DNA from: Balamuthia mandrillaris
Taxonomy: Eukaryota
Assembly (NCBI GenBank): GCA_031835245.2
Contig: JAVKOQ020000071.1
Coordinates: 62,001-126,000, forward strand
Direction: 5' to 3'
Length of the DNA: 64,000 nt
In this document: piece after piece, positions 1-64,000 of the stretch
Position numbering within the stretch: position 1 is the stretch's first letter
How the letters are laid out: each line of letters opens with the position of its first letter
The notes under the pieces: generated by a model
Database searches by the model: none
What the model saw: the letters and a program-made list of their open reading frames with translations, nothing else
Told to the model about the DNA's origin: nothing
Position numbers and translations under genes: made by a program

Positions 1-1945
1 AATAGGCCAACTAGTTTAGGAACAAACGGAAGAAAAAAAAAGTATGGTAAGAGATAAAAGATAAAAAGATAAGTAGAAGAGGAGCAGAGAAGAGAAAGAA
101 TAGTACTGAAGCCTTCGGCAAATGACAAAACACTCCTTGAAAAAAGAAGGAGACCCGCAGGCCATCCTCGGTCAGCTCGAAAAACTTTCGAGGATCATCT
201 ACTCCTCTCTCTTTCTCCTTCCTCATCTGCTGTTCTCTTTCCAGCTCTCTTCTACGTTGATCCTCTTTTATCTGTTGTCTTTTCAGCAACTCTCTCTTCC
301 TTCTTGCTTCCAATGCTGCGAGCAGCTCCTTTTCTTCTTCGATAAACGAAGAAGAAGAGGAAGAAGAGGAGGAAGAAGCAGGAGAAGTGATAGAAGTAGG
401 AGCATTGGATGGAAGAAGTGTCACCTCTCTAACGATCTTAAGACCTTCTTCTTCGCTGCTGTTGGTGTCTACCTCGAAAATGTTGAGACTGCGCTTCGCC
501 ATCGCTAAAAGAGAAATGGAAGATCCATTCGGAGAAACTGTTGTACTCGTTCTTCCACTTCTTCCACCAAAAGTCGAAAAAGAAGGAGCAGAAGAAGCAG
601 AGAGAGAGGAAACCACTAAAGAAGAAAGAGAAGATGGTTGTTGCTGTTGTTGCTGACTTGTAAGTACAGAAGAGGAGGAATCAGGTGATAACGAATTGTT
701 GTTGCGAAGAGGTTTTAGGCGATTGCGACACGACTTTTGTCGGGTGGCAAAGATATAGCGACCCAATTTATATTTATCCATTTTGCTATGAAGAAATAAC
801 TCCTGTTGCGTTTGTTTCAGAGAAAGCCAAAGCGAAAACCTTTCCAAAGAGAAAGAGAACGAGACGAGAGAAAAGCACCAACAAACAAACAAACAAACAA
901 ACAAACAAACAAACAAACAAACAAACAAACAAACAAACAAACAAACAAACAAACAAACAAACAAACAAACAAACAAACAAACAAACAAACAAACAAACAA
1001 ACAAACAAGCAAACCTGAGACTGGTGCCCCAAGATAATGAGGTTGCGAGTGGTAGAGCCCTGGCCAAAGGCCTTGTCCAACAGCCCTCTCCACACGCAGT
1101 GGTCTTGCCCTACCCTCCGCAGCAGCCGGCAGACCGAGGCCAAGCGCAGCACGTCCTCAAAGCTCTCCAGGTGCATGAAGATCATGACGATGAGCTCTAC
1201 GGGGAGGGAGGTCAGTCGAAAGGGAGTGGAGCACCGTTCCCCTCTCGTTGTGTGTGGCGTCCCTGTAAGCTCTCAGGCTCTCGTTGCTGAGACAGGAGTA
1301 CTCGTCGTCACATTCTTGTTCTTCCTCTTCCTCTTCTTCTTCTTCTTCGTAGGAAGAAGAGGAGGAAGAGTCGCCTTCTTCGTGGGAAGAAGAGGAGGAA
1401 TTGTTTTCTTCCTCCGTTTCTCCATCTTCTTCGTCTTCTTCGTCTTCTTTATATTTTCTCGGCTTCCGTTTTTGATGAGAGAGGTGCTTTCTGAAGGCTT
1501 TCTTGCTGCTCCGGCGTAGCGCCGAGGAGGTGGTGGCAGGAATGGTTTTGGCAGAGTCTTTTTTCTTGGGGTCGGCGTTGTGGCGTCGCCGACCACGACT
1601 GGCAGAAGAAGAAGATGAACTAGAAGAAGGAGAGAAAGAGGAAATCAGAGGCAGGGAGTTGCGCTTCTCCGCTTTGTGTCTGCGGCGTTTGCTGTTCTTT
1701 CGTTTGTGGCGGTTGAGCACTATTTTCTCTTCCTCCTCGTCGTTTTGTGCCAGCTGTTGTTGTTGTTGTTGGTGCGGAGAAGACATCGATGAGGAAGAGG
1801 GAGAAGAATAAGGCGAAGGGATAGAAGAATGAACAAGCCCGCTGCTGAGGTCATCCAACAAAGCCTGCTGGATGCTGAGCTCCTCCTCCGCGCTGAGCCT
1901 GGTTTCCTGGTCCAACGTTAACAGCAGCTTGGATACCCGTTTCAT
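1..1945 (-). CDS. F-box domain protein; 3' end runs off the window; apparent frameshift near 1200-1270
   Basis: Acidic/basic N-terminal ORF 1157-1945. An F-box motif (RLTSLPVELIVMIFMHLESFEDVLRLASVCRLLRRVGQDHCVW) follows in another frame. GT-AG intron 803-1014 joins HQSQ to ELFLHSKMDK in frame; another intron at about 11-154. Confidence 0.7.
879..1010. repeat. (CAAA)n microsatellite inside the F-box gene intron
   Basis: Perfect tetranucleotide run seen directly. Confidence 0.95.
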
Positions 1946-2328
1946 TCTCCCTCGTTTTAAGGTTGTGGTGGTTGTTGTGTTGTGCGAAGAATAATCCTTT
2001 ATGGTCGTCGTTTTAGTTTTCTTCTTCTTTCTTCTCCCTTCAAACTGTTTTTTTCATCTCTGCTACGTTTTCTTTCGTTACTTTTTTTTTTTGTAGCGCG
2101 TCGACAAAAATCAGAATGAGTTTGTCGACATTAAAATATTCTACATGCGAAATTTCAAAATGGAAATTTGTAAAAAAACCAAGGTGCGTCCATCTGGCGT
2201 CGAACTGGAGGATTTCCCCCGACAAATCATCCGGACAGGAGAGAAGAGATGAGATTAGAGACGAGCGAGAGAGAGGAAAGACACGAAAGAAGAGAGAAGC
2301 AAAGTAGCGGTGGAGAGAAAAAACAAAA

Positions 2329-3758
2329 ATGGCGAGTGGTGGTGGTGGTTCTCGGTCGTCCGCGCAGCTGAGCTCCAACAGCTCCAATCGTTCCTCCTCT
2401 GGCACTTCGGTACATCATACCCCCCGTTTCTTCGCAGGGTAAAGCTTCGATTCGATCTCACTCCACTCGTTTTACACCTTTGTAAAAAGTAGGAAATGAT
2501 CCCCAGGGTGCTCAAAGTCAAGAAAGTGGACAAGTTCATTCCCATATGGAGGGACAGAGGTTCGGGAGGACGTGTGCCAAACGTAACCTTCTATCGCCCC
2601 ATCGTGCCACCGGGCTATTTTAGCGTTGGGGACGTGGCGAGGCCTTACTATGACCCACAACCCAAAGGAGAGGCTGGTGGAGAGGAACCCGTTTATGTTG
2701 TCTCAGAACGTAACCCGTTATTTCCTGAATACCTTCGAAAGGTTTGCTCATAATACGTGTTCTTGTTCTTCTTCGTTCTTGTCTTCTTGTTCTTCTTCTT
2801 GTTCTTCTTCTCCTTATTTCTTCTTCTGATATTAGCCAGTGGACTGGCGGGAAGTATGGAACGACAGAGGAACGCGTTGCAAAACACCTTGTTCCATGTG
2901 GCTTCCAGTTCCACCGCCAGGCTTCGTTTCTCTGGGCTTCGTCATAACTGCTGATCACAACAAACCACCTTTGGACATCATTCGCTGTGTTCATCATAGT
3001 GTACGTCAATCTTTCTTCTTTCTCCTTTCTGATTGCTCTTGTTCGTTTCGTTCGTTATTTTCTGCTCATGTCGCTTTCTCTCTACCTTTCTTTTGCTATT
3101 TATTCATTTTTCTTCCCGTTCACAGGTAGCTCATCCCGCCAAATGCTCGGAGCAGCGAGTGTGGTGTGATCGTGGAACGGGCGCCAAGCTCAACGTGACC
3201 ATCTTCTCTGTGGTCGGAGACGAGGACCGCGATCCCTCCCTCGTCAACTCCTTCCTGCCCGGCACTTGGGTGGCTGTGGGGCACTACGGCGTCCCCACGT
3301 TTGTAGTTTACTGCCTGGACCGACGCGCCATTCTCAACCTCTATGAAGAGGAGGATGAGGAGGAAGAAGCAGTGGAAGGCGAAGAGAAAAAGAGGCCAAA
3401 GAACAAACCGCTCACCGCCAGCTCTGCCATGCTCCAACGCACCAAAAGCTTTGCCCTGCAAAGGATGGCCTCTGCTGCCGGCTCCAACGCCGCTCTGTGC
3501 CCTTGCTGCGAGGGCACGGGGACGTTGGGTGCGTTCGGACCCTGCGAGCCCTCCAGCGTGCACGCCCTCGCCAGCTGTCCCACCTGTGATGGCCAGGGAA
3601 CGGTCACCAAGGGGGTGCAACGGTGCGAGAATTGCGCGGGGAAGGGCGGGGTGGGTCCCTTTGGCTGCTGCGACCAGTTCTCCTTGCACTACAGGCCCTG
3701 CGTGGTGTGCAAGGGGCGGTGCTATCTTTCCTCCTCGCAACAGCAGCAGAGCTCATGA
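2329..3758 (+). CDS. Vps62/DUF946-like repeat protein with C-terminal CxxCxGxG zinc-binding repeats (4 exons)
   Basis: Three WxDRG units, with PPGYFSVGD and PPPGFVSLG motifs. C-terminus has CPCCEGTG, CPTCDGQG, CENCAGKG and CVVCKG. GT-AG introns keep the frame. Confidence 0.75.
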
Positions 3759-4043
3759 ATGAAGCCAGTTGTGGGTGTGTGTTGTTGGTGCCAATGTTAC
3801 ACAGAAATAACGTTTTGTTATTACAAAGAACGAAAATAAAGGAAAAAAATAAATGAAAATAAAATGTTTTTATTTATTTTATTCGTAAAATAAATGAAAA
3901 TAAAAGGATTTTAATTTTGTCGACATCCAAATATATTGTCGACATTAACACTCAAAAAATTTCCTGGAATTAAAATACGAAAATCTTCAACAAAGAGACA
4001 ACGCATTACACATAACACAACAGCTACAAAAGTAAGTACGAGC

Positions 4044-5006
4044 ATGGCGAGGACGAAGCAAACAGCAAGGAAAACCACGGGTGGGAAAGCGCCCAGAAAA
4101 GTGTTAGCCACCAAAAAGGCCGCCGTGCTTGCCAAACCAGCTTTCGGCAGGTTTGCTGCCGTCCAGAAGCCTCACCGCTATAGACCTGGCACCGTGGCGT
4201 TACGCGAGATCAGAACCTTCCAAAAGAGCACTGGTGTGCATGTTTTTATGTGTTTGAGTTCTGTTCTAGAGTTCTCTAATTGTTTTGCTTGTCTCTCCTT
4301 CTTCTTGTTCTTCTTCTTCTTCTTCTTCTTCTTCTTCTTCTTCTTCGTTCTTCTTCTTCTTCTTCTTCTTCTTCTTGTTCTTCTTCTTCTTCTTCTTCTT
4401 CTTCTTCTTCTCTTCTCCTTGTTCTTCTTCTTGCTTCTTCTTCTCAAAAGACTTGATCATTAAGCGAGTGGCTTTTGAGAGGCTTATCAGAGAAATAGCA
4501 CAAGACTTTCGTTGTGGCCTTCGTTTCGCTAAGCCGGCCCTGAACGTACCTTTTTCTTTTGTTCTCTCTCTTCTTTTAAATACTTAGCAGCTTTCCTCTC
4601 TCGCTTTCTTTCTTTTCAAACAGGCTATACAACAAGCTACCGAAGCGTACCTGGTTGGCCTGTTCGCTGACGCAAACGTATTCTCTTTCGTTCTCTGCTT
4701 CTCACTTCCTCTCTTCTTGCTCCTCTTTCCTGTTCCTCTTTGCTCTTTCTCCGTTTTTCTCTTCTTCTCATGAATTTATTTGCTAGTTATGTGCCATTCA
4801 TGGCAAGCGAACAAGCGTCATGCCAAAAGTACGTGACTGGCTGCCTTTCAATCCATTCCTTATCCTTTTCTCTTTCTGACCACATCTTGTTCTTGTTCTT
4901 CCTCTTCATCTTGTTCTTCTTCTTCGTTCTTCTCTGTTGTCTTCTTCTTCCATCCTTCTAGGACGTGATGTTAGCTCGCAGACTTCGTAAAGAACTCGCC
5001 TTCTAA
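4044..5006 (+). CDS. Divergent histone H3 variant A (5 exons)
   Basis: Spliced: [19 protein letters not shown]...[50 protein letters not shown]...[40 protein letters not shown]. Exons 4044-4233, 4451-4545, 4624-4677, 4787-4828, 4962-5006. Confidence 0.93.
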
Positions 5007-5129
5007 TGGCAGCTTGCCCTCTGGCCTCTCCTGTTTTTTTTAAAAAAAAAGGAACGAAAAACTTTAAATTATAATATAATATAAAATTCTTTCCTGGAAA
5101 CAAAACCATATAACCTTTATAATAAAAAC

Positions 5130-6054
5130 ATGGTGAGAACGAAGCGGGTTGCACGGAAGTCGACGGACTCGGCCTCCTCCCAGCAAGGAGGAGGTAGCCT
5201 TCCAGCGCAAGCGTCTTCCACCACCGCAACGCAACCACCCGCCAGACCTACTTTGTCCCGACCACTCAAGAAGCCCCATTGCTTTAGGCCGGGAGCAGTT
5301 GCGTTACGCGAGATCCGCACCTTCCCGCAGCATGGTAATGTGGTGGCTGCTTCTTGTCGTTAATGTTCTCTTTGTTGACTTTTGCTTTCTTTCTCTTGAA
5401 CAGATTTGCTCGTTCGAAGAAAGGCTTTCGAGAGGTTGGCCAGAGAAATGTTAGCGGAACGCTCTGACAAAGGGCTTCGTTTTGATGAACCTGCGCTGAG
5501 AGTAAGCGTTCCTTGATTTTGGCTCTGACTTCTCTTGCTTATTCTTGGCTTTCCTTTGAAAGGTGTTGCAGCAGGCAGCGGAAGAGTATTTGATCGGCTT
5601 TTTTTCTGATGCAAATGTACGTTCTTTCTTCTTCTGCTTGTTCTTCGTTCTTCTTCTTCGTTCTTCTTCTTCTTCTTCTTCTTCTTCTTCTTCTTCTTCT
5701 TCTTCTTCTTCGTTCTTCTTCTTCTTCTTCTGGTTCTTGTTCTTCTTGTTCTTCTTCTTCTTCTTCTTCGTTCTTCTTCTTCTTCTTCTTCTTCTTCTTC
5801 TTCTTCTTCTTCGTTCTTCTTCTTCGTTCTTCTTCTTCTTCTTATTCTTCTTCTTCCTCTTCTTCCGCTTCTCCTTCCTAATCATGTGTTTGTAGTCTTG
5901 TGCTCTGCATTCCAAGAGAATAAACGTGCAACCAAAAGTAAGACTATGCCACCTTCTCTTCACCTCTCCTCGTTTATTCTAACGTTCTCTCTTCCTCTCT
6001 TTTCTCTTACCAAAGGACATGATGTTAGCCCGAAGACTGCGTAAAGAATGCTAA
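5130..6054 (+). CDS. Highly divergent histone H3 variant B (5 exons), tandem paralog of A
   Basis: MVRTKRVARKS...KKPHCFRPGAVALREIR...AFERLAREMLAERSDKGLRF...[38 protein letters not shown]. Same four intron positions as variant A. Confidence 0.88.
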
Positions 6055-6182
6055 TCAAGTGTATATAGTTTCTTTTTCTCCTTCGTTCTTCTTTCTCCTT
6101 CTGCTTGCTTCAAGAGCCAACGTCTTCCTTCTTAACTTCTTGTGGCTATCTATCTCTCTTTAAACATCGATAATGTTTATTT

Positions 6183-6610
6183 TTAATAGTTGGAGAGCAT
6201 CTTAACGATGGTCTGGAGGAATCTACCAAAGCCAACAGTGCGTTTGTTCATGGCAACATTCCAATCGGCTGTTAATACAAAAGTAATGATGTCAGGAAAC
6301 AAAGAAGTGGAAGAACAAGCATGAGAATCAGATGAAGAACAAGAACGAAGAAGAAGAACAAGCGTGAGCACAAGAACGAAGAGCAAAACGAAGAAGAAGA
6401 CGGGAATGATGTACGAGTGGTGCAGGGCATAGAAGGAGGAGCATAGATGCTCGGGTCCAAAGGCCCGGCCACTGTATTTTCGAACGTGATCTGCAGCAGA
6501 CCAGCTCCGAAAACGGGCAGGTCGCTGAGGGCTTGCTTCACCAAGTAACCGTACTGCGTTTGCGCTTTGTTTACCCACACCTTTGTTCTTATGTTTTAGT
6601 TCGTTTGTTC

Positions 6611-6641
<31 letters not shown>

Positions 6642-7219
6642 CGCAGAGAGGAGAACGGGAAGCGGAACGTACAGTGAGGCTACCGGGAAAGCCGTCCGGA
6701 AGTTCAAAGGTCCAAACGCTGCATTTGACGCCATCCACGGTCTCGTCCCTGACGTATTGGGCGTCGTCGGGGAGGCTCCAACTGAGAACATCTATGTAAC
6801 CCTATTTTTATCTGTTAAAAGAAAGAAAGCGGACAAGAACAACAGGGAAACGTTACGTCCGTAAAGACCTCGGTCCAACAGATGTTGTTCCTCTCAAACC
6901 AATAGAAAGTGATGTCATCGGGGTTCACGTTGGGGTTGGCGATGACGGTCGTCTCGAAGTAAACGGGGAAATAGTGAGCTCCGGCCACGCTGAACCTCAT
7001 GGCTCCAAGCTTGGCGTCCAGGGCAAGCCCTCCGGAGAGGAAGGCCTGTTGGGTGTTGTCCGAGCCCGCCACGGTCCAGTTGGTGGTGAAGGCCTGAGCC
7101 AAAGCGGGAGGGGAGCGCAGCGGCAGGGGCTGCTGTTGGCCCTGGAACGACAGCGGCCCGGCGGAGCAGAGAGCGGCCGACAGCAGGAAGCAGAAAAGCA
7201 AGCGGAGAGAGGGCTGCAT
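6183..7219 (-). CDS. Secreted ependymin-related-like protein, paralog A
   Basis: Signal peptide MQPSLRLLFCFLLSAALCSAG, PPALAQAF, NICW, ETVDGVKC, and FENTVAGPLDPSIYAPPSMPC. This pattern is typical of EPDR-like proteins; family assigned from motif memory. Confidence 0.65.
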
Positions 7220-7719
7220 CGTTGTGCGTTCCGGAGTGTTGTTGTGCAAGAATGATGATGCTTATAAAAACAAGCAATTGTGTAATGCATCGGTATTTTA
7301 TAATGAAAGGAAAGCGATGAAACGCACGAGGACGTTTGGTTTGAAACAAGCCTCCACCTCATACACCATAGCAAACGCCTTTTCAAAAACAGTTATTAAA
7401 AGCACGAAGCTCTTTCGAAAATGGTTATTAACCGGAGGCACAACAACAAATGCGCATAACCGAACGCTTGAATGCCTTGAAGGATGGGTTTGCACGAGCG
7501 ACAAGGATGATGAGCGAACTGCTTGTTGTTTTTGGAGGGGGAGACAAGGTTGCCGCGCTCTTCTTCCTCCTCGGAATGGGTTGAAGGACAATGGGTTGTG
7601 GGCCTTGGGGCTCGCCCGCTTTGGAGTTTTTTTTTTTCCTTCGCTCGCTTTCACCTCGAACGAGCAGCGGCATCGGTGATGCAGGACATAAAGAGAGGGG
7701 AGAGGGAAGGGGAGAGAGA

Positions 7720-7763
<44 letters not shown>

Positions 7764-7837
7764 GAAGAGAGCCAAAACTCATACTATGATTTACCATGCT
7801 CTCACTTTATTTAAAGAGCAAAGAGGGTGCTTTCGTT

Positions 7838-8850
7838 TTACTGGTTGGTGAGCGTCTCCATGATGGTCTGGAAGAGGCCGCCAAAGCCAACATCGCGCTT
7901 GGCCATGAAGTTACCAAAGTCGGCTTGAAAGCAACAATAAACGTGAGCCATTGAACCAAGAAGAGAGAGAGAGAGAGAAGCAACACAAGAAGAAAAGGTG
8001 ACTTACGGGTGACGCAGTCCAAGTGAGGAGGAGCATAGATGGCAGGGTCCAAGGGGCCAGCCTCAGCGTTGCTGAACTTGATCAGCACCTTGCCGACTCC
8101 GTACATGTCCTGGTCGACGCGAGCCTGCTTCACCAAGTAACCGTATTTGGTCTGCTCTTTGCTCACCCACACCTGTTTTTAAGATTAGAGCAGTTCAAAA
8201 AAATAAAAGCACACGAAGAAGAAGGAAGCATGTACGGTGAGGCCATCAAAAAAGCCGCTAGTAAGGTTGAAGGCCCAAACGCTGCACTTCACGCCGTCCA
8301 CGGTCTCGTCCTTGACGTACTGGGCGTCCTCGGGGATGCTCCAGTCGAACAGCTCCAAATAACCCTATTGTTACAAAACAAGATTAGAAAAGTTAAACAA
8401 AGGGGATGGATCGAGCAAAAAAGAAAACAGAAGTGTTTTAAACAAAAACAAACAAAGACGTACATCAGAGAACTTCTCGGTCCAGCAAATGTTGTTCCTC
8501 TCGAACCAGTAGAAGGTCACCTCGTCGGGGTTCACGTCGGGGTTGGCGATGAGGGTGGTCTCGAAGTAAACGGGGAACCACTGGGCGCCGGCGATGGCCA
8601 GCCTCAGGGCGCCGTGCTTGGTGTCCAGGGCCAGGCTGCCGGAGAGGAAGACCTTGTTGGTCCAGGAGGAGCCCACGGCGGAGACGGTCCAGTTGGTGAG
8701 GAAGGCCTGGGCCAGGGCGGGGGGCGCCTTGCCGAACGCGGCGCCGGTCGGCTTGTAGGAGTAGTCCTGCACGGAGAGGGGTCTGGCGGCGGAGGCGGCG
8801 GCCACCAGGCAGAGAGAGGCCACCAGGACGAGGAGAACAGCGGGCTGCAT
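7838..8850 (-). CDS. Secreted ependymin-related-like protein, paralog B
   Basis: Signal peptide MQPAVLLVLVASLCLVAAASA. Clearly paralogous to 6183-7219 (shared FPVYFETT, ANP, TFYWFERNNICWTE, YGYLVKQA) with matching introns. Confidence 0.65.
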
Positions 8851-9147
8851 TGGGTAGGTGTTGGTTGTTGGTGTGTGGAGTGACGAAGAATGCAAAAAGA
8901 AAGGAAGAAGAAGAAGAAGTTACATATATATTAAACAGCTTAATAATTCATTACATTCTTATTAATAGGGAGCGAAAAGACACGAGGCAGCAAGGCGAAT
9001 GCGATAATGTCCGCGGTGTTGGCGCGGTGCGGGTGGTTGGTTTTTGTGTTGCATCCTCGGAGGGAGACCAACGGTTCCCTTGGCGCCGAAGGGTGGATAA
9101 CGCGGAAGATTTCTGCTTTTGCTTTTAGTGTTTTTTGCGAGGCAAAA

Positions 9148-9211
9148 GAGCTTAACTTCGCTGATCGGACGGGAAGCGGTGCTTTCTCCGCAGTATGGCC
9201 GCATCCGACTG
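9148..9211 (-). pseudogene. Inverted 5' half of the 5S rRNA gene (truncated copy or 5S-derived small RNA)
   Basis: Its reverse complement matches 9489-9552 at 63/64 positions. It ends after box A (AGTTAAGC) and is followed by TTTT on the minus strand. Confidence 0.85.
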
Positions 9212-9493
9212 CCGAAGTGGAACGCTAACAATATAATAATATCGTCGGATACGGCCAAAGACTATTCTGATATGGAGGATGGACCCCTCCATCGTGGTCC
9301 TGTCCTTTGGATTCTTGTAGTAGGTGGTCGGAAGCTTCATTGCATTCTGTGAAACAACGTACACACGAAAACAACCTTTGGATATTGGGGGTAGAACCGG
9401 GCATGACCATGCTTGCACGAAAGAGGGTTAGCAGGCAAATCAGGACGAAAGAGGCCAGATACGGCCATACTGTAAGAAAGTGAATACACAGTC

Positions 9494-9612
9494 GGATACG
9501 GCCATACTGCGGAGAAAGCACCGCTTCCCGTCCGATCAGCGAAGTTAAGCTCCGCCAGGCGATGTTAGTACTGGGGTGGGTGACCACCCGGGAATCCATC
9601 GTGCTGTATCCT
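9494..9612 (+). rRNA. 5S ribosomal RNA
   Basis: 119 nt, GGATACGGCCATAC...GAAGTTAAGC...TTAGTACTGGGGTGGGTGACCACCCGGGAA...GCTGTATCCT. Terminal helix pairs, and box A and box C are present. Confidence 0.97.
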
Positions 9613-9615
9613 CCC

Positions 9616-9623
9616 TTTTTTTT
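9616..9623 (+). terminator. RNA polymerase III oligo-T terminator of the 5S gene
   Basis: T run immediately after the 5S 3' end. Confidence 0.8.
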
Positions 9624-10370
9624 CCTGTTCTTCTTCTCCTTCCCCCTCCCTCCCTCCCTCCCTTCCTATCTTCCCTCCTTCTTCCTGCCTTCCCTCCCTC
9701 CCTTTCTCCCCTTTTCTCCTTGTATCCTCCTTTTTTTCTTCCCCTTTCCTCCTTCTTGCTTCATTTTCCAACACCTTTTTGTCCCTTCTCTTTTTTTTTT
9801 TTGTTCTGAGCCACTTGGTTTTGCTTTCTCCTCTATTCAAAAACGCGTGGCGTTGTTCTTCGGCTTTAGCAGCTTTATTATGAGACGCCGTGTTCTAGCG
9901 CAGAACGCCCATTCCGGCTTTGCCAGACTGGAACTCACAAACCTCCAGCACGCTTCTTCCGTGCAAGAGACAAAATCTTGCTGACAGATGATCTCCTTTA
10001 GCAATTGCAGGGTTACCTAGCAGACCAGACTTTCCTTTGTCGCACCGAATTTCTTTTGAGTCTTGGTGCTCCCCTCGCTCACTGTCCAGGTTGCTCCAAA
10101 CCCAAAGATATAGGCAATACAGAAAGCAAAAAGGATATGTCCCGAAAACACATCCGCTTTCAAAGAGTTTGCCAACCAAACTTCAGCCCGCTTACCCTTT
10201 TCGAAGCGCAGTTTCCTCTCCGTTTCTGCCGATCACAGAGCATCGTCCCTCTTTTGTGATGGATGATCAGCTTACCTCCAGGATAAATAGCAGCTTCTGC
10301 TCGTCGTTCCAAAACAACAATCACAACAAACAACAAAAGAACAAAAGAACAACATACATAACCAAAGACC

Positions 10371-11066
10371 ATGAAGATTCTCATTACAGTTGCCTTGTTG
10401 GCCTTGTTTGCATCTGCCTCGCTTGCAAGAGTGAACTATGGCTCTGGGGATGTGTCCTATGATGGTGACGAGGTGACCTACGACGGCGGAGACGTCTCCT
10501 ACGATGGCGGAGAGGTGACCTACGATGGAGGAGATGTTTCTTATGACGGCGGAGACGTGACTTACGATGGAGGTGATACTTCCTACGATGGTGGCGACGT
10601 CACTTACGATGGCGGAGATGTTTCTTATGATGGCGGTGATGTTACCTATGATGGTGGGGATGTGTCTTATGACGGCGGAGACGTGACTTATGATGGTGGA
10701 GACGTGTCCTACGATGGAGGAGACGTTTCTTACGATGGAGGCGATGTTGAATACGATGGCGGCTGTTATTACGCTGGAGGTGTAACCTATGATGGCGGTG
10801 ATGTCTCCTACGATGGAGGTGACGTTACCTATGACGGAGGAGATGTCTCTTATGACGGCGGAGACGTGACCTACGACGGCGGCGATACTTCCTACGATGG
10901 CGGCGACGTCTCTTACGATGGTGGTGATGTCTCTTACGACGGTGGCGACGTGACCTACGATGGCGGTGATGTCTCCTACGACGGTGGCGATGTCTCTTAC
11001 GATGGCGGTGATGTTGCCTATGATGGTAGCGCTTACGATGGCGCGGACGAGGTGACTTACAAGTAA
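10371..11066 (+). CDS. Secreted acidic heptad-repeat protein (YDGGDV[S/T])n
   Basis: Signal peptide MKILITVALLALFASASLA and about 28 heptads. Codons vary synonymously while the peptide stays fixed. Intronless. Confidence 0.9.
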   Translation: MKILITVALLALFASASLARVNYGSGDVSYDGDEVTYDGGDVSYDGGEVTYDGGDVSYDGGDVTYDGGDTSYDGGDVTYDGGDVSYDGGDVTYDGGDVSYDGGDVTYDGGDVSYDGGDVSYDGGDVEYDGGCYYAGGVTYDGGDVSYDGGDVTYDGGDVSYDGGDVTYDGGDTSYDGGDVSYDGGDVSYDGGDVTYDGGDVSYDGGDVSYDGGDVAYDGSAYDGADEVTYK

Positions 11067-11634
11067 GCAATGCAAAACAGACTTGCATCAGTCGGTGCTC
11101 TCTGTTGATATATATCATCCTCTTTGAAAATAAAGATGAGAAGAGAAGGAAAAAAAACCTTTTTGGTTGGATTGTTGGAGTTTTAACACCATTTTTATAT
11201 TGTCTTCATGTTTTCAGCATTGAAACAAACCAACTACAGTAATAAACCTTTTTGTCTCACAAGAGAGCTGTTCAACAACATTGATTCAGACTTGAGGAAT
11301 CAATGAAAGATGATCAAGAAACAAAGTGAGGAGAGGAAAGGAGTTGGAAGGAAATGTGAAGGAAGGTGAGAGAAACATAAGCAACGATTGAAACGAGACG
11401 AAACCTCAACGTCTGAGGACAGTACGCGAAAAGAGAGAGGGGAGAGCACAGGCCCAGGAAGAAGAAGTGGCTGCTGCGACCAAGACTTATTATTGTCGAC
11501 ATTTTTAATTATTACAATTATCGATACACGAAGAAAATAATTGTTTCGTGTAGCAAAGAGAGCAAAACAATGACTCCTCGGGATGTCGACAAAAAATCCT
11601 CAACGGAAAAGAAAAAAAAGTTAAAGAGATTCGA

Positions 11635-13399
11635 ATGCAGGACAACAACAACGCAACGACAGCAGCAGCCGCTTCCTCCCGGAGCCAAGACACGAGCCAC
11701 AGGGGTGGGCAACCTTCCGACACATCCTCCGCAACGCGCTCTTCTTCTTGTCCTTCTTCTGCCAATCCATCATCATCAACCTCCTCGAGGGTGACAACCA
11801 TGACTGCCCGATCGGAAATCGCCGGAAGCCATGCTTCCTCCTCTCCGCAACCGCATCCGCACCATCCTCATTCACAACACTGCGGTTGTTGTGAGCCATC
11901 TCTCCAAAATAATAACCAGGTTCCGTTATATTTTTTTTTTTCAAAGCAAAGATTTTCTCATCGGGTGTTCGAGACTAATCTCTCTCTCTCTCTTTGTTTT
12001 TTTTTAAAGCAGCAGCAGCCACAGCCACAGCCACAGCCACAAGAAGATACGTGGACCGTTTGGTGGGAAGAGCTACGCGTGCTCATTCGGCAGATCTATT
12101 CCGAAATTAAGCATAACGACGTCTTTGAAGATGGCTTTACTATCAGTTTTGAAAAAACGTATTTTCTTCGTCATTCTTTGCTTCTTGTCCTTTTCTTTCT
12201 CTGCTTTTCTCTTATCTCTCTGCTCTCTCTCTCTCTCTCTCTCTCTTCTCTGCTGCTCTCTGCTTCTTTCTTCTCTCTCTCTTCTCTCTCTTCTCTCTCT
12301 TCTCTCTCTCTCTCTTCGCTTTTTCCTCTTCTCTAGTTGTTTGTTTAGCTGTTTTTCTGCTTTGCTTCTCTCTCTCTCTCTCTCTCTCTTTCTCTTTCTC
12401 TCTCTCTGTTTCTTTCTCTCCTCTTTGCTAACGAAGACGAACTAACCCCAACAAATACAAACGATTGATAATAAGCTACAATTTGGTCTATCGATTGTGC
12501 AAACATGACCCCGAACTGCTGTTCTACAAGTTGGAAAAGGAGGCGCGCATCTGGCTCGAATCCATGTGCAAAGGTCTTGTTGCTCAGTTGTCTTATCTTA
12601 CACGTACGTGTCTTCTCTTCCTTCTCGCTTCTTTCCTCCCTCCTTATCTTCATCTCACAAGAGCATAATATTTCAGTAAACAAGCCAGACACAGCGGCTG
12701 CTTTTCTTCTCCTTTTGCTCAACAAATACGAAGATCTCTGCAGCGCCAACGAGATCTTCAACGGCGTTTTCATCTACCTTCACAACTGCTTTTTGAAACA
12801 GTTTGATGTGACTTTGGGAGACATCAACAAAGGTCTCTTTTGGGACCTCATTCAATCGGATCCAGTCTTGCAGCTTCACATTCCACATTTAAAGTCGCAG
12901 TTGAAGAAGAACGACGCGGTGTTGCAGCAGTACCTTCGGTTGGAGAAGAAGATGAAGAAGGCACGGCTAAGATGGAAGAAGTTAAAGAAGCAATTCCAGA
13001 TGTACGAACAGGAGCGTGCGAACATGGTTTCCTCTTTCTTCATATTTTTTTTTCTTTTCCACTTTTTTCCCGTTGTCCTTTGCTTTCTTACTCACGCTTG
13101 TTTCTACTAATCTCGTTTTCAGGCAAGAGAAGCAAGGCTAAAAGCTGAATGTCAACAGCTTTTAAGCAAACGATGCCAACATCATCAGCATCATCACCAT
13201 CTATGTTGTCAACCACAACAGCAGCAGCAGCAACAAAGTCCAGTGGAAAAACCAGTTCCACATGCGACTGCCGCTTGTTGTCCTCACCATCATCATCACA
13301 ATCATTCTGGCTCTGTGACTTGCAAACATGTACGTGTTTGCATTTCATTTTCATTTCTTTATGCTTAGTTTTATTCATTTCGTGTTCTCTTTTTCGTTT

Positions 13400-13440
<41 letters not shown>

Positions 13441-14424
13441 ATGTACGACCTTTATTAGCAGGATTCTCGTCCAATAGATACAGAGCGTTCAGCTTCTACT
13501 GCCATAACCCAAAAGAAAACGGCACCTCCTTCTCCTTCTCCTTCCATTCAGGATGCGAAAATAGTTTCTGCACCCTCTCCCGCTCCCGCTCCCGGTTCCG
13601 CTTTGTCTTTGGCTTCTTCTCCTTCAACTTCTGTTATTCCTCCTCATTCACATTATCGTCATCCACCGCCTAATTATACTCCTCCTCCTCCTCCTCCTTT
13701 ACAACAACAAAGTGCTCAAAAACAACCAGTTATCGTGGATGATAGACCATTAGAAGAACTGCTGTCTTTCATAAATGGAAGCAAACCGCATCAACAACAA
13801 CAAGCAGCCAGCAAAGCAGCACGCAATGCCAAACGGAAGCAACGCAAGAAACAGCAGCAGAAAAAGAAGAAAGAGGAGGCCACAAAACAAGCAGAGGCTG
13901 GTTTTGTGGAAAAGGCAGAAGACCACCACTCTGTTGCTTCTAAAACTGAGTTAACAAAGAACAACTACCCTGCTTCTTCTACTACTTCGTCCTCTTCAAA
14001 TTCACCCTCTGCTTCTCCTTCTTCATCTCCTTCTCTCTCCTCCAATAACAAAGCGCAAGAAGTTCTTCCTTCTCCCTCTCATTCTTCTTCTTCTTCTTCT
14101 TCTTCAACTCCTACAAGTCTCGCCGAACGAATGGCTCAGTTCACCTCCTTCCCTCACTTTTGGGAGGAAGAAGACCTGGACGCCGAGATGGACCCTGCCT
14201 TGCGCGCTCGTCAGGATGAGGAAGTGGAGGCCTTTCGAAGAAGGTTGGAGAGCGTCAGTCGCCAGAACGCAACCACAACCAACAACAACCACAACCACAA
14301 CAACAAAAGCAACAAAAGCTGCTTGATGAGTTTCGAGGGATCCGCGTGGAAGGCGCTGAGCGAAATGTGTCGCGCGCAGAGAGAGAGCTATCACCAACAG
14401 TCGCGCATGAGTTTTGTGGAGTGA
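11635..14424 (+). CDS. FAM193-like protein (multi-exon)
   Basis: LCKHDPELLFYKLEKEARIWLESM...FLLLLLNKYEDLC...LKQFDVTLGDINKGLF resembles the FAM193A N-terminal region. C-terminal DDRPLEELLSFING and QDEEVEAFRRRL motifs. Confidence 0.7.
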
Positions 14425-14600
14425 GAAGGAGAAAGTGGAGGGTGGAACGAACATCACTGTCTCTCTCTCTCTTTTGTTTTCTTTATTCGAAAAACAACAA
14501 AAAAAAATATACTTTTTATCTACAATTGTTCGTTTGTCTGAGAAAGAAGAAAGTAAGGAAGAGAGAGGAGGAGGGAAGAATGGTTTGGTTGTGTTTTTTG

Positions 14601-14730
14601 TTAGAAGAGGACGCAGTTGTCTTCTTTCTTGACTTCGGGCGCTGTGGACTTTTCGATCTCTGCGATGAGCGCTAAGAAAGTGTCCGCTGTGTATTTGGAC
14701 CATTTGGGTAAGAACAAGCAACGATGAATG

Positions 14731-14766
<36 letters not shown>

Positions 14767-15180
14767 CATTGAATAGAGAAGACAGAGAGAGAAAAAAAAA
14801 CACGAAAAATAGCGTACAAATATTTTCGTTATGTTTAGCCGAGCACTCCATAAACGCACATTTGAGCTCCTCCTCCGCCACACGTCTTCCCTCCTCCGTG
14901 GAAATGGCTCGCTCCAACTGCAAATCGCTCTTGTTGCCAACGAGCACGCGAGGCACGTCGTTCTTGCCACAAGCATCCAAAATCTTCTCGTTGAGCACTT
15001 TGACAATCTCGAGAGAGGAGCGAGAAGCTACCGAGTATACGAGGAGGTAGCCATGAATGCCAACGCTCCCCCGGAATGGAAAAATGGAGTGTTCATCCTG
15101 TTCACGTAAAAAACAACGTAAGAGAAAGCGGAAAGAGTACAAAGAAAAAGAGATATAGCTAGAGCAATAAAAACATAATG

Positions 15181-15250
<70 letters not shown>

Positions 15251-15437
15251 AGGGACAGAACGGAACGCAAAGGAGAGCAAGGTAGGAAAAACAAGAGAAA
15301 GAGAGGAGAAAGCACGAGGAGGAAAACACAACGAAGAGAGGAAGAAAGAAGACACGACGAGGAAGAAATATGAAAGAAAAAAGAAAGGGAGGAAGAGAGA
15401 AGAAAAAGGAGAGAGAGGGAGAGAGAGGGAAAGAGAA

Positions 15438-15469
<32 letters not shown>

Positions 15470-15660
15470 AGACGAAGAGAGAGAGAAGCGGAAAACCTGT
15501 CCAGCGGTGTCAATGATCTCGGTCTCGTAGTCGGTGCCTTTGTATTTGATGACCTTGGTGAAGGTGTTCTCTATGGTCGGGTTATAGCTATCTACAAAAT
15601 GGTTTTCAGTAAACTGGATCGTTATCGCTGATTTTCCTGTTTTCATTTTGTTGATAATCA

Positions 15661-15700
<40 letters not shown>

Positions 15701-15902
15701 CGAAAAGGTTAATCAACAAAAAGCTTTAAAAAAAAGTAAAACGGAGTTTTTTGGAAATGTTTTTCTGCATCTTAAAGTCGAAGAAGAAGAAAAAAGGAGA
15801 GAACAAGGGGGGGGAAGAAGAGGAATCGAGAAGACCGAAAAACGTACCGACAGCACGAAAGCCCATCACGGCCACTTTGCGTTGTTTCTTGTAGCTTGAC
15901 AT
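14601..15902 (-). CDS. RHEB: Rheb small GTPase
   Basis: KVAVMGFRAVGKS, FVDSYNPTIENTF (Rheb effector region), DTAGQDE, GNKSD, SAK, and C-terminal CAAX CVLF. Three GT-AG introns. Confidence 0.93.
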
Positions 15903-16183
15903 TTATTTATTTATTTTTCTTGGGGTGGTACTTTAAACAAGAGCTTCTTGGCCACAAAACACTGGACGATCGCGACCTTTACTTCTACTGCGATGGTCAC
16001 CTTGCGAAATGGGTTGTCGAAACGGAAGAGGAAGTGAAAGGCAAAGAGCAAGAGAAAGAAAAGGAAGAAAAAAAGGAATAACTGTTTTTTTTCTCTTGCT
16101 CTTTATGTATCAGCACCAGCAAAAGCAGAAAGAAAGAGAAGTGGGAGAAGTGTTGAAGTGGGAGATGTGTTATTTCAATGAGT

Positions 16184-16888
16184 TTATTCTTTTTCCTCGT
16201 CCTCTTCTTCCTCTCCCTCCCCCTCCCCTTCCCCCTCCCCTTCCCCCTCCTCCTCCTGTTGTAGCGGTGCCTCTCCAAGGAATAGGGCCAAGCGGAGGCG
16301 TTTGCGGGCGAAGGTGCCTTGCTGGATACAGGCCGGTTGAAGAAAGGCTGAAAGAGAGAGATCCTGTAGCTCACTCTCGCTGCCGCTGCCGCCACCCCCG
16401 CCGCCGCCGCCTCTGCCGCCGCCGCCGCGGACACTAACTTTTGAAGCATCGTTCACTTCCTCCTCCAGTCGGCGTTCTTCTGAAGGGGAGAGCAGGGGTT
16501 CACATCCCCACGGAGCTACAGTGAGGTGCTCGTTGGGCGCCCTCTCTCCGCCTCTCGCCAGCCTCTTGCGTTTGCGAGAGCCCTGGAGCCGTTGGGGCTC
16601 TGTCCCCGGCGCGGCGGTCACTCTGGCGTTTTGCCTACGAGCTTGCCCGCCGCCGACTACGCCAGTCTGTAGGGCGCGCGCGCTCGTGGTCCGGGTAGCC
16701 ACCGAGCCAGTTGGCGGCGCCTCAGCTTTCCGTTTGTGAAACGCCCCACGCACCTGCGGGGGAGTGGATCGGCAAGGTTGGAGGAAGCAGCCATGCTCTT
16801 CTGAAGAAAGCTGTGCCCGTGGGGCACCGGCGACGCCAAACTTAGCAGGTCCTTGTAGGGGTGAAGTGGTGAGCCCATGGTAAGCCAT
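16184..16888 (-). CDS. Hypothetical protein with acidic C-terminal tail
   Basis: 234-aa GC-rich ORF starting next to an AT-rich intergenic region. No recognised domain. Confidence 0.45.
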   Translation of the reverse strand: MAYHGLTTSPLQGPAKFGVAGAPRAQLSSEEHGCFLQPCRSTPPQVRGAFHKRKAEAPPTGSVATRTTSARALQTGVVGGGQARRQNARVTAAPGTEPQRLQGSRKRKRLARGGERAPNEHLTVAPWGCEPLLSPSEERRLEEEVNDASKVSVRGGGGRGGGGGGGGSGSESELQDLSLSAFLQPACIQQGTFARKRLRLALFLGEAPLQQEEEGEGEGEGEGEGEEEEDEEKE

Positions 16889-17266
16889 TCCGTCTTGTTA
16901 GGTTGTCTTGTGTTGCTTTTAGGCGGGAAAAAAAAAGAGCGCATACTGTTTTTTACCGTCATCAAAAAAAAAAACCGATAGAGAGCAAGGGAGAGAGGGA
17001 GAGAGAGGGAGAGAGGGAGGAAAGGACGAGACAAAAATTTCGCAGAAGCTTTCAAGTTGGCAACGGAACAAAAATTGGGCAAGGTTCTCTGTACTTTCTG
17101 TGAGTTCCATGCGTGTCAGTTTTTTGGGCAAACCGCAAAATGGCCCCAAGCTAATGAAAGTTTATTGCGCTTTTTTTTTCCAAATCACGATAATTTTGGT
17201 TTTCGCCTGCACGTGCACTTCAAAAACAACGAAGGAAGGGAGGAGGAACCTGCTCGCGCACCGCCC

Positions 17267-18881
17267 ATGGCTTCCTCGTCAGCGTCATTGCCTGCCGCCT
17301 TGGAGCAAGAAGTGGAGGCAGTAGCCACGTTTTGCAAACTGTGTTCTCTGTTGACCAAGCCGCGAACGGAACAACAACCCCACTGGGACCTGCAGGGCAG
17401 GCTACGCCTTAGCCTTCCCGCCACACCCAACGCTTTGCTAGTGGAGCTGGTTGCTGCTGAGCAGCAGCGCCAAGTCTTTGTGGAGGAGACCTCTGTGGTT
17501 CTGGTCCGAGACTACAGCGACCTTTCCCAGGAAAGCGCGGCTCACCTTCGACGCAAGGTCATGCCGGACATCGCCACACAGTACATGGAGGACCTCAAGG
17601 ACTGGGACGGACAGCAGGCGCCGCCGCCTGAGCTATTCATTGAGGCCACGCTGGTGCACGCCAGGACAGCAGAGCCCGGTTTTGTGCTGCAGATCCGCCC
17701 GCAAGAGGACGGCAGTGGGCTTGAGCTCAACTCCTGGCGGCTCATGGGGGACATCCTTCATCGTATGGGCGCGGTCCTCGAGTGCATGGACATGATGGTC
17801 AAGCAGCACCTACTGTTCCAGGAGGTTCGGGTGGTTTGGAAGAAACGCAAAGCAGGAGCACCCACCCGAGGCCCTGTTCGCCCTCCTTTTAAAGCAAGCT
17901 ATTCATCCCTGACTAATAATCCCCTCCAAACGCCGCCAACGGCACCAAGCCCAACTCTCCTTGTGCTGGACCCAGCACAAGGAGAGGACATCGCGCTCGC
18001 CTCAGCAGCCACATCGAAAGGTTGTAGTAGCAACGGTAGTGGGAGCACCAGCACCAGCAGTAGCAGCAGCAGCATCAGAAGAGAACAACGATCTCACCAA
18101 GCAGGGCACGAGGTGGTGCATGAATCCCATCTTTCCGCCACCCCTCAACCAGTCGGTGCCAAACGGGAACCCCTGCCTCACTTGCATGGGCCGTTGGGCA
18201 GCTCCTCACACAAACGCCGCAGGCTGACCCTTCCTCTTGTCCACGTTCTCTCACGGGTGGAGAAGGGAAAGGAGAAGGAAAAGGAACAAGTGGAGGAGAG
18301 GGAGGAGGAGGAAGAAGAAGAGGAGGAGGAGGAAGCGGAGGAAGCGGACGCGGAAGAGGAGGAGGAGGAGGAGGAGGAGGAGGAGGAGGAGGAGGAGGAG
18401 GAGGAGGAGGAGGGAGAGGGAGGAGGAAGGGGAAGCAGCAGAGGAAGACGACGGTGATTACAACGCGGTGGAGGGACGGTTCTGCTGGCAGGACATATAC
18501 GGTTTGATCCCTAGGAACCAGCGCAAGCATCTCATGTGCATCCTGGTGCCAGGCAACAGGATGTGGGTGTGCTCCGCCTGTTGCGTGAACAATGTCAAGA
18601 AACATCGTGGGCACCAACCTGTGAAGAAAAGGTCCCTGCACAGACGCTTTTCCCAACATGTGCGCAAGATGCACGCAGAGCTCTTCACCACCCATCCCAA
18701 CCTGGGCAACGAGCAGTGGGGCTGCACAGTTGGCACAGTGTTACAAGTGAGCAACGGTAGTTTCACCAAGAGCCATCGCATCACAGTACCTGAGCTCATC
18801 AAGCTGAACCGATTGGCAGCAGATGGCGAGATGGTGCCCGTGTGCCAGCCCAACGTTCGCAGTCGCCTCAACCTGGCGTGA
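17267..18881 (+). CDS. Hypothetical protein with poly-Glu linker and C-terminal Cys/His (zinc-finger-like) region; apparent frameshift in the (GAG)n tract near 18410
   Basis: Long coding-like ORF to the poly-E tract. It continues in a second frame with WVCSACC...FSQHVRKMH. Confidence 0.6.
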
Positions 18882-19241
18882 CTGTGCGACAGTCACTACC
18901 TACCACCAATCTATTTGTTTATTTTTGTACAAAAACGTTTCCTGCCGTCTCTCCTCTCCGTGCTTTTCTTTCTCTAGTGGTGCTATGGGTGATAGCTTAA
19001 GGGTTTCGGATATTAGAGGCAGAGAGGAGAAGGCCAGCGTAGAGGCTGGTGCGAGGCGGAGAAGAGAGAGAGAGAGAGAGAGAGAGAAGTTATTTTATTT
19101 ATTTATTTATTTATTTATTTTTTTGGCGAAACCCTTGTGGCTCCTGCTACACCTCCTGCTTCACCCACACGCGGGCGGCGTCGCCCCCGAAAATTGATTG
19201 GTGCCACACCCACACTCAGACACACTCACTGACCTCCGCAG

Positions 19242-20557
19242 ATGCAAAGTAAGAAACGAAAAATAGAACCGAAAGAACCAGACGACCCATCCAGCAAGGA
19301 ACGAAGAACAGCAAAAAGCCCCCAAAGAAAAAACGCTCGCTGCCACATAAACGGATGCAAAAGGCCAAGTAAAAGGTGTGACTATGGCATGTGCCGAGCG
19401 CACTGCCAGCGACTGCACGAGTGGGCTTCCCTTGGTCCTTGTGCAGGACACACTGCAACCAAGCCAGGGCGTAACAGGGCCAACTCTCCCACTTCCAGTC
19501 CCAATGGGTCAACAACCATTGTGCCTCCTTCAGCACTGCCTCTTCCTCTTCCTTCCCCTTTGGCTTCCTCCTCCTCCACCGCCTCTGCTCCCTCCTCCTC
19601 CTCCTCCTCCTCCTCTGGTTCAGCACTGCCTCCTGCTCTTCCTTCCCCTTTGGCTTCCTCCTCCTCCTCCTCCTCCTCCTCCTCCTCCTCCTCCCTCCTC
19701 CTCCTCCTCCTCCTCCTCCTCCTCCTCCTCCTCCTCCTCCTCCTCCTCCTCCTCCTCCTCCTCCTCCTCTTCTCCTTCGACTTCCATCGCCGCTATGGTG
19801 GCTGCTCGGCATCGAGCAATCGGCGACGGCACGCAACGACCAACAAGAGTGAGAGTGAAGGTGAAAAGGGGAATCGTTTTTGGGCACAAAGCGTGGAAGT
19901 TGGAGAAAGAAACGGAGGAGCAGCACACTCACGGTTGGACAGCTTTCGTGAAAGGTCCTCCTGGCGACAGGGACATATCCTACTTTGTGAAAAAAGTGGT
20001 GTTTCAATTGGATCCGAGCTTCAAAAAACCACATAAACGAGGTTCTCGCTTCTCTTCTCTCTTCTCTCCTTCACTTTCACTTGCTTCTCTAGATGTACTG
20101 ACATGGGCCGGATGGAGCAGTGGTGAACAAGCCACCATTCAAAATAACGGCAACGGCTTACGAGTCATTCGACCTTGGTATTTGGCTCCACTTTGTGGAC
20201 AAAGCAGAGGCGCCGGTGAGCCTTGGCTATTATCGTGTGCAGTTGGACGCACACGGTACGCAAATGGAATACAATGAAATCATCTTTGAGAGCCCCACCA
20301 TGCATAGCATCCTGCAAGGCAAGAGGAATGGAACGGCTCGGCCTTGGATCTCTTCAAGTTCTTCTTCTTCTTCTTCTTCTTCTTCTTCTTCTTCTTCTGC
20401 TGGTTCTTCTTCAACAACAACGACCACCCATGCTGGGACGTTCTATTGTGTGCACTGTGGGGGGCCAATACTCCAGGACCCGAGTTTTCCTCATCCTCGA
20501 TACTGCCCTCGCTGCGGCAAAGCTGCCCCTCTGCCCCCGGCGGCAGAAAGGCGATAA
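19242..20557 (+). CDS. YEATS-domain protein with N-terminal Cys/His cluster and C-terminal zinc ribbon; one extra C in (TCC)n near 19694
   Basis: GIVFGH..HTHGWTAFVKG..DISYFVKKVVFQLDPSF..VVNKPPFKITATAYESF. N-terminal CHINGC..C...CRAHC..CAGH and C-terminal CVHCG..CPRCG. Intron about 20042-20120. Confidence 0.8.
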
Positions 20558-20658
20558 ACTCAAATAATAATCACAAGCAAAGGATATAAATCCGAGTGTT
20601 TCATAAATATTCAATAAATTAAATAATATCGAAAAACAACAATAAGAGAGAAAGACTT

Positions 20659-22127
20659 TTAGGAACGATGGGAGGAGGAAGAAGAGGAGGAGGAAGAGGA
20701 GGAGGAGTTGGTAAAGTCAAAGGTGATGCAGTACGCTTTGTGAGTGCCGTTCTTCTCGAAAGAGAGAAGGTGCTCAAAGCCGATCGGTCGATGCGCGTTT
20801 TGACGAAAGTGAACGTTTCCTCTTATTGTGAAGGTTGACCACCCGATCTGTGTTTCAATTTAACATGAGAATGAGAGAGGAGAGAGAGAGAGAGAGAGAA
20901 GAGAGAACACGCAAAGGACAAACTGACCCTGGTAAACTCGAAGGGATCAGAGTTAAGAACGACGGTGGCCGGTTGGAACGATGGATGCAGAAAGACCTCC
21001 ACTTTGTCGATGTAGAGCCCAGTCGGCATTTGTGTGGCAGGTCCCAACTGTTCGTCCATTCCCAAAACTTTGATGAAAAACTTCCACTTGTGTTTATTGT
21101 ATCCTGCGTTCTAAAAGTATTGTTAATAGTTTAAACGATTCCATGTTAGTGATGACACAGATAGAACGAAGATAGAACGAATGAAGGAGGAACAGAACAA
21201 GAAGAACAAGAACAAGAAGAACAAGAACAAGAAGAACAAGAACAAGAAACAAACCTCCAAAAGTTGATGTGTGTTGCCAATAATAAGCTTCTTCTTACCG
21301 TTGAGCATTCTTGCTCGCTGTGCCTCCACCTCCTCCGCTCGTTCTTTGTACATGGTTGGAAACCTCTCCTCCACGACTGACACCAACAACACGTTGGGCT
21401 TCATCTGAGGAACAAAGAGACAGGGCTCTCGACAGAGCGGGCAGCGCGGCTTGTGGCTTACCGCCATTTGCAAGCATAACTCGCAAAAAGTGTGTCCACA
21501 CACCGTGCTCACTGTTGGGAACCAAGAAAGAAGCGGGAAGAGAGAAATGAGAAGAGAGCAGAAGCAAACGCAAGAAAAGAGAGAAAAGAAGAAGAAGAAG
21601 AAGGAGAAGAACAAGAAGAACAAGAGCAAGAAGGTGGTGAACAGAAAAACAAAACAAACCAGGTTTGTACAAGAGTTCCGTGCAAACGGGACAAGTAAAG
21701 TCAATACCAGCCTCCAACGCCAAATACTCGTCCTCCACGCTCGACTTTGTTGTTGTCGTTATCGCTGTTGAAGAGGAAGCCGAGCAAGAAGGCAAAGTAG
21801 AAGCAGAGCCTCTACGGCTCAACACTTTTTCCTCTTCCTCCTCCTCCTCTCCGTCTCCTCCTCGCTCACGGTCTGTTGCCGATGAAGAAGTGGTTGGTGG
21901 AGCGTTCATCAAAGTGGTTGTTGGCGGGAGCGGCTCCTCTGTCGTCTGTTGCTCCACTTGGTCATGATGGTCATGCTCATGGCTTTGGTGCGGGTGTTGT
22001 TGTTGGTGTTGATGGTGCTCCTCTTGTGCGTCATGTTGATGTTGTTGGAGCGAAGCAGCGGTTGATAGTTCTGTTTGTGGTGGCTCAGAAGGTGGCTGTT
22101 GTTGATGTTGTTGAGCGGAAGAAGAAG

Positions 22128-22167
<40 letters not shown>

Positions 22168-22263
22168 AGCAGAAGAAGCAGCGGAAGAAGAAGCAGCAGC
22201 AGCAGCAGCGGAAGATTTAGAGCGTCTGTCTCCGCCGCCCATCACCCGACGAAGTCTTTCCAT
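20659..22263 (-). CDS. RING-HC plus YEATS fusion protein
   Basis: CPVCTELLYKP|VSTVCGHTFCELC..CPLCR, followed by KLIIGNTH..HKWKFFIK..IDKVEVFLHPSF..DPFEFTR|IGWSTFTI. Canonical introns. Confidence 0.85.
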
Positions 22264-23108
22264 TTCGCTACGTCAAAATAAAATAAATCAAAAGTTTTAG
22301 TTTTTTAAAAAAATATAAAAACGGAAGAAGACCGGTCGGTAGGAAAAGAAAGACGAAGACAAACACCAAGGAGTAACCAAAGGATGGATCCATGAGCGCA
22401 AGCTTACCCTTGTTTTTTTTCTTCTGAAGTATTATTATGATTGTCGCTGTGGATGAATCTGTTTGGGAGCAAAATTTTTTTTTGGTTTTCGCTGATGAAT
22501 GAGAGAGCAGCAAGGTGCGAGAACCTGTTCAATCTCTTCTTGGACTGAGAATAAAGCAAGCCAAAAAAAAAACACCCCAAAGCGGGAAGCTCTCTCGCGT
22601 TGTTCCAAAAGCAAAAAAAAAATGCCTTTTACTCTTCGTTCTGTCTTTTTTTCGAGTTTTCTTCACATTCAAGCTTTGGCACGGTTTGTGGAAGCCGCCA
22701 TTTGGATGGCAACAATCGGGCTATTTCTATGGCATTCAAAGTGCAAAGATGGCGGCCAGATGGGATGCCATGCCGGTGGCGTGGTAATCCAGCGACGCAC
22801 AAAAACTGGACGGAAAAAAATGGAAAAAATCAATTTTATCAAAATTAATTGTTTTTGTCGACGCAGAGGGAAGTGGAGAAGATCCATTTTTTTTTTTGTG
22901 AAGCGAAAATAATTTTTTAGCCAACAAAAATATTCTTTTTGTCGACGGAAACTTTAACTGGCCGTTCAGAAAAATATAAAGAAAAAGCGAAAATAACGAC
23001 AAAGGGAGCTAAGCCCTCTGCATCTGATCTAATCGAATCTTCCTCTTCTGCCTCCTGCTGTAATTTTTTTTTTCCCTCTTCTATCCTTTTTTTTTCTCCC
23101 CCTTTTGA

Positions 23109-23682
23109 TTATTTATTTTGGTTCGATGGGATGCCGTACAGTTTTTTCGTTTTCTCGTTTGCTCCTTCTATTCTTTTCTCTCCTTTTGAAAAATAGGTGC
23201 AATAAAGAGGATAAGACGAAAGAACACACCAAGAATGAAGAAAAAAAAAATAATTACAGATGTACCTTTTTCATCTTCCGCAATGAGAGGAGAGTAAGTG
23301 GTTCGCATGCAACGTGTCTTATGGTCGCCGATGCCTTTCATCTTGTAGAGTACGCACCGGTAATGCACGTCTTTTTCAAGAGCGGGAGTGCACATTGGCG
23401 CCTCTGCTTCAATCGGAATTGGTTCACTCAATCTATTCCACAGCTTTATGTGTTTTTGTTAATACATAAAGAAAAAAGAGAAGAGAAAAGAGAGCGAGAG
23501 AGAGCGAGTGCGAGAGAGAGAGAGAGAGAGAGAGAAGAAGAAGAAGAAGAAGAAGAAGAAGAAGAACAGGAACTTTGTTCAAGTACTCGAGATTGTTTCC
23601 ATCCAAAGCGCCGTTCCCAATGTGAATAACTATTTCGTCCTGGTAATAAACCGAAGCAAAAAAAATAAGTGTTGGGAAAAAT

Positions 23683-23716
<34 letters not shown>

Positions 23717-25305
23717 CACATACATTGGAGGTAAATATTATTCGGTTTGTCACATCATCCCCAAACACTTTGACCAAATGAGAATGAATACATTCCATCA
23801 ACTTCATATCATTTGGGTAATATTAGTTCCATTTTAAAACAACAATAATAATAAAGCGAAGAGAGAAGCAAAGCAGAGAAGAAAAGCAGAGATAAGAAAG
23901 AGAAGAGGCAAAGCGAACCCTGGACTGTATGAGACCGGTAACCTTGGTGTTGAGAAAGCCAAAAACAATTTGTCTAAATATCTTTGCTTTGGGAAGATAC
24001 AGATGAATGTCTGCTTGCTTTTCACAAAATCTGTTTTTGTTTTGTTTTGTTTTGTTGTTTGAACGAACATTTGAAAAGAGAGAAAGCGCAGAATCAGAAG
24101 AAAGAAAGGAAAAAGAGGAACGAAGAGTGGCAGAGTACTAACTCTTGCCAAGTTGGAGCAAGTTCTGCCTCAGCATCAAAGAGAGTAGCAGTGGTGTAAT
24201 TGGCAGTAATGATGTCTATGCTGAGCAGCCATTCGTTGTTGGTGACAAAGTCGGCTCTTTTATCTGTCTTTATGCGCAACGGATGTGCTACGGATATCTT
24301 GTTTGTGTCATATTCTTGTAAACTTGTTTTGTTGCAACGGGAAAGAAAGTATAAGACAAGCAAGAACGACTTTTTTTAAAAAAAAAGAAAACACAACAAA
24401 GGACTGACAAGAAAGCAAGAAAGAATGGAAAGAACAGAGGAACCATCGATAGGCTTTGGTGTCTTTGAGAACATCGCGAAGAAGGTTGGTTACTTTGGCG
24501 CGATACCTGCTGAAAGGCCCAATACCTTTCTCCGCACTATACTTTTCCATCTTTTTTTTTTTAATAAAAAAAATAACGGTAAGACTCGAAATGAAGAAAT
24601 ATAACACAACAAAGAATGGAAAGAAGGGTGCAGAGGAAGGCAGAGCGAAGAGAGAAGAAGAAAGAGAATGGTGGAAAGAGAAATAAAATGAAGAATGAAG
24701 AAAGAAGAAGAGCGAAGAACGAAGATAAGAAGTAAGCATGCATGATGAAGCATGAAGAAGAAGAAGAACGAAGAAGAACGAAGAAAGAGAAGAAGAACAA
24801 GAAGAACAAGAACCAAGAACAAGAAGAATGAATAACGAAGAAGGACCACTTAAACTGACCTGTATGAACTCTTGAAGCAAGGCCCAAGAGTCGAAATAAC
24901 CGTGGGCCTCCGAGAGAACGTCCAGGTAATACCTCGCTTCGCTTGCTTTTGGTATCGATACTTTCAAATAAAGGTAAATAGTGAGAAAGAAGAAGAAGAA
25001 GAACAAGAAGAAAGAGAAGAGAACAGGAGAACAAGAACAAAAAGAAAACGACGAAAGAAAGAAAGAAAAAAAAAACAAACTCTTCCAAAGCTTTGTGAAT
25101 TCTTGAAGCGATCGCGTTTCTTTGAGTCTACAGGATAACAAAAAAACCAAAAAAAAAAAACGACTGTAAACAACATGTTGAAGACCCAAAGCACGCAAAC
25201 CTACATCTTTTTCTTCTGTTCAACCGAAAGCTCTTCTGTGGGCAGGATGCTTTCGCCGCTCGTCCAAGCGTCCGAGCCGGCTCTCACGACGCTTGGTTCT
25301 TCCAT
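23109..25305 (-). CDS. Uncharacterised ~350-aa protein (10 exons) with polymerase-palm-like motifs
   Basis: Nine GT-AG introns give one open frame containing EFTKLWKISIP..YYLDVL, LLSIDIITANY, WQEF, AKIFRQIVFGFLN and IFTSN|DEIVI. Confidence 0.75.
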
Positions 25306-25694
25306 TCCGCTCTCTTGTCTTTTATGTCTCGGTAGTCGACAAAAACAACCAGAGTGAATTTGGATTGGCGCTTTGAATATCGCTTCGGGAGATTGATCTT
25401 CCTGAGTCGACAAATATCCATATTTTTATTTTTTGATAGTGGAATAGCTTGAAATCTCGTGTGAAATATAATAATTCTAAGAAGGAAGAAGGAAGGAGAA
25501 GAGGTCAATGCTGAGCGATGCTCAAGCTCTTCTCTCTTTGGTCTGTTGCGTTGTGGTTCCAACCCCCTACACATCCACGAGCATTAGCACCACGAGCGGC
25601 AGGGGAGCATCTCGAGGCGGGACAGGAAGCGCAAGAAGCGCGGCTTTGGGGGGGGCTGGCCTTCCCCTTGGAAAGAGGTCACCATTTTCTTAAC

Positions 25695-26064
25695 TCATGA
25701 CGTGCCAGCAAGAGAAGCAGAAGCAGAAGAAGAAGAAGAAGAAGAAGAAGAAGAAGAAGAAGAAGAAGAAGCTAGGTCAAGCACCAGGTGGGCTGTGTAC
25801 TCCTCCAGACCCGGTGTGAACTCGGGATGCGGGCCACAGAGCACCACCCGCCCTGCGCCGCACGCCCCCGAGATCACGGCAGCCTTGCCGCAGAGCGACC
25901 GAGCACACTTGCCGTGCCATTGCTTGGTCAGGCCGCGCAGCTTCACGTCCACCACCGTGTAGTGAGTGGTGACCTGGTTCTTCCAAAACGCGGGCTGGTT
26001 CCTGCAGAAATACGCTCCGTTTCTGTAACACACTTCCACTCGTTCAAATGCCGACGAAGAGGAA

Positions 26065-26099
<35 letters not shown>

Positions 26100-26657
26100 A
26101 GAAGAAGAAGAAGAAGAAGAAGAAGAAGAAGAAGAAGAAGAAGAACAAGAACAAGAAGAAGAACATGAAGAAGAACATGAAGAAGACTCAGAGAAAGAGG
26201 AGGAAGAACATGAAGACCGAGAAGTAGTGGCAGAGGGAGAAGTGGCTTGAAGGGTCACGTAGCCCCTCATGTCCACTTGTTTGTCCCAAGGGGCAACCAA
26301 GGTCTTGACGGGCAGCAGCCCCAAGCCCAGCTGGCTCTCGTGCAGCGCCCCGAGGCATGCCCCCGCACAGATGCCCACGAAGCGACCGCCCTGGTTGCTG
26401 ACCCAGTCACGCACCACCTCCCCATCTATCTTTCTGCTGAGGTTGAAGACCCGACCGCCAGGCACCACCAGCGTGTCAAAGCCGTGCAACTCTTGCAGGT
26501 CACGGTGGATCTCCACGACCACGTCACGGGTAATGCTGCGGTGCGGCGAGGCCGAGGCTTGGTCCAGGAAGAGCTTCACTTGGTCGGCTTGTCGCTTGTC
26601 GATGCCAGGTCCGTCATAGACGAGGACCCGTCGTTCCTCCTCCTCGCCCGTTTGCAT
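25695..26657 (-). CDS. Stand-alone BPL_N-like class I glutamine amidotransferase-fold protein
   Basis: VLVYDGPG, LVVPGG, GGRFVGICAGA (nucleophile elbow) and GRVVLCGPHPEF. Internal Ser-rich microsatellite insert. Confidence 0.82.
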
Positions 26658-26929
26658 GTTCGTTGTTGGTTTGGCACACCGCGGCGTTCGCCTTCATGCT
26701 TTTCGCCTTCCCTTCCTTCTTTTTTTTCTCTGAAGAAGAGGCTGCGAAATGAAGGGGGTCTCTGTTTTGCGGCAACCGGTCTCGCCCGAACTGCCCCTTG
26801 AATAACGGACATCTGCCGGCCGTGTTGGAGTCATCACGTTATTGGAAATTTCTCATGCAATCTTGAAACAAGACCTTATATAGAATTTTTGATGACGTGG
26901 ATTGGCTTAAAAAGGAGATATTTAACAGT

Positions 26930-28812
26930 ATGGAGAAGAAAGAAGGCGAAGGAGGAGAAGCGCCGTGGACAAGGGTCGAAGGAGAATGGCGGCTGGGCAC
27001 GGGGCCTACCGCCCGGGATCTGCTCCTGCCTGGAGAGACCCTTCCGGCCCTGACGCAACAAAGCGGAGTGCAGTTTGCTCTGCTGTAGGTTACGCTGCTA
27101 TTCTTTTATTTGATGATGTTTCTCTACTTGCGACCATTCACCCCCCTTTTTTGTGCTGTTCCCACTTTAGCGTGCAACAACCACAACAGAGTGAGGAGGG
27201 TGCGCTCGTTCTTACCAGCCATCGGTTGATATGGACGATGGACGCCTCTTCGTCTCATACCAAGAAACCACGAATGAGCGGTGCTTACTTTCTTTCTTTG
27301 CCGCACCCCAACATTCACAAAGTGGATGCTCTCAAACAGGTTTCTTTCTTTCTCTTCTTTAGTGTTGTTGTGCCGTGTGGCAATGTTGTCGTTATATTGT
27401 TGTTGTTCGTCTTGTTCTTCTTGTTGTTGTAGTTCTTCTTCTTCCTCTTCTTCCGCTCTTCCGCTCTTCCGCTTCCTCCTCTTCTTTTTTGTTGCTTCGT
27501 CTTCTTATTCTTTTTCTTGTTCGTCTTCCTTTAGACCGTTGGTTTGAACACGGACAAGCCAACAGCCCAAGTTACCTTTACAGAGGAATGCAACAACTGC
27601 CCGCCTCTGCTTCTGATCTTCAATTCTGGTGGCCGAAACTTGTTTCTCTCTCGTTGGCAAAAAGTGCTCGACCAAAAGCCTTGGTTGTTGCACCGTGCCT
27701 CCTCCTCCTCCACCTCTTCATCTGCTTATGTTTCTTCTTCTACCTCTTCAGTTCGGTCGGCTGGTGTTTGTACGATCTTAACTCGTTCCCTTTCTTCTTT
27801 CTTCTTTCTTCTTTCTTCTCTCTTCTCTCTTCTTTCTTCTTTCTTCTTTCTTCTTTCTTCTTTCTTCTTTCTTCTTTCTTCTTCTCTGTTAACTTTTGAA
27901 ACAGCTGCCTTAATGCTTCAAATGGACGAAAAGGCAAAACGAACGGAGAACTCGTTAGCACAAGCTTTCACGGATCTTAACGCATTGATGGCGATGGCCA
28001 AAGACATGGTGGCTCTTGCACAGCGTTTCAAGGCGGAAACTCTTTCTTCATCCTCCTCTGCATCTGAAGACGATGCTGCGCAACAACAATTTGGAGAGTA
28101 TTTATTGAGCATGGGTATCGCTTCTCCTGTCACTCGGTTTGTTGCTCCTTTCTTTCATTTCTTTTTTTTTTTCAATTCCGCCTCTTTGTATATCTTCTCA
28201 CTTCTGCTCTCTTCTTAAACATGACAAGAGAATCAGCAGGTTCCCAATATCATAGACAATTAGCAAAAGAGCTGTCCGACTTTTTGTGCACCAACGACGA
28301 ACGGCAACCATCCTTTTTGGAGAGAGCAGGTGGCATGATTGCTCTGACCGACCTTTATTGCATCTTTAACAGGGCTCGTGGCACAGGTTCTTCTTCCGCT
28401 TCTTCTTCTTGGTTACCTTCTTCTTGATAACCAACTTATTTTCATCGTACAGAGTTGATATCACCAGAAGATTTGTACAGAGCGTGTCTTCTGTTGGAAC
28501 GTCTCTCTCTTCCCATTCGTTTGCACAAGTTCGAAAGCGGCGTTCTTGTCGTTCAATCCTGTACGCTTTCTTCTCTCTTCTTCTCTTCTCTTTCTTCACC
28601 AATGCTTAAACAAAACTAAACAAAACAATATTATAGTATCTTACAGAGAAGAACAAGTGGCTCAAAGAATTGCAGCCTTTGTAGAACGACAAGGCAAGTG
28701 CAGCGCTCTCGACGTTGCCAAAGAGATGTCTCTCTCTTTGCCTCTTGCCACTCAACAATTATTGGTTCGTGTTTCTCTTTTTCTTTGTATCTTTGTGCTC
28801 TCTTGTCTGTTA

Positions 28813-28844
<32 letters not shown>

Positions 28845-28976
28845 TTTCTCTCTCTCTCTCTCTTTGTTTAATGTTTCACAAACAAACAGAGCACAGAACA
28901 AAGAGGTTTGTTATGCAGAGACGAGTCTATAGAAGGTCTTTTCTTCTATCCGAATTTTTTCCTACAATCCGCTTGA
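26930..28976 (+). CDS. VPS36: ESCRT-II subunit Vps36/EAP45
   Basis: [12 protein letters not shown] (GLUE domain), [71 protein letters not shown]. Confidence 0.92.
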
Positions 28977-28998
28977 AACATTTAAAAAAATAAGATCA

Positions 28999-30673
28999 TC
29001 ATTGTAAAAGAAGCGCAAGTCTTTCTTTCATCTCTTGCTGTGTCCCAGCGGCCGTTAGCCCATGAGTTATGCAAAGGTGTTGCACTTCCTCCGCCGTTAG
29101 GAGTCTCAGTCCTTCCACCAAGATAGGAAGTAGATCGTCCTCCACTGTTATTCATTTTTTCGAGTTAGTGAAGAAGATGAACGAAACACTTTCAAAAAGC
29201 AAACAGATACGTACGGGTTTCTCCATCAAGCTCTGGATCAGGAACCACTTCTTTCCTTTCCAGCTTCATCTTCTCTTCCTCTTCCTCTGCTTCTGCTTCT
29301 ACTTCTGCTTCTTCTTCTTCTCTATCTTGCTGCATTCCCTCTTCTTTCTCGTCTTTGTGTTGCTGAGAACTCTTCTTCAAAAAGAGGTTCTGAAGTTCTG
29401 TCAGGTAATAAGAGGGATATAAACTCCAAGCTTCCCAAACGCGCAGCACTCTCAGCACTTGCTCCTTCAGATTCTCCGAAGTCATTCGCCCGGTGATCGA
29501 ACGCAAGGTGTCGTGCATGCTTTCAAAGATAGTTGGTAACTTTCGTTCGAAACTATAAATAAGTGGGAGGGGTTTTTTTGTTAGCTATTGAGGCTCCCTC
29601 AAGAGAAGAGAGAAGCACAGAACGAGAGAACGAGAAGCAGACAAGAGAACGAGAGAATAACTGCAAATAACAAAACAAAAACTTACAAAGTACGATAGGC
29701 AGAGGCGTTGGGCACCGGCGCTGTCGAGTTGTGTAAAATGTCCGACACCAAGAACAGCCTGGCCACTTTGGTAGCCACAGGGGTCTCCTTCAGGGTCAGT
29801 GCCTCCGTGAGAATCTCCACCACCTCCTCCGCGCACTCGCTATGGTCCAGCGCAAAGCACATGGCCTCGCGGATGCGCGGGCGAGAGAGGGTGAGAGCTC
29901 GCAGGAGATCCTCAAAGTGGTCTCGTTGGGAGGCGGAGAGCTCTTTGGCTTTTATGCTGCTGCTGCGTTCGCGTCGTTGGCGATGTTCTCTTCTGTCCTC
30001 GTCTCTTTCTCTGCTTCTGTTTCTTTCGCGTTCTCTGTCTCTGTCTCTGTCTCTGCTTCGGTCCCTGTCTCTGTCTCTGTCTCTATCTCGACTTAGTGTG
30101 TTATTTCGCCGATCTCTTTCTCTATCTCTGTCTCTGTCTCTTTCTCTATCCCTACTTTGTTCTCTGGAACTCGATGAAGTGTGTCTATCTCGCTCGCTTC
30201 GGCGACTTGGTGGACTTCTGCTTCTGCTTCTTCGTCGTCGACGGTGTGGGCTAGGGCTTCTACTTCTGCTCAAACTCCGACTTGAGCTATGAGGTCGTAG
30301 TCTTCGTTCTTGTTTGTTATTATCTTCATTATTGTTGTTAGCTTTCCTTCTCTCGTCGTCGTTTTCCGTTCGTTGTGGTGGTGGTGGTGGTGGAGTTGAA
30401 GATGAAGAAAGAGGAGAAGAAGGAAGAGGAGGAGGAATCCAAAAAGGGCCACCAGGAAACATTTGAAAGGGTTCGGTGGACCAGTGTTGATCGCTGCCGC
30501 CTTGCAGCAGCGAAAATACTTTCCACCGATAATAAATGTTTTCATCGGAGTTGGCCTCGAACAGAAATGCGAACAAAGGATTCTCTTTCTCTTTCTCCAT
30601 TATCAATTGCTGTATCATTTATGTTCGAATTTTAAAAAAAATGAGCAAAAGTATGAATAAAATGACTGTCAAG

Positions 30674-30712
<39 letters not shown>

Positions 30713-31449
30713 CTAGCGAACGAGAATTGAGAAGAGGGATGGTTTTACCTCAAATTGTTGACCCTCTTTAGCGCTGTAAGACGCAAGATGATTAATAAGG
30801 TTCAGATGAGTGATATCAGTTGGTATAATCACTCTCCTTTCGAGCGGTTGTTGCTGCATCATCGGCGGTATTATCACTGGTGATTGTTGTTGTGGATGAG
30901 GTTGTTGTTGGTACGGTTGCTGCTGTTGTTGATAGAGATTGATGGGTGCTCCAGCTCCCATCACCATTCCTGGTGCTGCCATCATAGCTGCTGGCGCCAT
31001 TCCCAAAAGTCCTTTTTTAATTTATAAAGAAGTAGTATGAATAATATTCGTGAGTGAGGAGTGAGGAGAGAGGAAGTGAGTGGAAGTGAGTGAGTGAGTG
31101 AGAGACAACAAAGAAAGAAGAAGAAACAATGAGGAAGCGAAGGAACAAACCTGGTTGCCCAGGAACACCCTGCAAAGAAAATAAAACGAAATGGAGAAAA
31201 TGGCGGTATGGTGTCCGTTAACCCAACAGTCAAAAACAAAAAAAAAAACGTCTCTAAGTTAGACGTACGATGGTAGGGGTTGGATAGATGGAAGGCATCA
31301 TGGATGCTGAGGCAGCAGGTGGTGTTGTCGCAGAAGAGGGAACAACGCCTGGAGTGGGTTTCTTGGCTTGGGGCACGGCTTTGCCCCACCCCAATCGCAT
31401 GTCGTACCCGTTCAGTACATAACCTTTTTAAATGTGCGTGCTGATGTGA

Positions 31450-31494
<45 letters not shown>

Positions 31495-32277
31495 CGAAAG
31501 AGACCTTGTAAGCCTTCTTTAGCTGCCTCAGCAGACTTTCTGTCTTCAAATTGTACAAAGCCACAGTTTCTGTTACGCCGTTTTTCCTCATCAGTACGCG
31601 GCCACATGATCTTTACGCTAATCACCGGACCATATTTGCCAAACTCTTGCAACAAAGCCTCTTCGGTGACCGCTGGAGAGAGGTTGCCAACGTAGAGGTT
31701 GGTGGTGGTGGGATCTCCTGTGTCGTAGGAGCCCATGTCTGCAGGGTAGTCCTTTATGTCTGAAGTCGGACGACTGAGAGTGGGATTAGGAATGTGGTAA
31801 GCCAGAAGGAGATAAGAGAGGAAAGGGAAGAAGCGAAGGAGAGAAGGTGAGAAGGAGAGAAGGAGAGAAGAGACGAACACTCCCAAAAACTCTTCCTTGA
31901 GCTCATCGATGACCCTCTTTTTAGACTTGGGTTTCGTGGAAGAACTGGCCGAGTCGTCTGGCGAAGCAAATGCGGCAGAGGAAGAAGAGGACGACTTTGG
32001 CAAAGAAAACAGTGGTTTGGGGGTGTACAGCTTTGAAGACGAACCAGACGACGAAGAAGAAGAAGAAGAAGACGACGACGACGACGACCGGGAGGAAAGC
32101 GGGGTTGAAGAAGTAGGAGAAATGGTCATCGTCCCTCCACGAACAAAGGTCTTGCTTTCGGTGCTCGGCCCTGTCTCAAACGAAGCGACGAACTCGGCAT
32201 AGATGGCTGCTGTCTCTGACTCCTCTTTCTACAATATCGTTAAGTCAGCATGCCATGTTGGGTAAAAGAAGCAAGAG

Positions 32278-32322
<45 letters not shown>

Positions 32323-32813
32323 CAGAGCAGAGCACAGAGAGAGAGTAGAGAGAGAGTAGAGAGACAGAGACAGAGACAGAGACAGAGACAGAGACAGAGA
32401 CAGAGACAGAGACAGAGACAGAGACAGAGACAGAGACAGAGACAGAGACAGAGACAGAGACAGAGACAGAGACAGAGACAGAGACAGAGACAGAGACAGA
32501 GACAGAGAGGCTGGAGTGAATGAAAACAAGAGAGCGAGAGAACAAGAAAAACGAAGAAAGAGAGCAAGAGAAAGAAAGGAAAAGAGAGAAAGAGCAGAGG
32601 TAAACGTACCTTTTTCTTGGCTTCCAGTTCTTCCATGTGCTTCTGGAAGGGGCTCTTCTTCTTGGAGGTTTGCGCCAAGGTCTGTATTTTACGTTGAGAC
32701 ATCGCGATGCGTTCCTCCAACGTGCTTCCCGAGGCGGCACCATGGTTGTTGCTGCCGCCGCTGTTCGTCTGATCCTGAGAGCTCGTGTTGTTGTTCTTTT
32801 GTGTGGAGGACAT
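28999..32813 (-). CDS. U2SURP: U2 snRNP-associated SURP-motif protein (SR140): RRM, SURP, CID
   Basis: GSYDTGDPTTTNLYVGNL..SVKIMWPRTDEE..NCGFV; NPLFAFLF..YYRWKVFSLLQG; KVARLFLVSDILHNS; VLRVLRVWEAWSLYP. Confidence 0.93.
32362..32507. repeat. (GACAGA)n hexanucleotide microsatellite in U2SURP intron 1
   Basis: Seen directly. Confidence 0.95.
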
Positions 32814-33065
32814 CTTTGTTTTTTTTTCTCTCTCTCTCTCTCTCTCTCGAGATGGATTGATTTTAAATGCAGAAAAAGACTGAAGAGGCTCGTAGGACAA
32901 GGGAGTTCGTGTTGTTGCTCGGAGAGATGCAGCGTCGACGTTGATGCATCGACGGCGTCTTCTGCTTGTTGATTTCTTCTTTCTTTTCGTTTGTCTCACT
33001 AGTTGAGGAGTCATTCAAGACACAACTACTGCCTGTACTTGTCCTCTTCATTGAACATCATATCA

Positions 33066-33113
33066 TGACGTCACCCTTGATCTCACCCATTTTACCTCAT
33101 TCCACTGACGTCA
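33066..33113. promoter_or_regulatory. Two perfect CRE-type palindromes (TGACGTCA) in the U2SURP/RPB6 divergent promoter
   Basis: TGACGTCA at 33066 and 33106. This is the known bZIP consensus. Confidence 0.5.
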
Positions 33114-33197
33114 TCATGCATTTTTGTTCCTTGAAGTGTCCACCAAAGAACTCAAAAAAAAAAGCAGAAGAAAGAAAAAGAGAAGAAAGAGAACAGA

Positions 33198-33762
33198 ATG
33201 GCGAGCAGCTCGGAGGACATGGAAGGCATGGACATCGCCGGAGGCGGAGGCATTCAGCTCATTCCACAGACCTCCGCGTCGGCGGACGAGGGCACCGCTG
33301 GCGGGGCAACGACGGCAGGCGCAGACGGGGACGAGGGCACCCCCACCGAGATGAAGGAACGACGGACCACTCGCTACATGACCAAATACGAAAGGGCTCG
33401 CATCTTGGGCGCTCGTGCACTGCAGATCAGGTTTTTTTTTCTTTCTTTCTTTCTCTCTCTCTCTCTTTTTTTTTCTTGTGCCTCTCTGCTCTCTGCTCTC
33501 TGCTCTCTGCTCTCTGCTCTCTGCTCTCTGCTCTCTCTTCATTCCTCCTCTTCTCTTCTCCTCTTCTCCTGCTCACTCTTTCCTCCGCAAACAAAAAAAC
33601 AGTATGAACGCGCCGATAATGGTGGAGCTGGAGGGAGAGACGGACCCGCTGGAAATAGCGCAGAAGGAGCTGAGAGAGAGGAAGATCCCCATCATCATAC
33701 GGCGTTATTTGCCCGATGGCAGCTATGAGGACTGGAGCTTAAACGAGCTGGTCATCGAATGA
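33198..33762 (+). CDS. RPB6: RNA polymerases I/II/III shared subunit RPB6
   Basis: [64 protein letters not shown]. Confidence 0.97.
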
Positions 33763-33962
33763 AGGAATGGAAGAAAGAAAGAGAAAGAGATAAAGAAAAA
33801 GCAAGAAGAAAGAACGACGGAAAGAACGCAAGCAAGCAAGTAAGAGAAGAAACAGAGATCCTTGCACAATAACCAAACAAAAATGAAAGCAAGCGAAGAG
33901 AGAAGACGAGAAGACAAAAAACGAAATAAAGTGGAAGAAGAAACGAATTTGTTTGTTAGCTC

Positions 33963-34335
33963 TTAAGAAGATGAAGATGAGGAGGAAGAACCTCCATGTT
34001 GTTGTTGTTGTTGTTGTTGTACTTGTTGCTGTTGTTGTAGTTGTGGTTGGCTGTTAAAGATACTGCGAGCCCTGCCGAGCAAAATGGTGGAGGAGGAGCT
34101 GTCCTTCAAGCCGGTCGTTCGCACCCAGGACTCGAGCATGGCATTGGCTGACAACCCAACAAAACCCGTGAAGCCGACGAGCCATGCGCCATATCTTCTG
34201 GGCAACGGAGGTGCTGTGATAGACATGGCTTGTGAGTTGAGCGAGAGAGAGACGAGAGAAGCGAGAGAGACGCGAGGGAGAGGTGGAGGTGATAGACATG
34301 GCTTGTGAGTTGAGGAGAAAGCAAGAAAGAAAGTC

Positions 34336-34384
<49 letters not shown>

Positions 34385-34554
34385 GCAGTCTGTAATTTGA
34401 GGTTTTGAGGAGGAAGGCAGAGCGGACCGTAAACGAAGCCAGCGATGGCGGATGCGGCGGTTCCAACAAGAGTGGCGGTGATCCAGAACGGAGAGACGTT
34501 GGCCGCCACCGTGGAGAAGGGCACGTCCGGGATCTCTTCTTTGGTGAGAGGCAT
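33963..34554 (-). CDS. Small hypothetical membrane protein with two hydrophobic segments (2 exons)
   Basis: GTCCGC...CACAG intron joins FWITATLVGTAASAIAGFVY to APPLPRRYGAWLVGFTGFVGLSANAML in frame. Confidence 0.6.
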
Positions 34555-34852
34555 CTTTCTTTTGTTGTTCTTTTCCGGTTTCGCTTTCTTTTTTTTTTTA
34601 TTTGTTCTCCGTTGTCGACAAGAATCGATTACTTGAGGAGTCGATTCAAATCTCAGACGAGGGTTATAGGGGCTGACGTGTGCAGAGCGAAGGGGAGAAA
34701 AATCGCGTATCCCTCATCCCTCTCCTTCCCCTCTCTCTTCTTTCGTTCTCTTTTTCATTTTATTCCAGCAGTTCAGCCAGGGCCATACATACCAAGGGAG
34801 GGGCAAACACATCCGAGTGCAGATCCCCAGGGAGGTTTTAAAAAAGAACGAA

Positions 34853-35649
34853 ATGGTGTCGCTCAAGTTGCAGAAGAGGCTTGCCGCCTCTGTCATGAAA
34901 TGTGGCAAGAGGAAGATCTGGTTGGACCCCAATGAGGTCAACGAGATCTCCATGGCCAACTCTCGTACGTTCTTTTTTTTTTTCCTTGTTGCTTGACTCT
35001 CAAAACACAAGCAGCTGGGAATGGATTTTAATCGTTCGCTTCTTTGGCTACCATAGGCCAGGCTGTGCGTAAGCTCGTCAAGGACGGTTACGTGATCAGA
35101 AAGCCCCAGGCCATTCACTCGCGTGCCCGCGTGAGGAAGAACCTTGCTGCCAAGCGCAAGGGCCGACACATGGGAACTGGTAAGCGCCGTGGTACCCGTA
35201 ATGCCCGTATGCCCGACAAGGTCATTTGGATGCGCAGAATGAGGGTTTTGCGTCGTCTCCTCCGCAAGTACCGCGAGCAGAAGAAGATCGACAAGCACCT
35301 CTACCACGACCTCTACATGAGGGCCAAGGGTAACAACTTCAAGAACAAGCGTGTGCTGATGGAGTACATCTTCAGGGCTAAGGCCGAGAAGCTCAGAGAG
35401 AAGGCTGAACGCGAACAGGGTGAACTCCGCCGACAGAAGAACCGTCAGCTCAGGGAACGCAGAAAGGCCAAGATCGAGAAGACTCTGGCTTCCCTCGAGG
35501 CCAAGAAGGAGGAAGGCACCACCCCCTCTGCTACTCCCGCCACATCCACTCCTGCCCCTGCCGCCGCCGCTGGTCAGGCCAAGGGAGGCGCCAAGAAGGG
35601 AGGCAGCGGTAAAGGAGGCAAGAAAAAGGGCGCTGAGGGCCGTAAGTAA
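34853..35649 (+). CDS. RPL19: 60S ribosomal protein L19 (eL19)
   Basis: [53 protein letters not shown]. Confidence 0.98.
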
Positions 35650-35819
35650 ACTTACTATGACCCTTGAGCTGAAACCCTTCCCTGCCGCACTGAATAAACT
35701 GCCCCTCTGTTCTTTGCAAACGTTATCTTTCTTGTCTCTCAACTCTGTCTTTTCTTTCAACCTTCCCTCTCTCTGTTCTCCTTCTGGTGCGGTGATACCG
35801 CTCGCTCTCTCGCTCGCTC

Positions 35820-35850
<31 letters not shown>

Positions 35851-36044
35851 TTCCACGCTTCCAATGTTGACTGGGTGAATAGACACACAAGAATTGAAGG
35901 CGTAACAAAAATATTTTTTTGTTGTGTTTCACAAGTAAAAACGAAGGTGCAGTGTTGTGGTTGTCTCCTCTATGTAGACAAGAGTTTTTTTTTCATTCTT
36001 TTGTGTGGGTGGCGATGAAGGCAAAAAAAGGGGGTGCGTGGCTA

Positions 36045-36620
36045 TCACACCGTCGCCCGGATCATTTGCAACAAAGCTGCAACGGTGGGATAGAATAAAA
36101 ACAGAAGGAATGAGGACTCCAGAAAGAGGATGAATGGAGGGAGAGGAAGAAAGTGAGACAGCAAAGGAAAGACGGCACGCACCAGATCCAACTACGACAA
36201 AGAGGAAGAAGCCAAGGACGATGGGGCCAACAGGGGGCATGCTGTCCTTTTTCTAAACCCAAAAAAAAAAAAGAAGGGGTTTGAGATGGAAGGAAAAAAG
36301 AGCAGGAGAGAAATAGAACTAGAGAGTAGCAAGGGGGGAAAGGATAGAGAGAAGGGGAAAAGAGAAGGAGAAGAGAGGCACAGGGCAGTGTTGAGGGACA
36401 GAGGGAAAAAAAAAAGGGAATTCTAAGGGAAGAAGAAAAAAGTAGAGCGAAAGAGATTTTGTGTTGTGTTTTAAAAAGATACCAACCTTTTCAGACTGAA
36501 CAAGGCCACGCTTTTCAATGTTCTTGTGGAACTTCTCGCTCCTTTGTCTCAAAACACGGGAAGACTGCAAAAAAAAAAAAGAGTTCATTCATCAGATGAC
36601 TCGCTCAGCATACGAGAACG

Positions 36621-36674
<54 letters not shown>

Positions 36675-36717
36675 GGAGAGAGTGAGAGAGAGAGGGGGAG
36701 AAAAAAAGTGGTACCAT
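36045..36717 (-). CDS. SERP1: Stress-associated ER protein SERP1/RAMP4 (4 coding exons; the first contributes only ATG)
   Basis: Spliced: MSSRVLRQRSEKFHKNIEKRGLVQSEKKKDSMPPVGPIVLGFFLFVVVGSALLQMIRATV. Confidence 0.9.
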
Positions 36718-37125
36718 TTGTGTGTGTAGCTTAAGAAAAAAAAAAGTGGGTTGTTGGTTGTTTGGTTTCCCCCTCTTCCTTCCGAAAAGATTGTCTGTCT
36801 GTGGAGAACGAATTTCGGTTTTGTCACAAAACAAAGAAGAGACACCCAAAAAAAAAATAAATAAATAAATAAAATATCACGTTTGAGGGTTCTAGAATTT
36901 CCTTTCTTGGACAACATTTCTGCCGCTTCTACACAAAATGTGGTCGATTGTTTCACGTTTGAGCTGACGTAGCAGTCAGCGGATTTCCGGCGGAGATTTG
37001 CTCCATATATGAACCCACCAATCTGAAATCAGAGGATGGATTGCAATCTTACACGAGGAGTCGTTGATTTATAAGGCTTGATCGCTACGAAGAAAAAAAA
37101 AAGTAAAAGAAAAAGATTTTGGTGG

Positions 37126-38623
37126 ATGAGAGGAGAACCATCGTATCGCTCGCCGGAGGAGGTCGTGGAGCGAGAAGGAGGGGCCTCCGTTCCTTCGCTT
37201 GGCCACATGTGGCCACTACGCAAAGCGCTCGACTTTCGTCGAGAGTCGCCCGGCAAAGAGGAGCTGCAACAGCAAGCAGCAGCAGCAGAGGAGGAGGAAC
37301 GGAGAAGAAGAAGATGGAGTAGCGGCGGCGGCGGCAGCAGCAGAGGGCGTATTCGAGCCCCTATTTTCTTGGACGACGATGACGAGGAGGAGGAGGGTGA
37401 GGGAGGTGGGGATGAAGACGCTGAATACGAAGCGACGGCCGTTCGTCGCAACTTGGAGCAAGAGTGGAGGCAAAGAAGCAGCCACAGTAACGGGTTTTTC
37501 GTGGGAGAAGGAGATGAACATATATATGAAGGAGAAGAGGGAGAGGAAGAGGAAGAGGAGGAGGGAGCGGTTCGTCGAGTGTCGATAGCGAGAAGAGATG
37601 GTGCGGAGGCGTTGTTGCGGGAATGGGAGATACGCAGAAAGGAATACGCTCTTGTTCGTTTTTTCTTGTTCCATCTTTCCGCTTTCTTGTTCTTGTTCTT
37701 TCCGTCTTCTTGTTCTTCTTCTACTTCTTGTTGTTGTTGTCTTATGTTGTTGTTCTTCGTTCTTCTGCTTCTGCTTCTGCTTCTGCTTCTGCTTCTGCTT
37801 CTGCTTCTGCTTCTGCTTCGCTTCTGCTTCTGCTTCTGCTTCTGCTTCTGCTTCTGCTTCTGCTTCTGCTTCCTTCTGCTTCTGCTTCTGCTTCTGCTTC
37901 TGCTTCTTCTGCTTCTTCTTGTTCTGCTTCTTCTTGTTCTTGTTCTTGTTCTTGTTCTTGTTCTTGTTCTTGTTCTTGTTCTTGTTCTTGTTCTTGTTCT
38001 TGTTCTTGTTCTTGTTCTTGTTCTTGTTCTTGTTCTTGTTCTTGTTCTTGTCTGCTTCTTCTTCTTCTTCTTCTTCTTCTTCTTCTTCTTCTTCTTCTTC
38101 TTCTTCTTCTTCTTCTTCTTCTTCTTCTTCTTGTTCTTGTTCTTCTTCTTCTTCGTTCTTCGTTCTTCGTTTCTTCGTTCTTCGTTCTTCGTTCTTCGTT
38201 CTTCGTTCTTCGTTCTTCGTTCTTCTTCTTCTTCTTCTTCTTCTTCTTCTTCTTCTTCTTCTTCTTCTTCTTCTTCTTCTTCTTCTTCTTCTTCTTCTTC
38301 TTCTTCTTCTTCTTCTTCTTCTTCTTGTTCTTCTTCTTCTTCTTCTTCTTCTTCTTCTTCGTCTTCTTCTTCTTCTTCTTCTTCTTGCTTACCTTTTTTT
38401 TTTTGAAAAAAACAAACAGCAATCAGCAAAACAAAGAACAGGCCCTTTGGAGGAGGGGTTGGAGCGGATACAGCAGTCCTGTGGAGATGTCTTGTCCTCT
38501 TTGCAACAGCAGAACGAAAATTATGCTCATGTCATTCAGCAACACCTGCAGGAAGAAATGAAAGCTTTGTACGTTGTCTTTTTTCCTCTCTTGTCATTTT
38601 CTCTATCGTTCTCTTCCCTGCTT

Positions 38624-38674
<51 letters not shown>

Positions 38675-40401
38675 CTTTCTAACAAGAAAACACTTACTCA
38701 GTGAATGGTTGGTGGAAGAGAAGATGAGATCCCTCAAGTTAGTGGAAGAGCAACAACAAAAGAAAGAAGCGGAGCGGCTTCGTCTCTCTCGGCAGCTTCT
38801 AAAAGAACAACAAGAAGCGGCAGATCGTCAAAAGAAAGCTGCTGCGGCAGCAGCCAAACAAAGAGAACAACAAGAGCAACAACAAAAACAAGAGCAACAA
38901 AAACAAGCTTTAGCAGCAGCTGAAAGAAGAAAACGAGAAGAAGAGGAACAACAAAGAGCCAAAGAGAAAGCAAAAGAAAAAGAGAAAGAAAAAGAGAAAG
39001 AGAAAGAGAAACAAAAAGGAGATATGGCGGTTTCTTCTGCTTCCGTCAAAACTGCGCCCTCTCAACAAAAACAAACACAACAGCAGCAACCACAACAGCC
39101 AAAAGGTGGTAGTCTTCTCGACATTTACGAACGCAGTTTAGCAAAACTTGCAGAGAGAGCAGAGAATCTTAAGACCTTGTGGCCTCCTCTCTCCTCCAAA
39201 ACGCCAGAAGCACAGCAACTCACCGCCATGAAAAAGGAGTACGACAAGCGCATCATGTTGGCAGTGAATCAGATCTCGGCGGACGTTCAGCAGGTTCGAA
39301 CCTTAATAGAGGACTTGTATCAGGTCCTTCGGAGAGCTTCCAGCGTGGACTCTTTGCACTATTTCTACTGTTTGGATCTGTTGGCTACCAAACTTGTGGT
39401 TCGTTGTTTTTTCTCTCTTAGTTTCTTACTGTCTTCTCGTTTCTTTTATTCTTTCTTTTCATTTCTTCGTTCTTATTCTTTAGTGTTCTCCGTTCTTCCT
39501 TCTTCCGTTACGTTGCTGTGTTGTTGTTTTTTCTCCTTATCTTCTTTTTTTTATCGTTCTCTTTCATCGTAACACCAACAAATCAAAACAGTCAACAGGA
39601 GACACAGTGATACATCTCCACCAAAGCTCCGCTTTCCCGATCGCCATGGTAGCCGTTGGTCTTTGCGTGCTCCTTCCCGAACTTCCTTCCATGCTGTTGC
39701 AACGATTTCACAAAAGCTGTCCTTATGTGCTTCCTATTTACTTGCCGAGAAAGCAGGGACAGTCGGATACGGAGTGGCTCCTCGCGATGGGCTACCAGAA
39801 GAAGAGCAGCGAGGCGAGTGGAGTGGAACCGGAGGAGTCTTATCAAGAGAGAATGGCGGGATTTGTCTCGTTATATGCCGCTATCTTGCAAACGGAACAC
39901 CCACAAGGTTTTATTTCATTCTTTTCTTCTTTCTGTTTTGTTTTCTTCTTCTTTCTCCATCTTTTTCTTTCTTTCTTTCTCTCTCTCTCTCTCTCTCGCG
40001 TCTTCTTCTCTAACATTCTTAAAACAACATACAGGAAACCCACTGGGATTGGATCAAGGATGGACTTGGTTGGCTCGGTTGCTCAACATGAGACCTAGAC
40101 GGATTACGCCTACCATTACCCTCGCCTTCTTAGAGGTACATTTCCTTCTTCTCTTCTTTCATAGGTTTTTTTTTGTCTCTAAGTATGCTCTTTCTTCTTT
40201 CAGGTTTGTGGTCACGCCCTGCTAAAAAGATATCCAAACCAACTGCCGAAACTACTCGCGTTGATGAAACGAGAGTTTGTGCCGATGGTAGAGCAAGCAA
40301 AGAACGCACATACCCCCTCCGTAGCCCGTCTTCGCATCTTCATAGAGGAGTGCGAAGCCTCCAATTCCATACCCGTTCCCCAAGGAAGGGACTTGTCTTA
40401 G
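37126..40401 (+). CDS. GLE1: mRNA export factor GLE1
   Basis: Coiled coil, then AFPIAMVAV..FHKSCPYVLP..SYQERMAGFVSLYAAILQT..GWTWLARLLN..FLEVCGHALLKRYPNQ. Confidence 0.88.
37680..38390. repeat. Compound (CTTCTG)/(CTTGTT)/(CTT)/(CTTCGTT) microsatellite in GLE1 intron 1
   Basis: Seen directly. Confidence 0.95.
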
Positions 40402-40829
40402 TATTTGTTTGTAAACAAAGATACAGAGTTTTGTTGTTCTTGGAGGCTGTTGGTGTCGCCGACTACGGTGTCTCCGGGGGCGTCGTCATCGTCGCTGCTC
40501 GGGTCTACCTGGTCGGGGGCAGGGGCGATAGAGTAGACGTTGAGCACATGTGAGAGGAAGGGGGAGTACTTGGCGGTGGCTCCGTGGGAGTCAGAAAGGT
40601 CGCACTCCTTGAGGGCGTTGGGCCACTCACGTTTAAAGAGACTGGTTAGGTGCCTAAGAGGGCTGGCCGAACTTCTCGAGTATAGCCTTGTTAGACGAGG
40701 TCGTACGCAGGGGAAAAGTCCTGTCGCACGGTGACGGTGCCTTTTGCACCTTTGGTGCGCTTCTTCGCTTTGTTAACTTTCATTGGCGCTCCGCGTGGCG
40801 AGGCGTGCGAGTGCTTTAAAAAAATTCTT

Positions 40830-40876
<47 letters not shown>

Positions 40877-40993
40877 GAAAGATGGAGAAGACAAAGAAGA
40901 AGAACAAGAAGAAAAGAAGACGTAGACCAAGCTAATATTATTTCCGTATTCAAAAAAGATAATGAAAGTTCATTTTTTGTTCTTTGAAGAAGT

Positions 40994-43606
40994 CTAGCGT
41001 TTGCCTCCTGCTCGTTTGCGTTTCTTTGTGTTGCTGTTCTTTTTGTCGTTGCTTCCATTCGGCTGTGTCCGGGGTTGTTGTTGCTGTTGTTGTTTTGGTT
41101 CTTCTTCCTCTTCCTCTTCATCTTTCTTCTCTTTATTCTTCATCGTTTTCTTTTGCTTTCCTTTACCTTTGCCTCCCTTCTTTCCGGTTTCCTCTTCCTC
41201 TTCCTCTTCTTCTGCTTCATTTGACATCATCCTCTTGCTCTCTTCTTCCGCCGTTTCTTCGGCTTCTCCTCCTTCACTCCTTGTCTTTGGTCCATTCTGA
41301 TACTTTCTTAATCGAGCCACGAAGAAGCCATCCATGTTGTGTGCATGCGGATAAACTCGCACGCTCAGCTTTAGGCTCTCATGAAAGCGATGCGTACCAA
41401 AGCGAGTGAAGCCCGCTCGCCCAAATGCCAGCTCCGCATCCTCCAACTTCACATGTCGATGACGCAATGCATAATCCACAACGGCCTCGTTCTCCTCCAC
41501 CATGATCGAACAAGTGGAGTAGACAATCACCCCCCCGCTCTTGTTCAAAGGACGAGCTTCCACCGAGTCGATGGCATGAAGCAAGAGCTCTCGTTGGATA
41601 TGACCGCAGCGTTGCACGTCCTTCTCGTCCTTTTGAGTCTTGACAGACGGGTCACGCGAGATGACTCCCGTTCCGGTGCAAGGCGCATCCAAGAGGACAC
41701 GGTCAAAGCCGCCCATAACTTTGGGGAACATGCGGCCGTCGTAGTTGGTGACGATGGCGTTGCGCACGCCCATGCGGTGCAAGTTGGCAGTGACAGCTTT
41801 GATCCTCTCCGAGTTCTTATCGTTGGCAAAGAGTACGCCTGTGTTCTTCATGAGGGCGGCGATGTAGGTAGTCTTTCCTCCAGGGGCGGCGCACATGTCT
41901 AGCACGCGCTCCTTCTCTCTCGGGTCCAGGGCTATCACCGGAAGGAAGGACGATGCGCTCTGCAGCATGTAATGACCGGCAAGGTATTCAGGGGTGGCAC
42001 CAATGGGTACCTGCGAGTCGTATACCTGCAGTCCCACTTTGGACCATTTGGCGATGGTGTCGAGGTTTACGCCGCGGGAGATGAGGGCCTGAGCCAAGTC
42101 TCGTCGGCGCGTTTTCAGGGTGTTGGCGCGGATGGTCATAGGGCGAGGGGCCTCGTTGGCGGCAAAGAATTCCAAGGCCTCGTTCAAGGAGAAGAGGGAG
42201 AGGAACTTGCCGGCCAGCCACTCGCTGTAACCATAGTACTCGGCGAGATCCCGGATGAGTTGGGAGAGGTACTCGCGGCGGCTGCGGTCGGGCTCGCGCT
42301 CTTGAGCAAAGTTGTTGAGCACACGAACTATGGTTTGGATGCGCGCGTAGATAGCGTTTGGATCCAGTGCAAATTGTTCTGGTAGCGAGAAGGAGAGAGA
42401 GAGAGAGAGAGAGAGAGGTTAGTAAAGAAGAGAGAGAGAGAAGATAGAGCGAGAGAGGGGACAGAGAATGCATACTTTCTTCTTCCAAATCTTGAGCCGA
42501 AGGCAAAACGAATCGTTCGGCTTCCTGTGCGCTGGCTTGCATTTCAGCCTTGCTCTCCTCCTCTTCCTCCGCCATCTTCTGGTCAAGCAATCTCGCTTTC
42601 TTCTCAATGCGAAGTTCTTGTTCCTCATCGTCTTCATCCTCATCATCCCAACCTTTGTCCTCAAACTCATCGACATCAGCGGCGCCATCGTCGTCGTCAT
42701 CACTACCAAGAACAGCACTGAATTCATCTCCATATTCATCCTTTAAGCCCTCTTCATCATCGTCATCGTCACTATCCTCGTCTTCTTCGCTTTCTGCTTC
42801 TTTATTTTGTTTTGGTTTCTGTAATGAAGCAAAAGAAAAACAGATATTTAAAAAAAAATAACAAAAAAAAGAATGAAGTACAAAAGAGCGAGATGAACGC
42901 GGGAAGAAGAAGAAGAAAGAAGAAGAAGAAGAAGAACCAGAAGAAGAAGAAGAAGAAGAAGAGAAGAAGAAGAAGAGAAGAAGAAGAAGAAGAAGAAGAA
43001 GAAGAAGAAGAAGAAGAACAAGAAGATGAAAATGAAGAAGAAGAAGAAGAAGAAGAAGAAGAAGAAGAAGAAGAAGAAGAAGAAGAACAAGAAGAAGAAC
43101 AAGAACAAGAAGATGAAGAAGAAGAACAAGACAAGAAGAACAAGAACGAAGAAGCAAGAAGAGGACGAAGAAGAACAAGAGAAACAAAAGAGCACAGAAG
43201 AGTAGAAATAAACCTTAACAAATCCTCCAAAATTATTGGAAGCCTTCTGTTTTTGCTTTTGCTTTGCCGTTTTTGGTTCCACTTCCTCCTCGTCTTCCTC
43301 TTCTTGTGCCCAGCCATTATTATTAGTTTGCTCCTGTTCTTCCTCTCCCGCAGAATCCTCTTCCTCCCACAGTGCTTTCTTCTTCGAGGCCGGACTTCTG
43401 GTTTTTTCGTTTTGTTTTTCCTCTCATGGTCAGTGTGCGATTCACTTTTATTTTAAAAAACAAAGCGAGGGAAGGAAAGCATACTGTTTATTTGATTCAG
43501 AAGATGAGGATGAAGCGCCGCCGCCGCCGGGGGTCCTCTTCGCTGCGTCCGCAGACTTTGTTTGCGGAGTAGTGTTCCCTTTTCTTTGAGGTTTCTTTCT
43601 TGCCAT
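40994..43606 (-). CDS. NOP2: 25S rRNA m5C methyltransferase NOP2/NSUN1
   Basis: NTLKTRRRDLAQALISRGVNL, IGATPEYLAGHYMLQ, VLDMCAAPGGKT, FDRVLLDAPCTGTG, VYSTCS, HNMDGFFVA. Confidence 0.97.
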
Positions 43607-44145
43607 TTTATGTTTTTTTGGTGAACCGATCAAGAAGCGTGAAGGATTCACACAACTACTTTTTTTTTCTCTCCTTGCTTTGCTTTTGGCCGCTCTCCCA
43701 CACTGGCTCCTCTCTCTCTTTTCTTCTTTTCTTCTTTTCTCGCTTTCTTCTTTTCTTTATTTTCCTCCCACCATCATCCTCACCCCTCCATCATAACATC
43801 AATTTCGAGTGCGACCGGCGTCGAACCGACGGTACCTGAGTGAGCCAAAAAAAAAACATGGGAAAGCTGTCGGCGTCGAACCGACGGTACGGGTGAGCCG
43901 AAAAAAACCGCAGCGCAGGCTGTGGGGCCTGGGGGGTCGAACCGGGAGCGGATTTTTGTCGACCCCTCAAGGCGAAATCAGCAAAAGAAATTTCCTGGCA
44001 GGTGTATTTTTTTGAGAGTTTGAGGAGCACTCGCAAGCTAACTGCAAAGAAAGAAGGCGGACCCCCTCCCCTCAAACTCTTCCTATCGATCAATCCATAA
44101 AAAAAAACAAGAGACAGGCGGTCCTCGTTTGAAGAGAAAAAAAAA

Positions 44146-44547
44146 ATGGCTTCCACACAGTTTGGCATCCAACAGCTTTTGGCGGCTGAGCAGAAAGCGC
44201 AGGAAATCGTGGCCAAGGCTCGTCGCGGTATGTAGTGAGCCGGCGAAGTGTTTGAATTGGTTTTATTTTTATTTTATTTGTTTTTTTTTTGGGTCACTAC
44301 ACGATTTCAAATCGACGCGACGTTGGATTGTTTTTGTGCTGATTCGATTGATTTATATGTTTGTTTTTCTACAGACAAGGTCGCCAAGCTGAAGCTCGCT
44401 AGGGATGACGCCACCAAGGAAATTGAAGCCTACCGAGCCAAGCGAGAGAGCGAGTTTGAGCAGTGGAAAGCATCTGTATGTCTCCTCCGCTTCTCCCTTC
44501 TTTCATTGTTGTTTTTCCCTCTGCCGTTAGATCCTTATTTGTTCTCT

Positions 44548-44597
<50 letters not shown>

Positions 44598-44816
44598 GTT
44601 TTCCCGTTCTCTTCACTTTTCCACAAAATGATCTCATATCCACCTCTTTTTTTTTTTCAGCACGGACCAAACACGGAGGGAACCTTCAAGATGTTGGAAG
44701 AGAGGACGACCAGGGAGATCGAGCAGATCCTCCTCCACGCCGAGCAAAAGCAACAGGAAGTAGTGAGCCTGCTGCTGAACTGCATAACAAACGTAAACAC
44801 CGACATTTCTTCTTAA
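44146..44816 (+). CDS. vatG: V-type proton ATPase subunit G (3 exons)
   Basis: GIQQLLAAEQKAQEIVAKARR|DKVAKLKLARDDATKEIEAYRAKRESEF. Confidence 0.93.
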
Positions 44817-45062
44817 ACAGCAACTCCTCAATTCAACCACCTTATTCTGCTATTATTTCATCGTTCTTTTCTGCTTCTACTCGTTATTCTCCTTTCTTTC
44901 TGTCTCCTCGTTTCTTTCTTTCCTGTTGTTCTTTCTTCTCTTGATTTCCTCTTTCTTCTCCGTCTTCTCGTTTTTATCTTTTGCGAACAGTTTTGATACT
45001 TTTAACGGTTTTTTTATTCAGAAAAACAAAAAGAACGAGAAAGCAAGCAGCAGAACAAGACA

Positions 45063-45680
45063 CTAAGTTCCATTGACAACGAGTCGATAGGTCACATAAC
45101 GACCGGCCGTCTCCGAGGGCCGGATGATCTTCACCACGTGCCCCTTGCTCAGGCCAAAGTACTTGGAGATGGGGTCCGTGACCAACATGCGCGGCAGCTG
45201 CGTCTCCTGCAGCCGGTACTTGGCCAAGAGCGCCGCCTTTTGAGCGTCCGTCAGGACGATGTGCTGCGGCACCAGCATGTGTTCGGTGATGTTGACCAAG
45301 AGCTCACTCTCCTGGAAGTATTCGATGATGAAGCGGGGGGCCATCTCCACCAGGGCCTGCTTGGCAAAGGGGGTGAGGTTCTGCTGCACGATGAGGATGG
45401 CGCGGTTGACCCCTTCGTCCTTCATGGTGTCGCAGTAGCTTTTGATGGGCTTCACGCCGACCTTGAGGTCCTCCGGCCAAAAGACAAAGATTTGTTTGGT
45501 GGGGTCGTTTTTTTGTCGACGCAGAAGGGTCAGCTGCTTGCGGTCCGGCGGGTCCCCGTATCTTTGACGAAAGTCCTCACGGTCCATCTCCATGTCTCCG
45601 GGGGCGGGGATGTAGCCCCGGTCCGTGAGCATTTGGAGGACGGTCCTGCGGATCTGAAACAGTCGGCCTACTTCATCCAT
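45063..45680 (-). CDS. RPB5: RNA polymerases I/II/III shared subunit RPB5 (intronless)
   Basis: LFQIRRTVLQMLTDRGY..FQESELLVNITEHMLVPQH..VVKIIRPSETAGRYVTYRLV. Confidence 0.97.
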   Translation of the reverse strand: MDEVGRLFQIRRTVLQMLTDRGYIPAPGDMEMDREDFRQRYGDPPDRKQLTLLRRQKNDPTKQIFVFWPEDLKVGVKPIKSYCDTMKDEGVNRAILIVQQNLTPFAKQALVEMAPRFIIEYFQESELLVNITEHMLVPQHIVLTDAQKAALLAKYRLQETQLPRMLVTDPISKYFGLSKGHVVKIIRPSETAGRYVTYRLVVNGT

Positions 45681-46046
45681 CCCTCTCTTTCTTTCTTTCT
45701 TTGGTGTTTTGATCTTTTGCTTTTTTTTTTCTTTTTCTATTCTTCTTCGGCGGAACGACCCCTCAAGGAATGTCGACAGTGATAGAATCGATGGCTGCCC
45801 CTCAGGTAGTTTGTCTACAAAAATATTTATCGTCGACATCCAGGCAAAAAAAGGCAAAGGCCGACGTCGCTTCCATCATCTTTGTATTGCAAGCAAAGAG
45901 CAAACGAAGAAAAAAAAAGTTTAGAAGAGAGAAAAACGGGAGAGGAGAGAGAACCCCGAAAATTTGTTGCTTTCTCTCTGCTGACCGGTTTTTAACATCG
46001 TCCTCTGTATAGCTAGTGTAAGATCAATAATTGAATTGCGAAAACA

Positions 46047-47089
46047 ATGGAAAACGACGATCCCGCAAGGCGCAAGAAGGATCCCCGTGTCATTCGAGGC
46101 CGACACGGCTCCATGTCCGGCACAGAGCTGGCCAAAGCGACCGGCACTGTACCCTACCACTCCTACTCTCAGGAGGAGAAGCGAGCCTTCACCATCCACA
46201 TCAACAACTTGCTTAAAGATGACCCCGACCTTCAAGACGTTTTGCCAATGGATCCCGAAAGCAAAGACCTCTTCGAGGTCGTTTCCAAAGGAGTTCTTCT
46301 TTGGTAAATGAGCGCTCCTCCTTTTATTCTTGCTTCGATGCGCACTCGCTATTAACAGTATTCTAATAATGAAAACACAGCAAGTTGATAAACCGTATCA
46401 AACCAGGCACGATCGATCCTAAGAAAATAGTGGGAGATACGGAGGGCCTCATCTTCAATGCAATTGAGAACCACAACCTCAGCATTGAGGCAGCTAGGAA
46501 GCTTGGCTGTAACGTCACCAACTTGGGTGCCCAGGACTTTATAGAGAAGCAAGCACATCTTATCTTGGCCTTGGTTTGGCAAATCCTTCGAGTAAGTTAT
46601 TCACTTTGTTTCTTTTTGTCTAGTTTCGTTTTAACATTCATTCACTGCAAAGGTTGGGCTGTTGGATGGGTTGGATGCGCACCCAGCAATGGAAGAGTTC
46701 CAAAAGAACGAGGAGAAGGAAGAGGAAGACCGCAACAACAGCGCCAACGCCTCTCGCCACAATCGGGCAGAACAGAACCTGTTGAAATGGTTTAATGCCA
46801 TGTTGACTCGCGCAGGTTATGAAGGCAACGTTAGAAACTTTGGGGAAGATATCAAGGTCTGCTAAAACGCGTTCTGATTCGTGCTCTTCAATTCCAATTC
46901 CTTCCTCTTATCAATTTCATACAGGACGCAACCAAGTATGTCATTCTCATGAATGAGATCGCGCCAGACTTGTGCTCCAAGGACGCTCTTTCTATTGAAG
47001 AGCCTTCCAATAGGGCCAGAGCCGTCATCGACAACGCCACCAAACTTGGTTGTGACCAGTTTGTAACTGCCAAAGAAATTCTCATGGTT

Positions 47090-47126
<37 letters not shown>

Positions 47127-48427
47127 CTCGCTCTCTCACTCTCTCTCACCCCAAATTCTCCACTCTCCTCTCTATGCGTTCTTCTCTCTTCCCTCTCTTC
47201 GTTCTCCCTCTGTTCACTAAACTGGAGTATGCGTGTAGGGAAATCGCAAGTTAAATTTAGCATTCACCGCCACACTGTTTCACAAGCATACCCAACTGCA
47301 AGCCAAGTACAAGCAAAACAAACAAGAGGCAGTGGCCAGAAAGAGCGAGGAGGAGGTTCAGGAACTTAAGAGAATTCTCCAAGAACAGGAAGCCAGCCTA
47401 AAAGCACGGCAGGAAGAAATTGAGAAGTATAAGCAGATCGAAGAGGAGGTGGAGACATTCTCGCAAGAACTTTCATTTGTGGGGTTACTCACTTATGTGA
47501 CTTTTAATCCATCAGGTGGAGACATGGAGAAAGAGCCAAGAAGTGGAGAAGATGAGACTGACGGAGGAGCTCCGCAAAATGGAAGAGCAGATGAGAAAGC
47601 GAGAGGAAGAGATACAAAGAAAGGAACGAGAGCTCAGGGAGCTTCTCCAAAAACAGGAGCAACAACGCAAAGAGGAAGAAGAGGCAGAGAAGAGAAGACA
47701 GGAGAGAGCGGAGGAAAGAAGGAGGCAAGAAGTCCAACAAGAAGAGGAAGCTAGAAGGAAGGAACTAGAGAGACAGAAGGAGATCTTCGAGATGAAGGAG
47801 AGAATGAGGGAAGCCTCCGCTGAGACCGAGAAGAAGAGGTTCATTGCCCTGAGGAACGAGGAGGAGTACCTGCGCAAACGGGCCATAGAGACGGCTGAAC
47901 GCAGAGAGCTCATGGAGATCCAACAAGTGCAACACGACCTTAAGGCCAAGAAAGAAAAGGTGGAGAAGGAGCGCGTGGAAGTGGTAAAGAAGATGGCTGA
48001 CAGGGACAAGTTCCCTGTAGTAGTCTTTGTGACCAGCAACAGCTCCGACCCCGAGTTGAAGGCCGCGGAGAAGCACTTGGCAAACGAAGGAAGGAATGCG
48101 GTGGTGGCCAGCGCGCTGGAGGAGGTCCTGAAACTGGTACAGAAGAAGGGAGCCAGGCACGTGGTCCTCATGGAGCTCTTTGGCGAGGACGACACCCGGC
48201 ACGACATCGCTGTGGACATAGCCTCCGCCGTCAACGAGGCCACCAACGGCAAGGCGGTGCTCATCTGCTGGAACAAGCTGGTGTTGAAGGACGCCAAAGT
48301 GCAGGGCAGGTGCGAGGCCTTTGGCATCAGTCCCACCAAGCGAGGACAGACGTTGTGGAAGCTGTTGGGAGTGAAGGCGGCTCCTCTGGTGACCTCCAGG
48401 GTGAGAGCTCCCAACTTCAACAAGTGA
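46047..48427 (+). CDS. Fimbrin-like protein: one CH-CH actin-binding domain, a charged helix and an alpha/beta C-terminal domain
   Basis: HSYSQEEKRAFTIHINNLL, KLINRIKPGTID, ENHNLSIEAARKLGC, HLILALVWQILR, EQNLLKWFN, GNRKLNLAF; then an E/R/K-rich region. Confidence 0.88.
47449..47515 (+). mobile_element. Putative recently gained intron (67 nt) flanked by a 12-bp direct repeat; body copied from the intron at 60416-60563
   Basis: AGGTGGAGACAT at 47447-47458 and 47514-47525. 47458-47515 matches 60506-60563 at 56/58. Confidence 0.75.
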
Positions 48428-49061
48428 GCCACACGCATTGTAACGATATCTGTCCATGTGCTAGAACAAAAAGAGAATTACGTCTACATATAATAATATC
48501 GAAAAAAAGGGAATGCAAAATGAAGAAGAAGCAGAAGAGGAAGAAGAGGAGGAGGAGGAGGAAGAAGCAGACAAAGTCCAGAGACCAGTGACATCCCACC
48601 GCTTGCAGGTCGGCTAGAGCTGCCCTGTTTTTTTTTTCTGATCTGAATACTACCACACAACAAGCTTCCAGAAGGAGCAGAGAGAGATAGATAGAACAAG
48701 AAGCAGTGCTCGCAACGACGAAGCAGTGCTTTTATTTTTTTCCATTGGGCATGTCTCATTTAATTGTTCTATTAACCTAAAATGGAAAGTAATTTATAAA
48801 ATTATGATTTCCTATTGGTGCTTTGAAAATCTATGCAGGTGATCCATTGCGACGTTCCATCAAACTTGTCCGTCACCATCGTCCATTCCAAAGCGTGGCG
48901 GCGTGTCCGTCTTCGTCCGAAACGCTGCTTGGTTGGTCCTCGCCACTTCATCGTTTCTCTCTTCTTCTTTTGTTTCGAAAAAACCGGTGTCGCTGTTTCT
49001 TTTTTTTTTATTTTGCAAACTTCTGGAGAATTAACCTAAATCACTCACTCACACCAACACC

Positions 49062-49962
49062 ATGTCAACAACGGCAACCACAACCGCCACACCGCAGTTC
49101 AAAAAACTGAGAAAAGCAGGTGAAGTGGATGAGATGTTCGATGAGATCAAAGTGACCAAGACCTTGAAGGGCCAAAGAACCTTTGACATTACCGACGAGT
49201 AAAAACTCACCTTCTCTTCCACCCCCCCTCTTTCGTTCTCACGAGTTTACTCTTTTTTCGTTCCGATAAATAGGACAGCGTTGACGCACCTGGTAATGCA
49301 ATGTGAGCAAAGGCCAAAGGTGTTCATCTGCCAGCTGGCTCAGAAGAAAGGCGGAGACGAGCTGCAGGATGTGCTGAACACATCGGTGGACATCACCAGG
49401 TTCCTCTCCAACTTTTGGCAGTGGCAGAACAAAGACGCCATCCAACAATACTTTTCCTCTGCATCTTCTCTCAAGTAACGCACTTTTCTTTCTGTTTTTA
49501 AACGATTCGTCTGTTCTCCACTTAACGTTTTGTTTGCTGTTGAACAGAAAGTTGAAGCTAAAGAAGACAGTTCCCGATCTTCCTCGCCTTTGCTCCCATA
49601 TAACCCACTTGGTTCGACACTACTACCCCGACTGCAAGTACCGCTGTTGGGTTCGTGTGGTGGACCACTCCTACCTCAGCATCTATCCGCGGAACACCGT
49701 CTCCTTGGCCATGCGCTCGGACGCCCTCTGGACCGCTTTCTTCATTGGCGGTGTGGGTGTCGGCGCCATGGCCTTTGAGAAGGGAAGACGCTCAGCCACA
49801 AAGACCTTCACCGCAGAGATGAGGTACCACTTCACGGAGGGCGAGGAGGCCATCTGGAGGCAGTGCCAGAACCAGTTTGTAGCGGGAACCAAGTTGGAAA
49901 AGCATTTGCTGCAGGTGTTGAAGAAAGAGGAGAGCCGAAGGAGAAAGAGGAAGAACAAGTAA
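49062..49962 (+). CDS. Hypothetical protein with one hydrophobic segment (3 exons)
   Basis: Coding-like exons joined by GT-AG introns; LWTAFFIGGVGVGAMAF segment. No family recognised. Confidence 0.6.
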
Positions 49963-49976
49963 CGCGAGAGAGAGAG

Positions 49977-50014
<38 letters not shown>

Positions 50015-50071
50015 CGTGCGATAGCTGTACCCTATTTTGTATACAACCATTTCATTTGTGAATAGATCACC

Positions 50072-53000
50072 TCAAAGTTGAACAAAACGACGCGTAGGCT
50101 CCATTTCATAAGAGTTGGGAGGAACAGCGTCGGTCACGATCTTAGGCCTCCGGCGTTTCTTACCGATGCGGTACATCATGTAGAGTATTCCTCCGAGCAG
50201 TCCCAATCCCAAAGCCGCTCCAAATATTCCTCCGATGATAGCTGTTAGTTTTTGTGTGATGTTTAGTTATTGAGGTTTCTAATGAGAGAGGACAAGACGA
50301 AGCGAATAGAAGAAGATGATAGCAGCAGTACCTCCAGTGTTGATATCGTTGTCAGTCTTTCGAGCGCAAGAACATCTTAATGCATCGAAAATCAGTCCGC
50401 TGTCCCGTTGTTCGCCGTCTCCTTCGCTGTCATCCTCCTGCCCCACCATTCGGCACTTCTCGTCGTTTCCAGCGCACTTGCATTGGCACTCCGCGTCCAG
50501 GTCGAGTGCGTACAGGAAGTTGTTGTGCCAGTCCTGGCAGTCCTCATCGCTCTGCCACTTACACACACAGCCACATGTTTCTAGGCTCACCTCTCGGTCT
50601 CCCTGGCATCGCGTGTTCGGGTCCATCGTGCACTCACAGGAGCACTTATTTTTCTTCTTCTTCCACTTGCTGTTATTGTCGTTGGTCTGGGCGCATTTCT
50701 GGTCGGTCAGGTCACAGCTGCAGTCACATTCCTCCGCTGAGAAGACAGCGAATTCGCCATCTTCCGCTTTGCATTGTTGGTCAGTTAGCTTGCATTCGCA
50801 CTCACAGCTCCCATCAGAGGCCTTTCCAAAGTACTTTCCAACGTTTGCTTTGCACCACTCATCGGTAATGGGACATTCGCAGGAGCAGAAGCCTGGCTTC
50901 TTCCTTGCTTCAGCCCCATCCTGCAGTTTGCACATGGCGTCCGTCAAGCGACAATTGCAGGTGCAGCTGTTCGTCACTTCCCAATGGGCAGCAACCCCCT
51001 CGTTAGCTTGAGCACAGAGTGTGCCGTTCAGGCCGCACTGGCAAAGGCAAGTCTCGTGGTTGGCAACGTGGTGGGCTCCAAGTCGAGCCACACATTGCCT
51101 ATCTTGGAGAGCACATTGGCAACTGCAGGTGTCTGTGTCGGCCACCATATCCTGACTTGATACTCTGGTGCGACAAGTTCCGTCGGTGAGTTTGCACTCG
51201 CACTCGCATCGGTCTGCAGAAACCTTTCCAAAGTCTTGCCCGTACTCCAGTCTGCAAGCAGCATCGTCAGCTGCACCACAACCGCAAGTGCACGTAGCCG
51301 CGTTAAACGTCGCCTCTGGTCCATGCCTGAACTGGCAAACAGAAGCATCGATACCACATCGGCACCCACATTGAGCAGCAGGAAGAGCCTCCCAGTCGGC
51401 ACTCCCACCGGGATAAAAGTCGCCGCAGTCGTCGTCGATCAGAATGGGACAGCCGCATTCGCACTGGTCCTCTTTCTTCCTCCAGTTCGGTCCCACTGTT
51501 TGTTTGCAATGCTCATCGTTCACATCACATTTGCATTGACAGGCTCCGTTTGTGGTGTTGGCGTACGCGTTCTCTCCTTCAACAGCTTTACAAATGGTGT
51601 CGTCCGCAATGCATTGGCATCTGCATTGGTCGGCGGTCTTTTGCCAATAGGGTCCTTTGTTCTGTCGGCACCATTGAGAATCAGCAACAGGGCATTTGCA
51701 TTGGCAGACCTCTCCTCCGTCGAGGTAAGCCTCGGGACCCAAGGCCTCCTCACAGGTCTCTTCCTCGAGTCCACATTCGCAGTCACACCGGTCTCCTCCT
51801 TTGGCAACCCAGTTTACGTTGCTCGAATGCTCAGCAGCGCAGAAGGCGTCCGTAACGGAGCACTTGCAGGAACAGGTGGCCGCGTCCGCTGTCGAATAAG
51901 GGCCGAAGCGTTGTCTGCATTTGTCGTCCGTCAGAGTGCATTCGCAGGCACAATTGCCATTTGCAGCAGCTTTCCAGTCCTGTCCCTTGTTGGTCTGGCA
52001 CCAGTTTGCAGAGCTGGTAACAGGGCAGGTGCACGTGCAAGCTTGTGCGTTGAAGACGCCCTCGGGACCTTGCTGTTCGTGGCACTTGGTCTGGTTCATG
52101 GTGCAGCCGCAGTTGCAAGTGCCGTCCGCCATAGGTCGATAGTTCGGGTTGCCTCCATTCTGTACAGCACAAAACACATCGCTGATATCACAACCGCACT
52201 CGCAAGTGTCAAACCTAGCGATGGAGTATCGTCCTTTTGCTTGCACGCACGCAGCGTTGCTCACGAAGCACTCGCAATCGCACTTGTCCGCTCTCTTTCT
52301 CCAAAAGTTGTTGTTCCCGTTCTCCTGCACGCAAATAGCGGTCGTCAGAGGGCACCCGCACTGACAAGTGTCCATCGACAATTCAGCGTAGCTTCCTGCT
52401 CTCGTCTCGCACGTCTGCTGGTTCAGCGTACATTCGCACTCGCATAAGGTTGCGCTCTTCTTCCAATCTATTCCTTTTGTTGCTTGGCACCACGCGGTGT
52501 TCGTAGCAGGGCATTGACAAGCGCAACCTGCGGCCGTAAACTTGGCTTCCTCTCCGTTTTCCTCCTTGCACCTCTCCTCCGAGTAGGCGCACTGACAGCT
52601 ACACTCTCCGCTGTCCTCGTCCAGAACGCCCTCCTCCCTCTCTCCGCAAAACAGGAAAGCGCATTCAGCTGGGCAGGTCGTTGGCTTGGTCGCTTGTACC
52701 TTGTTGTGAAGAATTCTGATGTGCTCAGAGGTGGTGCAGAAGCCCCAACCGTCAGAGGTGTAACGTCCCACTGGCTCTCCTCCAAAGTCAAAGATCGGGG
52801 TCCGTATGTCGGAGAAGAAGGCACGTTCGCGAGGAACGCTGGTGCCGGCGGCTTTCCATGCCTCTTTGTTGTCAATTGCGTCTGGACAGCCTGGTATCGC
52901 GTATAGCCTGTTTGTAGCTGCTTGGAGTGGACCGCAGCCATTTTGCCAGTCGTTGTCTGTATTGGTGAAAGGTTAACACCCATTTATAAGGAGAAGAAGA

Positions 53001-53468
53001 CCAAGAAGAACAAGTAGAACGACAACGACAACAAACGGAAACAACGTACTAAGCTCGCAGTTATCCGGAGTCAACAAGAAGGTCCCGATCACAATCGGGA
53101 CGGAAGGCCGGCAACACTTGCCTGCAAAGACCCATCCATCCGCAAGCTTGTCCGAACAGGTCCAGGAAGTGACCTTGGTTTCTCCCACCCACATAGCTCC
53201 CTTGCTACTGCACTGGCTGGCATCCGTGCAAGCTTGGTTGTCATGGTCCTGGATCATCAGCACTCGCGCGCCCGCCAATGAGTTGGGAAAGGTGTACTTG
53301 CTGCCGGAAGTGATGTTGTAGTTGGCTCTGAGGGGGAAGCCAAAGGCGCCTTTGGTGCATTCATTCTGAACCGTGAAGAAGACGTTCTCGTCGTTCTCGT
53401 AGCCACAGTTGCCTGAAAACTCGTAAACGAGTTGATACCATCCCAACTTTTTCACACCGACGATAAGC

Positions 53469-53511
<43 letters not shown>

Positions 53512-53913
53512 GTTAGCTCTAAAACAGGGAGTGAGAGGCAAAGGTATGAAACTAGACTCACGCTTGACTGCCGGAGAACGAGTTGTGGTAAATATTCATG
53601 TCATACTTTTGGGTCGTATCAAAGTCCCAAGTGACTCGACTGGGATCGTAGAGCTTAAGACCAACGTTACTTTCAAGAGTCAAGTCACCACATGCAACCT
53701 GAACAGGTGTTTATTAAAGAGAAGAAGTTAAACCGAGGAAGAGAGAAAGCGGGCATACTTTTTTAACCCTACCTGGCAAATAGCATTTTCTCCAACGAGG
53801 TCACTGGGATCTCGGGCCTTTGGCTCGTGACCAACAACGACCCCGCTCACCCAACACCGTGCCAAAACGGACAGTACGAATAGCGCAACACACAACGCCC
53901 GTTGCGGCCTCAT
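50072..53913 (-). CDS. Large Cys-rich type I membrane protein with about 27 CxCxC repeats
   Basis: Signal-like N-terminus MRPQRALCVALFVLSVLA, a ~24-aa C-x(n)-CxCxC period, TM segment IIGGIFGAALGLGLLGGILYMMY, then KKRRR and a short tail. Confidence 0.88.
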
Positions 53914-54480
53914 CCTTATGTATAGGAGGTTCCTTCCTTTCCTTCCTTCCGGTGTGTGTCGCTTTGGCCCTCTCTTGCGGAGAGCAGGAATAATAATAAA
54001 AAAGGTGGAAAGGAGGAGGAGGAGGGGAAGGAGGCAGGCTTCCTGAAAGTAAGCGCACGTCGTTTCGATGAAGAAGCCTAAGCTTGCACGCTCTCCCCTC
54101 AAGGCCACCTTTAAAGGGTGTTTTTTTTCCTGACCAATGGGCAATCATATGGCTTCCGGCATGAAACGGCACTTCGCTCTATTTTTAAGCAAAACCGCTA
54201 TAGGATGGCTCAACGGGCAACCGGAAAGAAGGAGGAACAGGGAGTGGAGCAGGGCATGCCTTAAAAACAAAAGGCCATGCAGCCAAGCCCGTGGCTCTCT
54301 GTCGCTTTGATCCCTCTGGCAGTTCAGTGGCCCATTGGGCACACGCCTCTCGGGGAAGAGAAGACGGTCGGGAATGCGCCTCCTGCCGGGAAGCGGCTGT
54401 TGAGAGCTGAAGAACGAACAAAGAACAGAGGTGGAACAACCCAGAAGGGCACAAGAAAATCAGGGAGAGAGAGAGAGAGC

Positions 54481-54515
<35 letters not shown>

Positions 54516-55336
54516 AGAGAGTGAGAGAGAGAGTGAGAGTGAGAGAGAGAGAACAAGTAATGTATCAAGCAGCGCAGAAAGAAGAGGGAAGAGAAGAAAG
54601 AACAAGCAGTAGGGCGGTATCCTACCCGGTACAGCAGAAAAGAAAGTAGAGTGACGCCCTATCCATTACCATTAGCACTTGTTCTTCGTGAAGGGCAGTT
54701 TACACGCAGCGTAGGCGTAAAAACGTTGGGTAGTCTTACTTCTTTTTTCGAGAGAGTTTCATAGCCTCCTCTGTTGTTGGGTTCAGGTGTAGGAAAGAAC
54801 GAAACTACCAACGGGAAGGAGCACTTCGTTTTGTGAACGGGATATATTGTTTCGTATAATTGTTTTCTATTAATTAAAAAACTTGGGAGCAACTCTGCAC
54901 TTGTGCCTGTGGCACAGCCGGATCCGCAGCATGGGGTCGGTTCATGCAAGCAAGCCGGCGGACCACAAAGAATCTCGCACACCCAACAAACCAAGTTTAG
55001 AACAGAGAGACAGTCTTGGCGGACCCGGTCGACCAGGGATTTAAGCTTAGTAGGAACAGATAGATGCTACACCTTTACCGGAGCGAACAAAGAGTGGTTA
55101 TTCCCCACATCTGGTGCGCGGAGAACTTCGCCCTAGAGCAAGCCCTGAAAGTCTCTCTCTTCGTAGCGATAGAGGCAACATGTTTCATCTCCTGGGTCGT
55201 CATGAAAATATTCCTTCCTGTGTCGTCATGAATAATTTGTAGTGTTTTCCTTGTGTCGACACGACTTATTTTCTTTTTTTCGCAGAACCCAAAAGAAGAG
55301 CAGAAAAAAACAGAGAAAGAAAGAGAGAGAGAGAGG

Positions 55337-55982
55337 ATGGCAAGCAGCAGCGAGAGCAAAGGTCTGTGCGTGGTCTTGGTGGAGGACACCTACGAGTGCC
55401 TCGAGTACCACTACCCCAAGCTGCGTTTGGAGGAGGCCGGCTACGACGTGCGCTCCGTGGGCCCCGAGAAGGGCAAGGTCTACAAGTCCAAGGAGGGCTA
55501 CTGGGGTCCCTCGGATGCCACCTTCAAGGACATTGATGCCGCTCAGGTCAAGTGCCTCGTGGTACCCGGCGGCTTTTGTACCGACAGGCTGAGAAGGTTT
55601 CCTGAGTGCAACAAGCTCGTTGCTGATGCCTTCAACGTATGTAATTACCCAACGCCTTTTGCAACTACTCCATTTTCTTTTAAACTAATGATTCTCTCTC
55701 TCTTCTCTCTCTCTCTTCTCTCTCTCTCTCTTCTCTCTTTCTCTGTAGAATGGAGCTGTTATTGGGTTCATTTGTCACGGTGCGTGGGTGCCCATCAGCG
55801 CCAAGATCGTCAAAGGAAAGAGGGTAACCAGCCACTTTGCTGTGCGCGACGACCTGGAGAACGCCGGTGCCGAGTGGGTGGACGAGCCCTGCGTGGTGGA
55901 TGGCAAGCTGGTCACTGCCCAGCTGCCCAAGGACCTTCCCGCCTTCATGAAGGCCATTCTCTCTCTTTTGGAACAACAATAA
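55337..55982 (+). CDS. DJ-1/PfpI family protein (2 exons)
   Basis: EDTYECLEYHYPKLRLEEAG, LVVPGGFCTDRLRR, GFICHGAW, DDLENAGAEWVD..VVDGKLVTAQLPKDLPAF. Confidence 0.93.
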
Positions 55983-56006
55983 GATGGAAATGGAATGTTG
56001 TACCCC

Positions 56007-56073
<67 letters not shown>

Positions 56074-56180
56074 TCTTCTCACCCCATAGCGAACGCTAAT
56101 CTCGCTTCGCATGCGAAAGAGACAGTGTAAAGCAAAGCTTCATTTCAAAGAGACAACAAAAACAAAAAGGTTTGTTACTT

Positions 56181-58788
56181 TTACTTTGTGGCCCATGGGG
56201 GTGGAGGGTAAGCGCCTTGGTGATGGGGTGGTTGCTGGGAAGGATGGTGTTGGTGGTGGAGTGGTGGTGGCATCTTATGCATACCTGGAGCAGCTCCGCC
56301 AGAAGTAGGAGGAGCCATGATGCCCTGCGGTAAACTATTGTAGAAGCCAGCCAGCGATCGACCTGCCGAAGAAGCGGAAGAAGGCATTCCTCCATAAAAT
56401 CCAGACCCTCCTGCCCCTCCAGAAGGATACGGCTGTTGCTGTTGTGGAGGAAATGGATAAGGTTGGTGAGGTTGATGAGCTCCTTGTTGTGACGGTGGCA
56501 GCGAGGGTCTTTGTTGTTGATGCTGAGGGTGGAAGGAAGAGGAGGAAGCAGAGGAAGAAGGAGGATGAGAAGAGGAGGAAGAGGAGAGCAAAGAAGAGGA
56601 AGAGGAAGAAGAGGAAGTCGGGGAAAGCAAGGAAGCTAGCGAGGCCTCATTCAAAAGTTGGTTCAGCGAGCCGTTTTGTAGACTTTGCAAAAGATTGGAA
56701 TCAATGGTGGGAGCAGAAGACGACGAAGAACTGCTGTTGGAAGAAGCAGTGGCGCTCGAAGTGCCACTGGCAGACGGACCAGCAGCAGAGTACCAACCTG
56801 AGGAAGAGGAAGAAGCAGCAGAGGAAGAGGAAGAAGGAGCAGCAGAGGTTGTCGCTGGCTGTGCGGAGGTTGGAGGGAAAAGACTGGACAAGAAGTTGGA
56901 GGTTGTGGAGCTAGTCATAGAACTCAACGTTGAAGATGGTGGCTGGTTGTAGTTACTTGAGTTCGAAAGGCCTCCACCACCAGAAGACAATGACGAAGCT
57001 GGAGGCTGTTGGTGTTGTGGTTGTTGTTGGTTCATGCTGCTTAGGACTTGTTGCAAGCTGTTAAGGACATCCGCTGTGTTTGTGTTGGAAGGACCGAGCG
57101 ATGATGATGCTGGAACAGAAGAGTAGCCGGAAGAAGCCGACGACGACGAAGGATAAAAGGAAGACGGCGGGGCTGATTGTTGTGACACGGATGAACCTAC
57201 ACCACCAAGACCCAGACCCAGACCCAGACCACCAGTGAGAGCGCCGAGATTCAAGCCAGCCAAAGGATGGTTGACGGAAGGAGCGGGAGTGAGACCTCCT
57301 ACGCCTGCTCCTCCTCCTGTTGCTGCTTGGGCTGTGGCAAGTTGGGATATCAATTGGGCCAACAACTGTTGTTGCTGTTGTTGGGCAGGTGGAAATACGG
57401 AGGCGTTTAGTGGAGGTCTTTCCTCACGAGCAATGATGTCTAACGCCTCATCACAACTCACTGCACGAAAGACTGGAAAAAATAAAAAAGCTTTTAGTTC
57501 AGGTGTTCGCTTTTGAGGCAGGAAGGAACAAAGACAGAGAGAAAAGGGATGGGAGAGAAAGAAAACCTTGATTTCTGCCACCAGGTCGAATTACGTGGAC
57601 GTCCGTAGTACCAAGTCTCTCGTGTTGGCTTCCTACGACAAGGACATAGCGCATACCCCTACGCTCGGCTCTTTGGACAGCATCATTGGTGGTCATTCGG
57701 TCGATAAAATAGGTCTCAACTCCAGTCAAACCAAGACGGTCTTCCAGCATACGTCTCACCGATGTAGCATAGCTCCTACGAGAAGAGAGAAAAAGAGAGT
57801 AGAAACAAAACAGGAAGGACGAGAGAAAAGAGAGCCTTCATCAGCACAGGTCATAGGAAAGCATGGAAAAGACCCAAGCGTCATCACCACCGATGCGAAA
57901 ATACCATCGCAAGATTTAACGTAGAGAGAGAGAGAGAGAGAGAGAGACGGCTATCGACTTGGGGCTCATAAAAAAGAAACAGGCCGAGGGTGAAGAAGAG
58001 GAAAATAAAAGAAATAAACGGACAGAGAAAAAACTGACAAACCACACCAACATCATCAGACTGCAACATACAACAACAACACACAACGAAAGAAAGAAAA
58101 GAAAAAGAAAAGAGACAAGGAAAACAAACCTTTGCTGCTGGCTAAGGTAGACAACCTTGCAAATGGTGGGTTGGTTAGAAGAAGCAGTAGAAGACAAAGT
58201 ACTACCGACACTCCCTCTGCCGACCGGCTCCGTCGGCGGACCTCCTCCACGCCTTAGTTCCGGAGGTGGACTGTCGAAGCGACTACGTGGACGTTTCCTT
58301 GGGCCACCTCTATCTCGCTCTCTACTGTCTCTGTCGCCATCTCTGTCTCTATCCCTGTCCCCGTCTCTATGAGGATCGTCCCGCAAATCGGCTCTACCAC
58401 GTTTAGGCTTTGGCTCGCGGTTGTCTGCGAGGTTGAGGTCGATGCGAAGGCCACCTATGAGACGGCCGTTCTCGGCCTGGATGGCCCTTTGGGCGGCTTC
58501 GGGCGTCTCATACTGGATGAAGCCAAAGCTGCGACGCAGGACGATCTCCTCCCTGATCTCTCCGTACTTGCTGAATATGTCATAGAGCTCCCTGCGGGAG
58601 GTCTTCTCAGAGGCCAGGTTGCCCAAAAAGATGCGACAATTGGGGGGACGTGTGGACGGGTCTCTTGCGGCGGCTGAGCCTGAGCCTCCTCCTCCTCCTC
58701 CTCCTCCTCCTGCACTACCTCCTCTACCACCAGGACCCGCGTTGCTGGGGCCGTCGTAATCGTGGACATCAGAGGAAGGCTGTTGCAT
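56181..58788 (-). CDS. NCOA5-like RNA-binding protein (RRM, anticodon-binding-like domain, low-complexity tail)
   Basis: RIFLGNLASEKTSRRELYDIFSKYG..SFGFIQY, an RD-rich linker, then SYATSVRRML..GMRYVLVVGSQHE. Confidence 0.75.
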
Positions 58789-59626
58789 GATCAAATGGCC
58801 TTGCTTGGATCTAAAACAAGAAGGGAGGAGGTGAACATAGGGACAAAATATATCAAAAACAAGACAGAGGAAAGGAGCAACGAAGAGAGAGAGCGATGGG
58901 AGGTAAAAGCGTAGTAGGGAAAAGAGATAGGTACGGAATGGGTCGAACGACAAAAAAAAAGTCTATCTACTGACGCAGGACTTCAAAATACTTCTTCTAC
59001 TGGCAGCCAAATAGATGGAAGGAGGAAGTGGGGGCAAAAAAAAAAAATAATCAGGAGTCCGTTTCTGCTGGAATGCTCTCTAGTGCTCTACGCTTCCTTT
59101 TTATCTTTCTTCTTTCTGGCTGTAGCCGTTTCTTTAACCTTTCCCTTCGCATGCGAAGTGCAACGGGAGCGCCCTCACTAACATTTGTCCACATGCCTCA
59201 GGTTTGGCGACTTGCCATTTCATGAGACATAAACTTCCCTTGTCCTCTTTGACACCCTCATCGAACCCTAATGGCAGCAACCCTAACCTAAAATTAATGA
59301 TATTTCAAGTCGACATAAATCCACACACCAATCAAAAATCAGAAATGTCTACAAAATAGATCAGATCACAGACTGGGATTAAATAAAAAATAAAGAAAGG
59401 AAAGACAACCGGGTGGCTCAGAGCAAAGCAGCCGATCCTGCCAAACCCTCCTGACCGCGGCAGCTAAAATAGCAGAGAAGGCAAAGTGTTGTCCTTTTTT
59501 TTCCCCACCAAATTTTGCTGCGTGGCGCCGCTTTACCCCCCACCCCCCACCCCAAGCGGTGTGGCTCTTTCTTCATTGTCGTTTCGGCTATTGCAGTTAG
59601 AGGAAGCCTTCACCACCACCACCACC

Positions 59627-61466
59627 ATGCGTGAACGAAAGGAGGACCCCGGCAGGGAGTCCCATCCAGGTGACAGGGACCAACATGAATCGCAACAACA
59701 AAAGTACCTCCTCTTTATCTTTTTTTCTCCTCCTCCTCCTCTGTCCTTCTTACGTTCAAAAAAAAAAGTTGGCAAATCTTTGGAGCCGTCTCCTTCTACT
59801 TTATTTCCAGCATCGCTCTCGTCTTCCTCAACAAAATGCTGCTCAACAACTTTGAGTACGAGCTGCCGCTCTTCAGCGTTTGGTTCCAGCTGATCGTGGC
59901 CATCGTCTGCGTCTGTGCCTTGGGCTTCCTGGGGCAGAGAGTGAGCCAGGTCTCCTTCATACCGCCCGCCTCGTTTGACATTGACACCGCCAAGCAGATC
60001 GTGCCGCTGGCCTGTATATTCGTGTGCATGGTTGCTACTAGCAACCTCACATTGCAGTTCTCTGAAGTCTCTTTCTATCAGGTATTCTTTCTTGCCGTTT
60101 CTTGCCTATTCGTTCTTTCTTGTCGTTTCTTTCTTTCTTGTCGTTTCTTTCTTCTTTCGTTCTTCTGCAAGCGTGTATGTTATTAACAGGAACATGTTTA
60201 AAACTTCAAACCAAAAAGGTCGTTAGGTCATTAACCATTTTGTTCAGCATAGCGTTGACCTACGTTTTGCTCGACAAAACTACCTCATTGGCCGCGATGC
60301 GCGCCTGTTTGGTGGTTGTTGTGGGCTTTGTGCTGGGGGTGAAGGGCGAGGTGAATTTTAACTTTTTGAGCGTGGTGTTTGGAACTTCCTCCAGTTTCTT
60401 CGTTGCACTCTACAGGTAGGTGAAATTTTGTTTTTCTGTTATTTCGAAATACACCACGTCCGTGGATGGGCGTTCTGAAGCCCTCTAGCCCACCCCATCC
60501 CTGTGTTCTCGCAAGAACTTTCATTTGTGAGTTTACTCACTTATGTGACTTTTAATCCATCAGCATCTATGTAAAGAAAAAAAGTGCTGTCGTCAACGAT
60601 AACCAATGGTACTTTCTTTTTTTCTTTCCTCGTTCTTTTCCATCATCCTTTTCATCTTTTGTCTTTCGTATTCTTTTTGTTTTTCTTCCGGTGCACTACC
60701 TTCTTGCTCTTGCTCTTGTTTTTCGTTCTTCGTTCTTCTCCATCATCATCATCATCTTCTTCTTCTCTTCACATCTAACTTACCTTTTTCTATTTTCTTT
60801 ATTCGTTCCTTACAAAAGGCGGCTATTAATGTATAATAACGTCTTAGCGGCGGTGTTACTGTTGCCCATCGTGTTGATGTCCGGCGAAGCATCAATGCTG
60901 CTTCACTCCAAGATGTTTTGGCAGAGAGACTATTGGTTCACTATGATCATCACCGGTGTTTTCGGCTTCCTCATCAACATTGCCACTTTCCTTCAAATCA
61001 AATACACGAGCGCTCTCACTCACAACCTCTCAGGCACTGCTAAGGCTTGTGTGCAAACGGTTCTCTCCATTTTTATATGGCGCAATCCTGTTTCGCTCAT
61101 GGTATTTCTTCCTTCTTTCTTTCTGGCTTTCGCTTCTCTGTTTCTCTCCTTCGTTCTTCTCTCGTTCTCTTTACTCTTCTTTCTTCTCTTCCTTCCCTTA
61201 TCTTATTTCTCACTTCTCTTTTCTCTCGCTTTCACACATCTCTCGAACAAAAGAACGCGATTGGTATCTTCCTGGTCATCATCGGTTCGTTCTGGTACAG
61301 CCGAGTGCGCTACTTTGAAATGTTGGAGCAACAACAGCAACAACAACTCGCCAAGTCCAAAGAATCCCTCACTTCCGTCGCCATCGTACCCATTTCCTCT
61401 TCATCTTCTTCTTCCCGAGAGGACATCGACCACACCAACAACAGCAAATCGCGCAGAGAAGAGTAA
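59627..61466 (+). CDS. Nucleotide-sugar transporter, GDP-fucose transporter (SLC35C1)-like
   Basis: SSIALVFLNKML, PLFSVWFQ, EVSFYQ|VVRSLTILF, SSFFVALYSIYVKK, LQIKYTSALTHNLSGTAKACVQT. Confidence 0.9.
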
Positions 61467-61522
61467 AGAAAGAAAGAACGCAAAGAAAGAAAGAAGAATC
61501 ACTTTGTTCAACTGGTTTTTTT

Positions 61523-62565
61523 TTAAACACCCAACTCCTCATCCGCCGCACAAGGGTCAGGCACAGGAACATCCGCAGCAAGGGCCACCGCAAACTCGTG
61601 GTTGGCCACCAAAGTGTCCTCGAGGCAGGTCTCGCAAACGTTTTGAAGGGCGTTCAACCAAGTGACCAGCTCCACCTGCAGGGTGCCGTCGAGGGGGTCG
61701 TACCTCCCGGCCAGCTCCTTGAGCTCCTCCAACTTTTGGATGGTGGTCTCAACGGCCTTGAGGATCTCCTGGTTGGTGTACAAGAGGAGCAGGCGGTCGA
61801 CCTCCTCGATGGGACGACCCAAAAAGTCCTCGCAGTCGCAGGTGTTGGCTCCGAAACCCTCTTGGTCGGGGCACAGTCCGCACTCATCACGAGCTGTTGG
61901 AGTTTCATCAGAAGACAACGAAAGCAGAGACAGAAAGAAAGCAACAAAGAACAAAGAAGAGTAAGCACAAAGAAGAAAGGAGTTTTCAAAAAAGACGAAA
62001 GAGAAAGAGAAAAACAAAAAAAAGATCAGAGGAATGAACAAAAGGGGATACAAAAACAGAGAACGCAAATGAAGAAGAGAAACGAACCAGCATCATCGCA
62101 AACGCGAATGTCGCACTTCTCGCCGGTCCAACCAGCCTCGCACTCACAGAAGTCAGTGCCGATGCAGTTGCCGTGGCCGGTACACCAGTTGACGCCAAAA
62201 CAGGTCTTCTCGACGCTTCTCAGCAGCAGCTTGCCGCCGTTCTCGATCTTCAGATTGTGGCCGGCGCCGAGCCTGACCTGGGAGACGTGGCGCTGGTCAT
62301 CAATGACGGAGGATGATGCGCTGGCCAGGTTGAAGGGATCAATGTCCAGTCCCACGAGGGAGGTCACGTCGGGGGCCGCGGGGGGTCTGGTGTCAGGGAA
62401 AACCCAGTTATCTGTCGTACTCCAGTCCCCGCCCGCTCCCGCGGAGCTCGACCAGTAGATGTCACGGGCGCACTCTGCGGGGGCTCCCTGAGCGCTCACC
62501 TCCAACATCACTGCCATCATCACCGTAGCTATGAGAGCTACGAAAACGCTGTTTCGAGAGGTCAT
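61523..62565 (-). CDS. Secreted EGF-like domain protein (2 exons)
   Basis: Signal peptide, GGDWSTTDNW motif, CTGHGNCIGTDFCECEAGWTGEKC, and a helical acidic C-terminus. Confidence 0.8.
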
Positions 62566-63366
62566 TTTTTTTTGTGTTGTGGCTTCTTTCGCTTGTTATT
62601 ATCTTCAACGCTCTTTCGGTTACGACGTTTGTGCCGCAGACAGGATCCGGCAAAGATGTGAAGCAGGAGGGAGCGGGGAGGGGGAGAGAAATAGGATAGA
62701 GAACAACTCTTGATCAGAATCACTGAAACCTCTTCAACACTTTGGGATTGAGGGAACAAGAAACACGATCAAAAACATTAAGCGGAAACAACTACCTCGA
62801 AGAGCCTTCCTCCAAAAAGCTATGCCCGTCTCTGGGTTCCTTCAAGCTTTTCTTTTTTTTGGCTTCTTCTGAACCCACAGAGGAGGTGCGCCTTTTTTTT
62901 ATCCAACCAACAACTGGGGATGAACTATAAAAGCTGCAACTAATTTAGAATTCTAAGTTTTAAAACAAATTTTAATATTTTTGATTGGGAAGTCAAGCTT
63001 TATTTTTTTCATTGGGGATTTTCTTTTTTGTTGGTTTTGTTCACTAGTTGTCTTTTGGTGGAGCTCAACTGTCGCCTGTGCCCCTTCTCTTCCTGCTATT
63101 TTAGACGTCTTTTTCTCTTCTCCAAGGAACAAAATAGGAAAATACGAAAAGGCACGAACCAATAGCTTAAACTCCGTTTATAAGTATGGTAACCATTGGT
63201 AGAAATTACGGCTTCCGGCGGGCCAAGTCGACACGAAGATTTTCTTGCTGAAATTTCGTGTGGATTATTACGTCAGCATATGTTAAATTTTTGATTTTGA
63301 AAAAGTTAAAAAATTAAATTTCGTCAAAAAGAAAAAAGAAAGAGAAGTTTTGTTGTTGTTGGAGAG

Positions 63367-64000
63367 ATGCAACAACAGCAGCAACCAGGTAGCGGTGTTG
63401 CTGCTGCTGCAGCGCCATCCTCCCAAACCTCCGCCAGCGCGCCGCTGCACCACGCCAACACTTACTACGCATCGGGTAGCAGCAGCGGCAGCGGCAGCAA
63501 CCAACATCATCAAAATCAAGGCCTGCATCATCATGCTCATCAACAGCACTACACGCAAGCTTCTACTACGACGCCACCGCCGCCGTACTATCCTTCACCC
63601 GCTTTTACGGCTGCTCGTCCAGTGGCGCCTGGAGGTCACACGCACTCCTACTCCTCCTCCGCTCCCCCTTCGCTCCCTCACATCCAACGCCCGCAAAACG
63701 GCTCGCCGGCTCACACGCCATCCTCATCAACGCCCGTGCATCGTGTCACCACCGCCCCAACCACTGGGATTACCGCCGATATGAGCAACACGAGCGATCC
63801 AACGAGAGCTTCCACCAGTGCACCCTCTTCTACTTCTTCTTTGCCGTACTACCCAACAACGACCACCTTCTCGCCCTCTCCTATTCCGTTTTACGCTCCT
63901 TCTCCTTCTCCTTCTTCGTCTTCTTCAAATGCTAAACAACCATCTGCAATGGATGTGGTAACGCCTTCCGCTGCCGTTAGGACAACCCACTCGGCCTCTC
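63367..64000 (+). CDS. 5' part of a gene with a low-complexity Q/H/S/P/T N-terminus; runs off the window
   Basis: Open frame from MQQQQQPGSG to the window end, downstream of an AT-rich promoter-like region. Confidence 0.6.
   Translation, partial: MQQQQQPGSGVAAAAAPSSQTSASAPLHHANTYYASGSSSGSGSNQHHQNQGLHHHAHQQHYTQASTTTPPPPYYPSPAFTAARPVAPGGHTHSYSSSAPPSLPHIQRPQNGSPAHTPSSSTPVHRVTTAPTTGITADMSNTSDPTRASTSAPSSTSSLPYYPTTTTFSPSPIPFYAPSPSPSSSSSNAKQPSAMDVVTPSAAVRTTHSAS

What the first reader, a model, noticed from the sequence alone, without database searches (positions are those of the whole stretch)
23109..25305. Intron-rich gene for a minimal polymerase-palm-like protein resembling phage/giant-virus proteins
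Seen: the ORF track shows only fragments, but ten exons splice into about 350 aa. Three ordered motifs appear: LLSIDIITANY (~24197-24229), AKIFRQIVFGFLN (~23950-23987) and IIFTSN|DEIVI (split by an intron). Known: right-hand DNA polymerases have motif A (beta strand then Asp), motif B (K/R...F/YG helix) and motif C (hairpin with DE or DTD) in this order. From memory, not a search, the pattern SIDxxxAN[FY]...W..F...KxxRQxxFG...SxDE with an N-terminal F.K...I.I....YY occurs in uncharacterised phage and giant-virus proteins. Inference: a domesticated virus-type nucleotide polymerase-like enzyme with both candidate catalytic aspartates intact and no exonuclease domain. Possible roles include repair, oligonucleotide signalling or antiviral defence.
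Basis: partly seen in the sequence, partly recalled or inferred. Interest (0 to 1): 0.8.

Follow-up and report, generated by a model that had tools for sequence, protein, structure and literature searches.

The report
Viral mini-polymerase gene in an amoeba
An amoeba gene with nine introns encodes a small protein predicted to fold like a polymerase core, of an unnamed family found in huge phages and, by predicted shape, in giant viruses, which likely adds ribonucleotides to repair cut tRNA; in this copy the conserved tail is cut off, apparently by a 7-kb inversion.

Summary
Observation confirmed. Ten exons splice into a 347-aa open frame in Balamuthia mandrillaris, and RNA-type contigs support several joins. 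The protein belongs to an unnamed ~300-aa family of huge phages, with structural matches in giant viruses. Two AlphaFold models best match family-B DNA polymerase palms (Z 8.9 and 9.8). Both Asp residues are invariant in 56 of 56 rows. It is not a PolB member: no DxD, no SLYPS, no exonuclease family hit. Three new points. (1) The sugar-selecting position (motif-A Asp+5) is Asn in 55 of 56 rows instead of a Tyr/Glu steric gate, which predicts rNTP use. (2) Phage copies sit among RNA-repair genes: RlaP lies in 22 of 55 loci and is adjacent in 11 (2.7 expected), with CCA-adding enzyme, Thg1, RNA ligase and tRNAs also nearby. All four complete phage genomes checked carry a separate DNA polymerase. 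Best reading: a minimal PolB-derived ribonucleotidyltransferase for tRNA/RNA repair (about 50%; not assayed). (3) The window copy lacks the conserved last ~50 residues, which lie 7.2 kb away on the opposite strand. An intact 395-aa copy exists in the same species, and other runs show the uninverted junctions.

The parts
25205..25305 (-). exon 1 (ATG at 25305)
   Evidence: X1 contigs cover it and join it onward
25081..25127 (-). exon 2
   Evidence: X1 joint 24960-25205 with letters between fits a 47-nt exon
24860..24960 (-). exon 3
24444..24550 (-). exon 4
24143..24322 (-). exon 5: motif A, Asp codon 24216-24214, Asp+5 Asn codon 24201-24199
   Evidence: joint 24322-24444 in X1
23919..24030 (-). 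exon 6: motif-B helix (Lys 23984-23982, Arg, Phe-Gly)
   Evidence: donor chosen by match to the annotation and to homologues; not seen in reads
23724..23801 (-). exon 7: first strand of the motif-C hairpin
   Evidence: not seen in reads
23574..23639 (-). exon 8: starts with motif-C Asp-Glu
23266..23443 (-). exon 9
23109..23182 (-). 5' part of the last exon; homology ends at 23118, two foreign codons and a stop follow
15929..16081 (+). detached 3' part of the last exon (50 codons to stop; residues 348-373 of the intact copy match 26 of 26), on the opposite strand
   Evidence: tblastn
15930..23117 (.). segment of about 7.2 kb inferred to be inverted relative to the intact haplotype
14801..15902 (-). 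Ras-family (Rheb-like by recalled motifs) GTPase gene whose ATG lies 28 nt from the second breakpoint; the end given is the end of the exon scanned

Best explanation
The gene encodes a spliced member of an unnamed viral protein family, predicted to be a minimal family-B-like palm enzyme that likely adds ribonucleotides to the 3' ends of cut tRNA or other RNA during repair; this window's copy has lost its conserved tail, apparently to an inversion, and is likely impaired. Shown here: the gene structure, the family, the invariant residues, the phage neighbourhoods and the detached tail. Predicted: the palm fold, with Asp154 at the end of strand 149-155 and Asp242-Glu243 at the hairpin 236-249 (numbering of the intact copy), which would bind two metals while Lys194/Arg197 of the short finger helix hold the triphosphate. 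Inferred: Asn159, at the position where DNA polymerases have the steric gate, would admit the 2'-OH. Also inferred: in phages the enzyme would work with RlaP, CCA-adding enzyme, Thg1 and RNA ligases to replace nucleotides lost when host nucleases cut tRNA. The amoeba lineage would have taken the gene from a viral or bacterial source, added introns, and kept it for RNA repair. The intact 395-aa copy would be the working form.
For: Fold: models with pLDDT 87.6 and 94.7. Best solved matches are PolB enzymes: Z 8.9, rmsd 5.2, 240 aligned; for the phage model Z 9.8, rmsd 4.9, 227 aligned, with the top 10 rows all PolB. Residues: D154, K194, R197, G202, D242 and E243 in 56 of 56 rows, N159 in 55 of 56. 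Sugar position: Asp+5 is Tyr in T4 gp43, Glu in T7 DNA polymerase and Gly in T7 RNA polymerase. Passages of PMC4634563 and PMC8175102 give Tyr254 five residues after Asp249 as the phi29 steric gate, DX4D selecting NTPs in (+)RNA-virus RdRps, and Asp-Leu-Glu-Lys-Tyr-Asn in Ebola L; the family consensus is Asp-Leu-Lys-Lys-Ala-Asn. Context: RlaP in 22 of 55 dereplicated loci, adjacent in 11 versus 2.7 expected, 0 of 20,000 within-locus shuffles reaching 11. RlaP, CCA enzyme, Thg1 or RNA ligase occur in 29 of 55. Formyltransferase, YqeY, PTH2, SmpB and HAD-SAK are also adjacent; tRNA genes lie in 8 of 55 loci. 4 of 4 complete phage genomes have a separate DNA polymerase and an RlaP match. RlaP adds NMP to damaged RNA (abstract of PMC12776372). 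Two giant-virus structural matches are named R3H-domain proteins.
Against: No assay exists. The equivalence of Asn159 with the steric gate rests on sequence register; the fold tools returned ranges only, not residue pairs. Z scores are middling (best 7.7 for the amoeba model in the wide search), and Foldseek on PDB gave no hit at E<=0.001. Profile comparison with T4 gp43, T7 gp5 and T7 RNAP gave nothing. The 11 RlaP-adjacent loci are related and fall in only about three parts of the tree, so the permutation overstates independence. 26 of 55 loci have none of the four RNA-repair genes in view. Large phages cluster accessory genes, and NAD-salvage genes are also near. One giant-virus match is named a DEDDy exonuclease fusion, which would also fit DNA work. 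Phage context does not carry over automatically to the amoeba.
Confidence: 0.5

Rival explanations
1. It is an accessory DNA polymerase, or a primer-making enzyme, for DNA repair or replication: a stripped-down PolB.
For: The best structural matches are PolB enzymes. The motif-B Lys...Phe-Gly spacing equals T4 gp43's Lys...Tyr-Gly. The medusavirus match is named a DEDDy exonuclease.
Against: No steric-gate residue at Asp+5. No primase, clamp or replicative polymerase among 109 adjacent genes; only one helicase-type and two AAA proteins. 4 of 4 genomes have another DNA polymerase.
Confidence: 0.2
2. It makes a free oligo- or cyclic nucleotide (a signal or decoy in conflict), as GGDEF and Cas10 palms do.
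For: GGDEF domains appear at Z about 6 in the wide search. The fingers are short, rNTP use is predicted, and NAD-salvage/NADAR genes occur nearby.
Against: PolB scores above GGDEF in both wide searches. No sensor or effector family recurs next to it. No PADLOC match for the amoeba protein.
Confidence: 0.12
3. It transfers a nucleotide onto a protein or another non-RNA acceptor, or acts in tRNA charging or formylation rather than in end repair.
For: Formyltransferase (7 loci), YqeY (5), PTH2 and SmpB are adjacent genes, which points to translation in general.
Against: RlaP and CCA-adding enzymes, which act on RNA ends, are the most frequent neighbours. The fold is a nucleic-acid polymerase palm.
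Confidence: 0.1
4. In the amoeba the gene is a dispensable, decaying acquisition with no current role.
For: One copy is broken. The two copies differ at about 6% of residues. Few RNA reads were laid: 10, 8 and 2 from 3-5% of three runs. No other named eukaryote was found.
Against: Nine introns, spliced transcripts, and every invariant residue kept in the intact copy. The intact junction is present in DNA of another study.
Confidence: 0.2

Closest known systems
Family B DNA polymerases (Pol alpha, archaeal PolB, T4/RB69 gp43)
   Same: Best structural match for the palm and fingers; same Lys...aromatic-Gly spacing in motif B; Asp at the end of strand 1 and at the hairpin.
   Different: About 300 aa. 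No SLYPS and no Tyr gate (Asn instead), Asp-Glu rather than DxD, only about 40 residues between motifs A and B, no exonuclease hit, no sequence similarity detected.
TV-Pol and family A polymerases (Iyer et al. 2008, PMC2579912)
   Same: Small viral palm polymerase; motif C ends in Asp-Glu as in T7 gp5.
   Different: Motif B has PolB spacing, the structure ranks PolB first, and no D5 helicase or primase is adjacent.
RlaP, CCA-adding enzyme and Thg1 of phage RNA repair (PMC7824862 section 3.4.9; PMC12776372)
   Same: Same gene neighbourhood and the proposed job of restoring nucleotides on damaged tRNA.
   Different: Different family: RlaP and CCA enzyme are Pol-beta fold. No Pfam match to any of the three; the two sections read do not mention this family.
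Viral RNA-dependent RNA polymerases
   Same: Small polar residue at motif-A Asp+5; motif A resembles the mononegaviral one.
   Different: Encoded by DNA viruses, much smaller, and RdRp folds rank low.
Uncharacterised giant-virus proteins (Klosneuvirus A0A1V0SKG9, Hyperionvirus A0A3G5ABH4, Pandoravirus, Tupanvirus, medusavirus A0A3T1CWG1)
   Same: Whole-protein fold match (TM up to 0.83 with the phage model, E 1e-13).

Membership tests
RRM-fold palm nucleotidyltransferases (superfamily) | Palm topology with Asp at the end of strand 1 and Asp at the strand 2-3 hairpin | tested here: met
   Secondary structure of both models, PolB/RT/GGDEF matches, invariant Asp residues. The distance between the two Asp was not measured.
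Family B DNA polymerase | Palm and fingers fold | tested here: met
   Z 8.9 and 9.8, PolB ranks first; scores are middling
Family B DNA polymerase | Motif A DxxSLYPS with Tyr steric gate | tested here: not met
   Asp+5 is Asn in 55 of 56 rows
Family B DNA polymerase | Motif C DxD (called apomorphic in PMC7824862 section 3.4.1) | tested here: not met
   Asp-Glu invariant; two residues before the Asp: Ser 32, Lys 9, Asn 9 of 56
Family B DNA polymerase | Motif B Kx3Nx2YG spacing | tested here: met
   K194, F201 (48 of 56), G202; Gln replaces Asn
Family B DNA polymerase | 3'-5' exonuclease domain or Pfam DNA_pol_B match | tested here: not met
   No such Pfam hit at E<=0.1 in 17 members. The N-terminal helices align within that region of PolB by range only.
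Family A / TV-Pol | Motif B RxxxK...YG spacing | tested here: not met
   The family has K-x2-R-x3-F-G, unlike T7 gp5
Family A / TV-Pol | Link to D5 helicase or primase genes | tested here: not met
   None among 109 adjacent genes
Family A / TV-Pol | Profile similarity to TV-Pol | not tested
   No TV-Pol alignment was fetched
RlaP / CCA-adding / Thg1 | Pfam PF10127, PF01743 or PF04446 match | tested here: not met
RNA-repair nucleotidyltransferase (works like) | Adds NMP to damaged RNA | not testable with these tools
   Needs an assay; context and motif only
GGDEF / Cas10-type cyclases | Fold | tested here: inconclusive
   Z about 6, below PolB

The most novel reading that the evidence does not exclude
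An unrecognised class of RNA-repair polymerase: a family-B DNA polymerase core reduced to 300 residues and switched to ribonucleotides by an Asn in place of the steric gate, possibly template-guided so that it restores the correct sequence of cut tRNAs. It is shared by huge phages and giant viruses and domesticated, with nine introns, by an amoeba.
Probability: 0.35. Interest if true: 0.88.

Novelty: new variant of a known kind. Interest (0 to 1): 0.66.

Why it matters
It gives a fold, catalytic residues and a testable job to a widespread viral family that has no Pfam, PHROGs, NCBIfam or PADLOC entry. Known end-restoring enzymes of phage RNA repair are Pol-beta-fold (RlaP, CCA) or Thg1. A PolB-derived ribonucleotide adder would be a new route and a natural example of a DNA-to-RNA switch in that fold. 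The amoeba copy shows that such a conflict enzyme can be domesticated by a eukaryote. The inversion is a structural polymorphism that hits two genes at once: this one and the upstream region of a Ras-family GTPase.

Tried and rejected
No whole genome was held, so copy number beyond the two annotated copies and the flanks of the intact copy were not checked. Family libraries: nothing meaningful in Pfam, PHROGs, NCBIfam, PADLOC or PDB by sequence (38; only a glutamyl-tRNA synthetase at E 0.18, rejected as chance). The single-sequence search returned only the query. Viral scans with P0001, P0002, the L127 protein and alignment A5 found no relatives. hhalign against T4/T7 polymerases: probability <=0.2%. 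A 19-nt search for the missing tail found nothing because its first bases are lost at the breakpoint; tblastn then found it. My early idea of a repeat insertion at the truncation was dropped once the tail was found. The inverted-repeat scan returned only low-complexity arms. My first exon-6 donor (23942) was replaced by 23918. The careful tree did not finish in two runs; the quick tree is used, no AU test was run and no giant-virus rows were included. Rows left out: two loci under 250 aa. No RNA holder was listed on record. Three look-ups of earlier findings were empty. Literature: ten searches found no paper describing this family. The 2016 RNA-repair survey (Burroughs and Aravind, recalled) was not held. 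The supplement of PMC7824862 could not be read and may list it.

Full report
Observation. The minus strand from 25305 to 23109 holds ten exons separated by nine GT..AG introns of 77-309 nt that splice into one open frame. Exon 5 used as a query returned one protein, Balamuthia mandrillaris QOT17_009013. My corrected 347-aa model equals it for 324 residues, after which the annotation reads into intron 9. Contigs of run X1 have depth only on exons and skip introns 3, 4, 8, 9 and, jointly, 1+2. Raw reads of two RNA runs (10 and 8 reads laid, a third run 2) fit minus-strand transcription over exons 3-7. Introns 5-7 rest on splice signals, the annotation and homology. The neighbours are eukaryotic: BPL_N, RING, YEATS, Vps36, Surp/CID and a Ras-family gene (5 of 9 ORF pieces with hits named here).

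The window copy is broken. The same cluster holds a second Balamuthia protein, QOT17_022213 (395 aa), 93.9% identical over 345 residues. It continues for about 50 residues past the point where the window copy stops. That tail holds Asp363 (55 of 56 rows) and Phe366 (54 of 56) and is folded in the model. tblastn found the tail in the window at 15929-16081 on the plus strand. DNA-type contigs X2 and X3 (one sample, another study) and one X1 contig run on from 23118 into the tail sequence. Three X5 reads join 23010-23122 to letters that end in the reverse complement of 15915-15930, the other junction of an uninverted arrangement. A further X1 contig spans 23064-23176 with no difference, so the window's junction is not only an assembly product. 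I infer an inversion of about 7.2 kb (15930-23117) with a few bases lost at the ends. It splits the last exon and lands 28 nt from the start codon of the GTPase gene. Allele versus near paralogue is not settled.

Family. tblastn against 50,697 phage records gave 2 hits, both jumbo phages. Alignment-driven scans gave 152 loci that reduce to 55 at 70% identity. Most are IMG/VR contigs, many over 100 kb; 12 came from bacterial genomes or MAGs. No library names the family. The ESM Atlas puts it next to unnamed viral clusters (score 0.97, TM 0.8 by target). In a quick tree of 57 rows the two amoeba proteins group with two unnamed JGI proteins of unknown origin (SH-aLRT 99), inside a 12-row set otherwise made of viral and metagenome contigs. 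The tree is unrooted and has no giant-virus rows, so a viral donor is an inference.

Fold. The intact amoeba protein folds at pLDDT 87.6 and a 301-aa phage member at 94.7. Foldseek on PDB gave no hit at E<=0.001, though Pol alpha fills the top rows. VIA-align gave best Z 7.7 in the wide search and 8.9 in the second look. For the phage model it gave 9.8, with PolB in the first ten rows. These are middling scores, but they agree with each other. Asp154 ends a strand and Asp242-Glu243 caps a hairpin, the palm arrangement described in PMC7824862 section 3.4.1 (section read). Against BFVD all 11 hits at E<=0.001 are giant-virus proteins; with the phage model TM reaches 0.83.

Substrate. Five residues after the motif-A Asp, T4 gp43 has Tyr, T7 DNA polymerase Glu and T7 RNA polymerase Gly. 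Passages of two papers describe this position as the steric gate of DNA polymerases and as the 2'-OH-binding Asp of (+)RNA-virus RdRps, and give Asp-Leu-Glu-Lys-Tyr-Asn for Ebola L. This family has Asn there in 55 of 56 rows. That predicts rNTP use, by register only. Motif B has PolB spacing, and motif C is Asp-Glu, not DxD, so it is not filed as PolB.

Context. Among 109 genes adjacent to the 55 representatives (ORFs of 70 aa or more; short antisense ORFs ignored), RlaP is adjacent in 11 loci, formyltransferase in 7, CCA-adding enzyme in 5 and YqeY in 5. Thg1, PNK-RNA ligase, PTH2, SmpB, HAD-SAK and NADAR occur once each. No primase, clamp or replicative polymerase is adjacent; many neighbours have no family. 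RlaP lies within 22 of 55 loci; 2.7 adjacencies are expected from within-locus shuffling, and 0 of 20,000 shuffles reach 11. The 11 fall in about three parts of the tree, so they are not independent. tRNA genes lie in 8 of 55 loci. Of five large genomes asked for, four were held: each has a separate DNA polymerase (PolB in 3; Pol III alpha plus PolA in the other) and an RlaP match (3 over cut-off). Section 3.4.9 of PMC7824862 (section read) lists RlaP, CCA enzyme and Thg1 as the end-restoring enzymes of jumbo phages and does not mention this family. The abstract of PMC12776372 reports that RlaP adds one or two NMP to damaged RNA.

Mechanism and rivals. Most likely (0.5) it is a two-metal ribonucleotidyltransferase acting on cut tRNA/RNA ends alongside RlaP and ligases. 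I put the chance that it is an active palm nucleotidyltransferase of some kind at about 0.9. Rivals for the chemistry: accessory DNA polymerase or primer maker (0.2), free-nucleotide synthase (0.12), other acceptor (0.1). Separately, the gene may be dispensable in the amoeba (0.2). The window copy keeps motifs A-C but lacks the tail and is likely impaired.

Novelty. Ten full-text searches found no description of the family (listed under Tried and rejected). From PMC2579912 I read the first third of the text; TV-Pol is a different, PolA-type family. An unreadable supplement and one survey not held may mention the family. Verdict: real feature, new variant of a known kind, interest 0.66.

Noticed in passing
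window 14801-15902 (-): Ras-family GTPase gene (Rheb-like by recalled motifs) whose upstream region is replaced by the inversion; its ATG is 28 nt from the breakpoint, so its expression from this haplotype may differ.
   Followed up: partly
window 23168-23265: NCBI's model QOT17_009013 reads through intron 9 and gains a false hydrophobic tail; an X1 contig shows the intron is spliced.
   Followed up: yes
window 19233-22272: Two YEATS-containing genes, one also with a RING finger, face each other inside the inverted segment.
   Followed up: no
window 25695-26693 (-): Single-ORF BPL_N (biotin-protein ligase N-terminal-like) gene directly upstream, with a long poly-Ser insertion.
   Followed up: no
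L097:281-9868: Array of 18 tRNA genes followed by YqeY, the family gene and Thg1 in a gut phage; the clearest tRNA-linked locus.
   Followed up: partly
L126:8022-8522: In Pseudobacteroides cellulosolvens the ORF covers only the C-terminal part of the family protein; possibly a broken copy.
   Followed up: no
P0002, P0043: Two unnamed JGI proteins on 1.3-1.7 kb contigs are the nearest relatives (36-37% identity); they could be transcripts of other eukaryotes, which would make the acquisition older.
   Followed up: no

What the first reader, a model, noticed from the sequence alone, without database searches (positions are those of the whole stretch)
47447..47525. Apparent intron gain: 12-bp duplication plus a copy of another gene's intron 3' end
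Seen: the fimbrin-like gene has a 67-nt GT-AG intron (47449-47515) that must be spliced to keep the frame. It is bracketed by a perfect 12-bp direct repeat, AGGTGGAGACAT (47447-47458 and 47514-47525). The repeat supplies the GT donor, so splicing restores the pre-insertion exon exactly (EEE|VETWRK). The last 58 nt (47458-47515) match the last 58 nt of an intron in the unrelated sugar-transporter gene (60506-60563) at 56/58, ending at the same acceptor AG. Neither intron has the microsatellite content of most neighbours. Known: Introner elements and repair-associated intron gains leave direct repeats, and 5' truncation with a target duplication is typical of target-primed reverse transcription. 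Inference: this is either a short intron-generating mobile family or a 5'-truncated copy of one spliceosomal intron inserted into another gene, by reverse splicing/RT or by templated break repair.
Basis: partly seen in the sequence, partly recalled or inferred. Interest (0 to 1): 0.9.

Follow-up and report, generated by a model that had tools for sequence, protein, structure and literature searches.

The report
Mobile intron family in an amoeba
Both introns are copies of a many-copy sequence family of the amoeba Balamuthia that is present in some alleles and absent from others, and the short one is a front-truncated copy flanked by duplicated target DNA, a shape that likely records how such introns insert, possibly through an RNA template.

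Summary
The 67-nt GT-AG intron, the 12-bp repeat and the 56/58 match are all there, and the gene is the annotated B. mandrillaris 'fimbrin' spliced this way.

It is not a one-off copy of the transporter intron. In three DNA-like runs the shared 3' segment is a dispersed family: 14-18 contigs per run leave it at the same AG into unlike flanks, and summed depth suggests tens to a few hundred copies. The whole 148-nt transporter intron looks like a full-length copy. Both sites are presence/absence polymorphisms, and one run holds both alleles of the 67-nt site.

The full-length copy sits after CAG with no added bases. The short copy keeps the family 3' end, lacks about 88-90 nt of the front, joins by a 3-nt microhomology, and takes its GT from a 12-13-bp target duplication.

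Best reading: an introner family (about 0.9), with none listed for the 29 amoebozoan rows I checked. The short copy is likely an RNA-templated, 3'-anchored insertion (about 0.5). Splicing and mechanism are not shown directly.

The parts
47449..47515 (+). 67-nt phase-0 intron: 7-10 nt of duplicated exon followed by the 3' 58-60 nt of the family element
   Evidence: absent from the empty allele in runs X2 and X5
47447..47458 (+). left copy of the target duplication; supplies the GT donor; its last three bases (CAT, 47456-47458) equal the family majority sequence at the truncation point
   Evidence: 13 bp in the X1 and X5 filled alleles (table 4)
47514..47525 (+). right copy of the target duplication (acceptor AG plus first 10 nt of the downstream exon)
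47456..47515 (+). family-derived 3' segment, with a candidate branch motif CTCAC at 47488-47492 (read from sequence, not tested)
46047..48427 (+). host gene 1: two CH domains plus coiled coil, named fimbrin by NCBI; five introns
60416..60563 (+). 148-nt phase-2 intron, apparently a full-length family copy, GTAGGT..CATCAG, no clear terminal inverted repeat
   Evidence: precise 148-nt absence in a genomic contig of X5
60413..60415 (+). CAG before the full-length copy, repeated as the intron's last three bases: either a 3-bp target duplication or a site preference (cannot be told apart)
   Evidence: (both=3)
60464..60500 (+). predicted GC-rich hairpin in the middle of the element; the truncation point and internal deletions of other copies lie 3-6 nt 3' of it
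59627..61466 (+). host gene 2: TPT-family (nucleotide-sugar-type) transporter; five introns

Best explanation
The 67-nt intron is a 5'-truncated copy of a many-copy, allele-polymorphic sequence family of Balamuthia mandrillaris that likely spreads as ready-made introns (an introner), and this copy was likely made by copying the element's RNA into a nicked target from its 3' end. Shown: many copies sharing one 3' end; filled and empty alleles at both sites; a precise 148-nt insertion after CAG at one site; and at the other an intact 3' end, a lost front, a 3-nt microhomology and a 12-13-bp duplication. Inferred steps: (1) the excised, debranched intron RNA ending in CAUCAG is anchored at a genomic CAG, by pairing with the nicked strand or by a first reverse-splicing step; (2) a host or retrotransposon reverse transcriptase copies it and here stopped near the GC hairpin; (3) the cDNA end annealed by CAT to the target 10 nt downstream, duplicating it; (4) because the target read CAG|GT, the duplicate supplied a new donor and the insertion was spliced out and tolerated. 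At CAG sites not followed by GT only full-length, flush insertions would survive in exons, as at 60416.
For: Family: depth over the segment is 2635/10556/596 against 7.7/77.7/14.3 in the flank. 15, 18 and 14 listed contigs in X1, X2 and X5 leave at 60563-60565 into unlike sequence, consensus agreement 0.41-0.60. Upstream loose ends match the front of the 148-nt intron, and some show a GTAAGT start. Gain: the empty allele is in X2 and X5, and X5 holds empty (depth 14.3) and filled (13.4) side by side; P0002 has the empty-allele peptide; at site 2 an X5 contig lacks exactly 148 nt yet runs into the next intron. The two copies (56/58) are more alike than the two alleles' exon (124/133, X2 records 13 and 14). 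Junctions: 13-bp duplication, CAT microhomology, and ATCAG shared by the element end and the empty target. These resemble 5'-truncated L1-type insertions (TSD peak 14-16 bp, about 80% with microhomology; PMC2912911, passages), tailless retrocopies (target matches the last 2-18 nt of the RNA; PMC5322556, passages) and linear group II intron retrohoming (exact 3' junction, truncated 5' junction with microhomology; PMC3280974, passages).
Against: Only one truncated copy was seen with both flanks. The full-length copy has no long duplication, which ordinary target-primed retroposition would give, so the model needs selection to explain the difference. There is no poly(A) or repeat tail, and no partner reverse transcriptase was identified. 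A degenerate 14-bp inverted repeat (7/14 in the window, 8/14 with another copy's 5' end; P about 0.02 before allowing for 7 offsets tried) leaves a DNA-transposon origin open. DNA polymerases also stall at hairpins, and other copies have internal deletions ending at the same point. In linear group II retrohoming the overhang is described as lost, not duplicated. Splicing of a filled allele is not shown in RNA. Summed contig depth is not a copy number (the tool says so). That most other copies are introns is inferred; it is shown for 2 of 2 in the window.
Confidence: 0.5

Rival explanations
1. Same family, but the short copy arose by DNA repair. A break just downstream of the site was repaired by copying from a full-length copy (at the same site on the homologue, or elsewhere), stopped at the hairpin and closed by CAT microhomology (abortive gap repair or template switch).
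For: Microhomology and a hairpin-adjacent break fit polymerase slippage. Other copies carry internal deletions ending at 60505-60506 (X1 and X5 joints). Filled/empty heterozygotes exist.
Against: It needs a full-length allele at this site, not seen in X1, X2 or X5 (contigs cannot prove absence), or an ectopic template ending exactly at the element's AG by chance.
Confidence: 0.2
2. The family is a worn miniature DNA transposon with a 3-bp CAG target duplication that supplies the acceptor (Micromonas/Aureococcus type), and the short copy is a one-ended or mis-repaired insertion.
For: CAG is repeated at site 2. The best terminal inverted match falls exactly at the offset that removes CAG (7/14 and 8/14). 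Conserved ends with variable middles are typical of such deletion series. Most classified introners are TIR elements (about 82%; PMC12130899, part 1 read).
Against: No inverted repeat of 6 or more contiguous bases. The listed 3' ends stop at CAG+0 to 2, although AAG is the commonest acceptor of the other introns here (6 of 8). A 10-nt extra duplication is not an expected product.
Confidence: 0.2
3. One-off copying of the transporter intron's 3' end into a staggered break (Daphnia-type repair gain).
For: Direct repeat of 12-13 bp; the donor-like copy lies 13 kb away; such repeats flanked 43% of gained Daphnia introns (PMC3443670, passages).
Against: The segment is a many-copy family. The CAT microhomology matches the family majority and not the window's transporter copy. 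X1's allele differs from that copy at 3 sites, and the transporter intron is itself polymorphic.
Confidence: 0.04
4. Assembly chimera.
For: No listed piece spans the whole stretch, and no X2 contig with the window's exact filled junction was listed.
Against: X1 has one contig over 47156-47517 and another over 47488-48095, and X5 has one over 47307-47483, so both junctions exist in other samples.
Confidence: 0.01

Closest known systems
Introners without TIR or resolvable TSD: fungal introner-like elements (PMC3609843) and Micromonas IEs (PMC3879977); 'direct insertion' class of PMC9860276
   Same: Short (under 200 nt), non-coding, many near-identical copies; ends are splice sites; flush insertion; predicted hairpins; internal decay in length; presence/absence polymorphism.
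   Different: A copy with a 5' truncation and a 12-13-bp duplication that recruits the donor. 'truncat' has 0 occurrences in the main texts of PMC9860276, PMC12130899 and PMC3879977. The host is an amoebozoan.
TSD-recruiting introners (Symbiodinium type: element carries the 3' site, donor comes from the TSD; PMC9860276 Fig. 2B legend)
   Same: The 67-nt intron takes its GT from the duplication and its acceptor from the element, with no net change to the mRNA.
   Different: There the TSD is a fixed 4 bp with TIRs for the family. Here the duplication is 12-13 bp, in one truncated copy, and the full-length copy carries its own donor.
L1-type target-primed insertions and tailless retropseudogenes (PMC2912911, PMC5322556)
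   Same: Intact 3' end, 5' truncation with microhomology, duplication of about 13 bp, target matching the template's last bases.
   Different: No A tail or TT/AAAA target, no tRNA/5S/7SL-like head found, and the full-length copy has no long duplication.
Linear group II intron retrohoming and the proposed spliceosomal retrohoming (PMC3280974; PMC3609843; PMC11146597)
   Same: Exact 3' junction at the exon boundary, error-prone 5' junction with truncation and microhomology.
   Different: No ribozyme or intron-encoded protein here. [quoted passage not shown] The downstream overhang is lost in that system but duplicated here.
Daphnia-type intron gain at double-strand breaks (as reviewed in PMC3443670)
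   Same: Polymorphic new intron flanked by a short direct repeat.
   Different: The insert is the exact 3' end of a many-copy family, not a unique or organellar fragment.

Membership tests
Introner (PMC12130899 criteria) | At least 4 homologous introns in non-paralogous genes | tested here: inconclusive
   Two shown in unrelated genes. 14-18 listed contigs per run with unlike 3' flanks, but their intron status could not be read; no genome is held.
Introner | Recent gain: filled and empty alleles at the same site | tested here: met
   Both sites.
Introner | Element or target supplies GT and AG so that removal restores the reading frame | tested here: met
   the annotated protein agrees at site 1.
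Introner | Splicing of a filled allele seen in RNA | tested here: inconclusive
   4 of 30 laid X15 reads join 60415 to 60564, but that sample's allele is unknown. X14 had no well-matching exon reads at site 1.
TIR/MITE-type introner | Terminal inverted repeat of 6 or more bases | tested here: inconclusive
   No clear repeat; degenerate 7/14 and 8/14 matches only.
TIR/MITE-type introner | Fixed-length, locus-specific target duplication | tested here: inconclusive
   CAG at both sites, so TSD and site preference cannot be separated (the ambiguity described in PMC9860276 methods). Site 1 has 12-13 bp.
Fungal ILE / Micromonas IE type | Flush insertion with no added bases, and a stable predicted fold | tested here: met
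   Exact 148-nt skip. Fold z = -2.11, 6 of 200 shuffles as good: modest.
Fungal ILE / Micromonas IE type | Copies confined to the sense strand of genes | not testable with these tools
   2 of 2 in the window; no genome available.
Target-primed retroposon (SINE-like or tailless retrocopy) | Intact 3' end, 5' truncation with microhomology, duplication of about 7-20 bp | tested here: met
   Site 1 only.
Target-primed retroposon (SINE-like or tailless retrocopy) | Long duplication also around full-length copies | tested here: not met
   Site 2 has only CAG. Not filed as a SINE.
Target-primed retroposon (SINE-like or tailless retrocopy) | A-rich or repeat tail; structural-RNA-derived head | tested here: not met
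   Ends in CATCAG; no Rfam match at gathering level in 60300-60700.
Target-primed retroposon (SINE-like or tailless retrocopy) | Partner non-LTR element sharing the 3' end | not testable with these tools
   No genome. No RT or transposase family among 38 of 157 long ORFs of the window scanned with Pfam.
Daphnia-type break-repair gain | Insert of unique or organellar origin | tested here: not met
   The insert is a family 3' end.

The most novel reading that the evidence does not exclude
An active TIR-less introner family in an amoebozoan spreads through its own excised intron RNA, anchored 3' end first at genomic CAG, and the 67-nt intron is a captured incomplete product of that reaction. A genome-wide set of such truncated copies would be direct junction evidence for the long-proposed RNA route of intron transposition.
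Probability: 0.3. Interest if true: 0.88.

Novelty: new variant of a known kind. Interest (0 to 1): 0.62.

Why it matters
How introners without transposon hallmarks move is unresolved: about 72% of families could not be classified (PMC12130899), and spread by the spliceosome remains a proposal (PMC11146597). Perfect insertions leave no mechanistic trace; failed ones do. This family has copies still segregating between alleles, likely in the hundreds, in a species with telomere-level assembly and RNA-seq already described (bioRxiv 2025.02.25.640156, passages). So the RNA-versus-DNA question can be tested computationally. It would also extend introners to Amoebozoa, where the 29 rows I checked in the largest survey list none.

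Tried and rejected
No whole genome is held, so there is no direct copy catalogue.

No listed holder of the stretch is on record as RNA. X14 gave 17 laid reads, none at 95% or better and none joining exons, so it says nothing on splicing at site 1.

Exact-motif scans found 0 hits in metagenome contigs twice and 0 in viral contigs. There were 2 hits in prokaryote genomes that do not extend beyond 20-23 nt, with about 1.1 expected by chance; rejected.

Rfam gave no match at gathering level (6 weak ones), so snoRNA or other structural-RNA origin has no support.

No third copy lies in the window: best other local score 27 against 25-34 for 30 shuffles.

Solo-LTR, helitron and recombinase-circle readings were considered from recalled end rules. 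The ends do not fit the first two. A recombinase using a CAG core cannot be excluded but has no support.

Earlier scan notes: nothing for this sequence or genome; eight notes on other genomes did not bear on it.

Literature: 'introner'+'Balamuthia' 0 papers; 'introner'+'amoeba' since 2019 gave 8, none on this species by listing; some searches were listings used for leads. Supplement files 13-14 of PMC12130899 were not searched, the PMC9860276 file was cut when stored, and bioRxiv supplements are closed, so a mention there cannot be excluded.

Full report
Observation. The sequence claims hold: a 12-bp direct repeat at 47447-47458 and 47514-47525, a 67-nt GT-AG stretch whose removal keeps the frame, and a 56/58 match to 60506-60563 ending at the same AG (E 2.8e-20). 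The other nine introns of the two genes share 0-4 bases across their borders. A protein search with the last exon returned one protein among 7988 scored, named fimbrin of Balamuthia mandrillaris, identical to my spliced model; Pfam finds two CH domains. The second gene is a TPT-family transporter by weak exon-wise hits, with a 148-nt intron at 60416-60563.

It is a family. No genome was available, so I laid public runs on both sites, using 5 of the 18 listed. Over the shared segment, summed contig depth was 2635, 10556 and 596 in X1, X2 and X5, against 7.7, 77.7 and 14.3 in the flank. The tool warns that this is no copy number; rough ratios at the terminal bin give about 240, 160 and 40. Firmer: 15, 18 and 14 listed contigs leave the element at 60563-60565 into unlike flanks, with 45 rows not shown. 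Upstream loose ends match the middle and front of the 148-nt intron, and some show a GTAAGT start. So that whole intron looks like the unit. Members vary in the middle: some have longer hairpin regions, some have deletions ending at 60505-60506, one looks about 68 nt long. Whether most copies are introns could not be read.

Both sites are polymorphic. At site 1, X2 and X5 hold a contig that skips the insertion and has 7 other letters, reading EEE-QLDQ-VETW. X5 holds this empty allele (depth 14.3) and a filled one (13.4), and X1 showed only a filled one. The second cluster member, P0002, has the empty-allele peptide. X2 may be the window's own sample, so it is not independent support. The filled alleles of X1 and X5 keep 12 exon bases missing in the window, which makes the repeat 13 bp; the window's allele therefore carries a later in-frame deletion or an assembly error. 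At site 2, an X5 contig lacks exactly 148 nt and continues into the next intron, so it is most simply genomic. X1 has the same joint at low depth (2.6, side 27; run type unknown), and X2 shows the filled form. Four X15 RNA reads show the joined form, but that sample's allele is unknown, so splicing of a filled allele is not shown. Gain is the likely direction: copies at unrelated sites (56/58) are more alike than the two alleles' exon (124/133), and site 1 has a duplication.

Anatomy. The full-length copy sits after CAG and ends in CAG, with nothing added. Whether CAG is a duplication or a preference cannot be told from two sites. There is no clear terminal inverted repeat, only a degenerate 7/14 or 8/14 match, and no Rfam match. 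The fold is modestly stable (z -2.11), with a GC hairpin at 60464-60500. The short copy has the family's normal 3' junction after CAG and has lost the first 88-90 nt. It begins 3-6 nt past the hairpin, and joins through CAT, shared between the end of the duplication and the family's majority letters. The empty target also shares ATCAG with the element's end.

Mechanism. An exact 3' end with a sloppy 5' end, a microhomology and a duplication of about 13 bp is what RNA-templated, target-primed insertion leaves (PMC2912911, PMC5322556, PMC3280974; passages only). I therefore favour copying of excised intron RNA from its 3' end (0.5). Selection would explain the two shapes: at CAG|GT any duplication creates a donor, while elsewhere only flush full-length copies keep the frame. 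The copied piece runs about 35 nt past the candidate branch motif, so the template would be debranched (inference). Against this: it is one event, the full-length copy has no long duplication, no reverse transcriptase partner was found, and hairpin-adjacent deletions in other copies show that DNA slippage could break at the same place. Repair from a full-length template (0.2) and a worn DNA transposon (0.2) stay open. One-off copying from the transporter intron (0.04) and chimera (0.01) are unlikely.

Comparison with what is known. It works like a TIR-less introner of the fungal ILE or Micromonas kind (PMC3609843, part 1 of 3 read; PMC3879977 and PMC9860276, passages). The four-gene criterion is likely met but was not shown. 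It is not filed as a SINE or a MITE. In Dataset S6 of PMC12130899 (parts 1-2 of 7, passages and supplement searches) Balamuthia has no row, and all 29 rows of ten genera that I know as Amoebozoa list zero families. The 2022 survey lists two Balamuthia assemblies, apparently without gene counts, and scores Acanthamoeba and Vannella as negative. An Entamoeba study found no homology among gained introns (passages). A genome preprint for this species says its transposable elements await annotation (passages). My searches found no paper with both 'introner' and 'Balamuthia'; unseen supplements could still mention it.

Verdict. A real, recent intron gain by a previously unreported introner-like family, with one truncated copy that carries an unusual mechanistic clue. 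The family call is firm at about 0.9, the mechanism is open. Interest 0.62.

Noticed in passing
window 9148-9552: 405-bp element with 64-bp near-perfect terminal inverted repeats (63 of 64) and internal partial copies of the repeat; no flanking duplication of 3 bp or more found. MITE-like.
   Followed up: partly
window 47446-47447: The window's allele lacks 12 in-frame exon bases (four residues) present in the filled alleles of X1 and X5 and in the empty allele: a later deletion or an assembly error.
   Followed up: partly
window 46924-47053 and 47307-47439: Two allele classes differ at 7 of 130 and 9 of 133 exon positions within one run (X2), and similar classes recur in X5: deeply diverged haplotypes.
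   Followed up: no
window 60473-60563: In RNA run X15, 21 of 30 laid reads come from one longer variant of the element, and X14 shows a similar upstream end: a retained intron in a well-expressed gene or a source copy.
   Followed up: no
window 60425-60506: Other copies have internal deletions that remove the hairpin and end at 60505-60506, the same point as the truncation.
   Followed up: partly
window 60416-60423 and 60537-60545: The family's 5' start could pair with the stretch around the candidate branch motif if G-U pairs are allowed; read by eye, not supported by the predicted fold.
   Followed up: no
window 10445-11043: Tandem repeat array inside a minus-strand ORF with a below-cut-off Baculo_PEP_C hit.
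   Followed up: no
window 6382-7111 and 7979-8724: Local duplication at about 68% identity.
   Followed up: no
window 46304-61253: Six of the eight other introns of the two host genes end in AAG or TAG rather than CAG, five of them AAG in or near the transporter gene, and donors are varied.
   Followed up: no
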